A stretch of 7,738 nucleotides of DNA from a virus (lineage: Duplodnaviria > Heunggongvirae > Uroviricota > Caudoviricetes): IMG/VR virus record IMGVR_UViG_2802429219_000018; one strand, written 5' to 3'. Positions 1-7,738 of the stretch are shown one piece after another. Position numbers and translations under genes: made by a program. Numbering within the stretch: the first letter of the stretch is position 1; the number at the start of each line of letters is the position of its first letter. The notes beneath the pieces are model-generated. The model saw nothing but the letters and a program-made list of their open reading frames with translations. It was not told where the DNA came from and searched no databases.

Positions 1-124
1 TTTACGCACCTCTTTTCCTAACAAAACGCCAGCCATCTCAAAATTAGAACTAGTGTTAGACATATATCCAAGCCTATCTCTTATTTTAAGATACATCTAC
101 TGTCTGGTATTTCAGGGGGCCAGC

Positions 125-447
125 TCAGTCTCAAAACGTGGGCATGTTGTCTCAAAATGCCTGCAAGTTGTCTCATTAAAAACAATAAATATTATTAAAT
201 AACATATAGATATATATTTTTGAGACAACCGAGACAACTGAGACAACCTAAACGATGTATTATGTGAGAGTATTTACAGCCATCAGATAGATTCCCAAAA
301 TTACTTCTATATATATACAGAATGTGGTTGTCTCAGTTGGTTCATTGTCTCAATAGGCAAAATATTGTTAAGTATCAACGCGTTATCAATAATAAGCGAG
401 ACAACCTAGTCAAAAATTGAGACAACTACCCCAAAAAATGAGACAAC
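125..447. repeat. Iteron-type replication origin (TGAGACAAC repeats in both orientations plus AT-rich tracts), immediately 3' of the primase-helicase gene
   Basis: Forward GAGACAAC copies sit at 222-229, 231-238 and 240-247 (tandem, 9-bp period) and at 398-405, 419-426 and 440-447 (exact 21-bp period). Inverted copies (GTTGTCTC) sit at 146-153 and 167-174 (21 bp apart) and at 327-334, with degenerate copies at 344-351 and 125-132. AT-rich tracts lie at 175-221 and 296-320. There is a WATCAANNNNTTR (IHF-like) match at 373-385. The position just downstream of the rep gene matches SaPI/PICI and P4-type origins. Confidence 0.8.
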
Positions 448-477
448 CACGCTAAGTTAGACGATACCTATAAAACA

Positions 478-2616
478 CTATTCATCCAGTTCATCATCCA
501 TAAGTAATGCATACGCTCTTAACTGCTTACCGTTCAGATGCTTTATTCTGGGTGTTCTTGTTTGCCACCCTTTACCACTTGAAGGGCGTTTAAGCATATT
601 TGCCCCATGAAGCACACTTGCAGCATGGTTTGCATCAAATCCACTTGCCACCTCGGCTTTAAAAACAGCCGGAAGAACATAAAAAGTTATAGCATCATCA
701 AGGTTTGATTTTCCTTTATTTTTATAACCAGCAAGGTTATGAATACTCATCTGGCTCAATTCATCAAAATCAACAGGTACAAAACGACTAATGCTATTTG
801 CTGTAAGAAATGATGTTGCCTGCTCAATAATCTGCTCGTTTTCCTTATTGCCTGTCCCGAACTCAGCCACCCATACATTAAAAACATGCTGTAACGCATC
901 TCGACACGCTAATGAGTCCCATCCAGTAATATGTTCAGAAAGCAGCATTGCACATTCCATAACTGCAAAACGATCCTTTACTCTATGAACTTGCTCGCCG
1001 TAATGTTGCGGAATAAGAGAATCCCATCGCTCTAACGCTCGTTTATAAGCCTCCTTCGCTTCCTGTTGATGATCTGCAAGCCATCTGATCCACTCACGAC
1101 CCGCCGCGCCATAATTTTCTTTCCATGCTGCTTCCAGTGCCTTCGCATGTTTCTCTCCATTTTCGTATCCATGAAATTCAGTTGGTCGAGATACAGGGAT
1201 ATTCAGTAATCTAACGAGCTGTCCAGCTTTTACTTTGATTCCTGCTCCAGCGAGAAAAGTTTCAATACTTTTCTCTCCTGTACTGATAACAACCGTTTCG
1301 AAATATTTAATTTCACGGTTCCCACCATCAGGACTTCCCTGTAATTTCCCTTTTCCATTAAAAAGAGTATAAGACGACGTAAATACACTTCTGGCACTGG
1401 AAGCCTGCTCTATTTCATCAAGAGCCAATAAACAGTGATTATGTGATTCTGCTTCGTTAGTTATACCCAACGCCGTTCCATACCAGGAAAGCCGTTGTTG
1501 TTTTGGAATTCCATACAGACTTGAGGCAAAATCTTCCGCAGTTGTTTTTCCCGCTGTACTTTGCGCATACAGATGCACACCAAAGCCATCAGCACCAATA
1601 ACACCAATCAGCGGGGCTGCCAGTGACGTAGCAGCCGCCAGCATCTGAAACGGGTTTTTATATGCCAATTTTGCAACATTCTCGCGCCAGCTTTCAGTAG
1701 TTCCTTTTACGCGATAAGCCAGCCTTGAGGCACTTCCTCCGGTAAACATAACTGGGGTTTCAGGCTCACCAATAACATCACCATTTGGCATGATGTAGAT
1801 GCCACCAAACCACCCGGAACGTTGTGTAGCCGTATACTGTAACCCTTTCTGAGCTTCATTCTGTATCCAGTCAGATAGAAGCTCTCTGGCCTTATTTTGT
1901 GTAGTAATTTTTAATCCCCAGTCTTTAAGGCGTGACCATCCCTGAGGGGTTCCAATCATTCCGGCTCTAATACAATGAGTAACCATTTCCCCCCTGAATT
2001 TCCAGCGTAAAGCAATAAACATTGCGTCATTTTCTCTATCAAATCCTTCGCCTAACACTTCCAGAGGTGAGCACATCCATTGACCATGGCGGGTTATCTC
2101 TCCTGAACGTTCAATTTTTGGGGTAACCCAGTACATACCTACTGGATCCGCATTTATACGCAATTCAACGTAAGGCGCCAGTTCATCGCGTGCCTGATTA
2201 CTTGCAGATTGCACAATATCCGTCATCGACACTTCTCCGCTCTCTACCTGTTCACGGATCCGTTGCAAGTAGTCGCGCCAGTTCTCCGGCTCCCGGTCGG
2301 TGATGCCTTTGTATAATTTCGCATCCTGTACGCCAGCCAGCGCCAGCTTTTCAGCAATAGCGTTGATCTGAATTGGCTCCATTTCCCCCGCGATATAAAC
2401 ACGCGCAAAGCGGCGCTCATCGTCAATAATGCGGATATTCGCCAGGTCTGCCAGTTGCTTTGGCCCCAGGTAAACAGGTGGTACGTTATCGCCGTGTTTT
2501 CGTCCTTCGCTTTCAATCCAGTGTTGAGCATGGGAGTAAGCGTCCGTCCCGGCAAAAATGATTACCTCGGTGAATTTATCCTTCGGCTGATATTTTAAAT
2601 TCGGTGCGTTTTTCAC
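478..2616 (-). CDS. Satellite replication initiator: primase/helicase-type protein with a DUF927-like core and a P-loop NTPase domain (712 aa)
   Basis: Long ORF with a GTG start preceded by GGAGG 6 nt upstream, and a 4-nt GTGA overlap with the upstream ORF's stop. The central segment GMYWVTPK...WMCSPLEVLGEGFDREN...FIALRWKF resembles the DUF927 core. Walker A-like AQSTAGKTT and Walker B-like CLLALDEIEQ are present. Cognate iterons follow the stop codon (TAG at 478-480). The family call is from memory, not from an HMM search. Confidence 0.9.
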   Translation of the reverse strand: MKNAPNLKYQPKDKFTEVIIFAGTDAYSHAQHWIESEGRKHGDNVPPVYLGPKQLADLANIRIIDDERRFARVYIAGEMEPIQINAIAEKLALAGVQDAKLYKGITDREPENWRDYLQRIREQVESGEVSMTDIVQSASNQARDELAPYVELRINADPVGMYWVTPKIERSGEITRHGQWMCSPLEVLGEGFDRENDAMFIALRWKFRGEMVTHCIRAGMIGTPQGWSRLKDWGLKITTQNKARELLSDWIQNEAQKGLQYTATQRSGWFGGIYIMPNGDVIGEPETPVMFTGGSASRLAYRVKGTTESWRENVAKLAYKNPFQMLAAATSLAAPLIGVIGADGFGVHLYAQSTAGKTTAEDFASSLYGIPKQQRLSWYGTALGITNEAESHNHCLLALDEIEQASSARSVFTSSYTLFNGKGKLQGSPDGGNREIKYFETVVISTGEKSIETFLAGAGIKVKAGQLVRLLNIPVSRPTEFHGYENGEKHAKALEAAWKENYGAAGREWIRWLADHQQEAKEAYKRALERWDSLIPQHYGEQVHRVKDRFAVMECAMLLSEHITGWDSLACRDALQHVFNVWVAEFGTGNKENEQIIEQATSFLTANSISRFVPVDFDELSQMSIHNLAGYKNKGKSNLDDAITFYVLPAVFKAEVASGFDANHAASVLHGANMLKRPSSGKGWQTRTPRIKHLNGKQLRAYALLMDDELDE

Positions 2617-2903
2617 TTCTTACCTCCCGCAACCAACATTGCCCGGATTTTTTTAATATTCGTGGCTGCACGTCTCGCCACCGCCTGTTGTTTGTTTTCC
2701 ACCAGAATAAAATCACGCTCAAACTGACGGCGCGGCATTACGCAGTCATATTCGTAAGCCTCACGGCGGTAGGTGATATTGCCTGGCGTAACGTGACGAA
2801 TAACCACTCGTCCCCCACGTCTGGTGTCGCGGTAAATATCTCCGTGTCTGATTTCAGGCCGAGAGAGACCGCTGGCAGTAAAGCCAGAATTTTTCTTTTT
2901 CAT
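2613..2903 (-). CDS. Small basic protein, 96 aa, function unknown (GDIYRD...VTPGNITYRREAYEYDCVMPRRQFERDF resembles DUF4222-type small phage proteins; unverified)
   Basis: ATG at 2903, 4 nt after the upstream ORF's stop. AGGA lies about 11 nt upstream. Its stop overlaps the primase GTG (GTGA). It sits in the same coupled operon. Confidence 0.65.
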   Translation of the reverse strand: MKKKNSGFTASGLSRPEIRHGDIYRDTRRGGRVVIRHVTPGNITYRREAYEYDCVMPRRQFERDFILVENKQQAVARRAATNIKKIRAMLVAGGKK

Positions 2904-2907
2904 GGTT

Positions 2908-3108
2908 TTATTTTCCTGTCAGCAGTTCCGGTTTTATTCCTGCACTAATACAGAGTTCAGAAAAGCCTTCTGCCGTACTTACAATTTCATTATTTCGCAG
3001 CCGGCATTGTGATTTCACTTTCCCTTTATCCAGGTAAACCAGTATGCGTCCGGTGAAATCCTCTGGCACATTCAGGGTAATTGTCATTGTTGCTGGCTTA
3101 TTACCCAT
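2908..3108 (-). CDS. Hypothetical 66-aa protein carrying one copy of an 'FTG' repeat domain
   Basis: The ATG overlaps the upstream stop as ATGGGTAA (3101-3108). A G8 run (complement of C8 at 3115-3122) sits 6 nt upstream and is SD-like. The domain FTGRILVYLDKGKVKSQCRLRNNEIVSTAEGFSELCISAG is paralogous to two segments of the upstream 122-aa ORF. An alternative start at M8 cannot be excluded. Confidence 0.6.
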   Translation of the reverse strand: MGNKPATMTITLNVPEDFTGRILVYLDKGKVKSQCRLRNNEIVSTAEGFSELCISAGIKPELLTGK

Positions 3109-3469
3109 GGTTCACCCCCCCCTGAATGACCTGATAACCGCAACTGGTCAGCAATTCGATAAATTCCGGCAGTGTGCCGAAACAGCAATCATCACGCAGC
3201 CGTTCGCGGGATACCTCGACGCCGTTTTCGTAGTGACTCACCATGCGTCCGGTAAAATGCAGATCATCATCGTGATGGCACGTTAACGGCTTAATCAGTC
3301 GCGCACGTTCCGCCAGTTCCAGCAATGCTTCAACGCTTCCGGCAATTGCACCATCCGGCAGGTGGTAATTACGCACTATGCGCCCGTTCTCCACATTGAC
3401 CAGCAACTGCCCGGTAAATTTCTCGTCAAACTGAATGCTGTTAAGGTCAGAAATTGACAGGTTATGCAT
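3101..3469 (-). CDS. Hypothetical 122-aa protein with two tandem copies of the 'FTG' repeat domain
   Basis: ATG at 3469 with GGAGG 6 nt upstream. It overlaps the upstream stop as ATGCATAA (3462-3469). The internal repeat is FTGQLLVNVENGRIV...GSVEALLELAERA (from aa 18) versus FTGRMVSHYENGVEV...GTLPEFIELLTSCG (from aa 72). Confidence 0.7.
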   Translation of the reverse strand: MHNLSISDLNSIQFDEKFTGQLLVNVENGRIVRNYHLPDGAIAGSVEALLELAERARLIKPLTCHHDDDLHFTGRMVSHYENGVEVSRERLRDDCCFGTLPEFIELLTSCGYQVIQGGVNHG

Positions 3470-3665
3470 GGTGCACCTCCTGGCGAATACGGGCAGCGAA
3501 TACCATCACGCAGCCATCAGGAGATTGCTGACGCGCTTCCTGTTCGCTGATGGCCTCGATGTGAATTACGCGCGGTTGTGCCGTACTCAGGGCGATAAAA
3601 CGCCAGATATATTTATTCAGGTTGTGCGAGTCCCGCCCTTGCGGGTGTGTGGTATGATTTCTCAT
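3462..3665 (-). CDS. Icd-like / Ash-like small protein, 67 aa (uses an internal start of the 331-aa track ORF)
   Basis: ATG at 3665 is preceded by GAGGT (3674..3670). The sequence MRNHTTHPQGRDSHNLNKYIWRFIALSTAQPRVIHIEAISEQEARQQSPDGCVMVFAARIRQEVHHA fits the pattern I recall for phage Icd-like proteins (aromatic-x-W/F-x-F-x-A ... A-x-SE-x-EAR ... F-A-A-R). It is the first gene of the coupled operon. The family call is from memory. Confidence 0.65.
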   Translation of the reverse strand: MRNHTTHPQGRDSHNLNKYIWRFIALSTAQPRVIHIEAISEQEARQQSPDGCVMVFAARIRQEVHHA

Positions 3666-3745
3666 AGCTACCTCGATACTGTTGCTATCGTTGGTGGTTA
3701 GAAGCCCGGTTAGTGTTAGCGCACTGCCGGGTTTCGTCGTTTTTA
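3665..3745 (+). ncRNA. Candidate ~80-nt cis-antisense RNA covering the SD/start of the Icd-like gene
   Basis: There is a plus-strand extended -10 (TG-g-TATGAT, 3650-3658) inside the Icd-like coding region, which predicts a start near 3665. The RNA has a 5' hairpin (cgata-ctgttgc-tatcg, 3674-3690) and then a plus-oriented terminator hairpin (3701-3735) with a U-rich tail to 3745. No plus-strand gene feeds this terminator. The start site and expression are untested. Confidence 0.35.
3701..3745 (+). terminator. Plus-strand-oriented intrinsic terminator-like hairpin in the leader region of the replication operon
   Basis: The stem pairs gaagcccggttagtg with cactgccgggtttc (14 pairs, one bulged U, 6-nt loop ttagcg), followed by gtcgttttta. 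Two of the pairs are G-U on the plus RNA (3704/3732 and 3711/3726) and would be C-A mismatches on the minus RNA. The U-rich tail exists only in the plus orientation. Confidence 0.45.
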
Positions 3746-3754
3746 TGAATCGAT

Positions 3755-3860
3755 CATTGTGAGATACATAGTCATCACAATGTGAGATATACATTATATT
3801 GTGGTGATATACATTGCAAGTGTTTTTATATCTCACTTTTGTGTATAGTGATATACACAT
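3755..3860. promoter_or_regulatory. Operator array and divergent promoter region between the RHH gene (+) and the Icd-like/primase operon (-)
   Basis: Five copies of GTGA(G)ATA(TA)CA: 3759-3770, 3782-3795, 3804-3815, an inverted copy at 3827-3836, and 3848-3860. They are phased at about 22 bp. An 8-bp inverted repeat CATTGTGA/TCACAATG lies at 3755-3762 and 3775-3782. A perfect minus-strand TATAAT (3798..3793) has a palindromic TTGCAA (3814-3819) 15 bp upstream. A plus-strand TATAGT lies at 3844-3849. The promoter assignments are tentative. Confidence 0.65.
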
Positions 3861-3879
3861 AACTAATTGGTGATTAACT

Positions 3880-4182
3880 ATGTCTGTATACAAAAATGCA
3901 AAATCGCAAATGACAACGATCAGGGTTCCCCACGATGTTATGGAGGGTATGGAATCCGTAAAACTGGACGGCGAAAGCAACGCCGGATTCATAGTAACCG
4001 CCATGCGTGGTGAGATCGCCCGCCGCCAGGCAGAAGGAAGAGGAGAAAATCCCCTGGTTTCTTCGCTCGATGCACTGGCGCAGGTGGAAAAAATCGGAGT
4101 CAAAGCAGCCGAGGAGATCGGGCAGCTCGTCACCGTCGCGCGTGAAGAACTCCAGCGCCGCAAGGCCAAAGAACAGGAGTAG
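3880..4182 (+). CDS. Ribbon-helix-helix-like small DNA-binding protein (YlcI/YnfO-like), 100 aa; candidate island repressor
   Basis: The N-terminal segment TTIRVPHDVMEGMESVKLDGESNAGFIVTAMRGEIARR has a strand-helix-helix pattern like the YlcI segment IRFPNQMIEQINIALEQKGSGNFSAWVIEACRRRL (from memory). The C-terminal half is charged and helical. It is the only plus-strand gene and sits next to the operator array. The antisense ORFs over it (3874-4200 and 3462-4457) are Ser/Cys-rich shadow-type sequence. Confidence 0.7.
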   Translation: MSVYKNAKSQMTTIRVPHDVMEGMESVKLDGESNAGFIVTAMRGEIARRQAEGRGENPLVSSLDALAQVEKIGVKAAEEIGQLVTVAREELQRRKAKEQE

Positions 4183-4457
4183 TTGATCAGCACCGGGCAA
4201 CCAGAAAAAATCGTATCAGTCGCGCTACCAGCAAAATTTTTTGCTTTCCGGACAGCGTGGCCAACGGCATTTTGCAGCAAAATATTCTGCATTTCTGGCG
4301 TGCTGTAGTAACGGTGATCAGCGCCTTCACATTGAACGAACTTGTCGCTAAAATTCACCCATATAGCAAACATCGCGGTGCTACAGGTAATTCGTTCACA
4401 AAGGCGCTCCGGCAACGGGGCGCTTTCTCTTTTTGTAACGGTCAGAGCGTTACACAT
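4183..4457 (-). other. 5' segment of the long minus-strand ORF: a translationally coupled start with no local stop codon
   Basis: The ATG at 4457 overlaps the ant-like stop as ATGTGTAA, with GGAGG 9 nt upstream. The first ~90 codons (MCNALTVTKRESAPLPERLCERITCSTAMFAIWVNFSDKFVQCEGADHRYYSTPEMQNILLQNAVGHAVRKAKNF...) look protein-like and have no competing gene. The frame stays open to 3462, so the 3' end is undefined. Confidence 0.3.
4401..4434 (+). terminator. Rho-independent terminator, plus-strand orientation, about 220 nt downstream of the RHH gene's stop
   Basis: aaggcgctccg-GCAA-cggggcgcttt forms an 11-bp stem (two G-U pairs on the plus RNA) with a GNRA tetraloop, followed by ctctttttg. 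The minus-strand equivalent has C-A mismatches and only a UUUGUG tail. Confidence 0.6.
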
Positions 4458-5250
4458 GGCTGTTTTCCTCCATGCGACGGGCTAACCAACGCTGCGAAAG
4501 ACGAATTAATTCAGCTTTCCGCTGGTGGTAGTCCTGGCCTAACTCAATCAGCGTGATATTGCTCTGCTCAAGGTAAGAAAGGTGCTCAAGCTGCAATGTG
4601 CTCATGTGGTCGCGTGGTTCGCCTGTGATGTCGTTCGCCTGCGCCCACTGTTTTGCAGTCATGCCACCCAGCACGATACGCGCCAGCATGTTCGCTTCCG
4701 TGGTGTAGTGGTGCTGGAGTGTGTTTTTACCCAGTTCAGCCCGGTACGCCTCCAGCGCGGCACACATTGGCTTAAAGTAGCTGGCAACTGTGATACGGGC
4801 TTTCAGTTCCCGGCGTAACGCTGCGGAACGCACTGGCGCTACCTTGTGTAGCTCCTCCTCGCATTTGATGAAGTACTGACGAACGGCGCGGCCCTGTTCG
4901 GTGCGTTCGACCATCGCCAGTTCTTTCGCCATGTTGATAGTGCTCAGGTAGTCGTGCTCTATACGTTGGCGAGATTTTGCGCTCACCGGATTGGGGGAGG
5001 TCAAATTTTCTACGAATTCAAAATCCACGCCCTTTTTAAATCCGTACTCATCAATGCGTCCTTTAATCCAGGTTGTGAAATCACGGCCTACCCCGAGCGC
5101 CTTATGCAACGCTCTGGCGCTAACAATATTGGTTTCACGCCCGCCAATAACGCCGGAAATAACCGGGATAATTTCGCCAAAATTTTGCAGATTCTGGTTT
5201 TCAGGCCGAACGAAGCCCTGCCCCTGTACGGGCGTTTTTGGAAATTTCAT
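4450..5250 (-). CDS. AntA/AntB-family phage antirepressor homolog, 266 aa
   Basis: ATG at 5250 with AGGAG 5 nt upstream. The N-terminal half (VSARALHKALGVGRDFTTWIKGRIDEYGFKKGVDF...INMAKELAMVERTEQGRAVRQYFIKCEEEL) matches the AntA domain pattern. The C-terminal half is helical and of uncertain family. Confidence 0.85.
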   Translation of the reverse strand: MKFPKTPVQGQGFVRPENQNLQNFGEIIPVISGVIGGRETNIVSARALHKALGVGRDFTTWIKGRIDEYGFKKGVDFEFVENLTSPNPVSAKSRQRIEHDYLSTINMAKELAMVERTEQGRAVRQYFIKCEEELHKVAPVRSAALRRELKARITVASYFKPMCAALEAYRAELGKNTLQHHYTTEANMLARIVLGGMTAKQWAQANDITGEPRDHMSTLQLEHLSYLEQSNITLIELGQDYHQRKAELIRLSQRWLARRMEENSHV

Positions 5251-5327
5251 AAAAACTCCTGCTATCGAATTAAGTTACTTTTATTTGCTGGTGGATAGCT
5301 GGGGGCAATAGCCCCGTAGCCATTTAA

Positions 5328-5525
5328 TCAGGTAGCTGTTCCGCGTGATTCCGCAATACGCTGATTAATCCACTCGTCAATTTCACTCTCAACGAAAGCA
5401 ATCGCTCGCGAGCCAATTTTTACAGGTTTAGGAAAACGCCCTTGGGCAATGAGTTTATAGATCCATGCCCTGCCATAGCCTGTACGGCGCATGGTTTCTG
5501 GCATACGAATTAAAGATTGTGACAT
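5328..5525 (-). CDS. alpA: AlpA-family (excisionase-like HTH) transcriptional regulator, 65 aa
   Basis: MSQSLIRMPETMRRTGYGRAWIYKLIAQGRFPKPVKIGSRAIAFVESEIDEWI is the classic AlpA/Phage_AlpA signature. I chose the internal ATG at 5525 (GGGAGA about 8 nt upstream) over the track start at 5594, because that start lies inside the palindromic operator. Confidence 0.85.
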   Translation of the reverse strand: MSQSLIRMPETMRRTGYGRAWIYKLIAQGRFPKPVKIGSRAIAFVESEIDEWINQRIAESRGTAT

Positions 5526-5590
5526 GATAATCGTCTCCCGTTGTTTATTGATGCCTACGGGAGACATTGAAGCAGGTAAGACATTGGATA

Positions 5591-5629
5591 TCACCGCAAT
5601 TGCGGTGAATGATACCGCAATTGCGGTAT
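5591..5629. promoter_or_regulatory. Twin 18-bp perfect palindromes (core ACCGCAATTGCGGT) upstream of alpA; putative dimer-binding operators
   Basis: TCACCGCAATTGCGGTGA (5591-5608) and ATACCGCAATTGCGGTAT (5612-5629) are each perfectly self-complementary. Their centres are exactly 21 bp apart. They lie between the 251-aa gene's stop (5640) and the alpA start (5525). Confidence 0.7.
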
Positions 5630-5639
5630 AGGACTACAA

Positions 5640-6395
5640 CTACGATTTAATTGATTTATTGGCTTCAGCAAACTTTGCTTCCAGCGTTCTTGAACTCATC
5701 CCCGGCTTACCTTCAAAATGTCCCAATAAATTACTAATAATAGAGCTTTGATTTTCGAATACAGATTGCTTAATACCAGCAGGTGAACGCCCTAACATTA
5801 GAAAAAGCAACCCTCCAATAATGTTTAAATATGTTGTTTCAGAACGTTGGTCAATGTTTTGCACGGAGTTATCAACCATTCGTCGTAGTGAATCACGTTC
5901 CCCTTGTAATTCGGAAATTTCATTTTTCTGCTGTTGGAAAGTCTTCATAGCATTATCTAAGCGAATATTAAGACGTTTGTTTTCAGCCTGAAGAGTTTGA
6001 TATGCCTCGACTGTAATTCCAGCATGTAACTGCTGCTCAACAGCATCAAAAAGGAAAGCTGGTTTTTGGTTGGGATAGTTTTTTGACATCCATGATTTCA
6101 GATCGGAATGGCGGACGGTTAAACGGTGCTTAGCAACCTGTTCTCCAGGTTGAACAGTTTTACCATCACGGCCATAAGGAATTTCACAATTATGGATTGC
6201 ATCTAAAATTTTCTCAGCATTAACACGCAAGCAAGGCCATTGAGGGAACATTCCAACGCTAGGTAAAACTCCATCTCCCACTCGCTCCAATATTAAAACT
6301 TCATGAGCAATTAAATTACACCAACGTAGCGCCGCTTCAATTGGAGTGTAATATGCCTTTTCAAGAGAACTACAGCTTTTTGAATTGTAAGTCAC
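5640..6395 (-). CDS. Orphan 251-aa protein (N-terminal domain + coiled coil + short hydrophobic helix + C-terminal tail), function unknown
   Basis: GTG start at 6395 with GAGGT 8 nt upstream. The next Met is aa 49, so the start is uncertain. No competing ORF covers it. A heptad-rich segment spans aa ~128-175 (EAYQTLQAENKRLNIRLDNAMKTFQQQKNEISELQGERDSLRRMV). A hydrophobic helix spans aa 189-202 (YLNIIGGLLFLMLG). It is markedly AT-rich compared with its flanks. Confidence 0.75.
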   Translation of the reverse strand: MTYNSKSCSSLEKAYYTPIEAALRWCNLIAHEVLILERVGDGVLPSVGMFPQWPCLRVNAEKILDAIHNCEIPYGRDGKTVQPGEQVAKHRLTVRHSDLKSWMSKNYPNQKPAFLFDAVEQQLHAGITVEAYQTLQAENKRLNIRLDNAMKTFQQQKNEISELQGERDSLRRMVDNSVQNIDQRSETTYLNIIGGLLFLMLGRSPAGIKQSVFENQSSIISNLLGHFEGKPGMSSRTLEAKFAEANKSIKS

Positions 6396-6523
6396 TCTGT
6401 GCTACCTCGCACCCTCTGTAAAAGTGGCTGTGCCAGCCCGCAGAGGTGTACGGGTTTTCAGGAGCGACCCTAGACACAGCCTTTTCTTAATCGCTCAAAG
6501 TCTACTACTGTATACTCAACCAG

Positions 6524-7738
6524 TCACCCGCATTTTCCGAACTCACCATGCACCACATTTCCGCCATGCTCGAGCGAATCCATATAATCGGCGTACCACT
6601 GAAGCATTTCCCGCCGTCCATCCAGATATTGCGCATGGTTGTATGTGCCACGAATTGAGTTTTTATCGACGTGTGCGAGCTGCGTCTCTATCCATGCGGT
6701 GTTATAGCCCTGCTCATGCAAAATGGTGCTCATGGTGTGCCGGAATCCATGACCAGTAACCTTTCCGTTATAGCCGATGCGTTTAAATACTTGGTTTATG
6801 CTAGCCTCGCTCATTGTTTTCCTTGGATCATTACGGCCGGGAAACATAAGCGGATAATTGCCAGTTAATTCTTTAATCTGCCCAATAAGAGAAAGAGCCT
6901 GCTTAGACAAAGGCACCACATGAGGGCGACGCATTTTCATCCGTGAAGCAGGTATCTCCCAGATAGCCTTGTTGAGATCGATTTCATCCCATAATGCACC
7001 GCGCAGTTCGCCAGTTCGCAAACCAGTGATAATCAGTAGACGAGCCGCCATAACAACCAATGCACTTCCTGAGTAACTGGACAATGCCTTGAAAAAATCA
7101 GGCAATTCTTTGGCTGTGAGGAAAGGATAATGATTAGATTCATGGCCTTGCATCGCGCTAGTAAGATCTGGGGCAGGGTTATACTCTGCGCGACCAGTGA
7201 CTATTGCATAGCGGAAAACTTCCCCACACCGCTGCCTCACTTTTTTGGCTTTTTCTGTAGCACCGCGCCCCTCGATGCGTCGCAGCACATTCAGAAGTTC
7301 AAGTGGTTTGATTTCGGCGATTGGTTTTTTGCCAATGTAAGGGAACACATCTTTGTTGAAGGCTTCGAGGATGTCTGAAGCATAACCAGCAGACCATTTT
7401 TTTAATTTGCTGCTGTGCCACTCAAGGGCAATATCTTTGAAGGTGTTGTTTAACTGCGTTTCCCGGGCAATCTTTTCCTCTCGTTTCGCTTCCATCGGAT
7501 CGATACCCCCAGCGATACCCCTTTTAGCTTCTTCACGTTTTGCACGAGCATCAGCCAAGGTAACTTCAGGATACACACCTAGTGCTAACAGCTTCTCTTT
7601 ACCAGCTACACGATACTTGAAGCGCCAATATTTTCCTCCACTAGGTTTTACCAAGAGATACAGACCACCACCATCAGCCAGCTTGTAAGCCTTCTCTTTT
7701 GGCTTGGCAGTGTCTATTTGACGGGCATTGAGTTTCAC
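6524..7738 (-). CDS. int: P4-type (DUF4102 N-terminal arm) tyrosine integrase, 404 aa as read; 5' end coincides with the window edge
   Basis: The N-terminus ARQIDTAKPKEKAYKLADGGGLYLLVKPSGGKYWRFKYR is typical of the P4/CP4 integrase family. Catalytic motifs are TGLRTGELR, GHGFRHT and RGTYNHAQY, and GEVFRYAIVTGRAEYNPAPDL is shared with IntS-like integrases. The first codon in the window is GTG. The true start may be here or a few codons beyond the window. Confidence 0.9.
   Translation of the reverse strand: MKLNARQIDTAKPKEKAYKLADGGGLYLLVKPSGGKYWRFKYRVAGKEKLLALGVYPEVTLADARAKREEAKRGIAGGIDPMEAKREEKIARETQLNNTFKDIALEWHSSKLKKWSAGYASDILEAFNKDVFPYIGKKPIAEIKPLELLNVLRRIEGRGATEKAKKVRQRCGEVFRYAIVTGRAEYNPAPDLTSAMQGHESNHYPFLTAKELPDFFKALSSYSGSALVVMAARLLIITGLRTGELRGALWDEIDLNKAIWEIPASRMKMRRPHVVPLSKQALSLIGQIKELTGNYPLMFPGRNDPRKTMSEASINQVFKRIGYNGKVTGHGFRHTMSTILHEQGYNTAWIETQLAHVDKNSIRGTYNHAQYLDGRREMLQWYADYMDSLEHGGNVVHGEFGKCG

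Follow-up and report, generated by a model that had tools for sequence, protein, structure and literature searches.

Which task do two small overlapping genes fulfil when they lie between the immunity region and the primase gene of an E. coli phage-satellite island, and do their products belong to a known protein family? This question was raised by the first-pass annotation of the 7,738-nucleotide stretch of viral DNA analysed here (hereafter the window), which had noticed three related segments carrying an F-T-G motif in the products of a 122-codon and a 66-codon ORF (referred to as ORF122 and ORF66) but had recognised no family. We show below that the three segments are diverged copies of one domain, which very probably belongs to the Rem family, and discuss whether the two proteins may act as antirepressors.

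Organization of the island and of its gene junctions

The gene order of the window is a P4-like/PICI-type phage-satellite layout. On the minus strand, it comprises a tyrosine integrase gene (positions 6524–7738), a 251-aa ORF, the gene for AlpA (5328–5594) and that for an AntA-type protein (4450–5250). A YlcI/YnfO-family gene (3880–4182; NCBIfam 5.4e-20) is carried by the plus strand and diverges from a minus-strand operon composed of (i) an Icd-like small ORF (3462–3665; NCBIfam phage_ICD_like, E 6e-19; 67 aa as called in locus L020); (ii) ORF122 (3101–3469), supported by the ORF list, the family HMM, phrog_340 and dN/dS values; (iii) ORF66 (2908–3108; family HMM, E 1.1e-28); (iv) the gene for a DUF4222 protein, a conserved downstream neighbour (2613–2903; Pfam PF13973, E 1.4e-19); and (v) a DUF927 primase/helicase gene, the last of the operon (478–2616; Pfam PF06048, E 7.9e-45). 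The exact ORF122 protein is also encoded on an Escherichia assembly contig, in which the island adjoins proBA. A published E. coli PICI carries integrase, AlpA, antirepressor, primase and PerC genes (PMC11773190). Two further features were observed. The Icd-like ORF can be extended upstream into a 331-aa open frame (3462–4457, minus strand) that runs across the YlcI/YnfO gene; this frame is almost certainly not a gene, because the Icd-like products of relatives are annotated with 59–158 aa and the call in L020 has 67 aa. The Rfam int-alpA RNA (RF02996) matches positions 6412–6480 of the minus strand, between the integrase gene and the 251-aa ORF, with 49.8 bits, above the gathering score.

Control of the operon is probably exerted in the divergent region 3700–3900, in which a repeat search detected operator-like direct (D1–D3) and inverted (I1–I2) repeats of the GTGAGATATACA type (3755–3874) between the YlcI/YnfO gene and the Icd-like ORF; their sequence makes them candidate operators. 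The YlcI/YnfO family takes its name from genes of the DLP12 and Qin prophages. The only Pfam match of its member in the window is a weak one to the Rv0623-like transcription factor family (E 0.021); the protein may therefore be the DNA-binding regulator of the island.

ORF122 and ORF66 overlap tightly, as the first-pass annotation had proposed: they share 8 nt, ATGGGTAA, at positions 3101–3108 of the minus strand. The Icd-like ORF and ORF122 also share 8 nt, ATGCATAA (3462–3469, minus strand), with GGAGG located 8 nt upstream, and at both junctions a GGAGG-type Shine-Dalgarno sequence lies inside the upstream ORF. More generally, nearly every small ORF of the array extending from the Icd-like gene to the DUF4222 gene connects with its successor through cAGGAGGTGnnncATGnnTAA (or ATGCGTGA), with an 8-nt overlap. 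This standardised junction, with the Shine-Dalgarno sequence in the upstream ORF, was observed in the window, in loci L001, L002, L003, L005, L008, L012, L015 and L016–L019, and in P4, and it explains why the encoded proteins start with MHN, MGN, MCN, MIN or MRD and end with H-(A/G/H/V). These 8-nt junctions are sites at which unrelated cassettes are exchanged, and frameshift fusions are found as well (P0001, P0006).

Three diverged copies of one domain

The domain is present in three copies of about 45–60 aa, two in ORF122 and one in ORF66, and the F-T-G motifs lie where they had been placed, at aa 18–20 and 72–74 of ORF122 and at aa 18–20 of ORF66. The similarity is also visible in the DNA: the 16-mers at 3044–3059 (atgcgtccggtgaaat) and 3243–3258 (atgcgtccggtaaaat), which code for (D/H)FTGR(I/M), are identical at 15 of 16 positions, in keeping with the original observation, and the difference in base composition noticed at the same time holds too (38.3 % GC at 2941–3000, 60.0 % at 3301–3360). 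Pairwise local BLOSUM62 scores of the three copies are 54, 62 and 58, against an average of about 20 for shuffled sequences, and not one of 2000 shuffles scored as high (z 8.6–10.7). Profile-based repeat detection likewise gave a positive result, since HMMs built from the relatives of one copy detect the other two with E-values from 4e-8 to 2.6e-5. The family HMM (A3) delineates two domains in ORF122 (E 3.7e-18 and 2e-17), and the phrog_340 HMM, which has no annotated function, matches ORF122 in two stretches (1.2e-29), ORF66 in one (1.2e-16) and also the single-domain relative P0058 (1.4e-22).

Domain 1 of ORF122 (aa 1–61; 3287–3469, minus strand; columns 1–60 of the HMM profile) consists of a leader strand, the FTG β-hairpin and a helix, and domain 2 (aa 71–117; 3119–3259, minus strand; columns 18–64) of the hairpin and the helix without the leader strand. 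AlphaFold2, run with an alignment of 44 diverse relatives, gave a confident model of ORF66 (pLDDT 89) with an extended N-terminal segment, strands 21–27 and 30–37 and helix 46–55. The ORF122 monomer model is poor (pLDDT 48) and based on a shallow alignment; it displays the hairpin–helix pattern twice, with predicted strands 22–27 and 30–36 and helix 46–55 in domain 1, and strands 75–81 and 84–91 and helix 100–109 in domain 2. A β-hairpin followed by a helix is thus the predicted common core of all three copies. The family consensus reads L-x-V-x3-FTGRVLV-x2-ENG-x-V-x5-L-x2-(D/N)E-x-V-x-TL-x2-F-x-ELA-x2-AGY. Fold searches returned nothing informative, and a search of PDB sequences with the family profile returned noise only, with no solved relative; the sequence pattern had suggested a fold of the HicB/UPF0150 type, which was dropped since the fold searches gave it no support.

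A profile of the three repeats and their close relatives retrieved 110 proteins at E ≤ 0.001 among 1.84 billion cluster representatives, most of which are single-domain proteins of 56–90 aa. Searches of other kinds returned little: no match to ORF122 was obtained by tblastn among 50,697 phage records, a related-locus search with ORF66 alone retrieved a single species locus, in E. ruysiae, and Pfam and NCBIfam scans of ORF122 and ORF66 matched no model, nor did a Pfam scan of the 44 relatives, the Pfam copy used in both cases predating the Rem model PF27490. Could the similarity then be fortuitous, or the ORFs not be genes at all? Their small size and the lack of a matching model in the Pfam and NCBIfam copies used are in favour of this explanation, which we nevertheless regard as effectively ruled out by the shuffling scores, the cross-detection by profiles, the phrog_340 match, the 110 cluster representatives, the confident model of ORF66 and the purifying selection on ORF122. 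The purifying selection to be expected of coding ORFs is indeed strong on ORF122 (dN/dS 0.06–0.21 at dS 0.2–0.35) and weaker on ORF66 (0.2–0.8). Amino acid replacements in ORF66 have accumulated in the N-terminal tail and in the loop formed by aa 38–48, a clustering that would be expected of a specificity surface.

The proposal that the copies are recruited paralogues rather than products of local duplication is borne out by their relationships: identity among the three is 25–32 %, against 40–57 % with domains found elsewhere. In the distant two-domain proteins P0103 and P0105, the first domain matches domain 1 of ORF122 and the second matches domain 2, which indicates that the two-domain fusion is old. 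ORF66 belongs to a lineage of its own, with a single domain and another GC3: this value is 0.58 in the Icd-like ORF and ORF122 and 0.36–0.37 in ORF66 and the primase gene, a break that points to a recombination joint at the ORF122/ORF66 junction. Of the 71 cluster representatives whose domain is nearly complete, 65 contain a single copy and six contain two, and no chain combines three copies. In E. coli, 690 of 5,426 complete genomes contain one or more Rem-domain pieces of the locus, and 200 contain both ORFs. Some islands carry ORF122 only, ORF66 only, a one-domain form, or an unrelated 77-aa ORF inserted between both genes; in-register FTG-to-FTG deletions have produced 67-aa single-domain proteins (P0046, P0047, P0049), and out-of-register hybrids occur as well (P0033, P0036, P0040, P0048, P0051). 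The first-pass annotation had suggested that the pair forms a pseudo-trimeric or hetero-oligomeric module. Such an assembly may exist, but one that requires all three domains is unlikely, because these islands lack the second domain or the third copy, or have the genes separated, and because collapsed variants are found.

The position of the domain is conserved in divergent int–AlpA/HTH_17 islands, where it lies upstream of the replicase gene, usually with DUF4222 in between (the latter is also a neighbour in loci L003, L008, L012 and L015). The adjacent replicase is of the DUF927, D5/DUF5906 or RepA helicase type. The proteins encoded at this position include P0116 (from Salmonella, 45 % identical to ORF66), P0121, P0142, P0161, P0165 and the single-domain form of O157:H7. 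Other members are found in prophages with no primase nearby, for instance K-12 Rem, in Qin, and the Bro-N–Rem fusion P0132, encoded beside a lysis cassette. Besides P0132, Rem-domain fusions were observed with an AntA N-terminus (P0052, which contains a counterpart of ORF122 domain 2) and with a DnaG-type CHC2 zinc ribbon (P0174).

Relationship to the Rem family

The lack of a recognisable family, as stated at the outset, has to be corrected: profile searches and hhalign connect the domain to the Rem family (PF27490/phrog_340). The namesake, K-12 Rem, is the product of gene b1561 in the Qin cryptic prophage of E. coli K-12. The profile of the window repeats retrieved P0170 (E 1.3e-4, among 1.84 billion proteins), which represents the cluster of K-12 Rem (phmmer against Rem, 4.1e-27). 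Alignment of 44 single-domain relatives with K-12 Rem by hhalign gave a probability of 94.1 % (E 1.3e-7, 42 columns), with Rem residues 38–79 placed on ORF66 residues 19–60; the similarity is remote, with about 26 % identity over these 42 residues. Conversely, a profile built from Rem and P0170 alone detected ORF66 (2.3e-8) and ORF122 (5.7e-5, at aa 18–56), and P0175, which displays the FTG motif and matches Rem (6.4e-8), bridges the two groups. Precomputed matches to PF27490 'Rem' exist for the relatives P0132, P0022 and P0024, and faint ones for P0103 and P0161; the precomputed records contain none for the exact ORF122 protein of the window, nor for P0116, P0121, P0142 and P0165. Since ORF122 and several relatives have no such record, the FTG proteins form a divergent wing of PF27490 that is partly covered by the curated model. 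Judging from these sequence comparisons, the domain of ORF122 and ORF66 very probably belongs to the Rem family.

K-12 Rem is, like the proteins of the window, a small protein encoded by a mobile element, and it shares with them the β-hairpin with its NG turn, the L-x-x-(D/N)-E segment and the helix ending in AG(Y/F/W). It differs from them in that it has an extra N-terminal hairpin of its own and no FTG motif, contains one domain copy instead of the two plus one of ORF122/ORF66, and has its gene in the nin-like region of a lambdoid prophage instead of ahead of a primase gene. Expression of rem increases the activity of dicBp-lacZ, a fusion to a DicA-repressed promoter, 165-fold, and causes filamentation that depends on dicB/dicF and the Qin prophage (Ragunathan et al., J Bacteriol 2023, PMC10448788). 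The authors concluded from the relief of DicA repression in vivo that Rem is an antirepressor of DicA, and reported that Rem was originally found by transitive PSI-BLAST starting from the Gifsy and Fels-1 antirepressors (PMC10448788).

A possible role as satellite antirepressors

Since the one tested member of the family inactivates the repressor of a prophage, the Rem domain is a probable tool of the island to wake helper prophages, and we assign a probability of roughly 0.5 to the reading, suggested by homology and by analogy with known systems, that ORF122 and ORF66 are Rem-family antirepressors directed against the repressors of a helper or co-resident prophage. The mechanism that we infer, including the binding of a repressor, its identity, the induction of the helper and the cooperation of the three domains, would be as follows. 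Expression of the early operon (the Icd-like gene, ORF122, ORF66 and the DUF4222 and primase genes), whose genes are chained by 8-nt overlaps, would yield three Rem domains from the two coupled ORFs; each hairpin–helix domain would bind a short, non-cleavable repressor of the CI/DicA/GfoR type made by the helper or by a co-resident prophage; and the bound repressor would leave its operators, so that the prophage needed by the satellite would be induced, in a manner parallel to the action of P4 epsilon, encoded in the same gene slot, on the P2 C repressor and to that of K-12 Rem on DicA. The covalent two-domain ORF122 protein may replace an antirepressor dimer, and the three diverged domains may broaden the range of repressors recognised. 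What speaks against the antirepressor reading is that an antirepressor induced by the helper would be partly redundant once the helper is itself induced.

P4 epsilon is the helper derepression protein of P4 and binds the P2 C repressor. The first-pass annotation had noted that the position of ORF122 and ORF66 is the one in which P4 keeps its helper-manipulating genes, and the P4 annotation (L021) agrees: epsilon lies between the immunity region and the alpha primase gene, in the order cI-region ORF, epsilon, orf151, orf106, alpha. Both junctions of epsilon are 8-nt overlaps, with the cI ORF at 8168–8175 and with orf151 at 7888–7895, and the former, ggaggtgtcccGTGcgTAAtaa, is of the same type as the junctions of the window. 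Like ORF122, epsilon thus directly follows an immunity-region ORF with an 8-nt overlap of the type GGAGGTGnnnc(A/G)TGnnTAA and is part of an operon that ends with the primase gene. Homology of sequence to epsilon was rejected, as the FTG/Rem HMM finds nothing in the six frames of P4 at E ≤ 1. Sharing slot and junction type, ORF122 therefore occupies the epsilon slot as a member of a different antirepressor family.

The order of genes in phage P1 is also relevant. Riedel et al. are said to have observed in 1993 that translation of P1 ant is coupled to that of icd. In the immI region of P1, icd immediately precedes the antirepressor genes, the order being c4, icd, ant1/2 (PMC6906374), so that, as in the window, an Icd-type gene stands just ahead of an antirepressor gene; Ant1/2 are large proteins, unlike ORF122 and ORF66. 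Rfam detects no C4 antisense RNA in the window. The Gifsy/Fels-1 antirepressors GfoA, GftA and FsoA are closer in size (about 70 aa); with repressor dimers they form A2B2 complexes, and their action in trans extends to several heteroimmune repressors (Lemire et al. 2011, PMC3121763). When aligned with the FTG profile, GftA falls into the register that would be expected, without significance, and homology was not retained: hhalign gave 11 % (E 0.0027) against GftA and 2.8 % against an alignment of seven GftA sequences. Whereas the Gifsy antirepressor genes are LexA-controlled and lie beside dinI, the operon of the window has neither feature: no LexA box was found in the promoter region 3700–3900 (elsewhere in the window, there are 4 one-mismatch matches for 2.3 expected), which implies a regulation different from that of the Gifsy antirepressors, and Pfam and NCBIfam scans of the window detected no dinI.

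Three other explanations start from the same set of observations. The Rem domain could be a general small protein-binding module, directed here against another helper or host protein, such as a late activator, a packaging or capsid protein, or a defence or division factor, with interference or anti-defence as the outcome. The function of only one family member, K-12 Rem, has been tested, the small ORFs in the array between the Icd-like and DUF4222 genes are unrelated and shuffled, which is also the case in accessory hotspots, ORF66 changes rapidly (dN/dS up to 0.8), and the domain has fusion partners as varied as Bro-N and the CHC2 zinc ribbon. Yet the sole functional datum for the family is antirepression, and both the epsilon slot of P4 and the Icd-then-antirepressor order shared with P1 immI point in the same direction, so that we hold this explanation to be rather unlikely. 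The fusion with the zinc ribbon (P0174) and the strict Rem–(DUF4222)–primase synteny in most islands examined could also indicate an accessory of replication acting with the DUF4222 protein and the primase/helicase, e.g. in origin recognition or loading. However, the replicase type changes from DUF927 to D5/DUF5906 or RepA while the Rem gene stays constant, K-12 Rem and other members reside in prophages far from any primase gene, and domain fusions are weak evidence because frameshifts at the 8-nt junctions easily generate them (as in P0001 and P0006); we therefore consider a replicative role very unlikely.

The target could finally be the island's own repressor, for which the YlcI/YnfO protein is the candidate, in which case a positive feedback loop would lock the island in its replicative state. 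This arrangement is suggested by the divergent orientation of the YlcI/YnfO gene and the operon, by the operator-like repeats between them and by the location of the Rem genes within the controlled operon. But the YlcI/YnfO protein is not a DicA-type HTH repressor, its sole Pfam match being the weak one given above, similar YlcI/YnfO genes are found in islands regardless of the number of Rem domains (one to three), and a single cognate repressor hardly explains three diverged domains; all this makes an internal target unlikely.

An extended version of the antirepressor reading deserves mention as a speculation in which we have little confidence: the three Rem domains would constitute a multi-specific 'master key' to several heteroimmune helper prophages, and the GGAGGTGnnncATGnnTAA junctions would make the region from the Icd-like gene to the DUF4222 gene a cassette array, in which antirepressor and anti-helper modules are exchanged by recombination at the junctions.

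The domain family is already published and curated, as is the antirepressor function of the protein that gave it its name; the presence of the Rem domain in satellites, its location in the epsilon slot and the two-plus-one architecture appear to be undescribed in the literature searched. If the antirepressor reading is correct, many int–AlpA–primase satellites of E. coli and Salmonella carry an active inducer of lambdoid helper prophages, and the principle exemplified by P4 epsilon extends to another protein family and to PICI-like islands. In that case, a first functional handle would also become available on a widespread family of 'hypothetical proteins' (phrog_340 and the divergent wing of PF27490), whose one-, two- and three-domain forms would be a natural series for mapping repressor specificity.

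Two minor observations concern the hairpin and the leader of the operon. The FTG hairpin (G-x-hydrophobic run-x-E-N-G-x-hydrophobic) is cross-matched by MORN_2 repeat proteins (P0106, P0129, P0131, P0139, P0167), and the N-terminus of K-12 Rem bears a second hairpin of this kind. In the MORN_2 proteins, only stretches of about 20–25 residues corresponding to the hairpin match, at multiple places along long repeat proteins, and the helix half is absent. Membership of ORF122 and ORF66 in MORN_2 was rejected, as neither has a Pfam MORN_2 match and the cross-matches are limited to the hairpin columns; we treat them as motif cross-hits. Finally, a sub-threshold Rfam match to the SymR antisense antitoxin RNA (3666–3738, plus strand; 32.9 bits for a gathering score of 61, E 4e-4) is placed opposite the leader in antisense orientation, immediately before the start codon of the Icd-like ORF; by analogy with c4/icd of P1, this SymR-like element may regulate the operon as a cis-antisense RNA.

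Follow-up and report, generated by a model that had tools for sequence, protein, structure and literature searches.

The 7,738-nt window analysed here, which belongs to a virus of the Caudoviricetes, probably contains an eta/kil-type nested reading frame in an AlpA-type, PICI-like phage satellite (Table 1). In the proposed arrangement an internal candidate promoter, probably under repression by the divergent RHH protein, precedes the start of an Icd-like gene, and a cis-antisense RNA probably masks the ribosome-binding site of that gene. The frame is open for 264 codons further upstream of the Icd-like gene, to an ATG located on the ant stop. On transcripts from an AlpA-activated upstream promoter, ribosomes ending ant could re-initiate at this overlapping ATG and then cross about 0.8 kb that would have no protein-coding value on the minus strand, comprising the RHH terminator, the antisense of the RHH gene, operators and promoters, and the antisense-RNA region. 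With translation continuous, the nascent RNA would stay covered, which would block Rho termination, and ribosomes would reach icd and the overlapping replication genes even with the promoter repressed and the ribosome-binding site masked. In this scheme we infer the Rho target, the usage of the promoters, and the roles of AlpA, the RHH protein and the antisense RNA.

Table 1. Features of the window related to the long open frame.
Feature	Coordinates	Strand	Description
Overlapping-gene chain	478..3469	-	122 aa, 66 aa, DUF4222, DUF927 primase; expression proposed to be protected by the frame
Eta-like long ORF	3462..4457	-	331 codons plus stop; start ATG overlaps the ant stop, end is the Icd-like stop
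Nested Icd-like/Kil-family gene	3462..3665	-	67 aa; own ATG at 3665, GAGGT ribosome-binding site; C-terminal part of the long frame
Extended -10-like element	3649..3657	+	TGgTATGAT, read from the sequence; inside Icd codons 3-5
Structured RNA	3666..3745	+	Two hairpins followed by a U-run; directly antisense to the 5' UTR and ribosome-binding site of the Icd-like gene
AT-rich divergent control region	3755..3862	.	TGTGAGATA-type direct and inverted repeats, putative RHH operators
RHH-type YlcI/YnfO gene	3880..4182	+	100 aa, NF041551; wholly antisense to the long frame, third codon positions coincide
Intrinsic terminator	4401..4436	+	11-bp stem followed by CTCTTTTTGT; within the long frame
Coupling junction	4450..4471	-	GGAGG 4471-4467, 9 nt, ATG 4457-4455; overlaps the ant stop TAA 4452-4450
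AntA/Bro-type gene (ant)	4450..5250	-	PF08346; proposed ribosome feeder into the long frame
alpA	5328..5525	-	65 aa, ATG at 5525, PF05930; presumed first gene of the inducible upstream unit

A preliminary description of this DNA had reported a frame of 331 codons, and the ORF listing contains it as an ATG-initiated ORF of 331 aa. A stop count over nucleotides 3462-4457 gave none internal to this frame, its sole stop being the terminal TAA (3464-3462), 22 and 16 in the remaining two minus frames, and 9, 12, and 15 in the plus frames. The frame also stays open up to nucleotide 4481. The junctions noted before were found again: at the ant end the start overlaps the ant stop in ATGTGTAA (4450-4457) and is preceded by GGAGG, 9 nt before the ATG, so that it is coupled to the preceding gene of the alpA operon, here the AntA gene, and at the downstream end ATGCATAA (3462-3469) overlaps the start of the next gene. 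Downstream, neighbouring genes overlap by 8 nt or 4 nt or lie 4 nt apart, and 77 nt separate alpA from ant, in agreement with the minus-strand chain described earlier.

The functional labels proposed for the genes of the region held as well, with matches of AntA to PF08346, AlpA to PF05930, the primase to DUF927, the Icd-like product to NF033153, and the RHH product to NF041551 (YlcI_YnfO_N). The alpA coding sequence is 198 nt long in homologs. The NF033153 match covers residues 283-326 of the long ORF, and the 67-aa gene product alone reaches 68.4 bits (cut-off 25 bits); the last part of the long ORF is therefore a Kil/Icd-family gene with an internal start of its own. Substitutions in this gene are coding-like, with values of 0.31, 0.36, and 0.55 by codon position and a synonymous fraction of 0.51. 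The Kil protein of P4 matches the same model at 76 bits, and on this evidence the Icd-like protein is a homolog of P4 Kil. Pairwise BLASTP between the two is weak (E 0.003), and tblastn of the Icd-like protein in a phage collection found one PICI-like record only and not P4; the sequence link to P4 thus rests on the shared NCBIfam model.

The product of the RHH gene scores 71.2 bits against NF041551 (cut-off 30 bits) and has 249 homologs, some of them named Arc-like or CopG. Its predicted structure consists of an extended strand, helices at residues 18-27 and 34-52, and a long C-terminal helix, with a mean pLDDT of 80; a Foldseek comparison of the model with the PDB found nothing significant and a sequence search of the PDB gave no match. 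In the overlap with the long frame, mismatches score +0.23 (BLOSUM62) in the RHH sense and -1.13 in antisense, which places the amino-acid selection on the RHH strand. The idea that the RHH gene is the shadow of a real minus-strand protein was rejected on these scores, the curated family, and the confident helical model. The terminator at 4401-4436 is probably the end of the RHH mRNA, and this stretch is near-invariant among E. coli-type loci; both it and the structured antisense RNA at 3666-3745 lie inside the frame on the plus strand and had been overlooked in the preliminary description. We infer that the TGTGAGATA-type repeats are RHH operators. A candidate minus-strand promoter for the Icd/replication operon was found by eye, with TTGCAA at 3819-3814 and TATAAT at 3798-3793 separated by 15 nt and flanked by the operator-like repeats; a consensus promoter scan of 3666-3879 with spacers limited to 16-18 nt found none.

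The structured RNA is a candidate cis-antisense, SymR-like RNA. It has a predicted minimum free energy of -36 kcal/mol (z = -5.4), and in an alignment of 16 sequences 98.9% of the cells pair, with compensatory changes at five pairs; when the alignment is read as the minus strand pairing drops to 89.1%. Against the Rfam symR model the window reaches 32.9 bits (E 0.003), well short of the gathering score of 61, and a relative (L005) also matches at 38.7 bits. The covariation nevertheless supports the two-hairpin structure. The SymE/SymR type I toxin-antitoxin system of E. coli (RF01809) has a similar organization, in which an RNA of about 77 nt with two hairpins originates within the 5' end of a small toxic-protein gene and is antisense to its ribosome-binding site and start, and the window element aligns end to end with model positions 1-77. 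Unlike in that system, the target in the window is an Icd/Kil-family gene rather than SymE, and the window RNA is a prediction scoring short of the gathering threshold. The extended -10-like element is suitably placed for a start of the antisense RNA near nucleotide 3666, and may serve it; GGTATGAT or GGTATAAT is kept in most homologs, which coding constraint on Icd may equally account for.

Nonsense codons in eta of P4 reportedly lead to premature transcription termination. Translation of the long ORF of P4 eta/kil is described as preventing the termination of transcripts from the upstream regulated promoter (Forti et al. 1999, in the summary given by PMC10111431). The earlier proposal for the window, that translation fed by the operon protects read-through transcripts and bypasses the repressed promoter, therefore keeps its logic but is not new, since P4 eta/kil, as far as that summary describes it (PMC10111431), is a precedent that had gone unrecognised. 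In P4 the ORF (8168..8812, minus strand) has Kil at its end, the C4/CI and seqA RNA elements inside it, and MMM starts overlapping the alpA homolog's stop. Both systems have a Kil/Icd-family gene with its own start as the last ~65 codons of the long ORF (NF033153 in both), a long-ORF start lying across the stop of the preceding gene of an operon with alpA, and overlapping genes downstream that lead to the primase. The P4 ORF has the internal promoter and immunity elements inside it; the window ORF includes a candidate promoter and putative immunity elements. On the other hand, P4 eta has 197-199 codons and directly follows the alpA homolog (vis), whereas the window ORF has 331 codons (up to 819 in relatives) and follows the AntA gene. 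P4 eta overlies RNA immunity genes of the same strand (C4/CI, seqA/isrK), while the window ORF runs antisense through a complete RHH protein gene, the RHH terminator, and the plus-strand structured RNA. The RNA immunity of P4 would be replaced here by an antisense RHH (YlcI/YnfO) gene and a conserved SymR-like candidate antisense RNA; the Rfam families C4, isrK, and c4-a1b1, present in P4, were not found in the window or in nine relatives. Phage_ASH (PF10554) matches residues 37-161 of the P4 ORF at 82 bits, and neither the window ORF nor six long relatives match it. As the part of the frame outside Icd is not homologous to P4 Eta, the link to P4 rests on Kil/Icd homology and architecture. In P4 the Pfam family Phage_ASH itself lies over RNA genes.

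In the immI operon of P1 and P7, with the order c4 RNA, icd, and ant, a small Icd-family ORF is said to be translated first, and an antisense RNA reportedly blocks icd translation, leading to Rho-dependent loss of the coupled downstream gene. Unlike the proposal made here, the P1 RNA reportedly acts in trans from the same transcript, icd is short, and there is no long upstream bypass frame; a further difference from P1/P7 is that the window has no match to the C4 family. As in Gram-negative PICIs such as EcCICFT073 (Fillol-Salom et al. 2018, PMC6092414), int, alpA, and the primase are co-oriented, iterons of an origin follow the primase, and AlpA would be the activator (PMC6092414). By Pfam matches and gene order the window has co-oriented int, alpA, and pri-rep, with GAGACAAC iterons at 128-450 after the primase. 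Overexpression of AlpA alone triggers pri-dependent replication of EcCICFT073, and AlpA was shown to activate only its own promoter; the same study reports no global repressor and only three proteins with homology to P4 (PMC6092414). The window locus has, beyond what EcCICFT073 shows, a Kil/Icd homolog, an eta-like frame, and a divergent RHH gene with operator-like repeats.

The frame was followed in 103 related loci from E. coli, Enterobacter, Xenorhabdus, Photorhabdus, Serratia, Yersinia, Pantoea, Lelliottia, and Pseudomonas. Many of these are close E. coli kin and not independent, and the case leans mainly on the genus-level loci and on indel and mosaic variation. The frame antisense to RHH is free of stops in 101 of the 103 loci (80 distinct spans), so that the frequent in-frame stops between 3666 and 4449 that would have spoken against a maintained frame do not occur; the remaining two frames antisense to RHH have means of 2.6 and 6.2 stops within RHH alone. 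Open spans across the 103 loci range from 121 to 819 codons (median 357), and in 12 of 13 species-representative genomes from nine genera the span is 215-425 codons. The DNA upstream of RHH falls into eight mutually unalignable sequence families of 52-262 codons, every one of them open, and the other two minus frames have about 5-8% stops there. The distance from the ant-overlapping ATG to the RHH end takes nine different values (278-728 nt), each equal to 2 modulo 3, and the spacer between the Icd and RHH ATGs measures 196, 199, 208, 211, 214, or 1000 nt, each equal to 1 modulo 3; the sole exception is a 200-nt group, whose frame ends 19 nt before the Icd ATG. An ATG overlapping the stop of the upstream gene (ATGnnTAA, ATGA, or TAATG-type) is present at 13 of 15 genus-level loci. 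Of 87 distinct loci, 64 have the frame fused to Icd, and in 20 it stops 5-19 nt before the Icd ATG. Four loci break the pattern, L013 and L045 by an in-frame stop within RHH and L035 and L053 by an early end. Comparison of these sequences shows conservation of the frame, its phase, and both its start and stop junctions in the absence of amino-acid constraint.

A chance or shadow ORF, arising as a by-product of RHH codon composition and extending into flanking DNA by luck, could at first sight be expected at this position because third codon positions are common to the frame and RHH, and this antisense phase is the one richest in long shadow ORFs. With the RHH protein sequence held, the 100 antisense codons of the window lack stops with a probability of 0.06-0.17 (0.06-0.25 per lineage), and permutation of synonymous codons within the gene raises the value to as much as 0.69 in some lineages. 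Outside RHH, in mono- and dinucleotide shuffles of the window alone, the probability of no stop is 0.007 for the 71 AT-rich codons at 3666-3878, in agreement with the earlier rough estimate of 1 in a few hundred, and 0.006 for 4183-4457, and the joint probability for the window is about 1e-6 to 1e-5. The frame continues for 52-262 codons past RHH on each side in families that do not align with each other, keeps its phase through indels, and has a start that overlaps the upstream stop. Conservation, frame-preserving indels, junctions, and the open unalignable flanks led us to reject this explanation, whose probability we regard as close to negligible. A functional long protein, such as an Eta-like isoform of Icd/Kil with a fast-evolving or disordered N-terminal extension that could modulate or detoxify Kil, also seems unlikely to us. 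Gene callers and NCBI name hundreds of proteins of 250-530 aa 'Icd-like' or 'ash family', the fusion to Icd predominates among the distinct loci (64/87), and the literature treats P4 Eta as a Bro-network protein (PMC10111431). However, substitutions outside Icd match the neutral expectation: the synonymous fraction is 0.14 at 3666-3879 and 0.26 at 4183-4457, around a neutral expectation of 0.23 and well apart from the 0.51-0.58 of real genes here; some single variants read as 'stop' in the codon context of the window, their source loci either having adjacent changes or indels that make a different codon or belonging to the few with genuine early stops. These fractions support the earlier opinion that a conventional 331-aa protein is unlikely, and no excess of third-position substitutions was found outside Icd. 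The antisense amino-acid changes in the RHH overlap are radical (BLOSUM62 -1.13), the extension upstream of RHH varies from ~50 to >260 codons in the eight unalignable families, and its conserved patches are nucleic-acid elements of the other strand (terminator, RNA hairpin). The part of the ORF outside Icd has no Pfam or NCBIfam domain and only a faint match in PHROGs, and the 20 of 87 loci whose frame stops short of the Icd ATG make no fusion protein. Since substitutions outside Icd are amino-acid-neutral and selection in the overlap follows RHH, openness, and not a product, is by this comparison what selection keeps in the frame outside Icd.

Translation of the frame could be selected for a reason other than protection from Rho, in that ribosomes would melt the 5' UTR structure or antisense duplex and open Icd and the replication genes, by coupling or by protection from mRNA decay. 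A stable covarying structure or antisense RNA does cover the Icd ribosome-binding site, the end of the frame is always either in Icd or a few nucleotides short of the Icd ATG, and every downstream gene is joined by a 4-8 nt overlap or a 4-nt gap. We nevertheless hold this to be improbable, for a short upstream ORF would suffice for such a function, not 250-750 codons reaching exactly to the stop of the previous gene, and the premature transcription termination reportedly caused by nonsense codons in P4 eta (compare the summary in PMC10111431) also speaks against it. Protection from Rho, the preferred reading, agrees with the known shielding of intragenic Rut sites by translating ribosomes (reviewed in PMC12360218). 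The GC-skew profile hints only weakly at a C-rich, Rut-like region (3640-3760); as the C-over-G bias of the minus-strand RNA is modest, a Rut site is not evident.

It is possible, with a likelihood that we place slightly short of even, that most of the frame (~260-750 codons across relatives) is a 'translated spacer', kept in Enterobacterales and Pseudomonas only for the passage of ribosomes and without a selected product. Such a spacer would be threaded antisense through a complete repressor gene, its terminator, operators, and an antisense-RNA gene. If this is true, the same DNA would act as a repressor locus during quiescence and, on induction, as a ribosome track that overrides repression; the frame would rank with the longest ORFs known to be kept solely for being translated, and the arrangement could be a general design principle of P4-like and PICI satellites. 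It would be a clean natural example in which selection acts on translatability and not on the product, with a bearing on the interpretation and annotation of overlapping and antisense ORFs. The arrangement would also link AlpA-type PICIs mechanistically to P4, and the locus supplies candidates both for their missing layer of repression, namely the RHH protein and the cis-antisense RNA, and for its bypass on induction.

The window is an AlpA/PICI-type phage-satellite island read on the minus strand, in which a 331-codon frame (the long frame) lies between the AntA-family gene (ant) and the next minus-strand gene. As the preliminary description had claimed, this frame is free of stops: a direct count gave no internal stop, whereas the two remaining minus frames have 22 and 16. 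The overlap junctions reported for its two ends were also found, with ATGTGTAA spanning the ant stop (GGAGG is located 9 nt upstream) and ATGCATAA spanning the start of the next gene. The 71 AT-rich codons thought to be unexpectedly open had a probability of 0.007 of containing no stop in shuffles, and the value for nucleotides 4183-4457 was 0.006. For the stretch antisense to the plus-strand YlcI/YnfO-family gene, named RHH, the probability of having no stop is 0.06-0.17 once the RHH protein sequence is fixed. The open long frame is improbable already from this window alone.

Features of the island and their location in the window
Feature	Coordinates	Strand	Remarks
Integrase gene	6524-7738	-	First in gene order
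int-alpA RNA motif RF02996	6412-6480	-	Between integrase and 251-aa genes; 49.8 bits, exceeding the gathering score (35.8)
251-aa gene		-	Between integrase gene and alpA
Palindromes ACCGCAATTGCGGT	5593-5627		Two, perfect, 14 nt, their starts 21 nt apart; ~70-100 nt 5' of the alpA ATG
Hairpin GTCTCCCG...CGGGAGAC	5527-5560	-	Read from the sequence; immediately 5' of the alpA ATG
alpA		-	Between 251-aa gene and ant; ATG at 5525
ant	4450-5250	-	AntA family; directly before the long frame
Long frame	3462-4457	-	Listed ORF, 331 aa
Intrinsic terminator	4401-4436	+	Strong, 11-bp stem; inside the long frame
RHH	3880-4182	+	100 aa; antisense to the long frame
Two-hairpin RNA element	3666-3745	+	Begins opposite the Icd ATG and ribosome-binding site
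Icd-like gene	3462-3665	-	Kil family; nested, C-terminal part of the long frame
Four overlapping genes	last, 478-2616	-	Downstream of the long frame; the last encodes a DUF927 primase
Iterons GAGACAAC/GTTGTCTC	128-450		About 12; downstream of the primase stop

The palindromes may serve as an AlpA site or an operator at the inducible promoter, and the hairpin next to alpA, which takes in the Shine-Dalgarno-like GGGAGA of alpA, could sequester the ribosome-binding site of this gene. The iterons, which surround an AT-rich core and occur in either orientation, probably constitute the replication origin.

Conservation of the frame was assessed in 103 loci, each encoding a relative of the RHH protein, including 9 complete E. 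coli genomes, 13 species-representative genomes (Enterobacter, Xenorhabdus, Photorhabdus, Serratia, Yersinia, Pantoea, Scandinavium, Lelliottia, and Pseudomonas) and 80 IMG/VR contigs. The expectation that relatives would keep the frame stop-free was borne out: the minus frame that shares the third codon positions of RHH has no stop inside this gene in 101 of the 103 loci (80 distinct spans), and the other two antisense frames carry a mean of 2.6 and 6.2 stops. The two exceptions, L013 and L045, contain a stop in this frame inside RHH, and in L035 and L053 the frame ends early. Around RHH the frame is open for 121-819 codons in all (median 357); it stays open for 52-262 codons beyond the gene on each side, in flanking DNA where stops in the other two frames run at about 5-8%. 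The regions upstream of RHH belong to eight mutually unalignable sequence families, and every one of them is open. The distance from the ATG overlapping ant to the end of RHH has nine lengths (278-728 nt), each 2 mod 3, and the spacer between Icd and RHH has six, each 1 mod 3, with the sole exception of a 200-nt group, where 19 nt separate the end of the long frame from the Icd ATG. The indels have kept the phase. In 13 of 15 genus-level loci, an ATG of the frame overlaps the stop codon of the minus-strand gene that precedes it; of 87 distinct loci, 64 have the frame fused to Icd and 20 have it ending 5-19 nt short of the Icd ATG. The phase relation also holds in a relative whose YlcI/YnfO gene is short (59 aa) and lies within a 403-aa frame. 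A deletion variant was observed in L054 (2317-3507, minus strand) and about 17 related IMG/VR loci, where the AntA N-terminus is fused in frame to the long ORF, which does not continue into Icd but terminates 19 nt short of its ATG.

Such conservation could reflect a conventional protein product, which the preliminary description considered unlikely, and the substitution patterns agree with that view. The Icd-like gene evolves as a coding gene: variable sites at its three codon positions are 0.31/0.36/0.55, and its synonymous fraction is 0.51; ant, the 122-aa gene and RHH give 0.52-0.58. On the other hand, the flanking parts are not coding-like: variable sites are 0.65/0.75/0.74 in 3666-3879 and 0.26/0.25/0.23 in 4183-4457, and the synonymous fractions are 0.14 and 0.26, respectively, against a neutral expectation of 0.23. 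In the overlap, the mean BLOSUM62 score of mismatches is +0.23 in the RHH frame (conservative) and -1.13 in the antisense frame (radical), which identifies RHH as the protein under selection there. The conserved patches of the translated frame coincide with the terminator and the two-hairpin RNA, both plus-strand nucleic-acid elements. The long frame is selected for its openness, its phase and its joins to the neighboring genes, not for a peptide.

RHH matches NCBIfam YlcI_YnfO_N and has 249 relatives in the database, some of them named Arc-like or CopG. Its predicted structure (mean pLDDT 80) consists of strand-helix-helix followed by a long helix; a Foldseek search with the model did not confirm the fold. 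The terminator presumably ends the RHH mRNA ahead of ant. In Xenorhabdus and Photorhabdus the translation of the frame includes a conserved 'KEKDSTANATLW' motif that, judged from the translation alone, may be its equivalent. In four E. coli relatives, small plus-strand genes annotated as hypothetical proteins follow YlcI/YnfO (L001 2326-2505, L019 2482-2682, L018 2714-2914, and L022 2696-2896). All are in the plus frame of RHH and thus share third positions with the long minus frame, of which they may be shadow ORFs rather than real genes. In the Icd region, some E. coli relatives (L002, L003, L017, L019, and L021) have a composite 121-aa gene made of an Icd-like N-terminus, an insert of about 55 aa and the Icd core. 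The starts that PGAP assigns to Icd-like genes differ widely, so that the products have 67, 73, 121 or 222 aa; the longest of these, in L021, overlaps the YlcI gene.

The two-hairpin element aligns end to end with Rfam SymR at 32.9 bits, below the gathering score of 61. Across 16 diverse sequences 98.9% of cells are paired, with compensatory changes at five pairs, and no shuffle matched the covariation score. The 36 G-U cells favor the plus strand as the one that folds (98.9% paired versus 89.1% for the minus strand), and the MFE is -36 kcal/mol (z = -5.4). The element finishes in a U-run, and 9 nt before it, within the Icd gene, there is an extended -10-like TGgTATGAT. These features suggest an expressed, functional antisense RNA, which may form with the Kil-family gene a type I toxin-antitoxin-like pair.

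The central idea of the preliminary description corresponds to the known but little-known eta/kil mechanism of satellite phage P4. With NCBIfam NF033153, P4 Kil (65 aa) scores 76 bits and the Icd-like gene 68 bits. P4 Kil is the end of an ORF (8168..8812, minus strand) whose MMM start codons (197-199 aa) overlap the stop of ORF88/vis, an alpA homolog, and which overlies the C4/CI RNA and the seqA/isrK elements. According to the summary of Forti et al. (1999) in PMC10111431, eta contains a constitutive promoter and Kil is a truncated product; translation of eta is reported to keep transcripts from the upstream regulated promoter from terminating. The architecture is common to both, but there are differences. 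The body of the window frame is not homologous to Eta and has no match to Phage_ASH; no C4 or isrK RNA was found in the window; ant intervenes between alpA and the frame; and the frame crosses the gene of a putative protein repressor in antisense. Phage_ASH (PF10554) covers residues 37-161 of the P4 eta ORF, in the stretch 8330-8700 of P4, the part that overlies the RNA elements, so this protein family may largely mirror conserved RNA genes. The island carries a variant in which a strictly open, neutrally evolving frame contains a protein gene in antisense as well as a plus-strand RNA; no description of it was found in the full-text literature searched.

For this variant we infer the transcripts, their dependence on Rho, and the roles of RHH and the antisense RNA as follows. 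As long as the island is quiescent, repression of the internal promoter would fall to RHH and masking of the Icd ribosome-binding site to the antisense RNA, and the short untranslated leader would be left exposed to Rho, a general principle taken from PMC12360218. Upon induction AlpA would switch on its own promoter; in EcCICFT073 such activation is enough to bring about pri-dependent replication (PMC6092414). After finishing ant, ribosomes would reinitiate at the ATG at 4457 and translate into Icd and the overlapping replication genes, and this through-translation would shield the transcript and circumvent the two local controls, repression by RHH and masking by the RNA.

Follow-up and report, generated by a model that had tools for sequence, protein, structure and literature searches.

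We found that the replication operon of an integrative island very probably gives rise to a small structured RNA on the strand opposite its first gene, from a promoter embedded in the first codons of that gene. The window, a stretch of 7,738 nucleotides of viral DNA, is part of an integrative island in assembly GCA_002965785.1, nearly all genes of which lie on the minus strand; the predicted RNA is read from the plus strand, over the ribosome-binding site (RBS) of an Icd-like gene. A preliminary description of this DNA had proposed a cis-antisense RNA from a promoter inside the Icd-like ORF, and this central claim is now supported by covariation, by a conserved −10 element and by matches to the Escherichia coli antisense RNA SymR, a relationship absent from that description. 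Beyond the promoter motif, the evidence consists of the folding z-score, the Rfam match to SymR, and conservation and covariation in related islands. For the explanation as a whole, in which a promoter within icd drives an antisense RNA that represses translation as SymR does and lowers the expression of the replication genes, we estimate a probability of roughly 70%.

The island adjoins proA; at that site the closest E. coli island sits at tRNA-Thr. On the question whether the island is of the PICI type, the window offers an integrase gene, an int-alpA RNA motif, alpA, an AntA-like gene and a DUF927 primase-helicase gene, and ends after the primase (Table 1). A related island (L205) had no packaging or capsid annotation downstream of its primase, most genes there being hypothetical, and the label 'PICI-type' is unproven for the island. 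Homologues of the Icd-like ORF carry the annotation 'host cell division inhibitor Icd-like protein'. This ORF heads a tightly packed chain that ends in the primase-helicase gene, three of the junctions being overlaps (8, 8 and 4 nt) and the other a gap of 4 nt, just as had been described. The lone plus-strand gene, of the YlcI/YnfO family, is divergent from the Icd operon, and the spacer between them is full of operator-like repeats. Part of the region was present in 1245 of 5426 complete E. coli genomes (about a quarter), and a related copy is carried by the E. coli strain Nissle 1917. In many E. coli islands conservation extends from the end of icd as far as position ~3742, the foot of hairpin 2, beyond which unrelated regulatory modules follow. 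Some related loci, and only some, encode a ProQ/FinO-domain gene.

Table 1 Features of the window and of the predicted antisense RNA locus.
Feature	Position	Strand	Remarks
Integrase gene (int)	7738..6524	−	
int-alpA RNA motif	6480..6412	−	Rfam RF02996, score above its cut-off
251-aa ORF		−	between int-alpA motif and alpA in the listed order
alpA	5594..5328	−	
AntA-like gene	5250..4450	−	
YlcI/YnfO family gene	3880–4182	+	lone plus-strand gene
Candidate Icd operon promoter	TTGCAA 3819..3814; TATAAT 3798..3793	−	15-nt spacer; read from sequence
Predicted SymR-like antisense RNA, ~75–80 nt	3666..3745	+	Rfam, R1 and R2 matches; fold
U-rich tail	3736–3745	+	GUCGUUUUUAU
Hairpin 2	3701–3735	+	possible terminator or stability hairpin
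Hairpin 1	3665/3666–3699/3700	+	stems carry anti-SD ACCUC
Target SD	3674..3670	−	GAGGT (complement ACCTC on plus strand)
Target start codon	3665..3663	−	CAT on plus strand
Icd-like ORF, 67 codons	3665..3462	−	NCBIfam NF033153, 68.4 bits (cut-off 25)
Extended −10	3650–3658	+	TGgTATGAT (TGGTATGAT); inside codons 3–6 of the Icd-like ORF
GC hairpin	3632–3645		CCCGC-CCTT-GCGGG; just upstream of the −10; Icd codons 7–12
orf122	3469..3101	−	chained to the Icd-like gene
orf66	3108..2908	−	chained to the Icd-like gene
DUF4222 gene	2903..2613	−	Pfam DUF4222; in the same chain
DUF927 primase-helicase gene	2616..478	−	Pfam DUF927; last in the chain

Folding of the plus strand over 3665–3746 gave two hairpins with an energy of −37.2 kcal/mol (z −5.64), and 0 of 200 shuffled sequences were as stable; the minus strand of the same segment folded at −20.5 kcal/mol (z −2.46). 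The ~80-nt, two-hairpin RNA put forward in the preliminary description is supported by its fold, as it is by covariation and by the SymR match below, and the long hairpin and its U-rich tail lie where they had been placed. Hairpin 1 combines invariant stems with a hypervariable 7-nt loop (3679–3685), of which 17 different versions occurred among 80 distinct island variants; entropy was 0.85 in the loop versus 0.00 at most flanking stem positions. Its partners pair in 99% of cells, with a G·U pair at 3667·3698 in 50 of 50 variants and a U·G pair at 3669·3696 in 45 of 50, and compensatory change was seen at 11 of its 12 pairs across subfamilies. Hairpin 2, with a strength of about −22 kcal/mol and a bulged stem, was represented by 27 distinct sequences, and double changes affected 10 of its 14 pairs within the subfamily. 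It holds three G·U pairs (3704·3732, 3710·3726 and 3716·3721), not the two counted before, and hairpin 1 holds two more. The hairpin 2 loop motif GUGUUAGCGCAC is common to SymR, and the motif GTGTTNGCGCACNNCCG is common to SymR and to relatives from Arsenophonus and Salmonella.

For the comparison of related islands, 80 IMG/VR loci, an Edwardsiella locus and the window were reduced to 50 distinct versions of the RNA interval. The Edwardsiella locus was the one locus found when genome contigs were searched with a profile of the Icd-like alignment; a search of a phage collection returned no match to the antisense RNA, merely a weak match to part of icd. Across the 50 variants, 95.5% of cells in the two-hairpin structure pair, a proportion that fell to 35–52% when the partners were slid by 1–3 columns. 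The observed covariation score was reached in 0 of 500 shuffles, a control that overstates the significance because the sequences are related to one another; neither the slid-partner control nor the asymmetry between G·U and A·C has that weakness. This asymmetry was pronounced, with 200 G·U cells versus 2 A·C cells, and in all 50 variants the plus strand gave the more stable fold, with an average advantage of 12.9 kcal/mol. A G·U pair on one strand reads as an A·C mismatch on the opposite one, and selection therefore acts on the structure in the plus-strand RNA, and neither in the icd mRNA nor in the DNA; the strand test is decisive on this point. The plus-strand orientation of hairpin 2 had been claimed from its G·U pairs in the window, and that claim is supported by the related islands as well.

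The strand test bears directly on two other readings of the locus. The conserved structure might act in the sense, minus-strand Icd leader, as a stabilising or attenuating hairpin or as an RNA like P4 CI or P1 C4: the hairpins fall within what is presumably the 5′ UTR, the mRNA is predicted to form mirror hairpins of lower stability, and GN-PICIs have been reported with C4/IsrK-type RNAs (PMC10111431). However, the G·U asymmetry points to the opposite strand, the minus-strand fold was the weaker not only in the 50 island variants but also in 33 of 33 members of the wider family, a covariance model of the island RNA (R1, below) scored only 8.3 bits on the minus strand, and Rfam yielded no C4, IsrK or sar match at E ≤ 1. 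We hold a sense-strand role to be the least credible of the readings considered, and the asymmetry led us to discard its P4 CI-like form. Alternatively, transcriptional interference or a DNA-level element such as a cruciform or a protein-binding site could account for the conservation in place of RNA pairing, given that the two candidate promoters are convergent and ~130 bp apart and that the GC inverted repeat just upstream of the −10 is invariant (entropy ~0 over 3633–3648). Yet the tolerated changes admit G·U and not A·C, as expected for selection on the single-stranded RNA of one strand, and SymR represses its target in trans (PMC1891008), which makes a purely DNA-based explanation very improbable. 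The GC hairpin itself was absent from subfamilies b and c of the family described below.

We searched the window with cmscan against all 4227 families of Rfam 15 at E ≤ 1, which yielded int-alpA and SymR only. The match to SymR (RF01809), the only one in the interval, covers 3666–3738 on the plus strand and the full model (1–77) with 32.9 bits and an E-value of 0.0028, a score that is significant for this search but lies below the curated gathering score of 61 bits; relatives of the island RNA scored 25–42.5 bits against the Rfam SymR model. Two covariance models gave the reciprocal result: R1, built from the 50 island variants, had as its best foreign match K-12 symR (19.2 bits, E 2.7e-4), and R2, which drew on 33 diverse members and excluded SymR, scored K-12 symR at 38.9 bits (E 1.1e-8). 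Both models match the window at 3666–3742, and their matches to symR, at 2836–2916 on the plus strand of L001, begin exactly at the annotated SymR +1 (2836). A pairwise alignment puts the island −10 and the SymR TAGAAT in identical columns, each seven nt from +1. The −10 spacing, together with this register with the annotated SymR 5′ end, makes A3666 the best-supported 5′ end of the predicted RNA. Hairpin 2 therefore begins 35 nt after +1, rather than about 45 nt after the start as first thought.

The two RNAs share a two-hairpin architecture of ~77 nt with similar fold energies and with structure selected on the antisense strand, the sequence patches UGUGAUUAG / UGGUGGUUAG and the GUGUUnGCGCAC loop, and, at the level of sequence, a promoter within the first codons of the target ORF from which transcription would proceed opposite the target SD and leader. 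They differ in their targets, the SymR target being the AbrB-fold protein SymE and the target here an Icd-like gene that heads an island replication operon; the Icd-like protein had no Pfam match at all, hence no AbrB-fold or SymE-type domain. The start codon is complementary to +4 to +6 of SymR and lies just outside the RNA here, and the island RNA carries a U-rich tail where SymR has none. On these sequence and model matches, the predicted island RNA is a distant relative of E. coli SymR in a new context. SymR, which experiments have proven to be an antisense repressor of translation, is a discrete RNA of 77 nt whose promoter lies inside symE; it is constitutive, at ~10-fold excess over its target, and a −10 mutation abolishes it and raises SymE more than sevenfold (PMC1891008). 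It lowers SymE protein more than sevenfold and the mRNA only ~threefold; it is active in trans, and repression depends on neither Hfq nor RNase III (PMC1891008).

The extended −10 proposed in the preliminary description is present inside the Icd-like ORF, its hexamer at 3653–3658. Such a motif occurs once in the window versus 1.24 times expected by chance, and we dropped it as stand-alone evidence. A consensus promoter scan reported nothing in the interval of the antisense RNA, which has no recognisable −35, and a simple terminator scan did not call hairpin 2. We treat this silence as a limit of strict criteria, given the missing −35 and the bulged stem, and not as evidence of absence. Because the motif is at chance level and the consensus scans are silent, the case for the antisense RNA is made on comparative evidence. 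Among the 80 distinct island variants, G3651, T3653, A3654, T3655 and T3658 were invariant and T3650 had an entropy of 0.17; variation was seen at 3652 in the spacer, at 3656 (position −9) and at 3661 and 3662 in the discriminator. Entropy at third codon positions of icd was 0.07 over codons 2–14 versus 0.48 over codons 15–66, and the synonymous sites of codons 2–11 were nearly invariant; part of this stretch had served as the anchor for picking sequences, and codons 7–11, which lie outside the anchor, were likewise invariant.

The element is also kept where the encoded peptide differs. Relatives whose Icd-like protein starts with a different peptide, MKDYIT, keep or better the hexamer (TGaTATAAT), an Arsenophonus relative with the peptide MRNYT has TATAGT, and relatives over Bro-N genes have TGcTACAAT or TGaTACACT. 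Overall, TAnnnT stood at the matching spacing in 28 of 29 distinct upstream contexts (16/17 and 7/7 in two of the subfamilies, and five recognisable b-type sites) versus ~8% of chance sites, the latter being an ad hoc background drawn from sites matched by a loose regular expression for subfamily b, AGCCATRRY. That expression, tried as an anchor for subfamily b, matched mostly chance sites and was rejected.

The 3′ end is the weakest part of the RNA anatomy. The window has U5 after a 4-nt spacer downstream of hairpin 2, and transcription may terminate there, with a predicted 3′ end somewhere in 3735–3745. The tails of relatives contain a T run of at least 4 in 12 of 55 contexts and at least five T in 10 nt in 41 of 55; most relatives have U3 only, the Arsenophonus relative has none, and there is no U run at the end of K-12 SymR. 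With U tracts this short in most relatives, both the 3′ end and the efficiency of termination are uncertain. Read-through is accordingly plausible, and the plus-strand promoter could mainly serve the YlcI/YnfO gene, the hairpins being its leader, hairpin 2 an attenuator and the antisense overlap a by-product. A divergent, plus-strand regulator-like gene follows the RNA in the window, in Edwardsiella, in Arsenophonus and on a Salmonella plasmid, and no consensus promoter was found for the gene at 3880. Against this, conservation ends at the foot of hairpin 2 and the regulator modules beyond it are quite different from one another, so that no single downstream gene goes with the RNA; a downstream gene of this kind is missing from the SymR locus, SymR being a discrete RNA (PMC1891008); and the constant feature is the position over the RBS of an opposite-strand gene. 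We consider a leader for the YlcI/YnfO gene improbable. Upstream of the antisense RNA, in agreement with the preliminary description, there is no plus-strand gene, the sole candidate being an unsupported ORF of 88 aa (3435..3701) that lies antisense to icd.

Scanning for the loop motif common to these RNAs, and filtering the matches with a covariance model, sorted the relatives into three subfamilies. Subfamily a, the window type, lies over Icd-like genes beginning MRNHTT. In subfamily b the RNA begins AGCCAU (compare AGUCAU in SymR), lies over other Icd-like genes, carries CAT at +4 to +6 and reaches 42.5 bits against the Rfam SymR model. Members of subfamily c lie over the RBS of Bro-N antirepressor-like genes, and in a Salmonella phage-plasmid the RNA is downstream of a small RHH-like ORF. 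Further members were found opposite unrelated genes. For the whole family, covariation was seen at 25 of 26 pairs, in an alignment fitted to the model and thus favouring structure, and the counts of G·U and A·C cells were 114 versus 5, the RNA strand being the more stable in all 33 members.

The predicted RNA matches the SD and the last ~80 nt of the Icd-like mRNA leader with perfect complementarity. It had also been described as covering the start codon; with +1 at 3666 it probably ends one base short of it, so that the complementarity holds for SD and leader and not for the start codon. For the operon itself, the candidate promoter overlaps operator-like repeats (GTGAGATATACA), and the promoter scan was silent on it because its spacer is 15 nt. 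Transcription from there would give a leader of ~120 nt holding the whole antisense target. A·C mismatches make the mirror hairpins predicted in the icd mRNA much weaker, and therefore the antisense RNA is tightly folded and its target more open.

By analogy with SymR, the most likely function is cis-antisense repression of translation. We infer expression of the RNA, its exact ends, the repression and the downstream effect, and the scheme would run as follows. The extended −10 in the first Icd codons would drive a plus-strand RNA of ~75–80 nt from about A3666, which would form the two hairpins. Present in excess, the RNA would, judging by homology and geometry, pair with the SD and with the ~75 nt of Icd leader before it and block ribosome binding, and to a lesser extent pairing would destabilise the Icd mRNA; leaky transcripts of the repressed operon would therefore yield no Icd-like protein. 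Blocked translation of icd would in turn reduce expression of the replication genes through lost translational coupling, Rho-dependent polarity or both. Lower expression of the primase-helicase is expected because of the overlap between the Icd-like ORF and its downstream neighbour, from which the chain continues to the primase-helicase; this effect is suggested by the overlapping or near-abutting ORFs and by the precedent of P1, where a block of the icd RBS turns off the gene downstream. Strong induction of the operon promoter would out-titrate the antisense RNA. We kept the ProQ/FinO protein out of this mechanism because its gene occurs in only some related loci. We found no support for a link between ProQ and SymR in the literature, the top-ranked of the papers that name both citing SymR in its reference list only.

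The same RNA and the same mechanism could serve another purpose, namely a type I toxin–antitoxin pair that stabilises the island, in which the RNA is chiefly the antitoxin for a toxic Icd-like division inhibitor and control of replication is incidental. The relationship to SymR, which is classed as a type I antitoxin (PMC4147584), favours this proposal, as do the membership of the target, by homology, in the 'host cell division inhibitor Icd-like' family and the behaviour of the RNA and the icd 5′ end as one conserved block. The toxicity of the Icd-like protein is putative, however; the gene stands first in a tightly packed operon whose last gene encodes the primase, and relatives of the RNA are also found over Bro-N antirepressor-like genes, which encode regulators and not toxins. 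Since the mechanism is the one set out above and the purpose alone differs, we regard a toxin–antitoxin role as possible though unlikely, and prefer control of the replication operon.

Repression of the replication operon by a cis-antisense RNA has parallels in several known systems. As in P22 sar/ant, a comparison that the preliminary description had drawn aptly, a short cis-antisense RNA lies over the RBS of the first regulated gene of an early or anti-immunity operon, and relatives of subfamily c have a small RHH-like ORF on one side and a Bro-N antirepressor-like gene on the other. This order resembles the arc-sar-ant arrangement of the P22 immI region. Unlike in P22, the target here is Icd-like and not an antirepressor, and no Rfam family other than SymR matched; the cmscan search described above gave no match to sar, provided that Rfam 15 holds a sar model. 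With P1/P7 C4-icd-ant and P4 CI, the locus shares a small icd-type leader gene at which an RBS-pairing RNA gates downstream genes. In P1, as Biere and colleagues in 1992 and Riedel and colleagues in 1993 are said to have found, C4 RNA pairs with the icd RBS and gates the downstream genes. C4 and CI are same-strand RNAs that are processed from the operon transcript and pair via short loops, whereas the RNA here is on the opposite strand and fully complementary. That it is not of the same-strand type had been recognised, and consistently, neither strand of the window matched C4 or IsrK in Rfam at E ≤ 1. The likeness to CopA/tap/repA of plasmid R1, in which an antisense RNA blocks a short leader ORF coupled to a replication gene, is a functional analogy only; loops are the likely first contact points in both, but no sequence relationship was found, and a four-ORF chain leads to the primase-helicase here where R1 has one leader peptide and then repA.

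The principle is not new, because antisense control in cis of an RBS is known, as are SymR, sar/ant and C4/icd. A full-text search of the literature, of incomplete coverage, returned no SymR-like or other cis-antisense RNA over Icd-like genes or in PICI- or P4-like islands, and the GN-PICI paper mentions C4/IsrK-type RNAs only (PMC10111431). Three aspects appear to be new: the placement of a SymR relative as guard over the Icd-like leader gene in the replication operon of an island, the abundance of such an island RNA in E. coli, and the link between SymR and a wider family of mobile-element RNAs. A bolder proposal, which we offer as doubtful speculation, is that SymR is one domesticated member of a large, so far unrecognised family of cis-antisense 'gatekeeper' RNAs, each placed over the first gene of an early or replication operon in an integrative satellite or phage-plasmid. 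Their frozen stems and hypervariable loops (the 17 hairpin 1 loops and 27 hairpin 2 variants) would then define specificity classes and allow action in trans on co-resident or incoming islands, as satellite immunity or incompatibility, perhaps with the assistance of a ProQ/FinO-domain protein.

Regulation of islands that carry integrase, AlpA and primase is usually described in terms of protein repressors, AlpA and RNAs of the C4/CI type. The antisense RNA would add to these islands a safeguard at the RNA level, and its variable loops are naturally suited to testing antisense specificity. The chromosomal SymR/SymE pair, which had stood isolated, is joined to a broader set of mobile-element antisense RNAs that sit over Icd-like, Bro-N antirepressor-like and other genes, which bears on the origin of SymR.

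Short repeats lie at or near the candidate promoter of the SymR-like RNA, the predicted antisense RNA facing the start of the Icd-like gene (see table). The GC inverted repeat was invariant among the 80 variants compared, and the third positions of Icd codons 2–11 were almost frozen across the same set. This repeat was not found in RNA subfamily b (other Icd-like genes) or c (Bro-N antirepressor-like genes). It could be where a regulator of the antisense promoter binds, or it could be an mRNA structure. Because the -10 element and the start codon together form a second, smaller inverted repeat, the AUG of the mRNA lies in a weak 5-bp hairpin. Further repeats occupy the spacer that separates the Icd operon from the divergently oriented YlcI/YnfO-family gene (3880-4182) and probably serve the island repressor as operators; the same spacer in other islands carries different repeats, e.g., CACCTTG...CAAGGTG. 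On the integrase side of the window, an int-alpA RNA motif was placed between the integrase and the adjoining ORF.

Features of the window and of related loci (L-numbers)
Feature	Location	Strand	Remarks
GC inverted repeat CCCGC-CCTT-GCGGG	window 3632-3645		in Icd codons 7-12, shortly before the plus-strand -10
Small inverted repeat TATGA-TTTC-TCATA	window 3651-3665
GTGAGATATACA / TGTATATCTCAC repeats, direct and inverted	window 3755-3862
int-alpA RNA motif (Rfam RF02996)	window 6412-6480	-	49.8 bits vs gathering score 35.8
BRO family gene (locus 2055), start region	L084 1972-2206		Salmonella Bareilly plasmid pCFSAN000669_2
Unannotated ORF, ~68 aa (MRNYTELSS...)	L083 2300-2514	-	Arsenophonus nasoniae pArsFIN15
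Two SymR-like RNAs, one island	L100 9685-9761 and 10471-10547
Two SymR-like RNAs, one island	L024 1424-1500 and 679-756
ProQ/FinO-domain protein, ~176 aa	L207 4400-4930; L205 7278..7808		also L094, L100, L102, L172, L188

The Icd-like frame stays open for 331 codons upstream (window 3462-4457, minus strand), and many database Icd-like entries of 95-117 aa therefore carry false N-terminal extensions through the RNA region. The annotated start of the Salmonella plasmid BRO family gene is probably too far upstream. A better-fitting start is the ATG at 1972, which has an AGGAAAT SD and at which the SymR-like RNA of this locus begins; the layout resembles that of P22 arc-sar-ant. In the Arsenophonus plasmid, a well-conserved copy of the RNA lies opposite the unannotated ORF, scoring 71 bits with R1, the covariance model built from 50 distinct island variants of the RNA interval, and conservation of the RNA is far above that of the protein.

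Paired SymR-like RNAs were found in two islands with a spacing of ~750-800 bp, and in L100 each of them overlies an Icd-like ORF of its own. Some of the relatives, albeit not all, encode a ProQ/FinO-domain protein outside the interval that corresponds to the window, and in L207 its gene lies ~0.7 kb beyond the stop codon of the primase gene. This island protein might chaperone the structured antisense RNA.

Follow-up and report, generated by a model that had tools for sequence, protein, structure and literature searches.

A five-site repeat array over two back-to-back promoters as the probable operator of a YlcI/YnfO-family protein in a Gram-negative PICI

In a 7,738-nucleotide stretch of viral DNA (IMG/VR record IMGVR_UViG_2802429219_000018; hereafter the window), a repeat array at 3755-3860 overlaps two back-to-back promoters. 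The sequence comparisons described below make it probable that these repeats are the operators of the adjacent YlcI/YnfO-family ribbon-helix-helix (RHH) protein, which would repress both promoters. An initial annotation made from the letters of the window had interpreted the region in a similar way, as the immunity switch of an island, and our follow-up, which is computational throughout, partly supports that interpretation.

The layout of the window is that of a Gram-negative PICI, with the integrase, AlpA and DUF927 primase genes by which Gram-negative PICIs and cf-PICIs are recognized. Such satellites are islands of 10-20 kb at a tRNA or other att site, have no full set of phage genes, and depend on a helper phage for induction and packaging. 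On the minus strand it carries a tyrosine integrase (6524-7738), an ORF without assignment (5640-6395), AlpA (5328-5594) and an AntA-type antirepressor (4450-5250), the last of which is missing from many related islands. Between the integrase gene and the next ORF lies the int-alpA RNA motif RF02996 (6412-6480, minus strand; 49.8 bits compared to a gathering score of 35.8). The operon that would be controlled by the array occupies 478..3665 on the minus strand and has overlapping stops and starts. It begins with an icd-like gene (3665..3462), which is followed by two phrog_340 ORFs (3469..3101 and 3108..2908), a DUF4222 gene (2903..2613) and the gene for a DUF927 primase/helicase of 712 aa (2616..478). 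The closest complete E. coli island (L033, strain SCU-104) is located at tRNA-Thr beside proA and contains PerC and ProQ genes; EcCIMP1 is a published island with PerC and ProQ genes (PMC11773190). Another island with the same regulatory module (L002) has a capsid/protease gene and is therefore a cf-PICI.

A motif scan of both strands found five copies of GTGAKATA in the whole window, all within 3759-3857, compared to a chance expectation of 0.34 from shuffled sequences (five copies were reached in 0 of 200 shuffles). Plus-strand copies start at 3759, 3782, 3804 and 3848 and a minus-strand copy lies at 3829-3836, which confirms the five-copy motif of the initial annotation, including its inverted member. 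The shortened motif TGAKATA returned the identical five sites, and a repeat search gave a direct family with spacings of 23, 22 and 44 and an inverted copy at 3827-3839; allowing for orientation, neighbouring sites are 22-23 bp apart. Site 1 (3759..3768, plus strand; GTGAGATACA) falls in the leader of the minus-strand promoter, at about +18 to +27. Site 2 (3782..3793, plus strand; GTGAGATATACA) abuts the -10 element of that promoter and covers its predicted start point, and site 3 (3804..3813, plus strand; GTGATATACA) falls between its -35 and -10 elements. Site 4 (3827..3836, minus strand), the inverted copy, reads GTGAGATATA on the minus strand and sits in the spacer of the plus-strand promoter, while site 5 (3848..3857, plus strand; again GTGATATACA) overlaps the end of the plus-strand -10 element and the predicted start point. 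The positions of sites 2 to 5, at about -98, -75, -52 and -30 from the ATG of the RHH gene, are conserved in all related loci. Site 1 is an extra site of the window's specificity type, present in all loci of the same type and absent from this position in other types. The five sites had initially been treated as one set, a description that is accurate family-wide for four positions and type-specific for the fifth, at 3759. When four diverged loci that belong to the window's type are compared, invariant columns make up 73% of the sites compared to 22% of the spacers.

Two further details of the initial annotation hold in part. All sites had been placed on one face of the helix, which is true of neighbouring sites, or of wrapped DNA, whereas strict phasing fails at 10.5 bp per turn, where site 5 is 171 degrees off site 1; it takes a pitch of about 11.1 bp per turn to bring all direct sites to within 26 degrees. 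An inverted repeat (CATTGTGA/TCACAATG) embedded in the array is present in the sequence but not conserved among same-type relatives, and since its right arm falls in their most variable spacer, it is probably incidental. Exactly 22 bp 3' of site 5, at 3870-3878 (plus strand), the sequence GTGATTAAC coincides in part with the Shine-Dalgarno region in front of the RHH gene. This sequence is kept as GTGATT[TC]AC in same-type loci and resembles a weak sixth site; it may be a ribosome-binding site and nothing more.

Both promoters were found by a position-anchored scan across related loci. A generic promoter scan of the window detected neither of them, in the case of the minus-strand promoter owing to its 15-nt spacer, whose shortness in the window counts against the operator reading. 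This promoter of the icd-like/replication operon (3793..3819, minus strand) consists of a -35 element TTGCAA (3819..3814) and a -10 element TATAAT (3798..3793). It occupies a fixed place across loci, with the form TTGACx-17/18-TAxxxT in most of them and TTGCAA-15-TATAAT in the window. The promoter of the RHH gene (3821..3849, plus strand) has a -10 element TATAGT (3844-3849) and a weak, T-rich -35 region; a -10 element (TATAnT) with a weak -35 is likewise found across loci, and a GTGTATAnT block is conserved in the alignment. The positions of both -10-like hexamers are conserved across relatives and across genera. Each promoter carries two sites, one within the spacer and one over the start point, with the fifth site of the window's type about 20 nt into the minus-strand leader. 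That the array covers TATAAT and TATAGT, as first annotated, can be read directly from the sequence. The accompanying proposal, control of divergent RHH and replication promoters, fits an array that overlaps both, with the correction that the operon starts with the icd-like gene.

The proposed repressor is a 100-aa protein encoded at 3880..4182 on the plus strand, in which an RHH domain at the N-terminus and a long helix at the C-terminus (residues 58-99) are predicted. It matches the YlcI/YnfO family model NF041551 (NCBIfam) over residues 8-49 with 71.2 bits, compared to a cut-off of 30, and phrog_6522 at 1.2e-59. Full-text literature on YlcI, YnfO and DUF3950 mentions the family in gene lists only and gives no function for it. 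A single-sequence AF2 model of the protein was poor (pLDDT 60.9) and was replaced by an alignment-based model (55 sequences; mean pLDDT 88.9), which shows an extended N-terminus, helices at residues 18-27 and 34-53, and the long helix at 58-99. In this monomer prediction, the first elements form a strand-helix-helix fold of about 45 residues, as in the RHH (MetJ/Arc/CopG) superfamily. Proteins of this superfamily bind repeated sites as dimers, whose two-stranded antiparallel sheet enters the major groove and whose strand residues determine the specificity for DNA. We assign the RHH fold with moderate confidence, in agreement with the RHH-like character that the initial annotation had given to this protein. 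Foldseek of the model against the PDB gave no match, profile searches of PDB sequences gave no RHH match, including the solved Arc and Mnt structures, and Pfam showed no family above threshold, with a weak sub-threshold match to PSK_trans_fac (RHH clan) in 16 of 22 members. The long C-terminal helix could be the source of the higher-order oligomerization that had been suggested for this protein.

In the protein alignment, the body is conserved and the N-terminal 20 residues are hypervariable. Aligned with the strand of Arc, residues 11, 13 and 15 would come to lie at base-contacting positions; of these, residue 15 is invariantly Arg. Among 5426 complete E. coli genomes, 654 contain the long form of the gene, 47 of these with the operator type of the window, and some genomes carry 2-3 copies. 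A tblastn search of the protein against 50,697 phage records gave no match, which indicates that the long form is not a phage gene. The short member of the family in K-12, YlcI (DLP12), adjoins the cos/nohD region of a prophage and not a replication operon; about 125 nt upstream of it (upstream region L034 5447-5610), CATCTAC occurs twice at a distance of 22 bp. The context of K-12 ylcI is a different one, and this gene was uninformative as a comparison for the window locus. A 331-aa ORF on the minus strand (3462-4457) runs antisense to the RHH gene and covers the entire regulatory region; nothing supports this ORF, and we treat it as spurious.

The evidence that links this protein to the array comes from 193 related loci, collected from complete E. 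coli genomes, GTDB genomes, assemblies, IMG/VR and metagenomes (a scan of genome contigs contributed 9 loci, and scans of IMG/VR and metagenomes 160 more). In 191 related loci with 74 unique upstream regions, the layout recurs with four sites, two per promoter. In the loci inspected directly, from Escherichia, Yersinia, Enterobacter, Xenorhabdus, Photorhabdus, Serratia, Erwinia and Phytobacter, the common order is an icd-like gene (minus strand), a structured region with a plus-strand T-run, the four sites and a YlcI-like gene (plus strand). Site orientation differs among specificity types; RHH repressors such as omega tolerate varied site orientation.

When we tabulated the type of the predicted strand (residues 8-16) against the upstream motif for 191 loci with 74 unique upstream regions, the table was diagonal, with a one-to-one correspondence. 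The strand KSQMTTIRV, the type of the window, goes with TGAKATA (4.93 copies per upstream region), a motif with zero copies in all other strand types except two single-locus variants, KSQMTT[VI]RI. KSQLTTVRV goes with GTRTTTC (4.6 copies per upstream region), KSQSLTARI with TGTAAK (4.78), KSKQISIRI with GTGATT (4.1), KSQQ[LI]NARF with GRKATTC (3-5) and [KR]SQ[MLV]KN[IV]R[FI] with GGTGTR (2-4.6). For two distant homologues, the strand type was used to forecast the motif ahead of any look at the DNA, and both forecasts were correct: P0129 (SQMTTIRI), with 55% identity to the window protein, shows five (G)TGAGATA-like sites whose orientations follow the same order, and P0133 (SQSLTVRV; 40% identical) has TGTAAG/CTTACA sites. 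Similarly, two distant relatives (L012, 43% identical to the query, and L022) have both Q11/N13 and GRKATTC in common. The motif tracks no other island protein among those compared (AlpA, primase, Icd-like and DUF4222). The type of the window is kept across Escherichia, Yersinia and Enterobacter, and E. coli alone has at least six motif types.

The covarying strand is encoded directly beside the operators, so that linkage contributes to the association and the correlation is partly confounded. The joint retention of strand and operators in homologues of 40-55% identity with diverged spacers nevertheless points to selection and not to linkage alone. Strands of the KSQM and KSQL types differ conservatively and yet go with very different motifs, which suggests that the N-terminal tail may also contribute to recognition. 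We also observed that the regulatory region (compared in L001-L033; window 3400-4300) is mosaic, with recombination joints at the terminator hairpin of a candidate antisense RNA and around codon 17-20 in the RHH gene. The position of these joints implies that operators and strand travel as one cassette among islands that differ in integrase, AlpA and replication module.

This covariation also bears on what else might bind the repeats. If the array were a replication origin, its repeats would be iterons recognized by the primase/helicase or another protein of the replication operon, a reading in keeping with the location of the array directly upstream of that operon and with its 22-bp spacing, since 22-bp periodicity beside replication genes is typical of iteron origins. 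Iterons are expected to be specific to their cognate initiator and to covary with it, but repeats and replication proteins are discordant here. Three islands (L002, L020 and L026) have three different motifs despite primases that are 98-100% identical, DUF4222 proteins that are 91-97% identical and orf106 proteins that are 93-97% identical, and the motifs of L016 and L022 differ although their DUF927 primases are 97% identical. Conversely, the window and L013 have the same motif, whereas their primases align over 153 residues only, at 42% identity, and three unrelated families of replication initiators, AAA_25, DUF927 and D5_N, are found with one and the same motif type. The sites moreover coincide with promoter core elements. 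An iteron origin is thus largely refuted, and we regard it as very improbable. Near-identical proteins at loci with different motifs likewise rule out AlpA and the Icd-like protein as binders. AlpA had to be considered as the known activator of Gram-negative PICIs (PMC6092414), and Icd-like proteins are labelled as repressors in phrog_6196 and phrog_1743 (PHROG label 'transcriptional repressor'). AlpA is, however, 92-97% identical between loci with different motifs (L001 compared to L014 and L019; L016 compared to L022, 97%), and the Icd-like proteins of the window (GAGATA) and L001 (TGTAAG) are 97% identical. Other trans-acting factors of this kind would be a host protein or an island-inducing protein of a helper phage. 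The persistence of the window's type across three genera speaks against a different trans-acting factor, and the six or more motif types within E. coli make a single host factor unlikely; a binder encoded by the helper phage is conceivable. Taken as a whole, recognition by a trans-acting factor other than the YlcI-like protein therefore appears improbable, if somewhat less so than an iteron origin.

A different possibility is that the YlcI-like protein does bind the array but acts as something other than a simple repressor of the replication operon, either activating one of the promoters, as Mnt does at Pmnt, or mainly guarding the transcription of a toxin-like icd module instead of serving as the master switch of the island. 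The plus-strand promoter has a poor -35 element and could need help, and the icd-like gene additionally has a candidate SymR-like antisense RNA, in the style of a type I toxin-antitoxin system. Against this, both promoters have one site in the spacer and one on the start point, which is a geometry of repression and not of activation, and translation of the entire replication operon is coupled to that of the icd-like gene ahead of it. We consider such a role unlikely, although it is the least improbable of the alternatives.

From the preferred reading, repression of both promoters by the YlcI/YnfO-family protein, we infer the following mechanism. The protein would be an Arc/Mnt-like RHH repressor whose dimers each read a site of about 10 bp through the N-terminal beta-strand, with residues 11, 13 and 15 most likely reading the bases. 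The long C-terminal helix would link dimers sitting 22-23 bp apart, and binding could thus be cooperative. With the array occupied, transcription from the strong promoter of the icd-like/primase operon would be repressed, as would that from the repressor's own weak promoter (auto-repression), so that the replication module and the icd-like gene would stay silent. Release might come from AlpA-driven read-through out of the alpA-antA operon, antisense through the repressor gene; alternatively or additionally, the AntA-type antirepressor might inactivate the repressor. Between antA and the array, the minus strand has one weak terminator-like site only (4055..4041), and the terminator at 4401-4436 belongs to the plus strand and lacks a T-run when read on the minus strand. 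This near-absence of minus-strand terminators would make it possible for AlpA-activated transcription to read through the repressor gene into the operon.

A structured RNA antisense to the start of the icd-like gene is likely to act as a second layer of control. The candidate cis-antisense RNA (about 80 nt; 3650..3745, plus strand) has an extended -10 element, TGgTATGAT (3650-3658), which is conserved in relatives, as well as two hairpins and a T-run ending at about 3745. Its predicted extent, 3666-3745, lies opposite the ribosome-binding site and start codon of the icd-like gene. A match to SymR (RF01809) is full-length yet remains below the gathering score (32.9 bits compared to 61; E = 0.0028), so that the candidate falls short of the threshold of this antitoxin RNA family; its structure is nonetheless backed by covariation. 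RNAalifold across 23 loci gave 23 pairs, of which 10 show compensatory changes. Numerous pairs are G-U and would become C-A mismatches on the other strand, which identifies the plus strand as the structured RNA. The copy in the window folds at -37.2 kcal/mol (z = -5.9). An Rfam scan of the window showed no C4 or isrK immunity RNA, which are reported for some Gram-negative PICIs (PMC10111431). The icd-like gene is probably toxic, and the antisense RNA over its ribosome-binding site would serve as a post-transcriptional lock on leaky translation.

RHH repressors on repeated operators over divergent promoters are already well known (P22 immI, omega, CopG), and the P22 immI system of Mnt and Arc offers one of the closest sets of parallels. 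Common to both would be the RHH fold, a repressor gene divergent from the operon that is repressed, operators that overlap back-to-back promoters and an antirepressor gene nearby. Mnt has a C-terminal helical tetramerization domain where the protein of the window has a long C-terminal helix, and the R-[VIW]-P end of the strand is, by our comparison, common to Arc and the 100-aa protein. In contrast, no sequence match to the solved Arc or Mnt structures is detectable, immI has one operator with two half-sites about 11 bp apart instead of four or five sites 22-23 bp apart, its target is ant and not icd-like and primase genes, and it belongs to a phage and not to a satellite. Other systems for comparison are the omega repressor (pSM19035, inc18 plasmids) and RHH repressors of the ParG/CopG type. 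The heptads of omega are contiguous, with a 7-bp period, whereas the sites described here are two helical turns apart, a distance that would require a bridging domain. NikR differs by its metal-sensing ACT-like tetramerization domain and single palindromic operator and has no sequence relationship to the protein.

The initial annotation had further likened the array to the Stl/Str region of Gram-positive PICIs; both this analogy and the term immunity switch are inference. As in Stl/Str (Rpr), the proposed repressor gene is divergent from a satellite replication module and operator specificity would be swapped modularly between islands. Unlike here, Stl repressors are helix-turn-helix proteins, and their gene is co-oriented with int, whereas the YlcI-like gene is convergent with int-alpA. 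Stl/Rpr master repressors silence the replication operon of their island until a helper-phage protein inactivates them; what matches them here is the geometry only, a divergent gene with operators over a promoter. The candidate antisense RNA over the start of an operon-heading icd-family gene recalls P1 immI (c4 RNA - icd - ant) and the type I pair SymR/SymE, with the difference that c4 of P1 is a processed same-strand RNA (c4/CI), whereas the RNA in the window is cis-encoded on the opposite strand.

What appears new, judging from sequence comparison, is the YlcI/YnfO assignment, a natural set of strand-operator cassettes and a candidate repressor for Gram-negative PICIs. In the full-text literature searched, we found no paper describing a YlcI/YnfO repressor, its operators or such cassettes. 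The locus offers a concrete and widespread candidate repressor with defined operators and a predicted specificity code, and a first, predicted functional assignment for the uncharacterized YlcI/YnfO (DUF3950) family. The matched protein-operator pairs could serve studies of RHH recognition or be used as orthogonal repressors. More tentatively, YlcI/YnfO RHH proteins might be the missing master repressors of a large class of enterobacterial PICIs and cf-PICIs, split by their exchangeable strand-and-operator cassettes into six or more hetero-specific groups. In this view a SymR-like cis-antisense RNA would gate a toxic icd-like gene, and AlpA read-through or AntA would flip the switch upon helper induction. 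This broader proposal is possible but doubtful as a whole. If it is true, the master-repressor reading would revise the AlpA-only model of induction, AlpA activation being the sole control described for Gram-negative PICIs (PMC6092414).

Downstream of the array, the window lacks about 400 bp that are found 3' of the stop codon of the YlcI-like gene in three related islands (L033, L001 and L003); a small annotated ORF of 59-66 aa is part of the missing segment. The 270 nt that remain (4183-4452, plus strand) do not code for protein and show high conservation. A promoter-like site at 4326-4354 (10 of 12 matches) and the strong plus-strand terminator at 4401-4436 fall within them, and this region could make another small RNA.

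Follow-up and report, generated by a model that had tools for sequence, protein, structure and literature searches.

An AntA-domain gene downstream of alpA in an EcCIMP1-like satellite of E. coli: a conserved, head-swapping protein with a predicted DdrC-like fold

EcCIMP1, a PICI of E. coli MP1, uses Kapi1 as its helper phage, and both helper-dependent induction and packaging have been demonstrated (PMC11773190). In this related element the helper switches alpA on, and in characterised Gram-negative PICIs the helper has already been induced by then (PMC11773190). Gram-negative PICIs carry a 'Bro zone' of domain-swapping Bro-network genes between their int/alpA and replication zones, and AntA is among the ten Pfam heads listed for it (PMC10111431); the satellite PhiAH14b has the layout int-alpA-hypothetical gene-Rha (PMC4936722). 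In the summary given by PMC10111431, PLE CapR is a satellite Bro-network protein that acts on helper promoters. For satellite AntA, Rha or Bro genes in this position our literature searches yielded annotations only, and we found no functional tests.

The window, that is, the whole stretch of 7,738 nucleotides analysed here, is part of an E. coli PICI-type satellite of the EcCIMP1 kind. It holds int, alpA and primase, and its regulatory half is devoid of phage structural or lysis genes; the window stops inside the island, whose distal half is known from relatives only. Its features are as follows.

478 to 3469, minus strand: remainder of the replication operon, with 122-aa and 66-aa ORFs, DUF4222 and a DUF927 primase/helicase
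3462 to 3665, minus strand: Icd-like ORF in its 67-aa form, with which the replication operon begins (tblastn with P1 Icd, E 4.7e-5; RefSeq annotation in relatives)
3755 to 3862, no strand assigned: divergent promoter region holding some five copies of the repeat GTGA(G/T)ATA(T)ACAT (repeat families D1, D4, D5 and I4)
3880 to 4182, plus strand: YlcI/YnfO-type RHH gene, convergent with antA (NCBIfam NF041551, E 5e-20)
4401 to 4426, no strand assigned: GC-rich hairpin just 3' of the antA stop, with a T-run on the plus strand (terminator scan)
4450 to 5250, minus strand: antA, encoding an AntA-domain Bro-network protein of 266 aa with an ATG start (ORF, Pfam AntA)
5256 to 5260, minus strand: AGGAG ribosome-binding site, followed by TTTTT, 5 nt before the antA ATG (5250-5248; read from the sequence)
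5328 to 5594, minus strand: alpA, directly upstream of antA (Pfam Phage_AlpA, E 2.5e-19); the 65-aa form annotated by RefSeq in relatives spans 5328-5525
5640 to 6395, minus strand: p251, a 251-aa ORF between int and alpA, probably the first gene of the unit (ORF list)
6412 to 6480, minus strand: int-alpA RNA motif (Rfam RF02996, 49.8 bits against a gathering score of 35.8, E 3e-8)
6524 to 7738, minus strand: tyrosine integrase (Pfam Phage_integrase, Arm-DNA-bind_3 and Phage_int_M)

alpA ends 77 nt before the start of antA on the same strand, and scanning this gap revealed neither promoter nor terminator, its hairpin being not significant (z -1.45). Because the int-alpA RNA lies upstream of the p251 ORF, p251-alpA-antA is the likely unit; antA is probably co-transcribed with alpA and should therefore be made when a helper switches alpA on. 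The earlier note had described a gene with an AntA N-terminal domain and an AGGAG ribosome-binding site, the first after alpA, and the intact reading frame, the Pfam search and the sequence agree with it; the one correction is that the 251-aa ORF precedes alpA in the likely unit. This ORF had no Pfam, PHROG or PADLOC match and is conserved in loci L001 and L007. The hairpin at 4401-4426, invariant in four islands, closes two convergent units, and the icd-like and ant-like genes indeed lie in separate units, as had been noted. The C4/isrK immunity RNAs of Rfam, expected from the analogy with P1 and P4, were not found in the window at E<=1.

The Pfam AntA profile (PF08346) matches amino acids 43-117 of the antA product over its full 68 positions (E 1.2e-22; 80.7 bits, the cutoff being 27), and the PHROG 'anti-repressor Ant' families match it at E 8.6e-39. 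The NCBIfam search gave no match for the product, and solved structures searched by its sequence returned chance matches only, e.g. ApoE (E > 0.3). Start and size of the protein fit the family: M1 is invariant, there is a 99%-identical cluster of 266 aa, and the homologues number 984. The gene is under purifying selection, with a dN/dS of 0.1-0.27 overall, far below 1, and of 0.057 for the C-terminal domain against the closest relative. The protein is basic overall (pI 9.3), with a charge near neutral in both its N-terminal and its C-terminal domain. Three parts can be distinguished.

4900 to 5181, minus strand: N-terminal module, aa 24-117, beta-hairpin and winged helix; the variable, swappable part
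4735 to 4899, minus strand: helix of 55 residues (aa 118-172) by prediction, basic with a net charge of +4; a likely dimerisation or linker helix (AF2, charge count)
4453 to 4734, minus strand: conserved helical C-terminal domain, aa 173-266, common to Rha, KilA-N and Bro-N proteins

Pfam found nothing on the C-terminal half of the product, even at E<=10. The C-terminal domain occurs in 270 representative clusters and matches PHROG 2657 and the PADLOC candidate PDC-S22 (E 3e-10), the latter over profile positions 176-260 of 281 only. Among 106 full-length proteins with this domain the heads are Phage_pRha (47), AntA (27), KilA-N (22) and Bro-N (2). AF2 was confident in one of five monomer models (mean pLDDT 79.7 against 44-65), the alignment being shallow, with 24 sequences at >=65% identity. 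In the predicted model the N-terminal domain has an APSES/DdrC-type winged-helix fold, and a Foldseek search with it returned full-length DdrC dimers as the sole significant matches (E 6e-6, probability 1.0), the TM scores being low (0.37-0.43) owing to a different arrangement of the domains. The model resembles Deinococcus radiodurans DdrC (7QVB, 7UDI) over both domains, at 15-17% identity, and the elements follow in the same order in both: hairpin and winged helix, long or linker helices, helical bundle (for DdrC, PMC9303277). In DdrC the linker helices accompany a domain-swapped four-helix bundle, and the winged helix, which is acidic, is considered not to touch DNA (PMC9303277). DdrC is a host DNA-damage protein without phage context, and it is a predicted model of the antA product that matches it. 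The product seems closer to a DNA-binding regulator that acts as a dimer and is directed at the helper phage than to an antirepressor.

The surroundings of antA are conserved. Of 51 antA loci from different Enterobacterales species, 39 have alpA on the strand of antA and no more than 1.3 kb upstream of it, 38 have an integrase upstream and 41 a primase downstream; the conserved order, mostly in one direction, is int-alpA-(143 aa)-AntA-(Ash/Icd)-primase, and a YlcI-type RHH gene is present in only 8 of the 51. In this satellite lineage antA is core, not accessory. As in a Bro zone, antA sits between the int/alpA and primase zones in the same orientation, has a Bro-network domain and undergoes swapping. 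In the islands of STEC346 and STEC719 an AntA-to-Rha replacement of ~650 bp falls wholly within the antA ORF, the flanks being 99.3-99.8% identical on both sides, with no island site altered along with the head. AntA alleles 90-95% identical to each other adjoin two unrelated RHH cassettes and operators, and a single RHH cassette adjoins AntA in some islands and Rha in others, the two proteins beside it having only 36% overall identity. In E. coli, what follows this alpA may be AntA, Rha, a gene for a GIY-YIG nuclease or one for a hypothetical protein, and some islands additionally have a coupled Bro-N gene. A protein target, e.g. a helper repressor, would fit a swapped head just as well.

Several noncoding candidates were also considered. 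The conserved 267-bp spacer at 4183-4449 was rejected as an AntA binding region, as its conservation is no lower next to the Rha-type allele and therefore not head-specific. Within it, a promoter-plus-terminator 'sRNA' (4358-4436) folds modestly (z -2.3), and none of its trans targets was better than shuffled controls. Pairing of the antisense RNA at 3666-3710 with the p251 leader was rejected as well: at -42.9 kcal/mol it is no better than that of shuffles (-38.4 +/- 3.6) and is accounted for by the common CGAGGTAGC ribosome-binding-site context.

The earlier note took the antA product for an antirepressor. This label is an annotation inherited from the domain name, and the Pfam name AntA itself derives from annotated proteins rather than from ones known to have been tested. 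The concept of a satellite-encoded helper antirepressor is established, P4 Epsilon acting on P2 C and RS1 RstC on CTX RstR, and a true antirepressor that inactivates a CI/C2-type helper repressor, with reinforced induction or blocked helper lysogeny as the outcome, would agree with the head swap in otherwise identical islands, a swap that hints at a part deciding the specificity for a partner outside the island. It would also agree with the N-terminal half, which is 41-60% identical to those of phage proteins annotated Ant, among them an Stx-phage Ant and a Klebsiella phage protein, that end in KilAC or P22_AR_C. We nevertheless consider it unlikely that the antA product works in this way. ANT/KilAC (PF03374) matched neither half of it, even at E<=10, and Pfam detected neither P22_AR_N nor P22_AR_C in it; of the proven antirepressors, P1 Ant has KilAC/ANT and P22 Ant has P22_AR_C. 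P1 Ant1 has the KilAC/ANT domain only and no AntA match, and KilA also carries KilAC/ANT; the Stx-phage Ant owes its antirepressor label to a P22_AR_C end (PMC3064807), which the antA product lacks. BLASTP against P1 Ant1 gave E 0.18, and tblastn against the window gave E values of at least 1.6 for Ant1 and a best E of 1.5, hence no homologue, for P4 Epsilon. Of the P1 and P4 queries run against the six-frame window, Epsilon, orf151, Eta, Ant1 and KilA had no matches and P1 Icd alone matched, at the Icd-like ORF. Epsilon, a satellite early-region protein that acts on the helper, is like antA in concept only, having 95 aa and a different architecture. The c4-icd-ant linkage of P1 is not reproduced in the island, and in place of an immI-like order, with ant transcribed behind an Arc-type RHH gene from a promoter under Mnt/Arc control, the RHH gene is convergent with antA and faces the Icd-primase operon. 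The N-terminal domain common to these proteins, moreover, has a predicted winged-helix fold of the APSES/DdrC type. Finally, characterised Gram-negative PICI alpA operons fire only after helper induction (PMC11773190), and derepression by antA would therefore be largely redundant; of the suggestion that the product acts on a helper upon AlpA induction, the external target stays plausible, whereas the forcing of helper induction is weakened by this timing.

Relief of the island's own RHH repressor, the other target put forward, is unlikely. A dedicated AntA-RHH pair was rejected, since the AntA allele does not co-vary with the RHH/operator cassette, and the free reassortment with RHH cassettes, together with the head swap, disfavours the island's own RHH protein and favours an external helper-phage target. 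More broadly, antA might act within the island by antagonising the RHH protein, activating the 3755-3862 promoters or aiding excision or replication: in the window, a promoter region next to the RHH gene serves the replication operon separately, so that a product of the alpA unit would have to open it, the gene is conserved as much as the primase among EcCIMP1-like elements (PMC11773190), and it sits between the integration and replication zones. This seems very unlikely, given the scarcity of the YlcI-type RHH gene and the prevailing unidirectional alpA-143aa-AntA-Ash/Icd-primase order, the exchange of both cassettes and heads around antA, the presence of full-length homologues in a phage lysis cassette, where such an island function is absent, and the documented role of AlpA itself as master activator (PMC11773190). 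An anti-phage effector directed at helper or competing phages, contributing to EcCIMP1 superinfection immunity, is as improbable as an action within the island. It would accord with the PDC-S22 match, with the slot after alpA behaving as a variable hotspot and with the immunity of EcCIMP1 to Kapi1 in the absence of any known defence system (PMC11773190); the rha genes of phi80 and P22, too, are cited in PMC4936722 as inhibiting phage growth in IHF mutants. PDC-S22, however, is only a candidate system, matched at 85 of 281 profile positions, antA is not an accessory gene, selection on the C-terminal domain is strongly purifying rather than diversifying, and the reading overlaps with a helper-directed one.

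The position, domain make-up, conservation and predicted fold of antA are established by the present analysis. Our best explanation, which we put forward tentatively, is that antA, at the distal end of the helper-inducible unit p251-alpA-antA in an EcCIMP1-like PICI, encodes a Bro-network regulator acting in trans. The product would be made only after a helper phage switches on alpA, and may dimerise, by analogy with DdrC, via its long helix together with the helical bundle at the C-terminus. Nucleic acid would be bound through the hairpin-preceded winged helix and the basic helix. The product would act outside the island, most likely on helper-phage DNA or on a helper regulator, and might tune or interfere with helper development in the manner of PLE CapR. 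The exchangeable head (AntA, Rha, KilA-N, Bro-N or GIY-YIG) would set which helper is recognised, and the conserved C-terminal domain may be the module that all of them share, for effector function or dimerisation. Neither a partner nor a binding site of the antA product was identified in this computational analysis. A generalisation of this model, which we regard as possible but doubtful, holds that AntA, Rha and KilA-N heads joined to the C-terminal domain form a widespread family of DdrC-like dimeric DNA-binders, one of which serves enterobacterial satellites as a helper-specific plug-in, a trans-regulator within the helper-triggered alpA operon that is retargeted by head exchange. If true, head recombination would let a satellite retarget the helper that it manipulates, e.g. 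by blocking lysogeny or retiming helper genes, and the helper immunity of EcCIMP1 could also be accounted for.

The finding mainly corrects the 'antirepressor' label. In an E. coli satellite lineage that is very common, antA is among the most conserved components, its DNA having matches in 267 of 5,426 complete genomes, and it bears on how Gram-negative PICIs communicate with helpers once AlpA fires; should helper specificity lie in the swappable head, this would offer an easy way to get at satellite host range and helper interference.

The arrangement itself is already published, in the EcCIMP1 map and in the 'Bro zone' of Gram-negative PICIs. The position of antA is supported by the EcCIMP1 'antirepressor' WP_001019374.1, its counterpart at the same place in an experimentally mobilised element (PMC11773190), which is 60% identical over 250 aa and has the same two-domain build; this gene, also annotated antA/AntB, lies downstream of int and alpA as in the window, and EcCIMP1 is integrated beside tRNA-Thr/proA, as is the window's closest relative. 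In EcCIMP1, by contrast, alpA and antA are separated by a 143-aa gene, every gene points the same way, and there is no convergent RHH module. The Bro-zone papers (PMC10111431, PMC4936722) are annotation-based and do not define the Pfam-less C-terminal domain or the DdrC-like fold; P4 Eta, their example, belongs to the Ash family, and its counterpart in the window is the Icd-like gene, not antA. Among phages, the Rha proteins of P22-like phages (ES18 gp79, SPN9CC gp45) have the C-terminal domain in common with antA at ~32-35% identity, and gp54 of Edwardsiella phage EPP-1 is 64% identical to the antA product over its full length, so that the function is not confined to satellites. For EPP-1, which has the one full-length phage homologue, an immI-like context was rejected, the gene lying between endolysin and Rz, next to one GNAT and one HTH gene. 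Unlike antA in its alpA unit, these phage relatives are morons of the late operon, located in the lysis cassette or next to it, and their heads are mostly pRha.

The window covers that half of an E. coli phage satellite, of the Gram-negative PICI type, which serves regulation and replication. It carries the following features:

6524-7738 (-), tyrosine integrase
6412-6480 (-), int-alpA RNA motif (Rfam RF02996, 49.8 bits)
5640-6395 (-), 251-aa ORF without a family match (p251)
5328-5594 (-), alpA (Phage_AlpA, E 2.5e-19)
4450-5250 (-), antA
4401-4426, GC-rich hairpin
3880-4182 (+), YlcI/YnfO-type RHH gene, convergent with antA
3755-3862, repeat-rich divergent promoter region
478-3665 (-), Icd-like ORF, two small ORFs, DUF4222 and DUF927 primase/helicase

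No complete E. coli genome has a single stretch holding 80% of the window, hence the element is a mosaic made up of known modules; in the closest genomes such islands adjoin tRNA-Thr/proA or other tRNA sites. p251 belongs to no family in Pfam, PHROG, NCBIfam or PADLOC, giving only a weak coiled-coil-like match, and is conserved in the islands of E. coli SCU-104 and E. ruysiae. In tRNA-Gly islands its slot is filled by ORFs of comparable size (265 aa). The int-alpA RNA motif, conserved in many related loci, lies upstream of p251 and not immediately before alpA, and therefore may control a three-gene unit, p251-alpA-antA.

The antA reading frame described in the earlier note is real. It encodes 266 amino acids from an ATG start, preceded by an AGGAG ribosome binding site with a 5-nt spacer, and the N-terminal domain is a full-length Pfam AntA match (aa 43-117, E 1.2e-22). 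The gene follows alpA after 77 nt, and a scan of this gap found neither a promoter nor a terminator. We collected 984 homologues; in many genera of the Enterobacterales these match over the full length at identities down to 65%. Purifying selection acts on the gene, with a dN/dS of 0.1-0.27 overall and, against the closest relative, 0.29 in the N-domain and 0.057 in the C-domain. In SCU-104, otherwise the closest island, antA is a pseudogene with an internal stop (locus L001, 15224-16072), and is therefore dispensable for mere island maintenance.

Scanning a single genome for each species gave 52 loci, in 51 of which antA was re-found. An alpA gene lies within 1.3 kb upstream on the same strand in 39 of the 51, an integrase lies upstream in 38 and a primase downstream in 41. 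An extra 143-aa gene separates alpA from antA in 29 loci, and an Ash or Icd gene sits just downstream of antA in 28. The only loci outside the int-alpA-primase context are five, all from Edwardsiella, resembling phage EPP-1, the one sequenced phage with a full-length antA homologue, located between endolysin and Rz. The C-domain is rare in other phages (35 of 50,697 records), where it occurs mostly in Rha genes positioned after the lysis cassette of P22-like phages. In some E. coli islands (as in L061 and L062, both at 3451-4008) an added Bro-N gene overlaps the antA stop codon. In one island the slot after alpA holds a GIY-YIG nuclease gene, reminiscent of the PLE protein CapR.

The AntA domain spans less than one third of the protein, and the C-terminal half, which is the better conserved, matched nothing in Pfam even with the cutoff raised to E<=10. 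Searching 1.84 billion representative proteins with aa 126-266 yielded 270 clusters, in which the match is almost always C-terminal, in proteins of 210-290 aa. The heads among 106 full-length C-domain proteins are Phage_pRha (47), AntA (27), KilA-N (22) and Bro-N (2); this mixture of heads is the Bro network, whose phage proteins swap domains. According to the AlphaFold model (mean pLDDT 79.7), aa 31-114 form a beta-hairpin plus a winged helix, aa 118-172 a single 55-residue helix and aa 179-264 a helical bundle. With a pI of 9.3 the protein is basic, the long helix having a net charge of +4. The only significant PDB matches returned by Foldseek were full-length dimers of DdrC (E 6e-6), the best and sole strong structural match to the family, extending over both domains. 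DdrC is a DNA-binding protein with the same order of elements, which dimerises by a swap of its C-terminal bundle (PMC9303277). Deinococcus DdrC was said to have no structural homologues (PMC9303277); the predicted fold suggests that DdrC and the Rha/AntA-type phage proteins are distantly linked.

The earlier note took antA for an antirepressor, possibly directed at a helper prophage repressor or at the RHH protein of the island itself. No defining feature of antirepressors supports this label. P1 Ant1, whose binding to a repressor is on record, matched only the KilAC/ANT domain and shows no significant similarity to the AntA protein. The Ant protein of Stx phages was called an antirepressor on account of a C-terminus resembling that of P22 Ant (PMC3064807), and the relative that we examined consists of AntA and P22_AR_C. 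A protein from a Klebsiella phage, with a head sharing 60% identity with that of the window protein, combines AntA with KilAC. Both KilAC/ANT and P22_AR_C are absent from the window protein, and the window holds no homologue of P4 Epsilon. What antA and Ant-type proteins have in common is a head predicted to adopt the fold of a DNA-binding winged helix, and we consider it unlikely that the product is a true helper antirepressor. The alpA genes of EcCIMP1, a PICI of E. coli MP1, and of other Gram-negative PICIs are activated by an already-induced helper (PMC11773190; 10.1101/2022.09.08.507074), so that forcing helper induction would be redundant, whereas preventing lysogeny by an infecting helper would not be.

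The islands of STEC346 and STEC719 share 99.3-99.8% identity on either flank of a ~650-bp replacement that falls wholly within the antA ORF (16519-17176 in locus L002 and 6046-6694 in locus L004, equivalent to ~4500-5150 of the window). It exchanges the AntA head and C-domain for a Rha head and a C-domain of ~40% identity, while ~33 residues at the start and 16 at the end are kept, and no other change in the island accompanies it. The junctions lie after the conserved 'IIPVISG' and before 'QRWLARRMEENSHV', and these conserved ends look like recombination anchors. Moreover, AntA alleles that are 90-95% identical adjoin two unrelated RHH cassettes with different operators, YlcI in the window and SCU-104 and Arc-like in STEC346; SCU-104 pairs the cassette of the window with a different AntA sub-variant, and the YlcI-type RHH is present in only 8 of the 51 loci. 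Because of the swap, the mixing of cassettes and this count, a dedicated AntA-RHH partnership is unlikely, and we regard any island-internal role, including relief of RHH repression, as improbable. A specificity partner outside the island, namely the DNA or a protein of the helper phage, fits these exchanges better, and a helper-directed role remains a reasonable idea.

The position, architecture, exchange of modules, selection and predicted fold of antA come directly from the analysis, while its co-transcription, dimerisation, DNA binding and helper target are inferred. Our working proposal, to which we give somewhat less than even weight, is a dimeric regulator of the Bro network acting in trans on helper DNA or on a helper regulator. 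The AntA protein would be made from a jointly transcribed p251-alpA-antA unit after activation by the helper; the exchangeable head would serve as the specificity module, and the conserved C-domain as a common dimerisation or effector module. A precedent for helper-directed action within the Bro network is CapR (as summarised in PMC10111431). A role as a defence or interference effector, to which a partial match to the PADLOC candidate PDC-S22 and the unexplained immunity of EcCIMP1 to its helper phage Kapi1 would lend themselves, seems to us rather improbable.

The region between the YlcI-type RHH gene and the Icd-like operon (3755-3862) contains ~5 copies of GTGA(G/T)ATA(T)ACAT in both orientations, probably the RHH operators. 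The equivalent region of STEC346-type islands has the unrelated Arc-like RHH and different repeats, a difference that amounts to an immunity-cassette swap. Between the RHH and antA stop codons lies a 267-bp non-coding spacer (4183-4449), 84-95% conserved despite the differing neighbour cassettes. It includes two GCAAAA..TTTTGC-type palindromes 46 nt apart, a promoter-like site at 4326-4354 (+) and the strong hairpin at 4401-4426; the segment 4326-4395 occurs as two alleles, and our search found no trans target of the spacer.

We also noticed a conserved small-RNA candidate at about 3666-3745 (+), within the stretch 3650-3745, opposite the start of the Icd-like gene (3663-3678, -). It has an extended -10 element, TGGTATGAT, and its fold (z -6.1) consists of two hairpins and a trailing U-run, with a sub-threshold, SymR-like Rfam match (32.9 bits) and 76-86% conservation across genera. 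When 12 sequences from several genera are aligned, pairing holds in 96.8% of cells and compensatory changes occur in 8 of 25 pairs; none of 500 shuffles attained these values, and pairing in slid controls is 35-55%. Near-invariant G-U pairs are compatible with the + strand only. Such an RNA would mask the ribosome binding site and ATG of the Icd-like gene. The candidate is the nearest analogue in the island of the P1 c4-icd logic invoked in the earlier note, differing from it in that it would work as a true antisense RNA and has no link to antA.

Comparable arrangements have been published. EcCIMP1, which has been mobilised experimentally, carries a 60%-identical copy of the AntA protein in the same place, and its map uses 'antirepressor' as an annotation label for this counterpart (PMC11773190). 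For Gram-negative PICIs the name 'Bro zone' has been given to the interval from int/alpA to the replication genes (PMC10111431), Enterobacter PICIs and cf-PICIs are listed with AntA, Rha and BRO genes together with YlcI/YnfO and Icd (PMC13612085), and a Pseudomonas satellite with an int-alpA-hyp-Rha layout was reported in 2016 (PMC4936722). Given these maps and lists the arrangement is already known, and the window copy, a real and correctly located gene of an ordinary kind, adds one case.

Follow-up and report, generated by a model that had tools for sequence, protein, structure and literature searches.

What does the gene that lies between int and alpA do for the island that carries it? The window (the whole stretch of 7,738 nt analysed here) holds the following genes and RNA motif on one strand:

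6524..7738, minus strand: int, tyrosine integrase (Pfam Arm-DNA-bind_3, Phage_int_M and Phage_integrase)
6412..6480, minus strand: int-alpA RNA motif, Rfam RF02996 (cmscan 49.8 bits, gathering score 35.8, model positions 1-71 of 71)
5640..6395, minus strand: bisR-like gene X, 251 aa, GTG start (called from the ORF, its homologues and bisR-position synteny)
5328..5525, minus strand: alpA, 65 aa, AlpA/HTH_17 regulator (Pfam Phage_AlpA, E 2.5e-19; annotation of RefSeq relatives)

A first-pass annotation had placed a 251-aa ORF in this gap, which our gene calls bear out, and had read it either as anti-phage cargo or as a regulator belonging to the island. We consider it likely that X encodes a transcription factor of the BisR family, and that this factor controls PalpA, the alpA promoter, in a small integrative island of PICI-like type. 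The integrase, the first gene of that island, has P4-type arm-binding, central and catalytic domains; in RefSeq relatives tRNA-Gly and actS lie just past int, and the window itself contains no tRNA.

X has the lowest GC content in a mosaic window, 39.2% with a GC3 of 29%; the window as a whole stands at 46.0%, int at 47.4% and antA at 52.6%. The GC counts previously made by hand on single sequence lines were reproduced (36.7, 33.3 and 41.7% versus 60.0 and 51.7%). X had been described as an orphan and, from such values, as separately acquired. It is no orphan, having 706 homologues at E<=1e-3, about 250 aa long and matching over their full length, in at least 171 species (171 species-level genome matches); the exact protein is present on 957 contigs. 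Identity to homologues beyond the Enterobacterales is typically 52-60% over the full length. The idea of separate acquisition holds in part: the gene is low in GC and is swapped between E. coli islands, but across the family it is a core partner of alpA. By phmmer, 57 of 77 loci have an alpA-type gene next after X, and nine of ten sampled misses have Phage_AlpA or HTH_17 Pfam matches. This partnership spans the Gamma-, Beta- and some other Pseudomonadota, and when position was compared across related islands X behaved as a core gene. Scans of X against Pfam, PHROGs, PADLOC and NCBIfam returned only sub-threshold coiled-coil noise, and a PDB profile search only coiled-coil chains at E>0.2.

To which family does X belong? 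BisR is 251 aa long, is predicted to have three domains, none of them in Pfam, and is widespread in Beta-, Alpha- and Gammaproteobacteria; a single gene immediately 5' of alpA encodes it. BisR of ICEclc by itself strongly activates PalpA, as seen in ICE-free cells (Carraro et al., eLife 2020, PMC7423338). X resembles it in its length of 251 aa, its lack of a Pfam domain, its three-part model, its position as a single gene immediately 5' of alpA on the same strand and its probable target, the alpA promoter. In ICEclc-family loci, whose order is MFS...LysR-X-alpA-ParA...DUF2857 (BisC), the genes in the bisR position share 39-43% identity with X along the whole length (tblastn E 3e-53 to 1e-51). 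The published bisS-3 sequence of ICEclc is found exactly in 16 such loci and the bisS-1/2 core in nine, in both cases at the expected distances. The reference BisR is orf101284 (CAE92957.1) of Pseudomonas knackmussii B13, to which X is linked by proxy and not by alignment; its apparent membership of the family rests on homology and synteny, by way of the bisR-position genes and the published bisS sites.

The two settings differ in several respects. X sits in an int-alpA-primase island of ~15 kb, a PICI-like satellite, and not in a conjugative element; it shares only about 40% identity with ICE-type members; and it is preceded by int and the int-alpA RNA, with no TciR/LysR gene 5' of it. The TciR-BisR-AlpA/BisDC cascade was not found in the island, which contains no LysR gene, parA, shi, ParB-like bisD or DUF2857 bisC. 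As bisDC and the LysR gene are missing, the circuit differs from that of ICEclc. The missing cascade genes bear on the circuit and not on the protein family of X.

The three-part build described for X in the first-pass annotation is also seen in the AlphaFold model (mean pLDDT 82), which has an N-domain at about residues 12-117, then a long helix (119-179) and, at 183-250, a C-domain of three helices:

6045..6362, minus strand: N-terminal domain, aa 12-117, the most conserved part of X
5859..6041, minus strand: central helix, aa 119-179, a single AlphaFold helix (H119-179) with variable alignment columns
5646..5849, minus strand: C-terminal three-helix domain, aa 183-250 (AlphaFold H183-201, H216-227 and H235-250)

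The central helix is coiled-coil-like and variable in sequence, with weak matches to coiled-coil families, and we propose that it is a dimerisation element. In the model, the 14-residue hydrophobic stretch formerly suspected of being membrane-active forms the first helix of the C-terminal bundle, at a pLDDT of about 90; its length is not enough to cross a membrane. Helix 3 of the same domain begins at S234-S-R-T-L.

Past the stop codon of X lie the twin palindromes noticed earlier, the first of which, in its 18-bp form, starts 10 nt after the stop (11 in the earlier count). The elements between X and alpA are as follows:

5612..5629, no strand assigned: putative operator site 1, ATACCGCAATTGCGGTAT, core 5614-5627, centre about -62 from the predicted alpA start site near 5558-5559
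5591..5608, no strand assigned: putative operator site 2, TCACCGCAATTGCGGTGA, core 5593-5606, centre about -41, overlapping the predicted -35
5566..5594, minus strand: predicted alpA promoter, -35 GTGATA (5589-5594), 17-nt spacer, -10 TTCAAT (5566-5571)
5533..5565, minus strand: hairpin GTCTCCCGT...ACGGGAGAC, inverted repeat I2, with the alpA Shine-Dalgarno in its 3' arm

Both cores, 5614-5627 and 5593-5606, are perfect copies of ACCGCAATTGCGGT, 21 bp apart from centre to centre. No further copy with three or fewer mismatches occurs in the window, and 10 of 200 shuffles gave at least two such matches. In species loci, twin dyads lie within 75 nt past the stop of X in 63 of 80 cases, as against 9 of 1532 control windows. 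Their sequence varies by lineage, while the dyad symmetry and the 20-21-bp spacing are retained; the operator consensus reads ACCGyA-N2-TGCGGT, present twice.

Which part of X reads these sites? Where the C-domain has been replaced the palindromes are different, with the N-domain still of the standard type, and in loci with an alternative N-domain the ACCGCA..TGCGGT operator is retained. At the level of single residues, Arg236 accompanies GCA half-sites; it has been lost in at least five lineages, always with CCCYA half-sites in place of xxGCA. AlpA itself was considered as the palindrome reader and is disfavoured: loci L043 and L048 share an identical AlpA (over the 62 C-terminal residues compared) and have different operators and different X proteins, and the same ACCGCA..TGCGGT operator is found with very different AlpA subtypes. 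Since the operator sequence tracks the C-domain, and neither the N-domain nor AlpA, we infer that X binds the twin sites through its C-domain, and assign dimerisation to the coiled coil and signal sensing or RNA polymerase contact to the N-domain. As the operators lie right next to the C-domain, recombination could have kept the two linked, which may account for part of this association. We propose that the C-domain is a helix-turn-helix DNA-binding domain, given the operator covariation and the secondary structure; searches of library domains and solved structures gave no support for such a fold. For the N-domain we propose a sensor or polymerase-contacting role. It may bear a weak Xis/MerR-like winged-helix resemblance, and a faint excisionase/MerR-HTH flavour had earlier been noted there, whereas the covariation assigns palindrome reading to the C-terminal domain instead. 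The searchable BisR literature describes no binding site, operator or DNA-binding domain for the protein; the palindrome class, its spacing, the promoter position and the recognition residue Arg236 are testable proposals for the BisR operator and DNA-binding domain.

We propose alpA as the target of X. The predicted hexamers match the consensus at 8 of 12 positions, and a sigma-70 consensus scanner that needs 9 of 12 did not call the promoter; so weak a match is as expected of an activator-dependent promoter. The promoter position, predicted from sequence, draws on an anchored set of 49 non-identical loci in which a -10-like TT.AAT motif keeps a distance of 29-34 nt to the centre of site 2; in the same comparison GTGA comes next after site 2. 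Further towards alpA, the 5533-5565 hairpin folds as RNA at -17.3 kcal/mol (z -4.3), and none of 200 shuffles was as stable.

On the other side of X, the int-alpA RNA forms a branched stem; a U-rich tail and AGGG come next, 16 nt 5' of the GTG start. Its match is full length and above the gathering score, and it occupies the int-alpA interval after which the motif is named. RF02996 also lies directly 5' of X homologues in 12 other loci, and 5' of an unrelated slot gene, alt-1; in this window and 12 related loci the motif stops 15-30 nt short of the start codon of the bisR-like (or alt-1) gene, and its outer stem includes a compensatory change from G-C to A-U. It was absent from the ICE-type loci tested. 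The resemblance of its conserved 3' tail to a U-tract plus the ribosome-binding site of X suggests a leader or terminator role, and we regard the element as probably the leader of X and/or the int terminator, whereas Rfam lists it as an sRNA candidate. In the int-X spacer no LexA-type inverted repeat was seen by eye.

How does the slot vary among islands? In E. coli islands that share this integrase, other coiled-coil genes (237-265 aa) stand 5' of alpA, each with its own palindromes; there gene X, its operators and the 5' half of alpA have been exchanged as a unit. The expectation of a variable slot holds for E. coli, but what is exchanged is a regulator with its operators and not defence cargo; the unit looks like a regulator cassette. 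The alt-1 protein P0151, for example, has TACCCTTAGGGTA as its own putative sites. Distant BisR homology was rejected for alt-1 (no BLASTP match, hhalign probabilities of 0.6% and 7%) and for alt-2 (no BLASTP match, hhalign 0.15%); a likeness of the alt-2 N-terminus to the type-2 N-domain was unsupported by hhalign and BLASTP, and between alt-1 and alt-2 the likeness is limited to a weak C-terminal match (E 8e-6). In lambdoid immunity modules a repressor and its cognate operators are exchanged as a unit. The E. coli islands are alike in swapping the regulator gene together with its operators and the neighbouring 5' part of alpA; they differ in that the proteins are unrelated to CI or Cro, and that the characterised BisR family member is an activator, not a repressor.

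Could X nevertheless act as a master repressor on the same twin sites, Stl-like, keeping alpA off until a helper-phage protein binds its N-domain? Site 2 overlaps the predicted -35, Gram-negative PICIs are without a known repressor and their alpA induction depends on a helper phage, and X, lying 3' of int, could be expressed in the integrated state. We nonetheless think repression unlikely, as the characterised family member strongly activates PalpA, the predicted -35/-10 is poor (8/12), the sites at about -41 and -62 occupy classic activator positions, and the structured RNA with a U-tract 5' of X suggests restricted and not constitutive expression. A smaller chance still attaches to X as an excision or recombination directionality accessory acting with Int through its Xis-like N-domain; we judge it improbable.

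Satellites carry defence genes near int, and the low GC of X, together with slot content that differs among same-integrase E. coli islands, would suit the earlier idea that X is cargo of a variable slot and works on its own as an anti-phage or abortive-infection effector. The evidence makes this very improbable: PADLOC-DB gave no family at E<=1, the position of X and its alpA partner are kept from E. coli to marine and Comamonadaceae islands, a regulatory homologue is known in ICEs, and the swap brings matched operators and part of alpA with it. Recognisable cargo (an RnlA toxin, methylases, TonB receptors) is located instead after the primase. RefSeq and UniRef names for X homologues ("protein kinase", "ATP-binding protein", "receptor protein-tyrosine kinase") are all that would favour a protein kinase or ATP-binding protein, for which we see next to no chance, for no kinase or nucleotide-binding family matched at E<=1 in Pfam or NCBIfam, and the model is alpha-helical and three-part with no kinase among its fold matches.

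The alternative, also raised in the first-pass annotation, that X regulates its own island by acting on the twin palindromes is supported by family membership, by the conservation and covariation of the palindromes and by promoter geometry. On the BisR-family reading, X would form dimers through its central coiled coil, and one dimer would read each 14-bp ACCGCAATTGCGGT palindrome through the C-terminal three-helix domain. The two dimers would then share one face of the DNA, centred at about -62 and -41 and in contact with the weak -35, from where they may recruit RNA polymerase for alpA transcription. AlpA would in turn switch on the excision and replication programme of the island. The N-terminal domain might receive a signal or contact polymerase, and the structured int-alpA RNA just 5' of the start codon may gate the expression of X, a role suggested by its position. 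By analogy with BisR of ICEclc, and in keeping with the operator and promoter layout at PalpA, X would activate rather than repress alpA in this island.

What are the implications for satellite biology? AlpA is the activator of the Gram-negative PICI cycle, for example in EcCICFT073 (Fillol-Salom et al., ISME J 2018, PMC6092414). The island described here shares with such PICIs the backbone int, alpA and pri-rep and the starting of the cycle by AlpA expression; no island-encoded factor above alpA was described there, whereas this island and its relatives appear to have a dedicated regulator gene, with operators at PalpA. More tentatively, and with the odds against it, the BisR-like protein might link the helper phage to island induction in a large class of small int-alpA-primase islands, infection being sensed through the N-domain or the leader RNA. 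Such a link would cover PICI-like satellites of Gamma- and Betaproteobacteria, with the C-domain then firing the alpA promoter.

For annotation, the "protein kinase" and "ATP-binding protein" labels on thousands of contigs, which lack a supporting domain, are corrected, and an orphan Rfam motif gains a context as the apparent leader of the X regulator gene. The BisR family, known only from ICEclc-type conjugative elements, would be extended to small islands of the integrase-AlpA-primase type, among them PICI-like satellites in E. coli and Klebsiella. If the link to the helper phage is true, the alt-1 and alt-2 cassettes would be interchangeable sensors with their own operators and differing helper specificities. 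X is in this respect a concrete candidate for how a helper phage turns on alpA in Gram-negative PICIs.

On the minus strand the window runs from an integrase gene through X, the 251-aa bisR-like gene, to alpA, an AntA-domain gene, small phage-type genes and a DUF927 primase:

6524-7738, minus strand: int
5640-6395, minus strand: X (251-aa ORF)
5328-5525, minus strand: alpA (coordinates per annotation in relatives)
4450-5250, minus strand: AntA-domain gene, after alpA
minus strand: small phage-type genes, DUF4222 among them
478-2616, minus strand: DUF927 primase
3880-4182, plus strand: YlcI/YnfO gene

This int-alpA-pri layout is that of Gram-negative phage-inducible chromosomal islands (PMC6092414). 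Of 5426 complete E. coli genomes, 8 contain DNA near-identical to the window; in these the island adjoins tRNA-Gly and actS and goes on beyond the window with ProQ/FinO, PerC and SieB-type genes. An identical X is also encoded in one Escherichia ruysiae genome, and 957 contigs carry the exact protein. In the product of the AntA-domain gene the N-domain is of the AntA/AntB antirepressor type (Pfam E 1e-22; PHROG anti-repressor Ant), and the C-terminal portion gives a match (E 3e-10) to PDC-S22, a candidate defence model of PADLOC; Klebsiella relatives have a Bro-N protein in its place. A 331-aa ORF at 3462-4457 (minus strand) overlaps the plus-strand ylcI/ynfO gene and is probably spurious. GC drops to 39% within 3600-3900, between divergently oriented genes, which makes this stretch a likely second regulatory region. 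C4 antisense RNA lies downstream of alpA in Klebsiella, Gilliamella and Laribacter islands (L092 12089-12329, L021 8778-8981, L028 8139-8225), with isrK also in L092 and L021 and a c4-a1b1 target in L092, a P4/P1-type immunity RNA set; no RNA of the C4/isrK type matched the window at gathering score.

The ORF, position and composition of X are as the first-pass annotation described them, and its line-by-line GC counts are reproduced: X has 39.2% GC (GC3 29%) against 46.0% for the window, 47.4% for int and 52.6% for antA. X is not the orphan it was taken for. A search of 5.8 billion proteins returned 706 homologues, relatives turned up in 171 species when each species was represented by one genome, and most listed homologues outside Enterobacterales are 250-255 aa long and 52-60% identical over full length. 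The AlphaFold model, which rests on 35 homologues (mean pLDDT 82), has an N-domain (~12-117), a 61-residue single helix (119-179) and a three-helix C-domain (183-250); the hydrophobic helix YLNIIGGLLFLML, earlier suspected of being membrane-active, is helix 1 of this C-domain and not a membrane helix. The N-domain is the best-conserved part (70% mean column identity across classes), and a profile search with it among 1.84 billion representatives gave 353 clusters at 50% identity, nearly always at the N-terminus of 230-270 aa proteins. Its supposed excisionase/MerR flavour persists as a weak echo but is not established. RefSeq and UniRef name the family 'protein kinase', 'ATP-binding protein' or 'receptor protein-tyrosine kinase'. 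These names look like propagated misannotation; a kinase name is unfounded, because Pfam and NCBIfam scans matched no kinase or nucleotide-binding model even at E<=1.

What, then, is the company that X keeps? Of 80 species loci surveyed, 77 had enough sequence; in 57 of these the next gene 3' of X on the same strand is of alpA type (phmmer, single query), and nine of ten sampled 'misses' have a Phage_AlpA or HTH_17 Pfam match in the first small downstream ORF. An integrase is directly upstream in 22/69 loci. What is conserved is therefore the X-alpA pair, and int-X-alpA is a frequent arrangement of it, found also in a marine metagenome and, with a Toprim/DUF927 primase next, in Klebsiella and a Comamonadaceae genome. 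In two loci, L031 (6711-7556) and L073 (6718-7623), the bisR-like gene is followed by a 281-301-aa gene instead of alpA, beginning MSKL(F/Y)(T/K)LK(Q/E)W..L.DAA; since the L073 copy matches the window protein at E 1e-18, it is possibly a tandem paralogue of X. The X of L031 has a replaced C-domain.

A second homologue group, in Pseudomonas, Xanthomonadales, Pandoraea, Thauera and others, is 39-43% identical to X (tblastn E 3e-53 to 1e-51), and no integrase was detected directly upstream of its members. One of these loci, L068, reads MFS transporter, LysR regulator, X, alpA, ParA, with a DUF2857 protein farther on, which is the order of the published ICEclc regulatory region: tciR (LysR), bisR, alpA, parA, shi, bisD, bisC (DUF2857). 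The reported ICEclc binding sites of BisD are bisS-3 in orf96323 and bisS-1/2 in inrR and ssb. The exact bisS-3 sequence (CTTCGGAtTCCGAAG) is present in 16 X loci, ~4.3-4.5 kb downstream of the X stop where the full 6-kb flank is available, and the bisS-1/2 core (GAGCTATCCCCnGGGGATAGCTC) in nine, ~4.9-5.9 kb downstream, distances that are as expected from ICEclc. In L068 the stops of the genes in bisD and bisC position lie 3115 and 3693 bp from the X stop. This would fit the differences of 3137 and 3713 between the numbers of the ICEclc orfs (101284, 98147, 97571), if orf numbers mark gene ends. By homology to genes at the bisR position, rather than by direct alignment with BisR, X can thus be assigned to the BisR family. 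BisR itself has been described as a 251-aa protein without a Pfam domain, with three predicted domains of low confidence, a single-gene transcript and a wide distribution in Beta-, Alpha- and Gammaproteobacteria; ICEclc transfer requires it, and in cells without the ICE it alone drives very strong expression from the alpA promoter, PalpA (PMC7423338). Unlike ICEclc, the islands considered here are small int-alpA-primase elements without bisDC and TciR.

The window contains two perfect copies of ACCGCAATTGCGGT at 5614-5627 (site 1) and 5593-5606 (site 2), 21 bp apart, and no further copy with <=3 mismatches. Both palindromes had been noticed at first pass; site 1 in its 18-bp form starts 10 nt past the X stop and not 11. 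Across the family two dyad sites of 12-14 bp start 2-20 nt past the X stop, with centres 20-21 bp apart, in 63/80 loci versus 9/1532 random 75-nt windows of the same loci. Symmetry, copy number and spacing are kept, and the operator sequence varies by lineage.

Operator classes of the twin dyad sites
ACCGCA-NN-TGCGGT: enterobacteria, many Beta- and Gammaproteobacteria
GACCGTATCTGCGGTC plus ACCGCATTTGCGGT (under the ACCGCA-NN-TGCGGT class): L068-type ICE loci
ATTGCA-N-TGCAAT: Pseudomonas
ACTGCA-NN-TGCAGT: further ICE-type set, e.g. L043, L055, L064
ACCCTA-NN-TAGGGT or CCCCA-NN-TGGGG: several lineages
ACCGAATTCGGT, TTGTGAACTCACAA, ATACTAATTAGTAT, GGTAATTACC: few loci each

Which part of X would read these sites? 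Loci with a standard N-domain and a different C-domain have unusual palindromes (L019, L021-L023, L025, L026, L044), and those with a different N-domain and a standard C-domain keep ACCGCA..TGCGGT (L049, L059, L060, L076, L078, L086). The AlpA proteins of L043 and L048 show no difference in the 62 C-terminal residues compared, yet the operators of the two loci differ (ACTGCA versus ACCGCA), as does X; conversely, the same ACCGCA operator occurs with very different AlpA subtypes. Helix 3 of the standard C-domain starts x-R-T-L wherever the half-site ends GCA (CCGCA, TTGCA, CTGCA). Seven loci, representing at least five separate lineages by nearest-neighbour identity, have S, T or A in place of this Arg (R236 of the window protein), and their half-sites read CCCTA, CCCCA or a CCCCG/CCCCT variant, those of L037 and L010 being read by eye. 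On the strength of the domain replacement, the AlpA-constant pair and the Arg236 comparison, we assign the putative DNA-reading role to the C-terminal three-helix domain, with helix 3 as recognition helix; the coiled coil would supply the dimer needed to read a palindrome. Only ~20 bp separate the operators from the coding region of the C-domain, so that recombination would carry both along anyway, an objection to which the AlpA-constant and Arg236 comparisons are less exposed than the domain replacement. As the N-domain does not track operator class, it may have a sensing or polymerase-contacting role.

An alignment of 49 non-identical loci anchored on the site 2 centre gave the consensus ACcGcAacTGCgGt, 7 nt, CcGCAatTGCggTGaCT, then TT.AAT 29-34 nt from that centre. 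The predicted PalpA of the window has a -35 GTGATA (5589-5594), a 17-nt spacer and a -10 TTCAAT (5566-5571), placing site 2 at ~-41 and site 1 at ~-62; its hexamers match the consensus at 8/12 positions, and a consensus promoter scanner run on the window did not call it. The main rival to activation is that X represses PalpA. Sites at ~-41 and ~-62 beside a poor -35 are, however, the arrangement expected of an activator that contacts RNA polymerase, and this geometry agrees, by analogy, with BisR being a potent activator of PalpA; X would thus activate in this island too. Together, covariation and promoter geometry support the early suggestion that X is the island's own regulator, with predicted binding at the twin palindromes. 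The Shine-Dalgarno sequence of alpA is sequestered in a hairpin at 5533-5565 (minus strand; 9-bp stem, -17.3 kcal/mol, z -4.3). As the predicted start of PalpA transcripts (~5558-5559) is within the 5' arm of this hairpin, the ribosome-binding site would be masked in int/X read-through transcripts and unmasked in PalpA transcripts.

Enterobacterial relatives conserve the 128-nt spacer between int and X, whose outer stem shows a compensatory change from G-C to A-U. Rfam RF02996, 'int-alpA RNA', an sRNA candidate according to Rfam, matches at 6412-6480 (minus strand) over the full-length model with 49.8 bits (gathering 35.8). Its conserved 3' tail, a U-run then AgGG (CACUUUUACAGAGGG in the window), ends 16 nt before the GTG start and looks like a U-tract plus the ribosome-binding site of X. 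RF02996 immediately precedes X in L001, L009, L010, L015, L018, L020, L021, L028, L049, L060, L092 and L095, and at gathering score is absent from the ten ICE-type loci tested and some int-linked loci. It also precedes an unrelated gene, alt-1, in E. coli islands L002, L088, L090 and L091. We interpret it as a leader for the regulator gene that happens to fill the slot, as a terminator of int, or as a combination of the two.

The slot between int and alpA had also been proposed to hold anti-phage cargo. Its content does vary: X is present in 8/184 E. coli genomes with shared flanks, the other listed matches spanning both flanks have a single annotated gene there (in one, alt-1 is split in two), and the slot gene is 237-265 aa in seven relatives examined. 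At least two further types occur in E. coli islands with the same integrase: alt-1 (P0151 family; 43 matches, almost all Enterobacteriaceae; 255-265 aa), with a variable N-domain, central coiled coil and very conserved C-domain, and alt-2 (L089; 237 aa). Neither has homology to X detectable by BLASTP or hhalign. Upstream of alpA, a TACCCT(T/G)AGGGTA-type palindrome is present 3-6 times in alt-1 islands, and alt-2 has TGGTGGTTAC/GTAACCACCA-type repeats.

Alternative-slot islands with repeats
L002: 9227-9446
L088: 527-731
L089: 527-785
L090
L091

An analogous hairpin (ATTACCTC...GAGGTAAT) precedes alpA in alt-1 islands (L002 9227-9290). AlpA is 78% identical between X and alt-1 islands, and every difference is in the N-terminal half; the exchanged unit is therefore the regulator gene, its operators and the 5' half of alpA, while the integrase and leader RNA stay. 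This resembles an immunity-region swap and not a defence hotspot. Recognisable cargo (RnlA toxin, TonB receptor, methylases) sits past the primase and not in the int-alpA slot, and with X-alpA as a conserved unit the defence reading of X is not supported.

We propose the following model for this island. The int-alpA RNA would limit synthesis of X, which would dimerise through its coiled coil and, as the covariation suggests, bind the two palindromes via its C-domain. From ~-41 and ~-62, X would activate PalpA, as has been shown for BisR in ICEclc, and AlpA would then turn on the island cycle, as it does in EcCICFT073 (PMC6092414). The searchable literature yielded no paper joining BisR with PICI or satellite terms, no mention of a binding site in BisR papers and no functional study of RF02996. 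As far as it shows, the new elements are a candidate BisR-family operator and its promoter position, the assignment of DNA reading to the C-domain together with a candidate residue for its specificity, the BisR family in small int-alpA-primase islands without bisDC and TciR, and the link between RF02996 and a bisR-like gene. For the unexplained switch-on of alpA in Gram-negative satellites, this locus provides a concrete candidate that can be tested.
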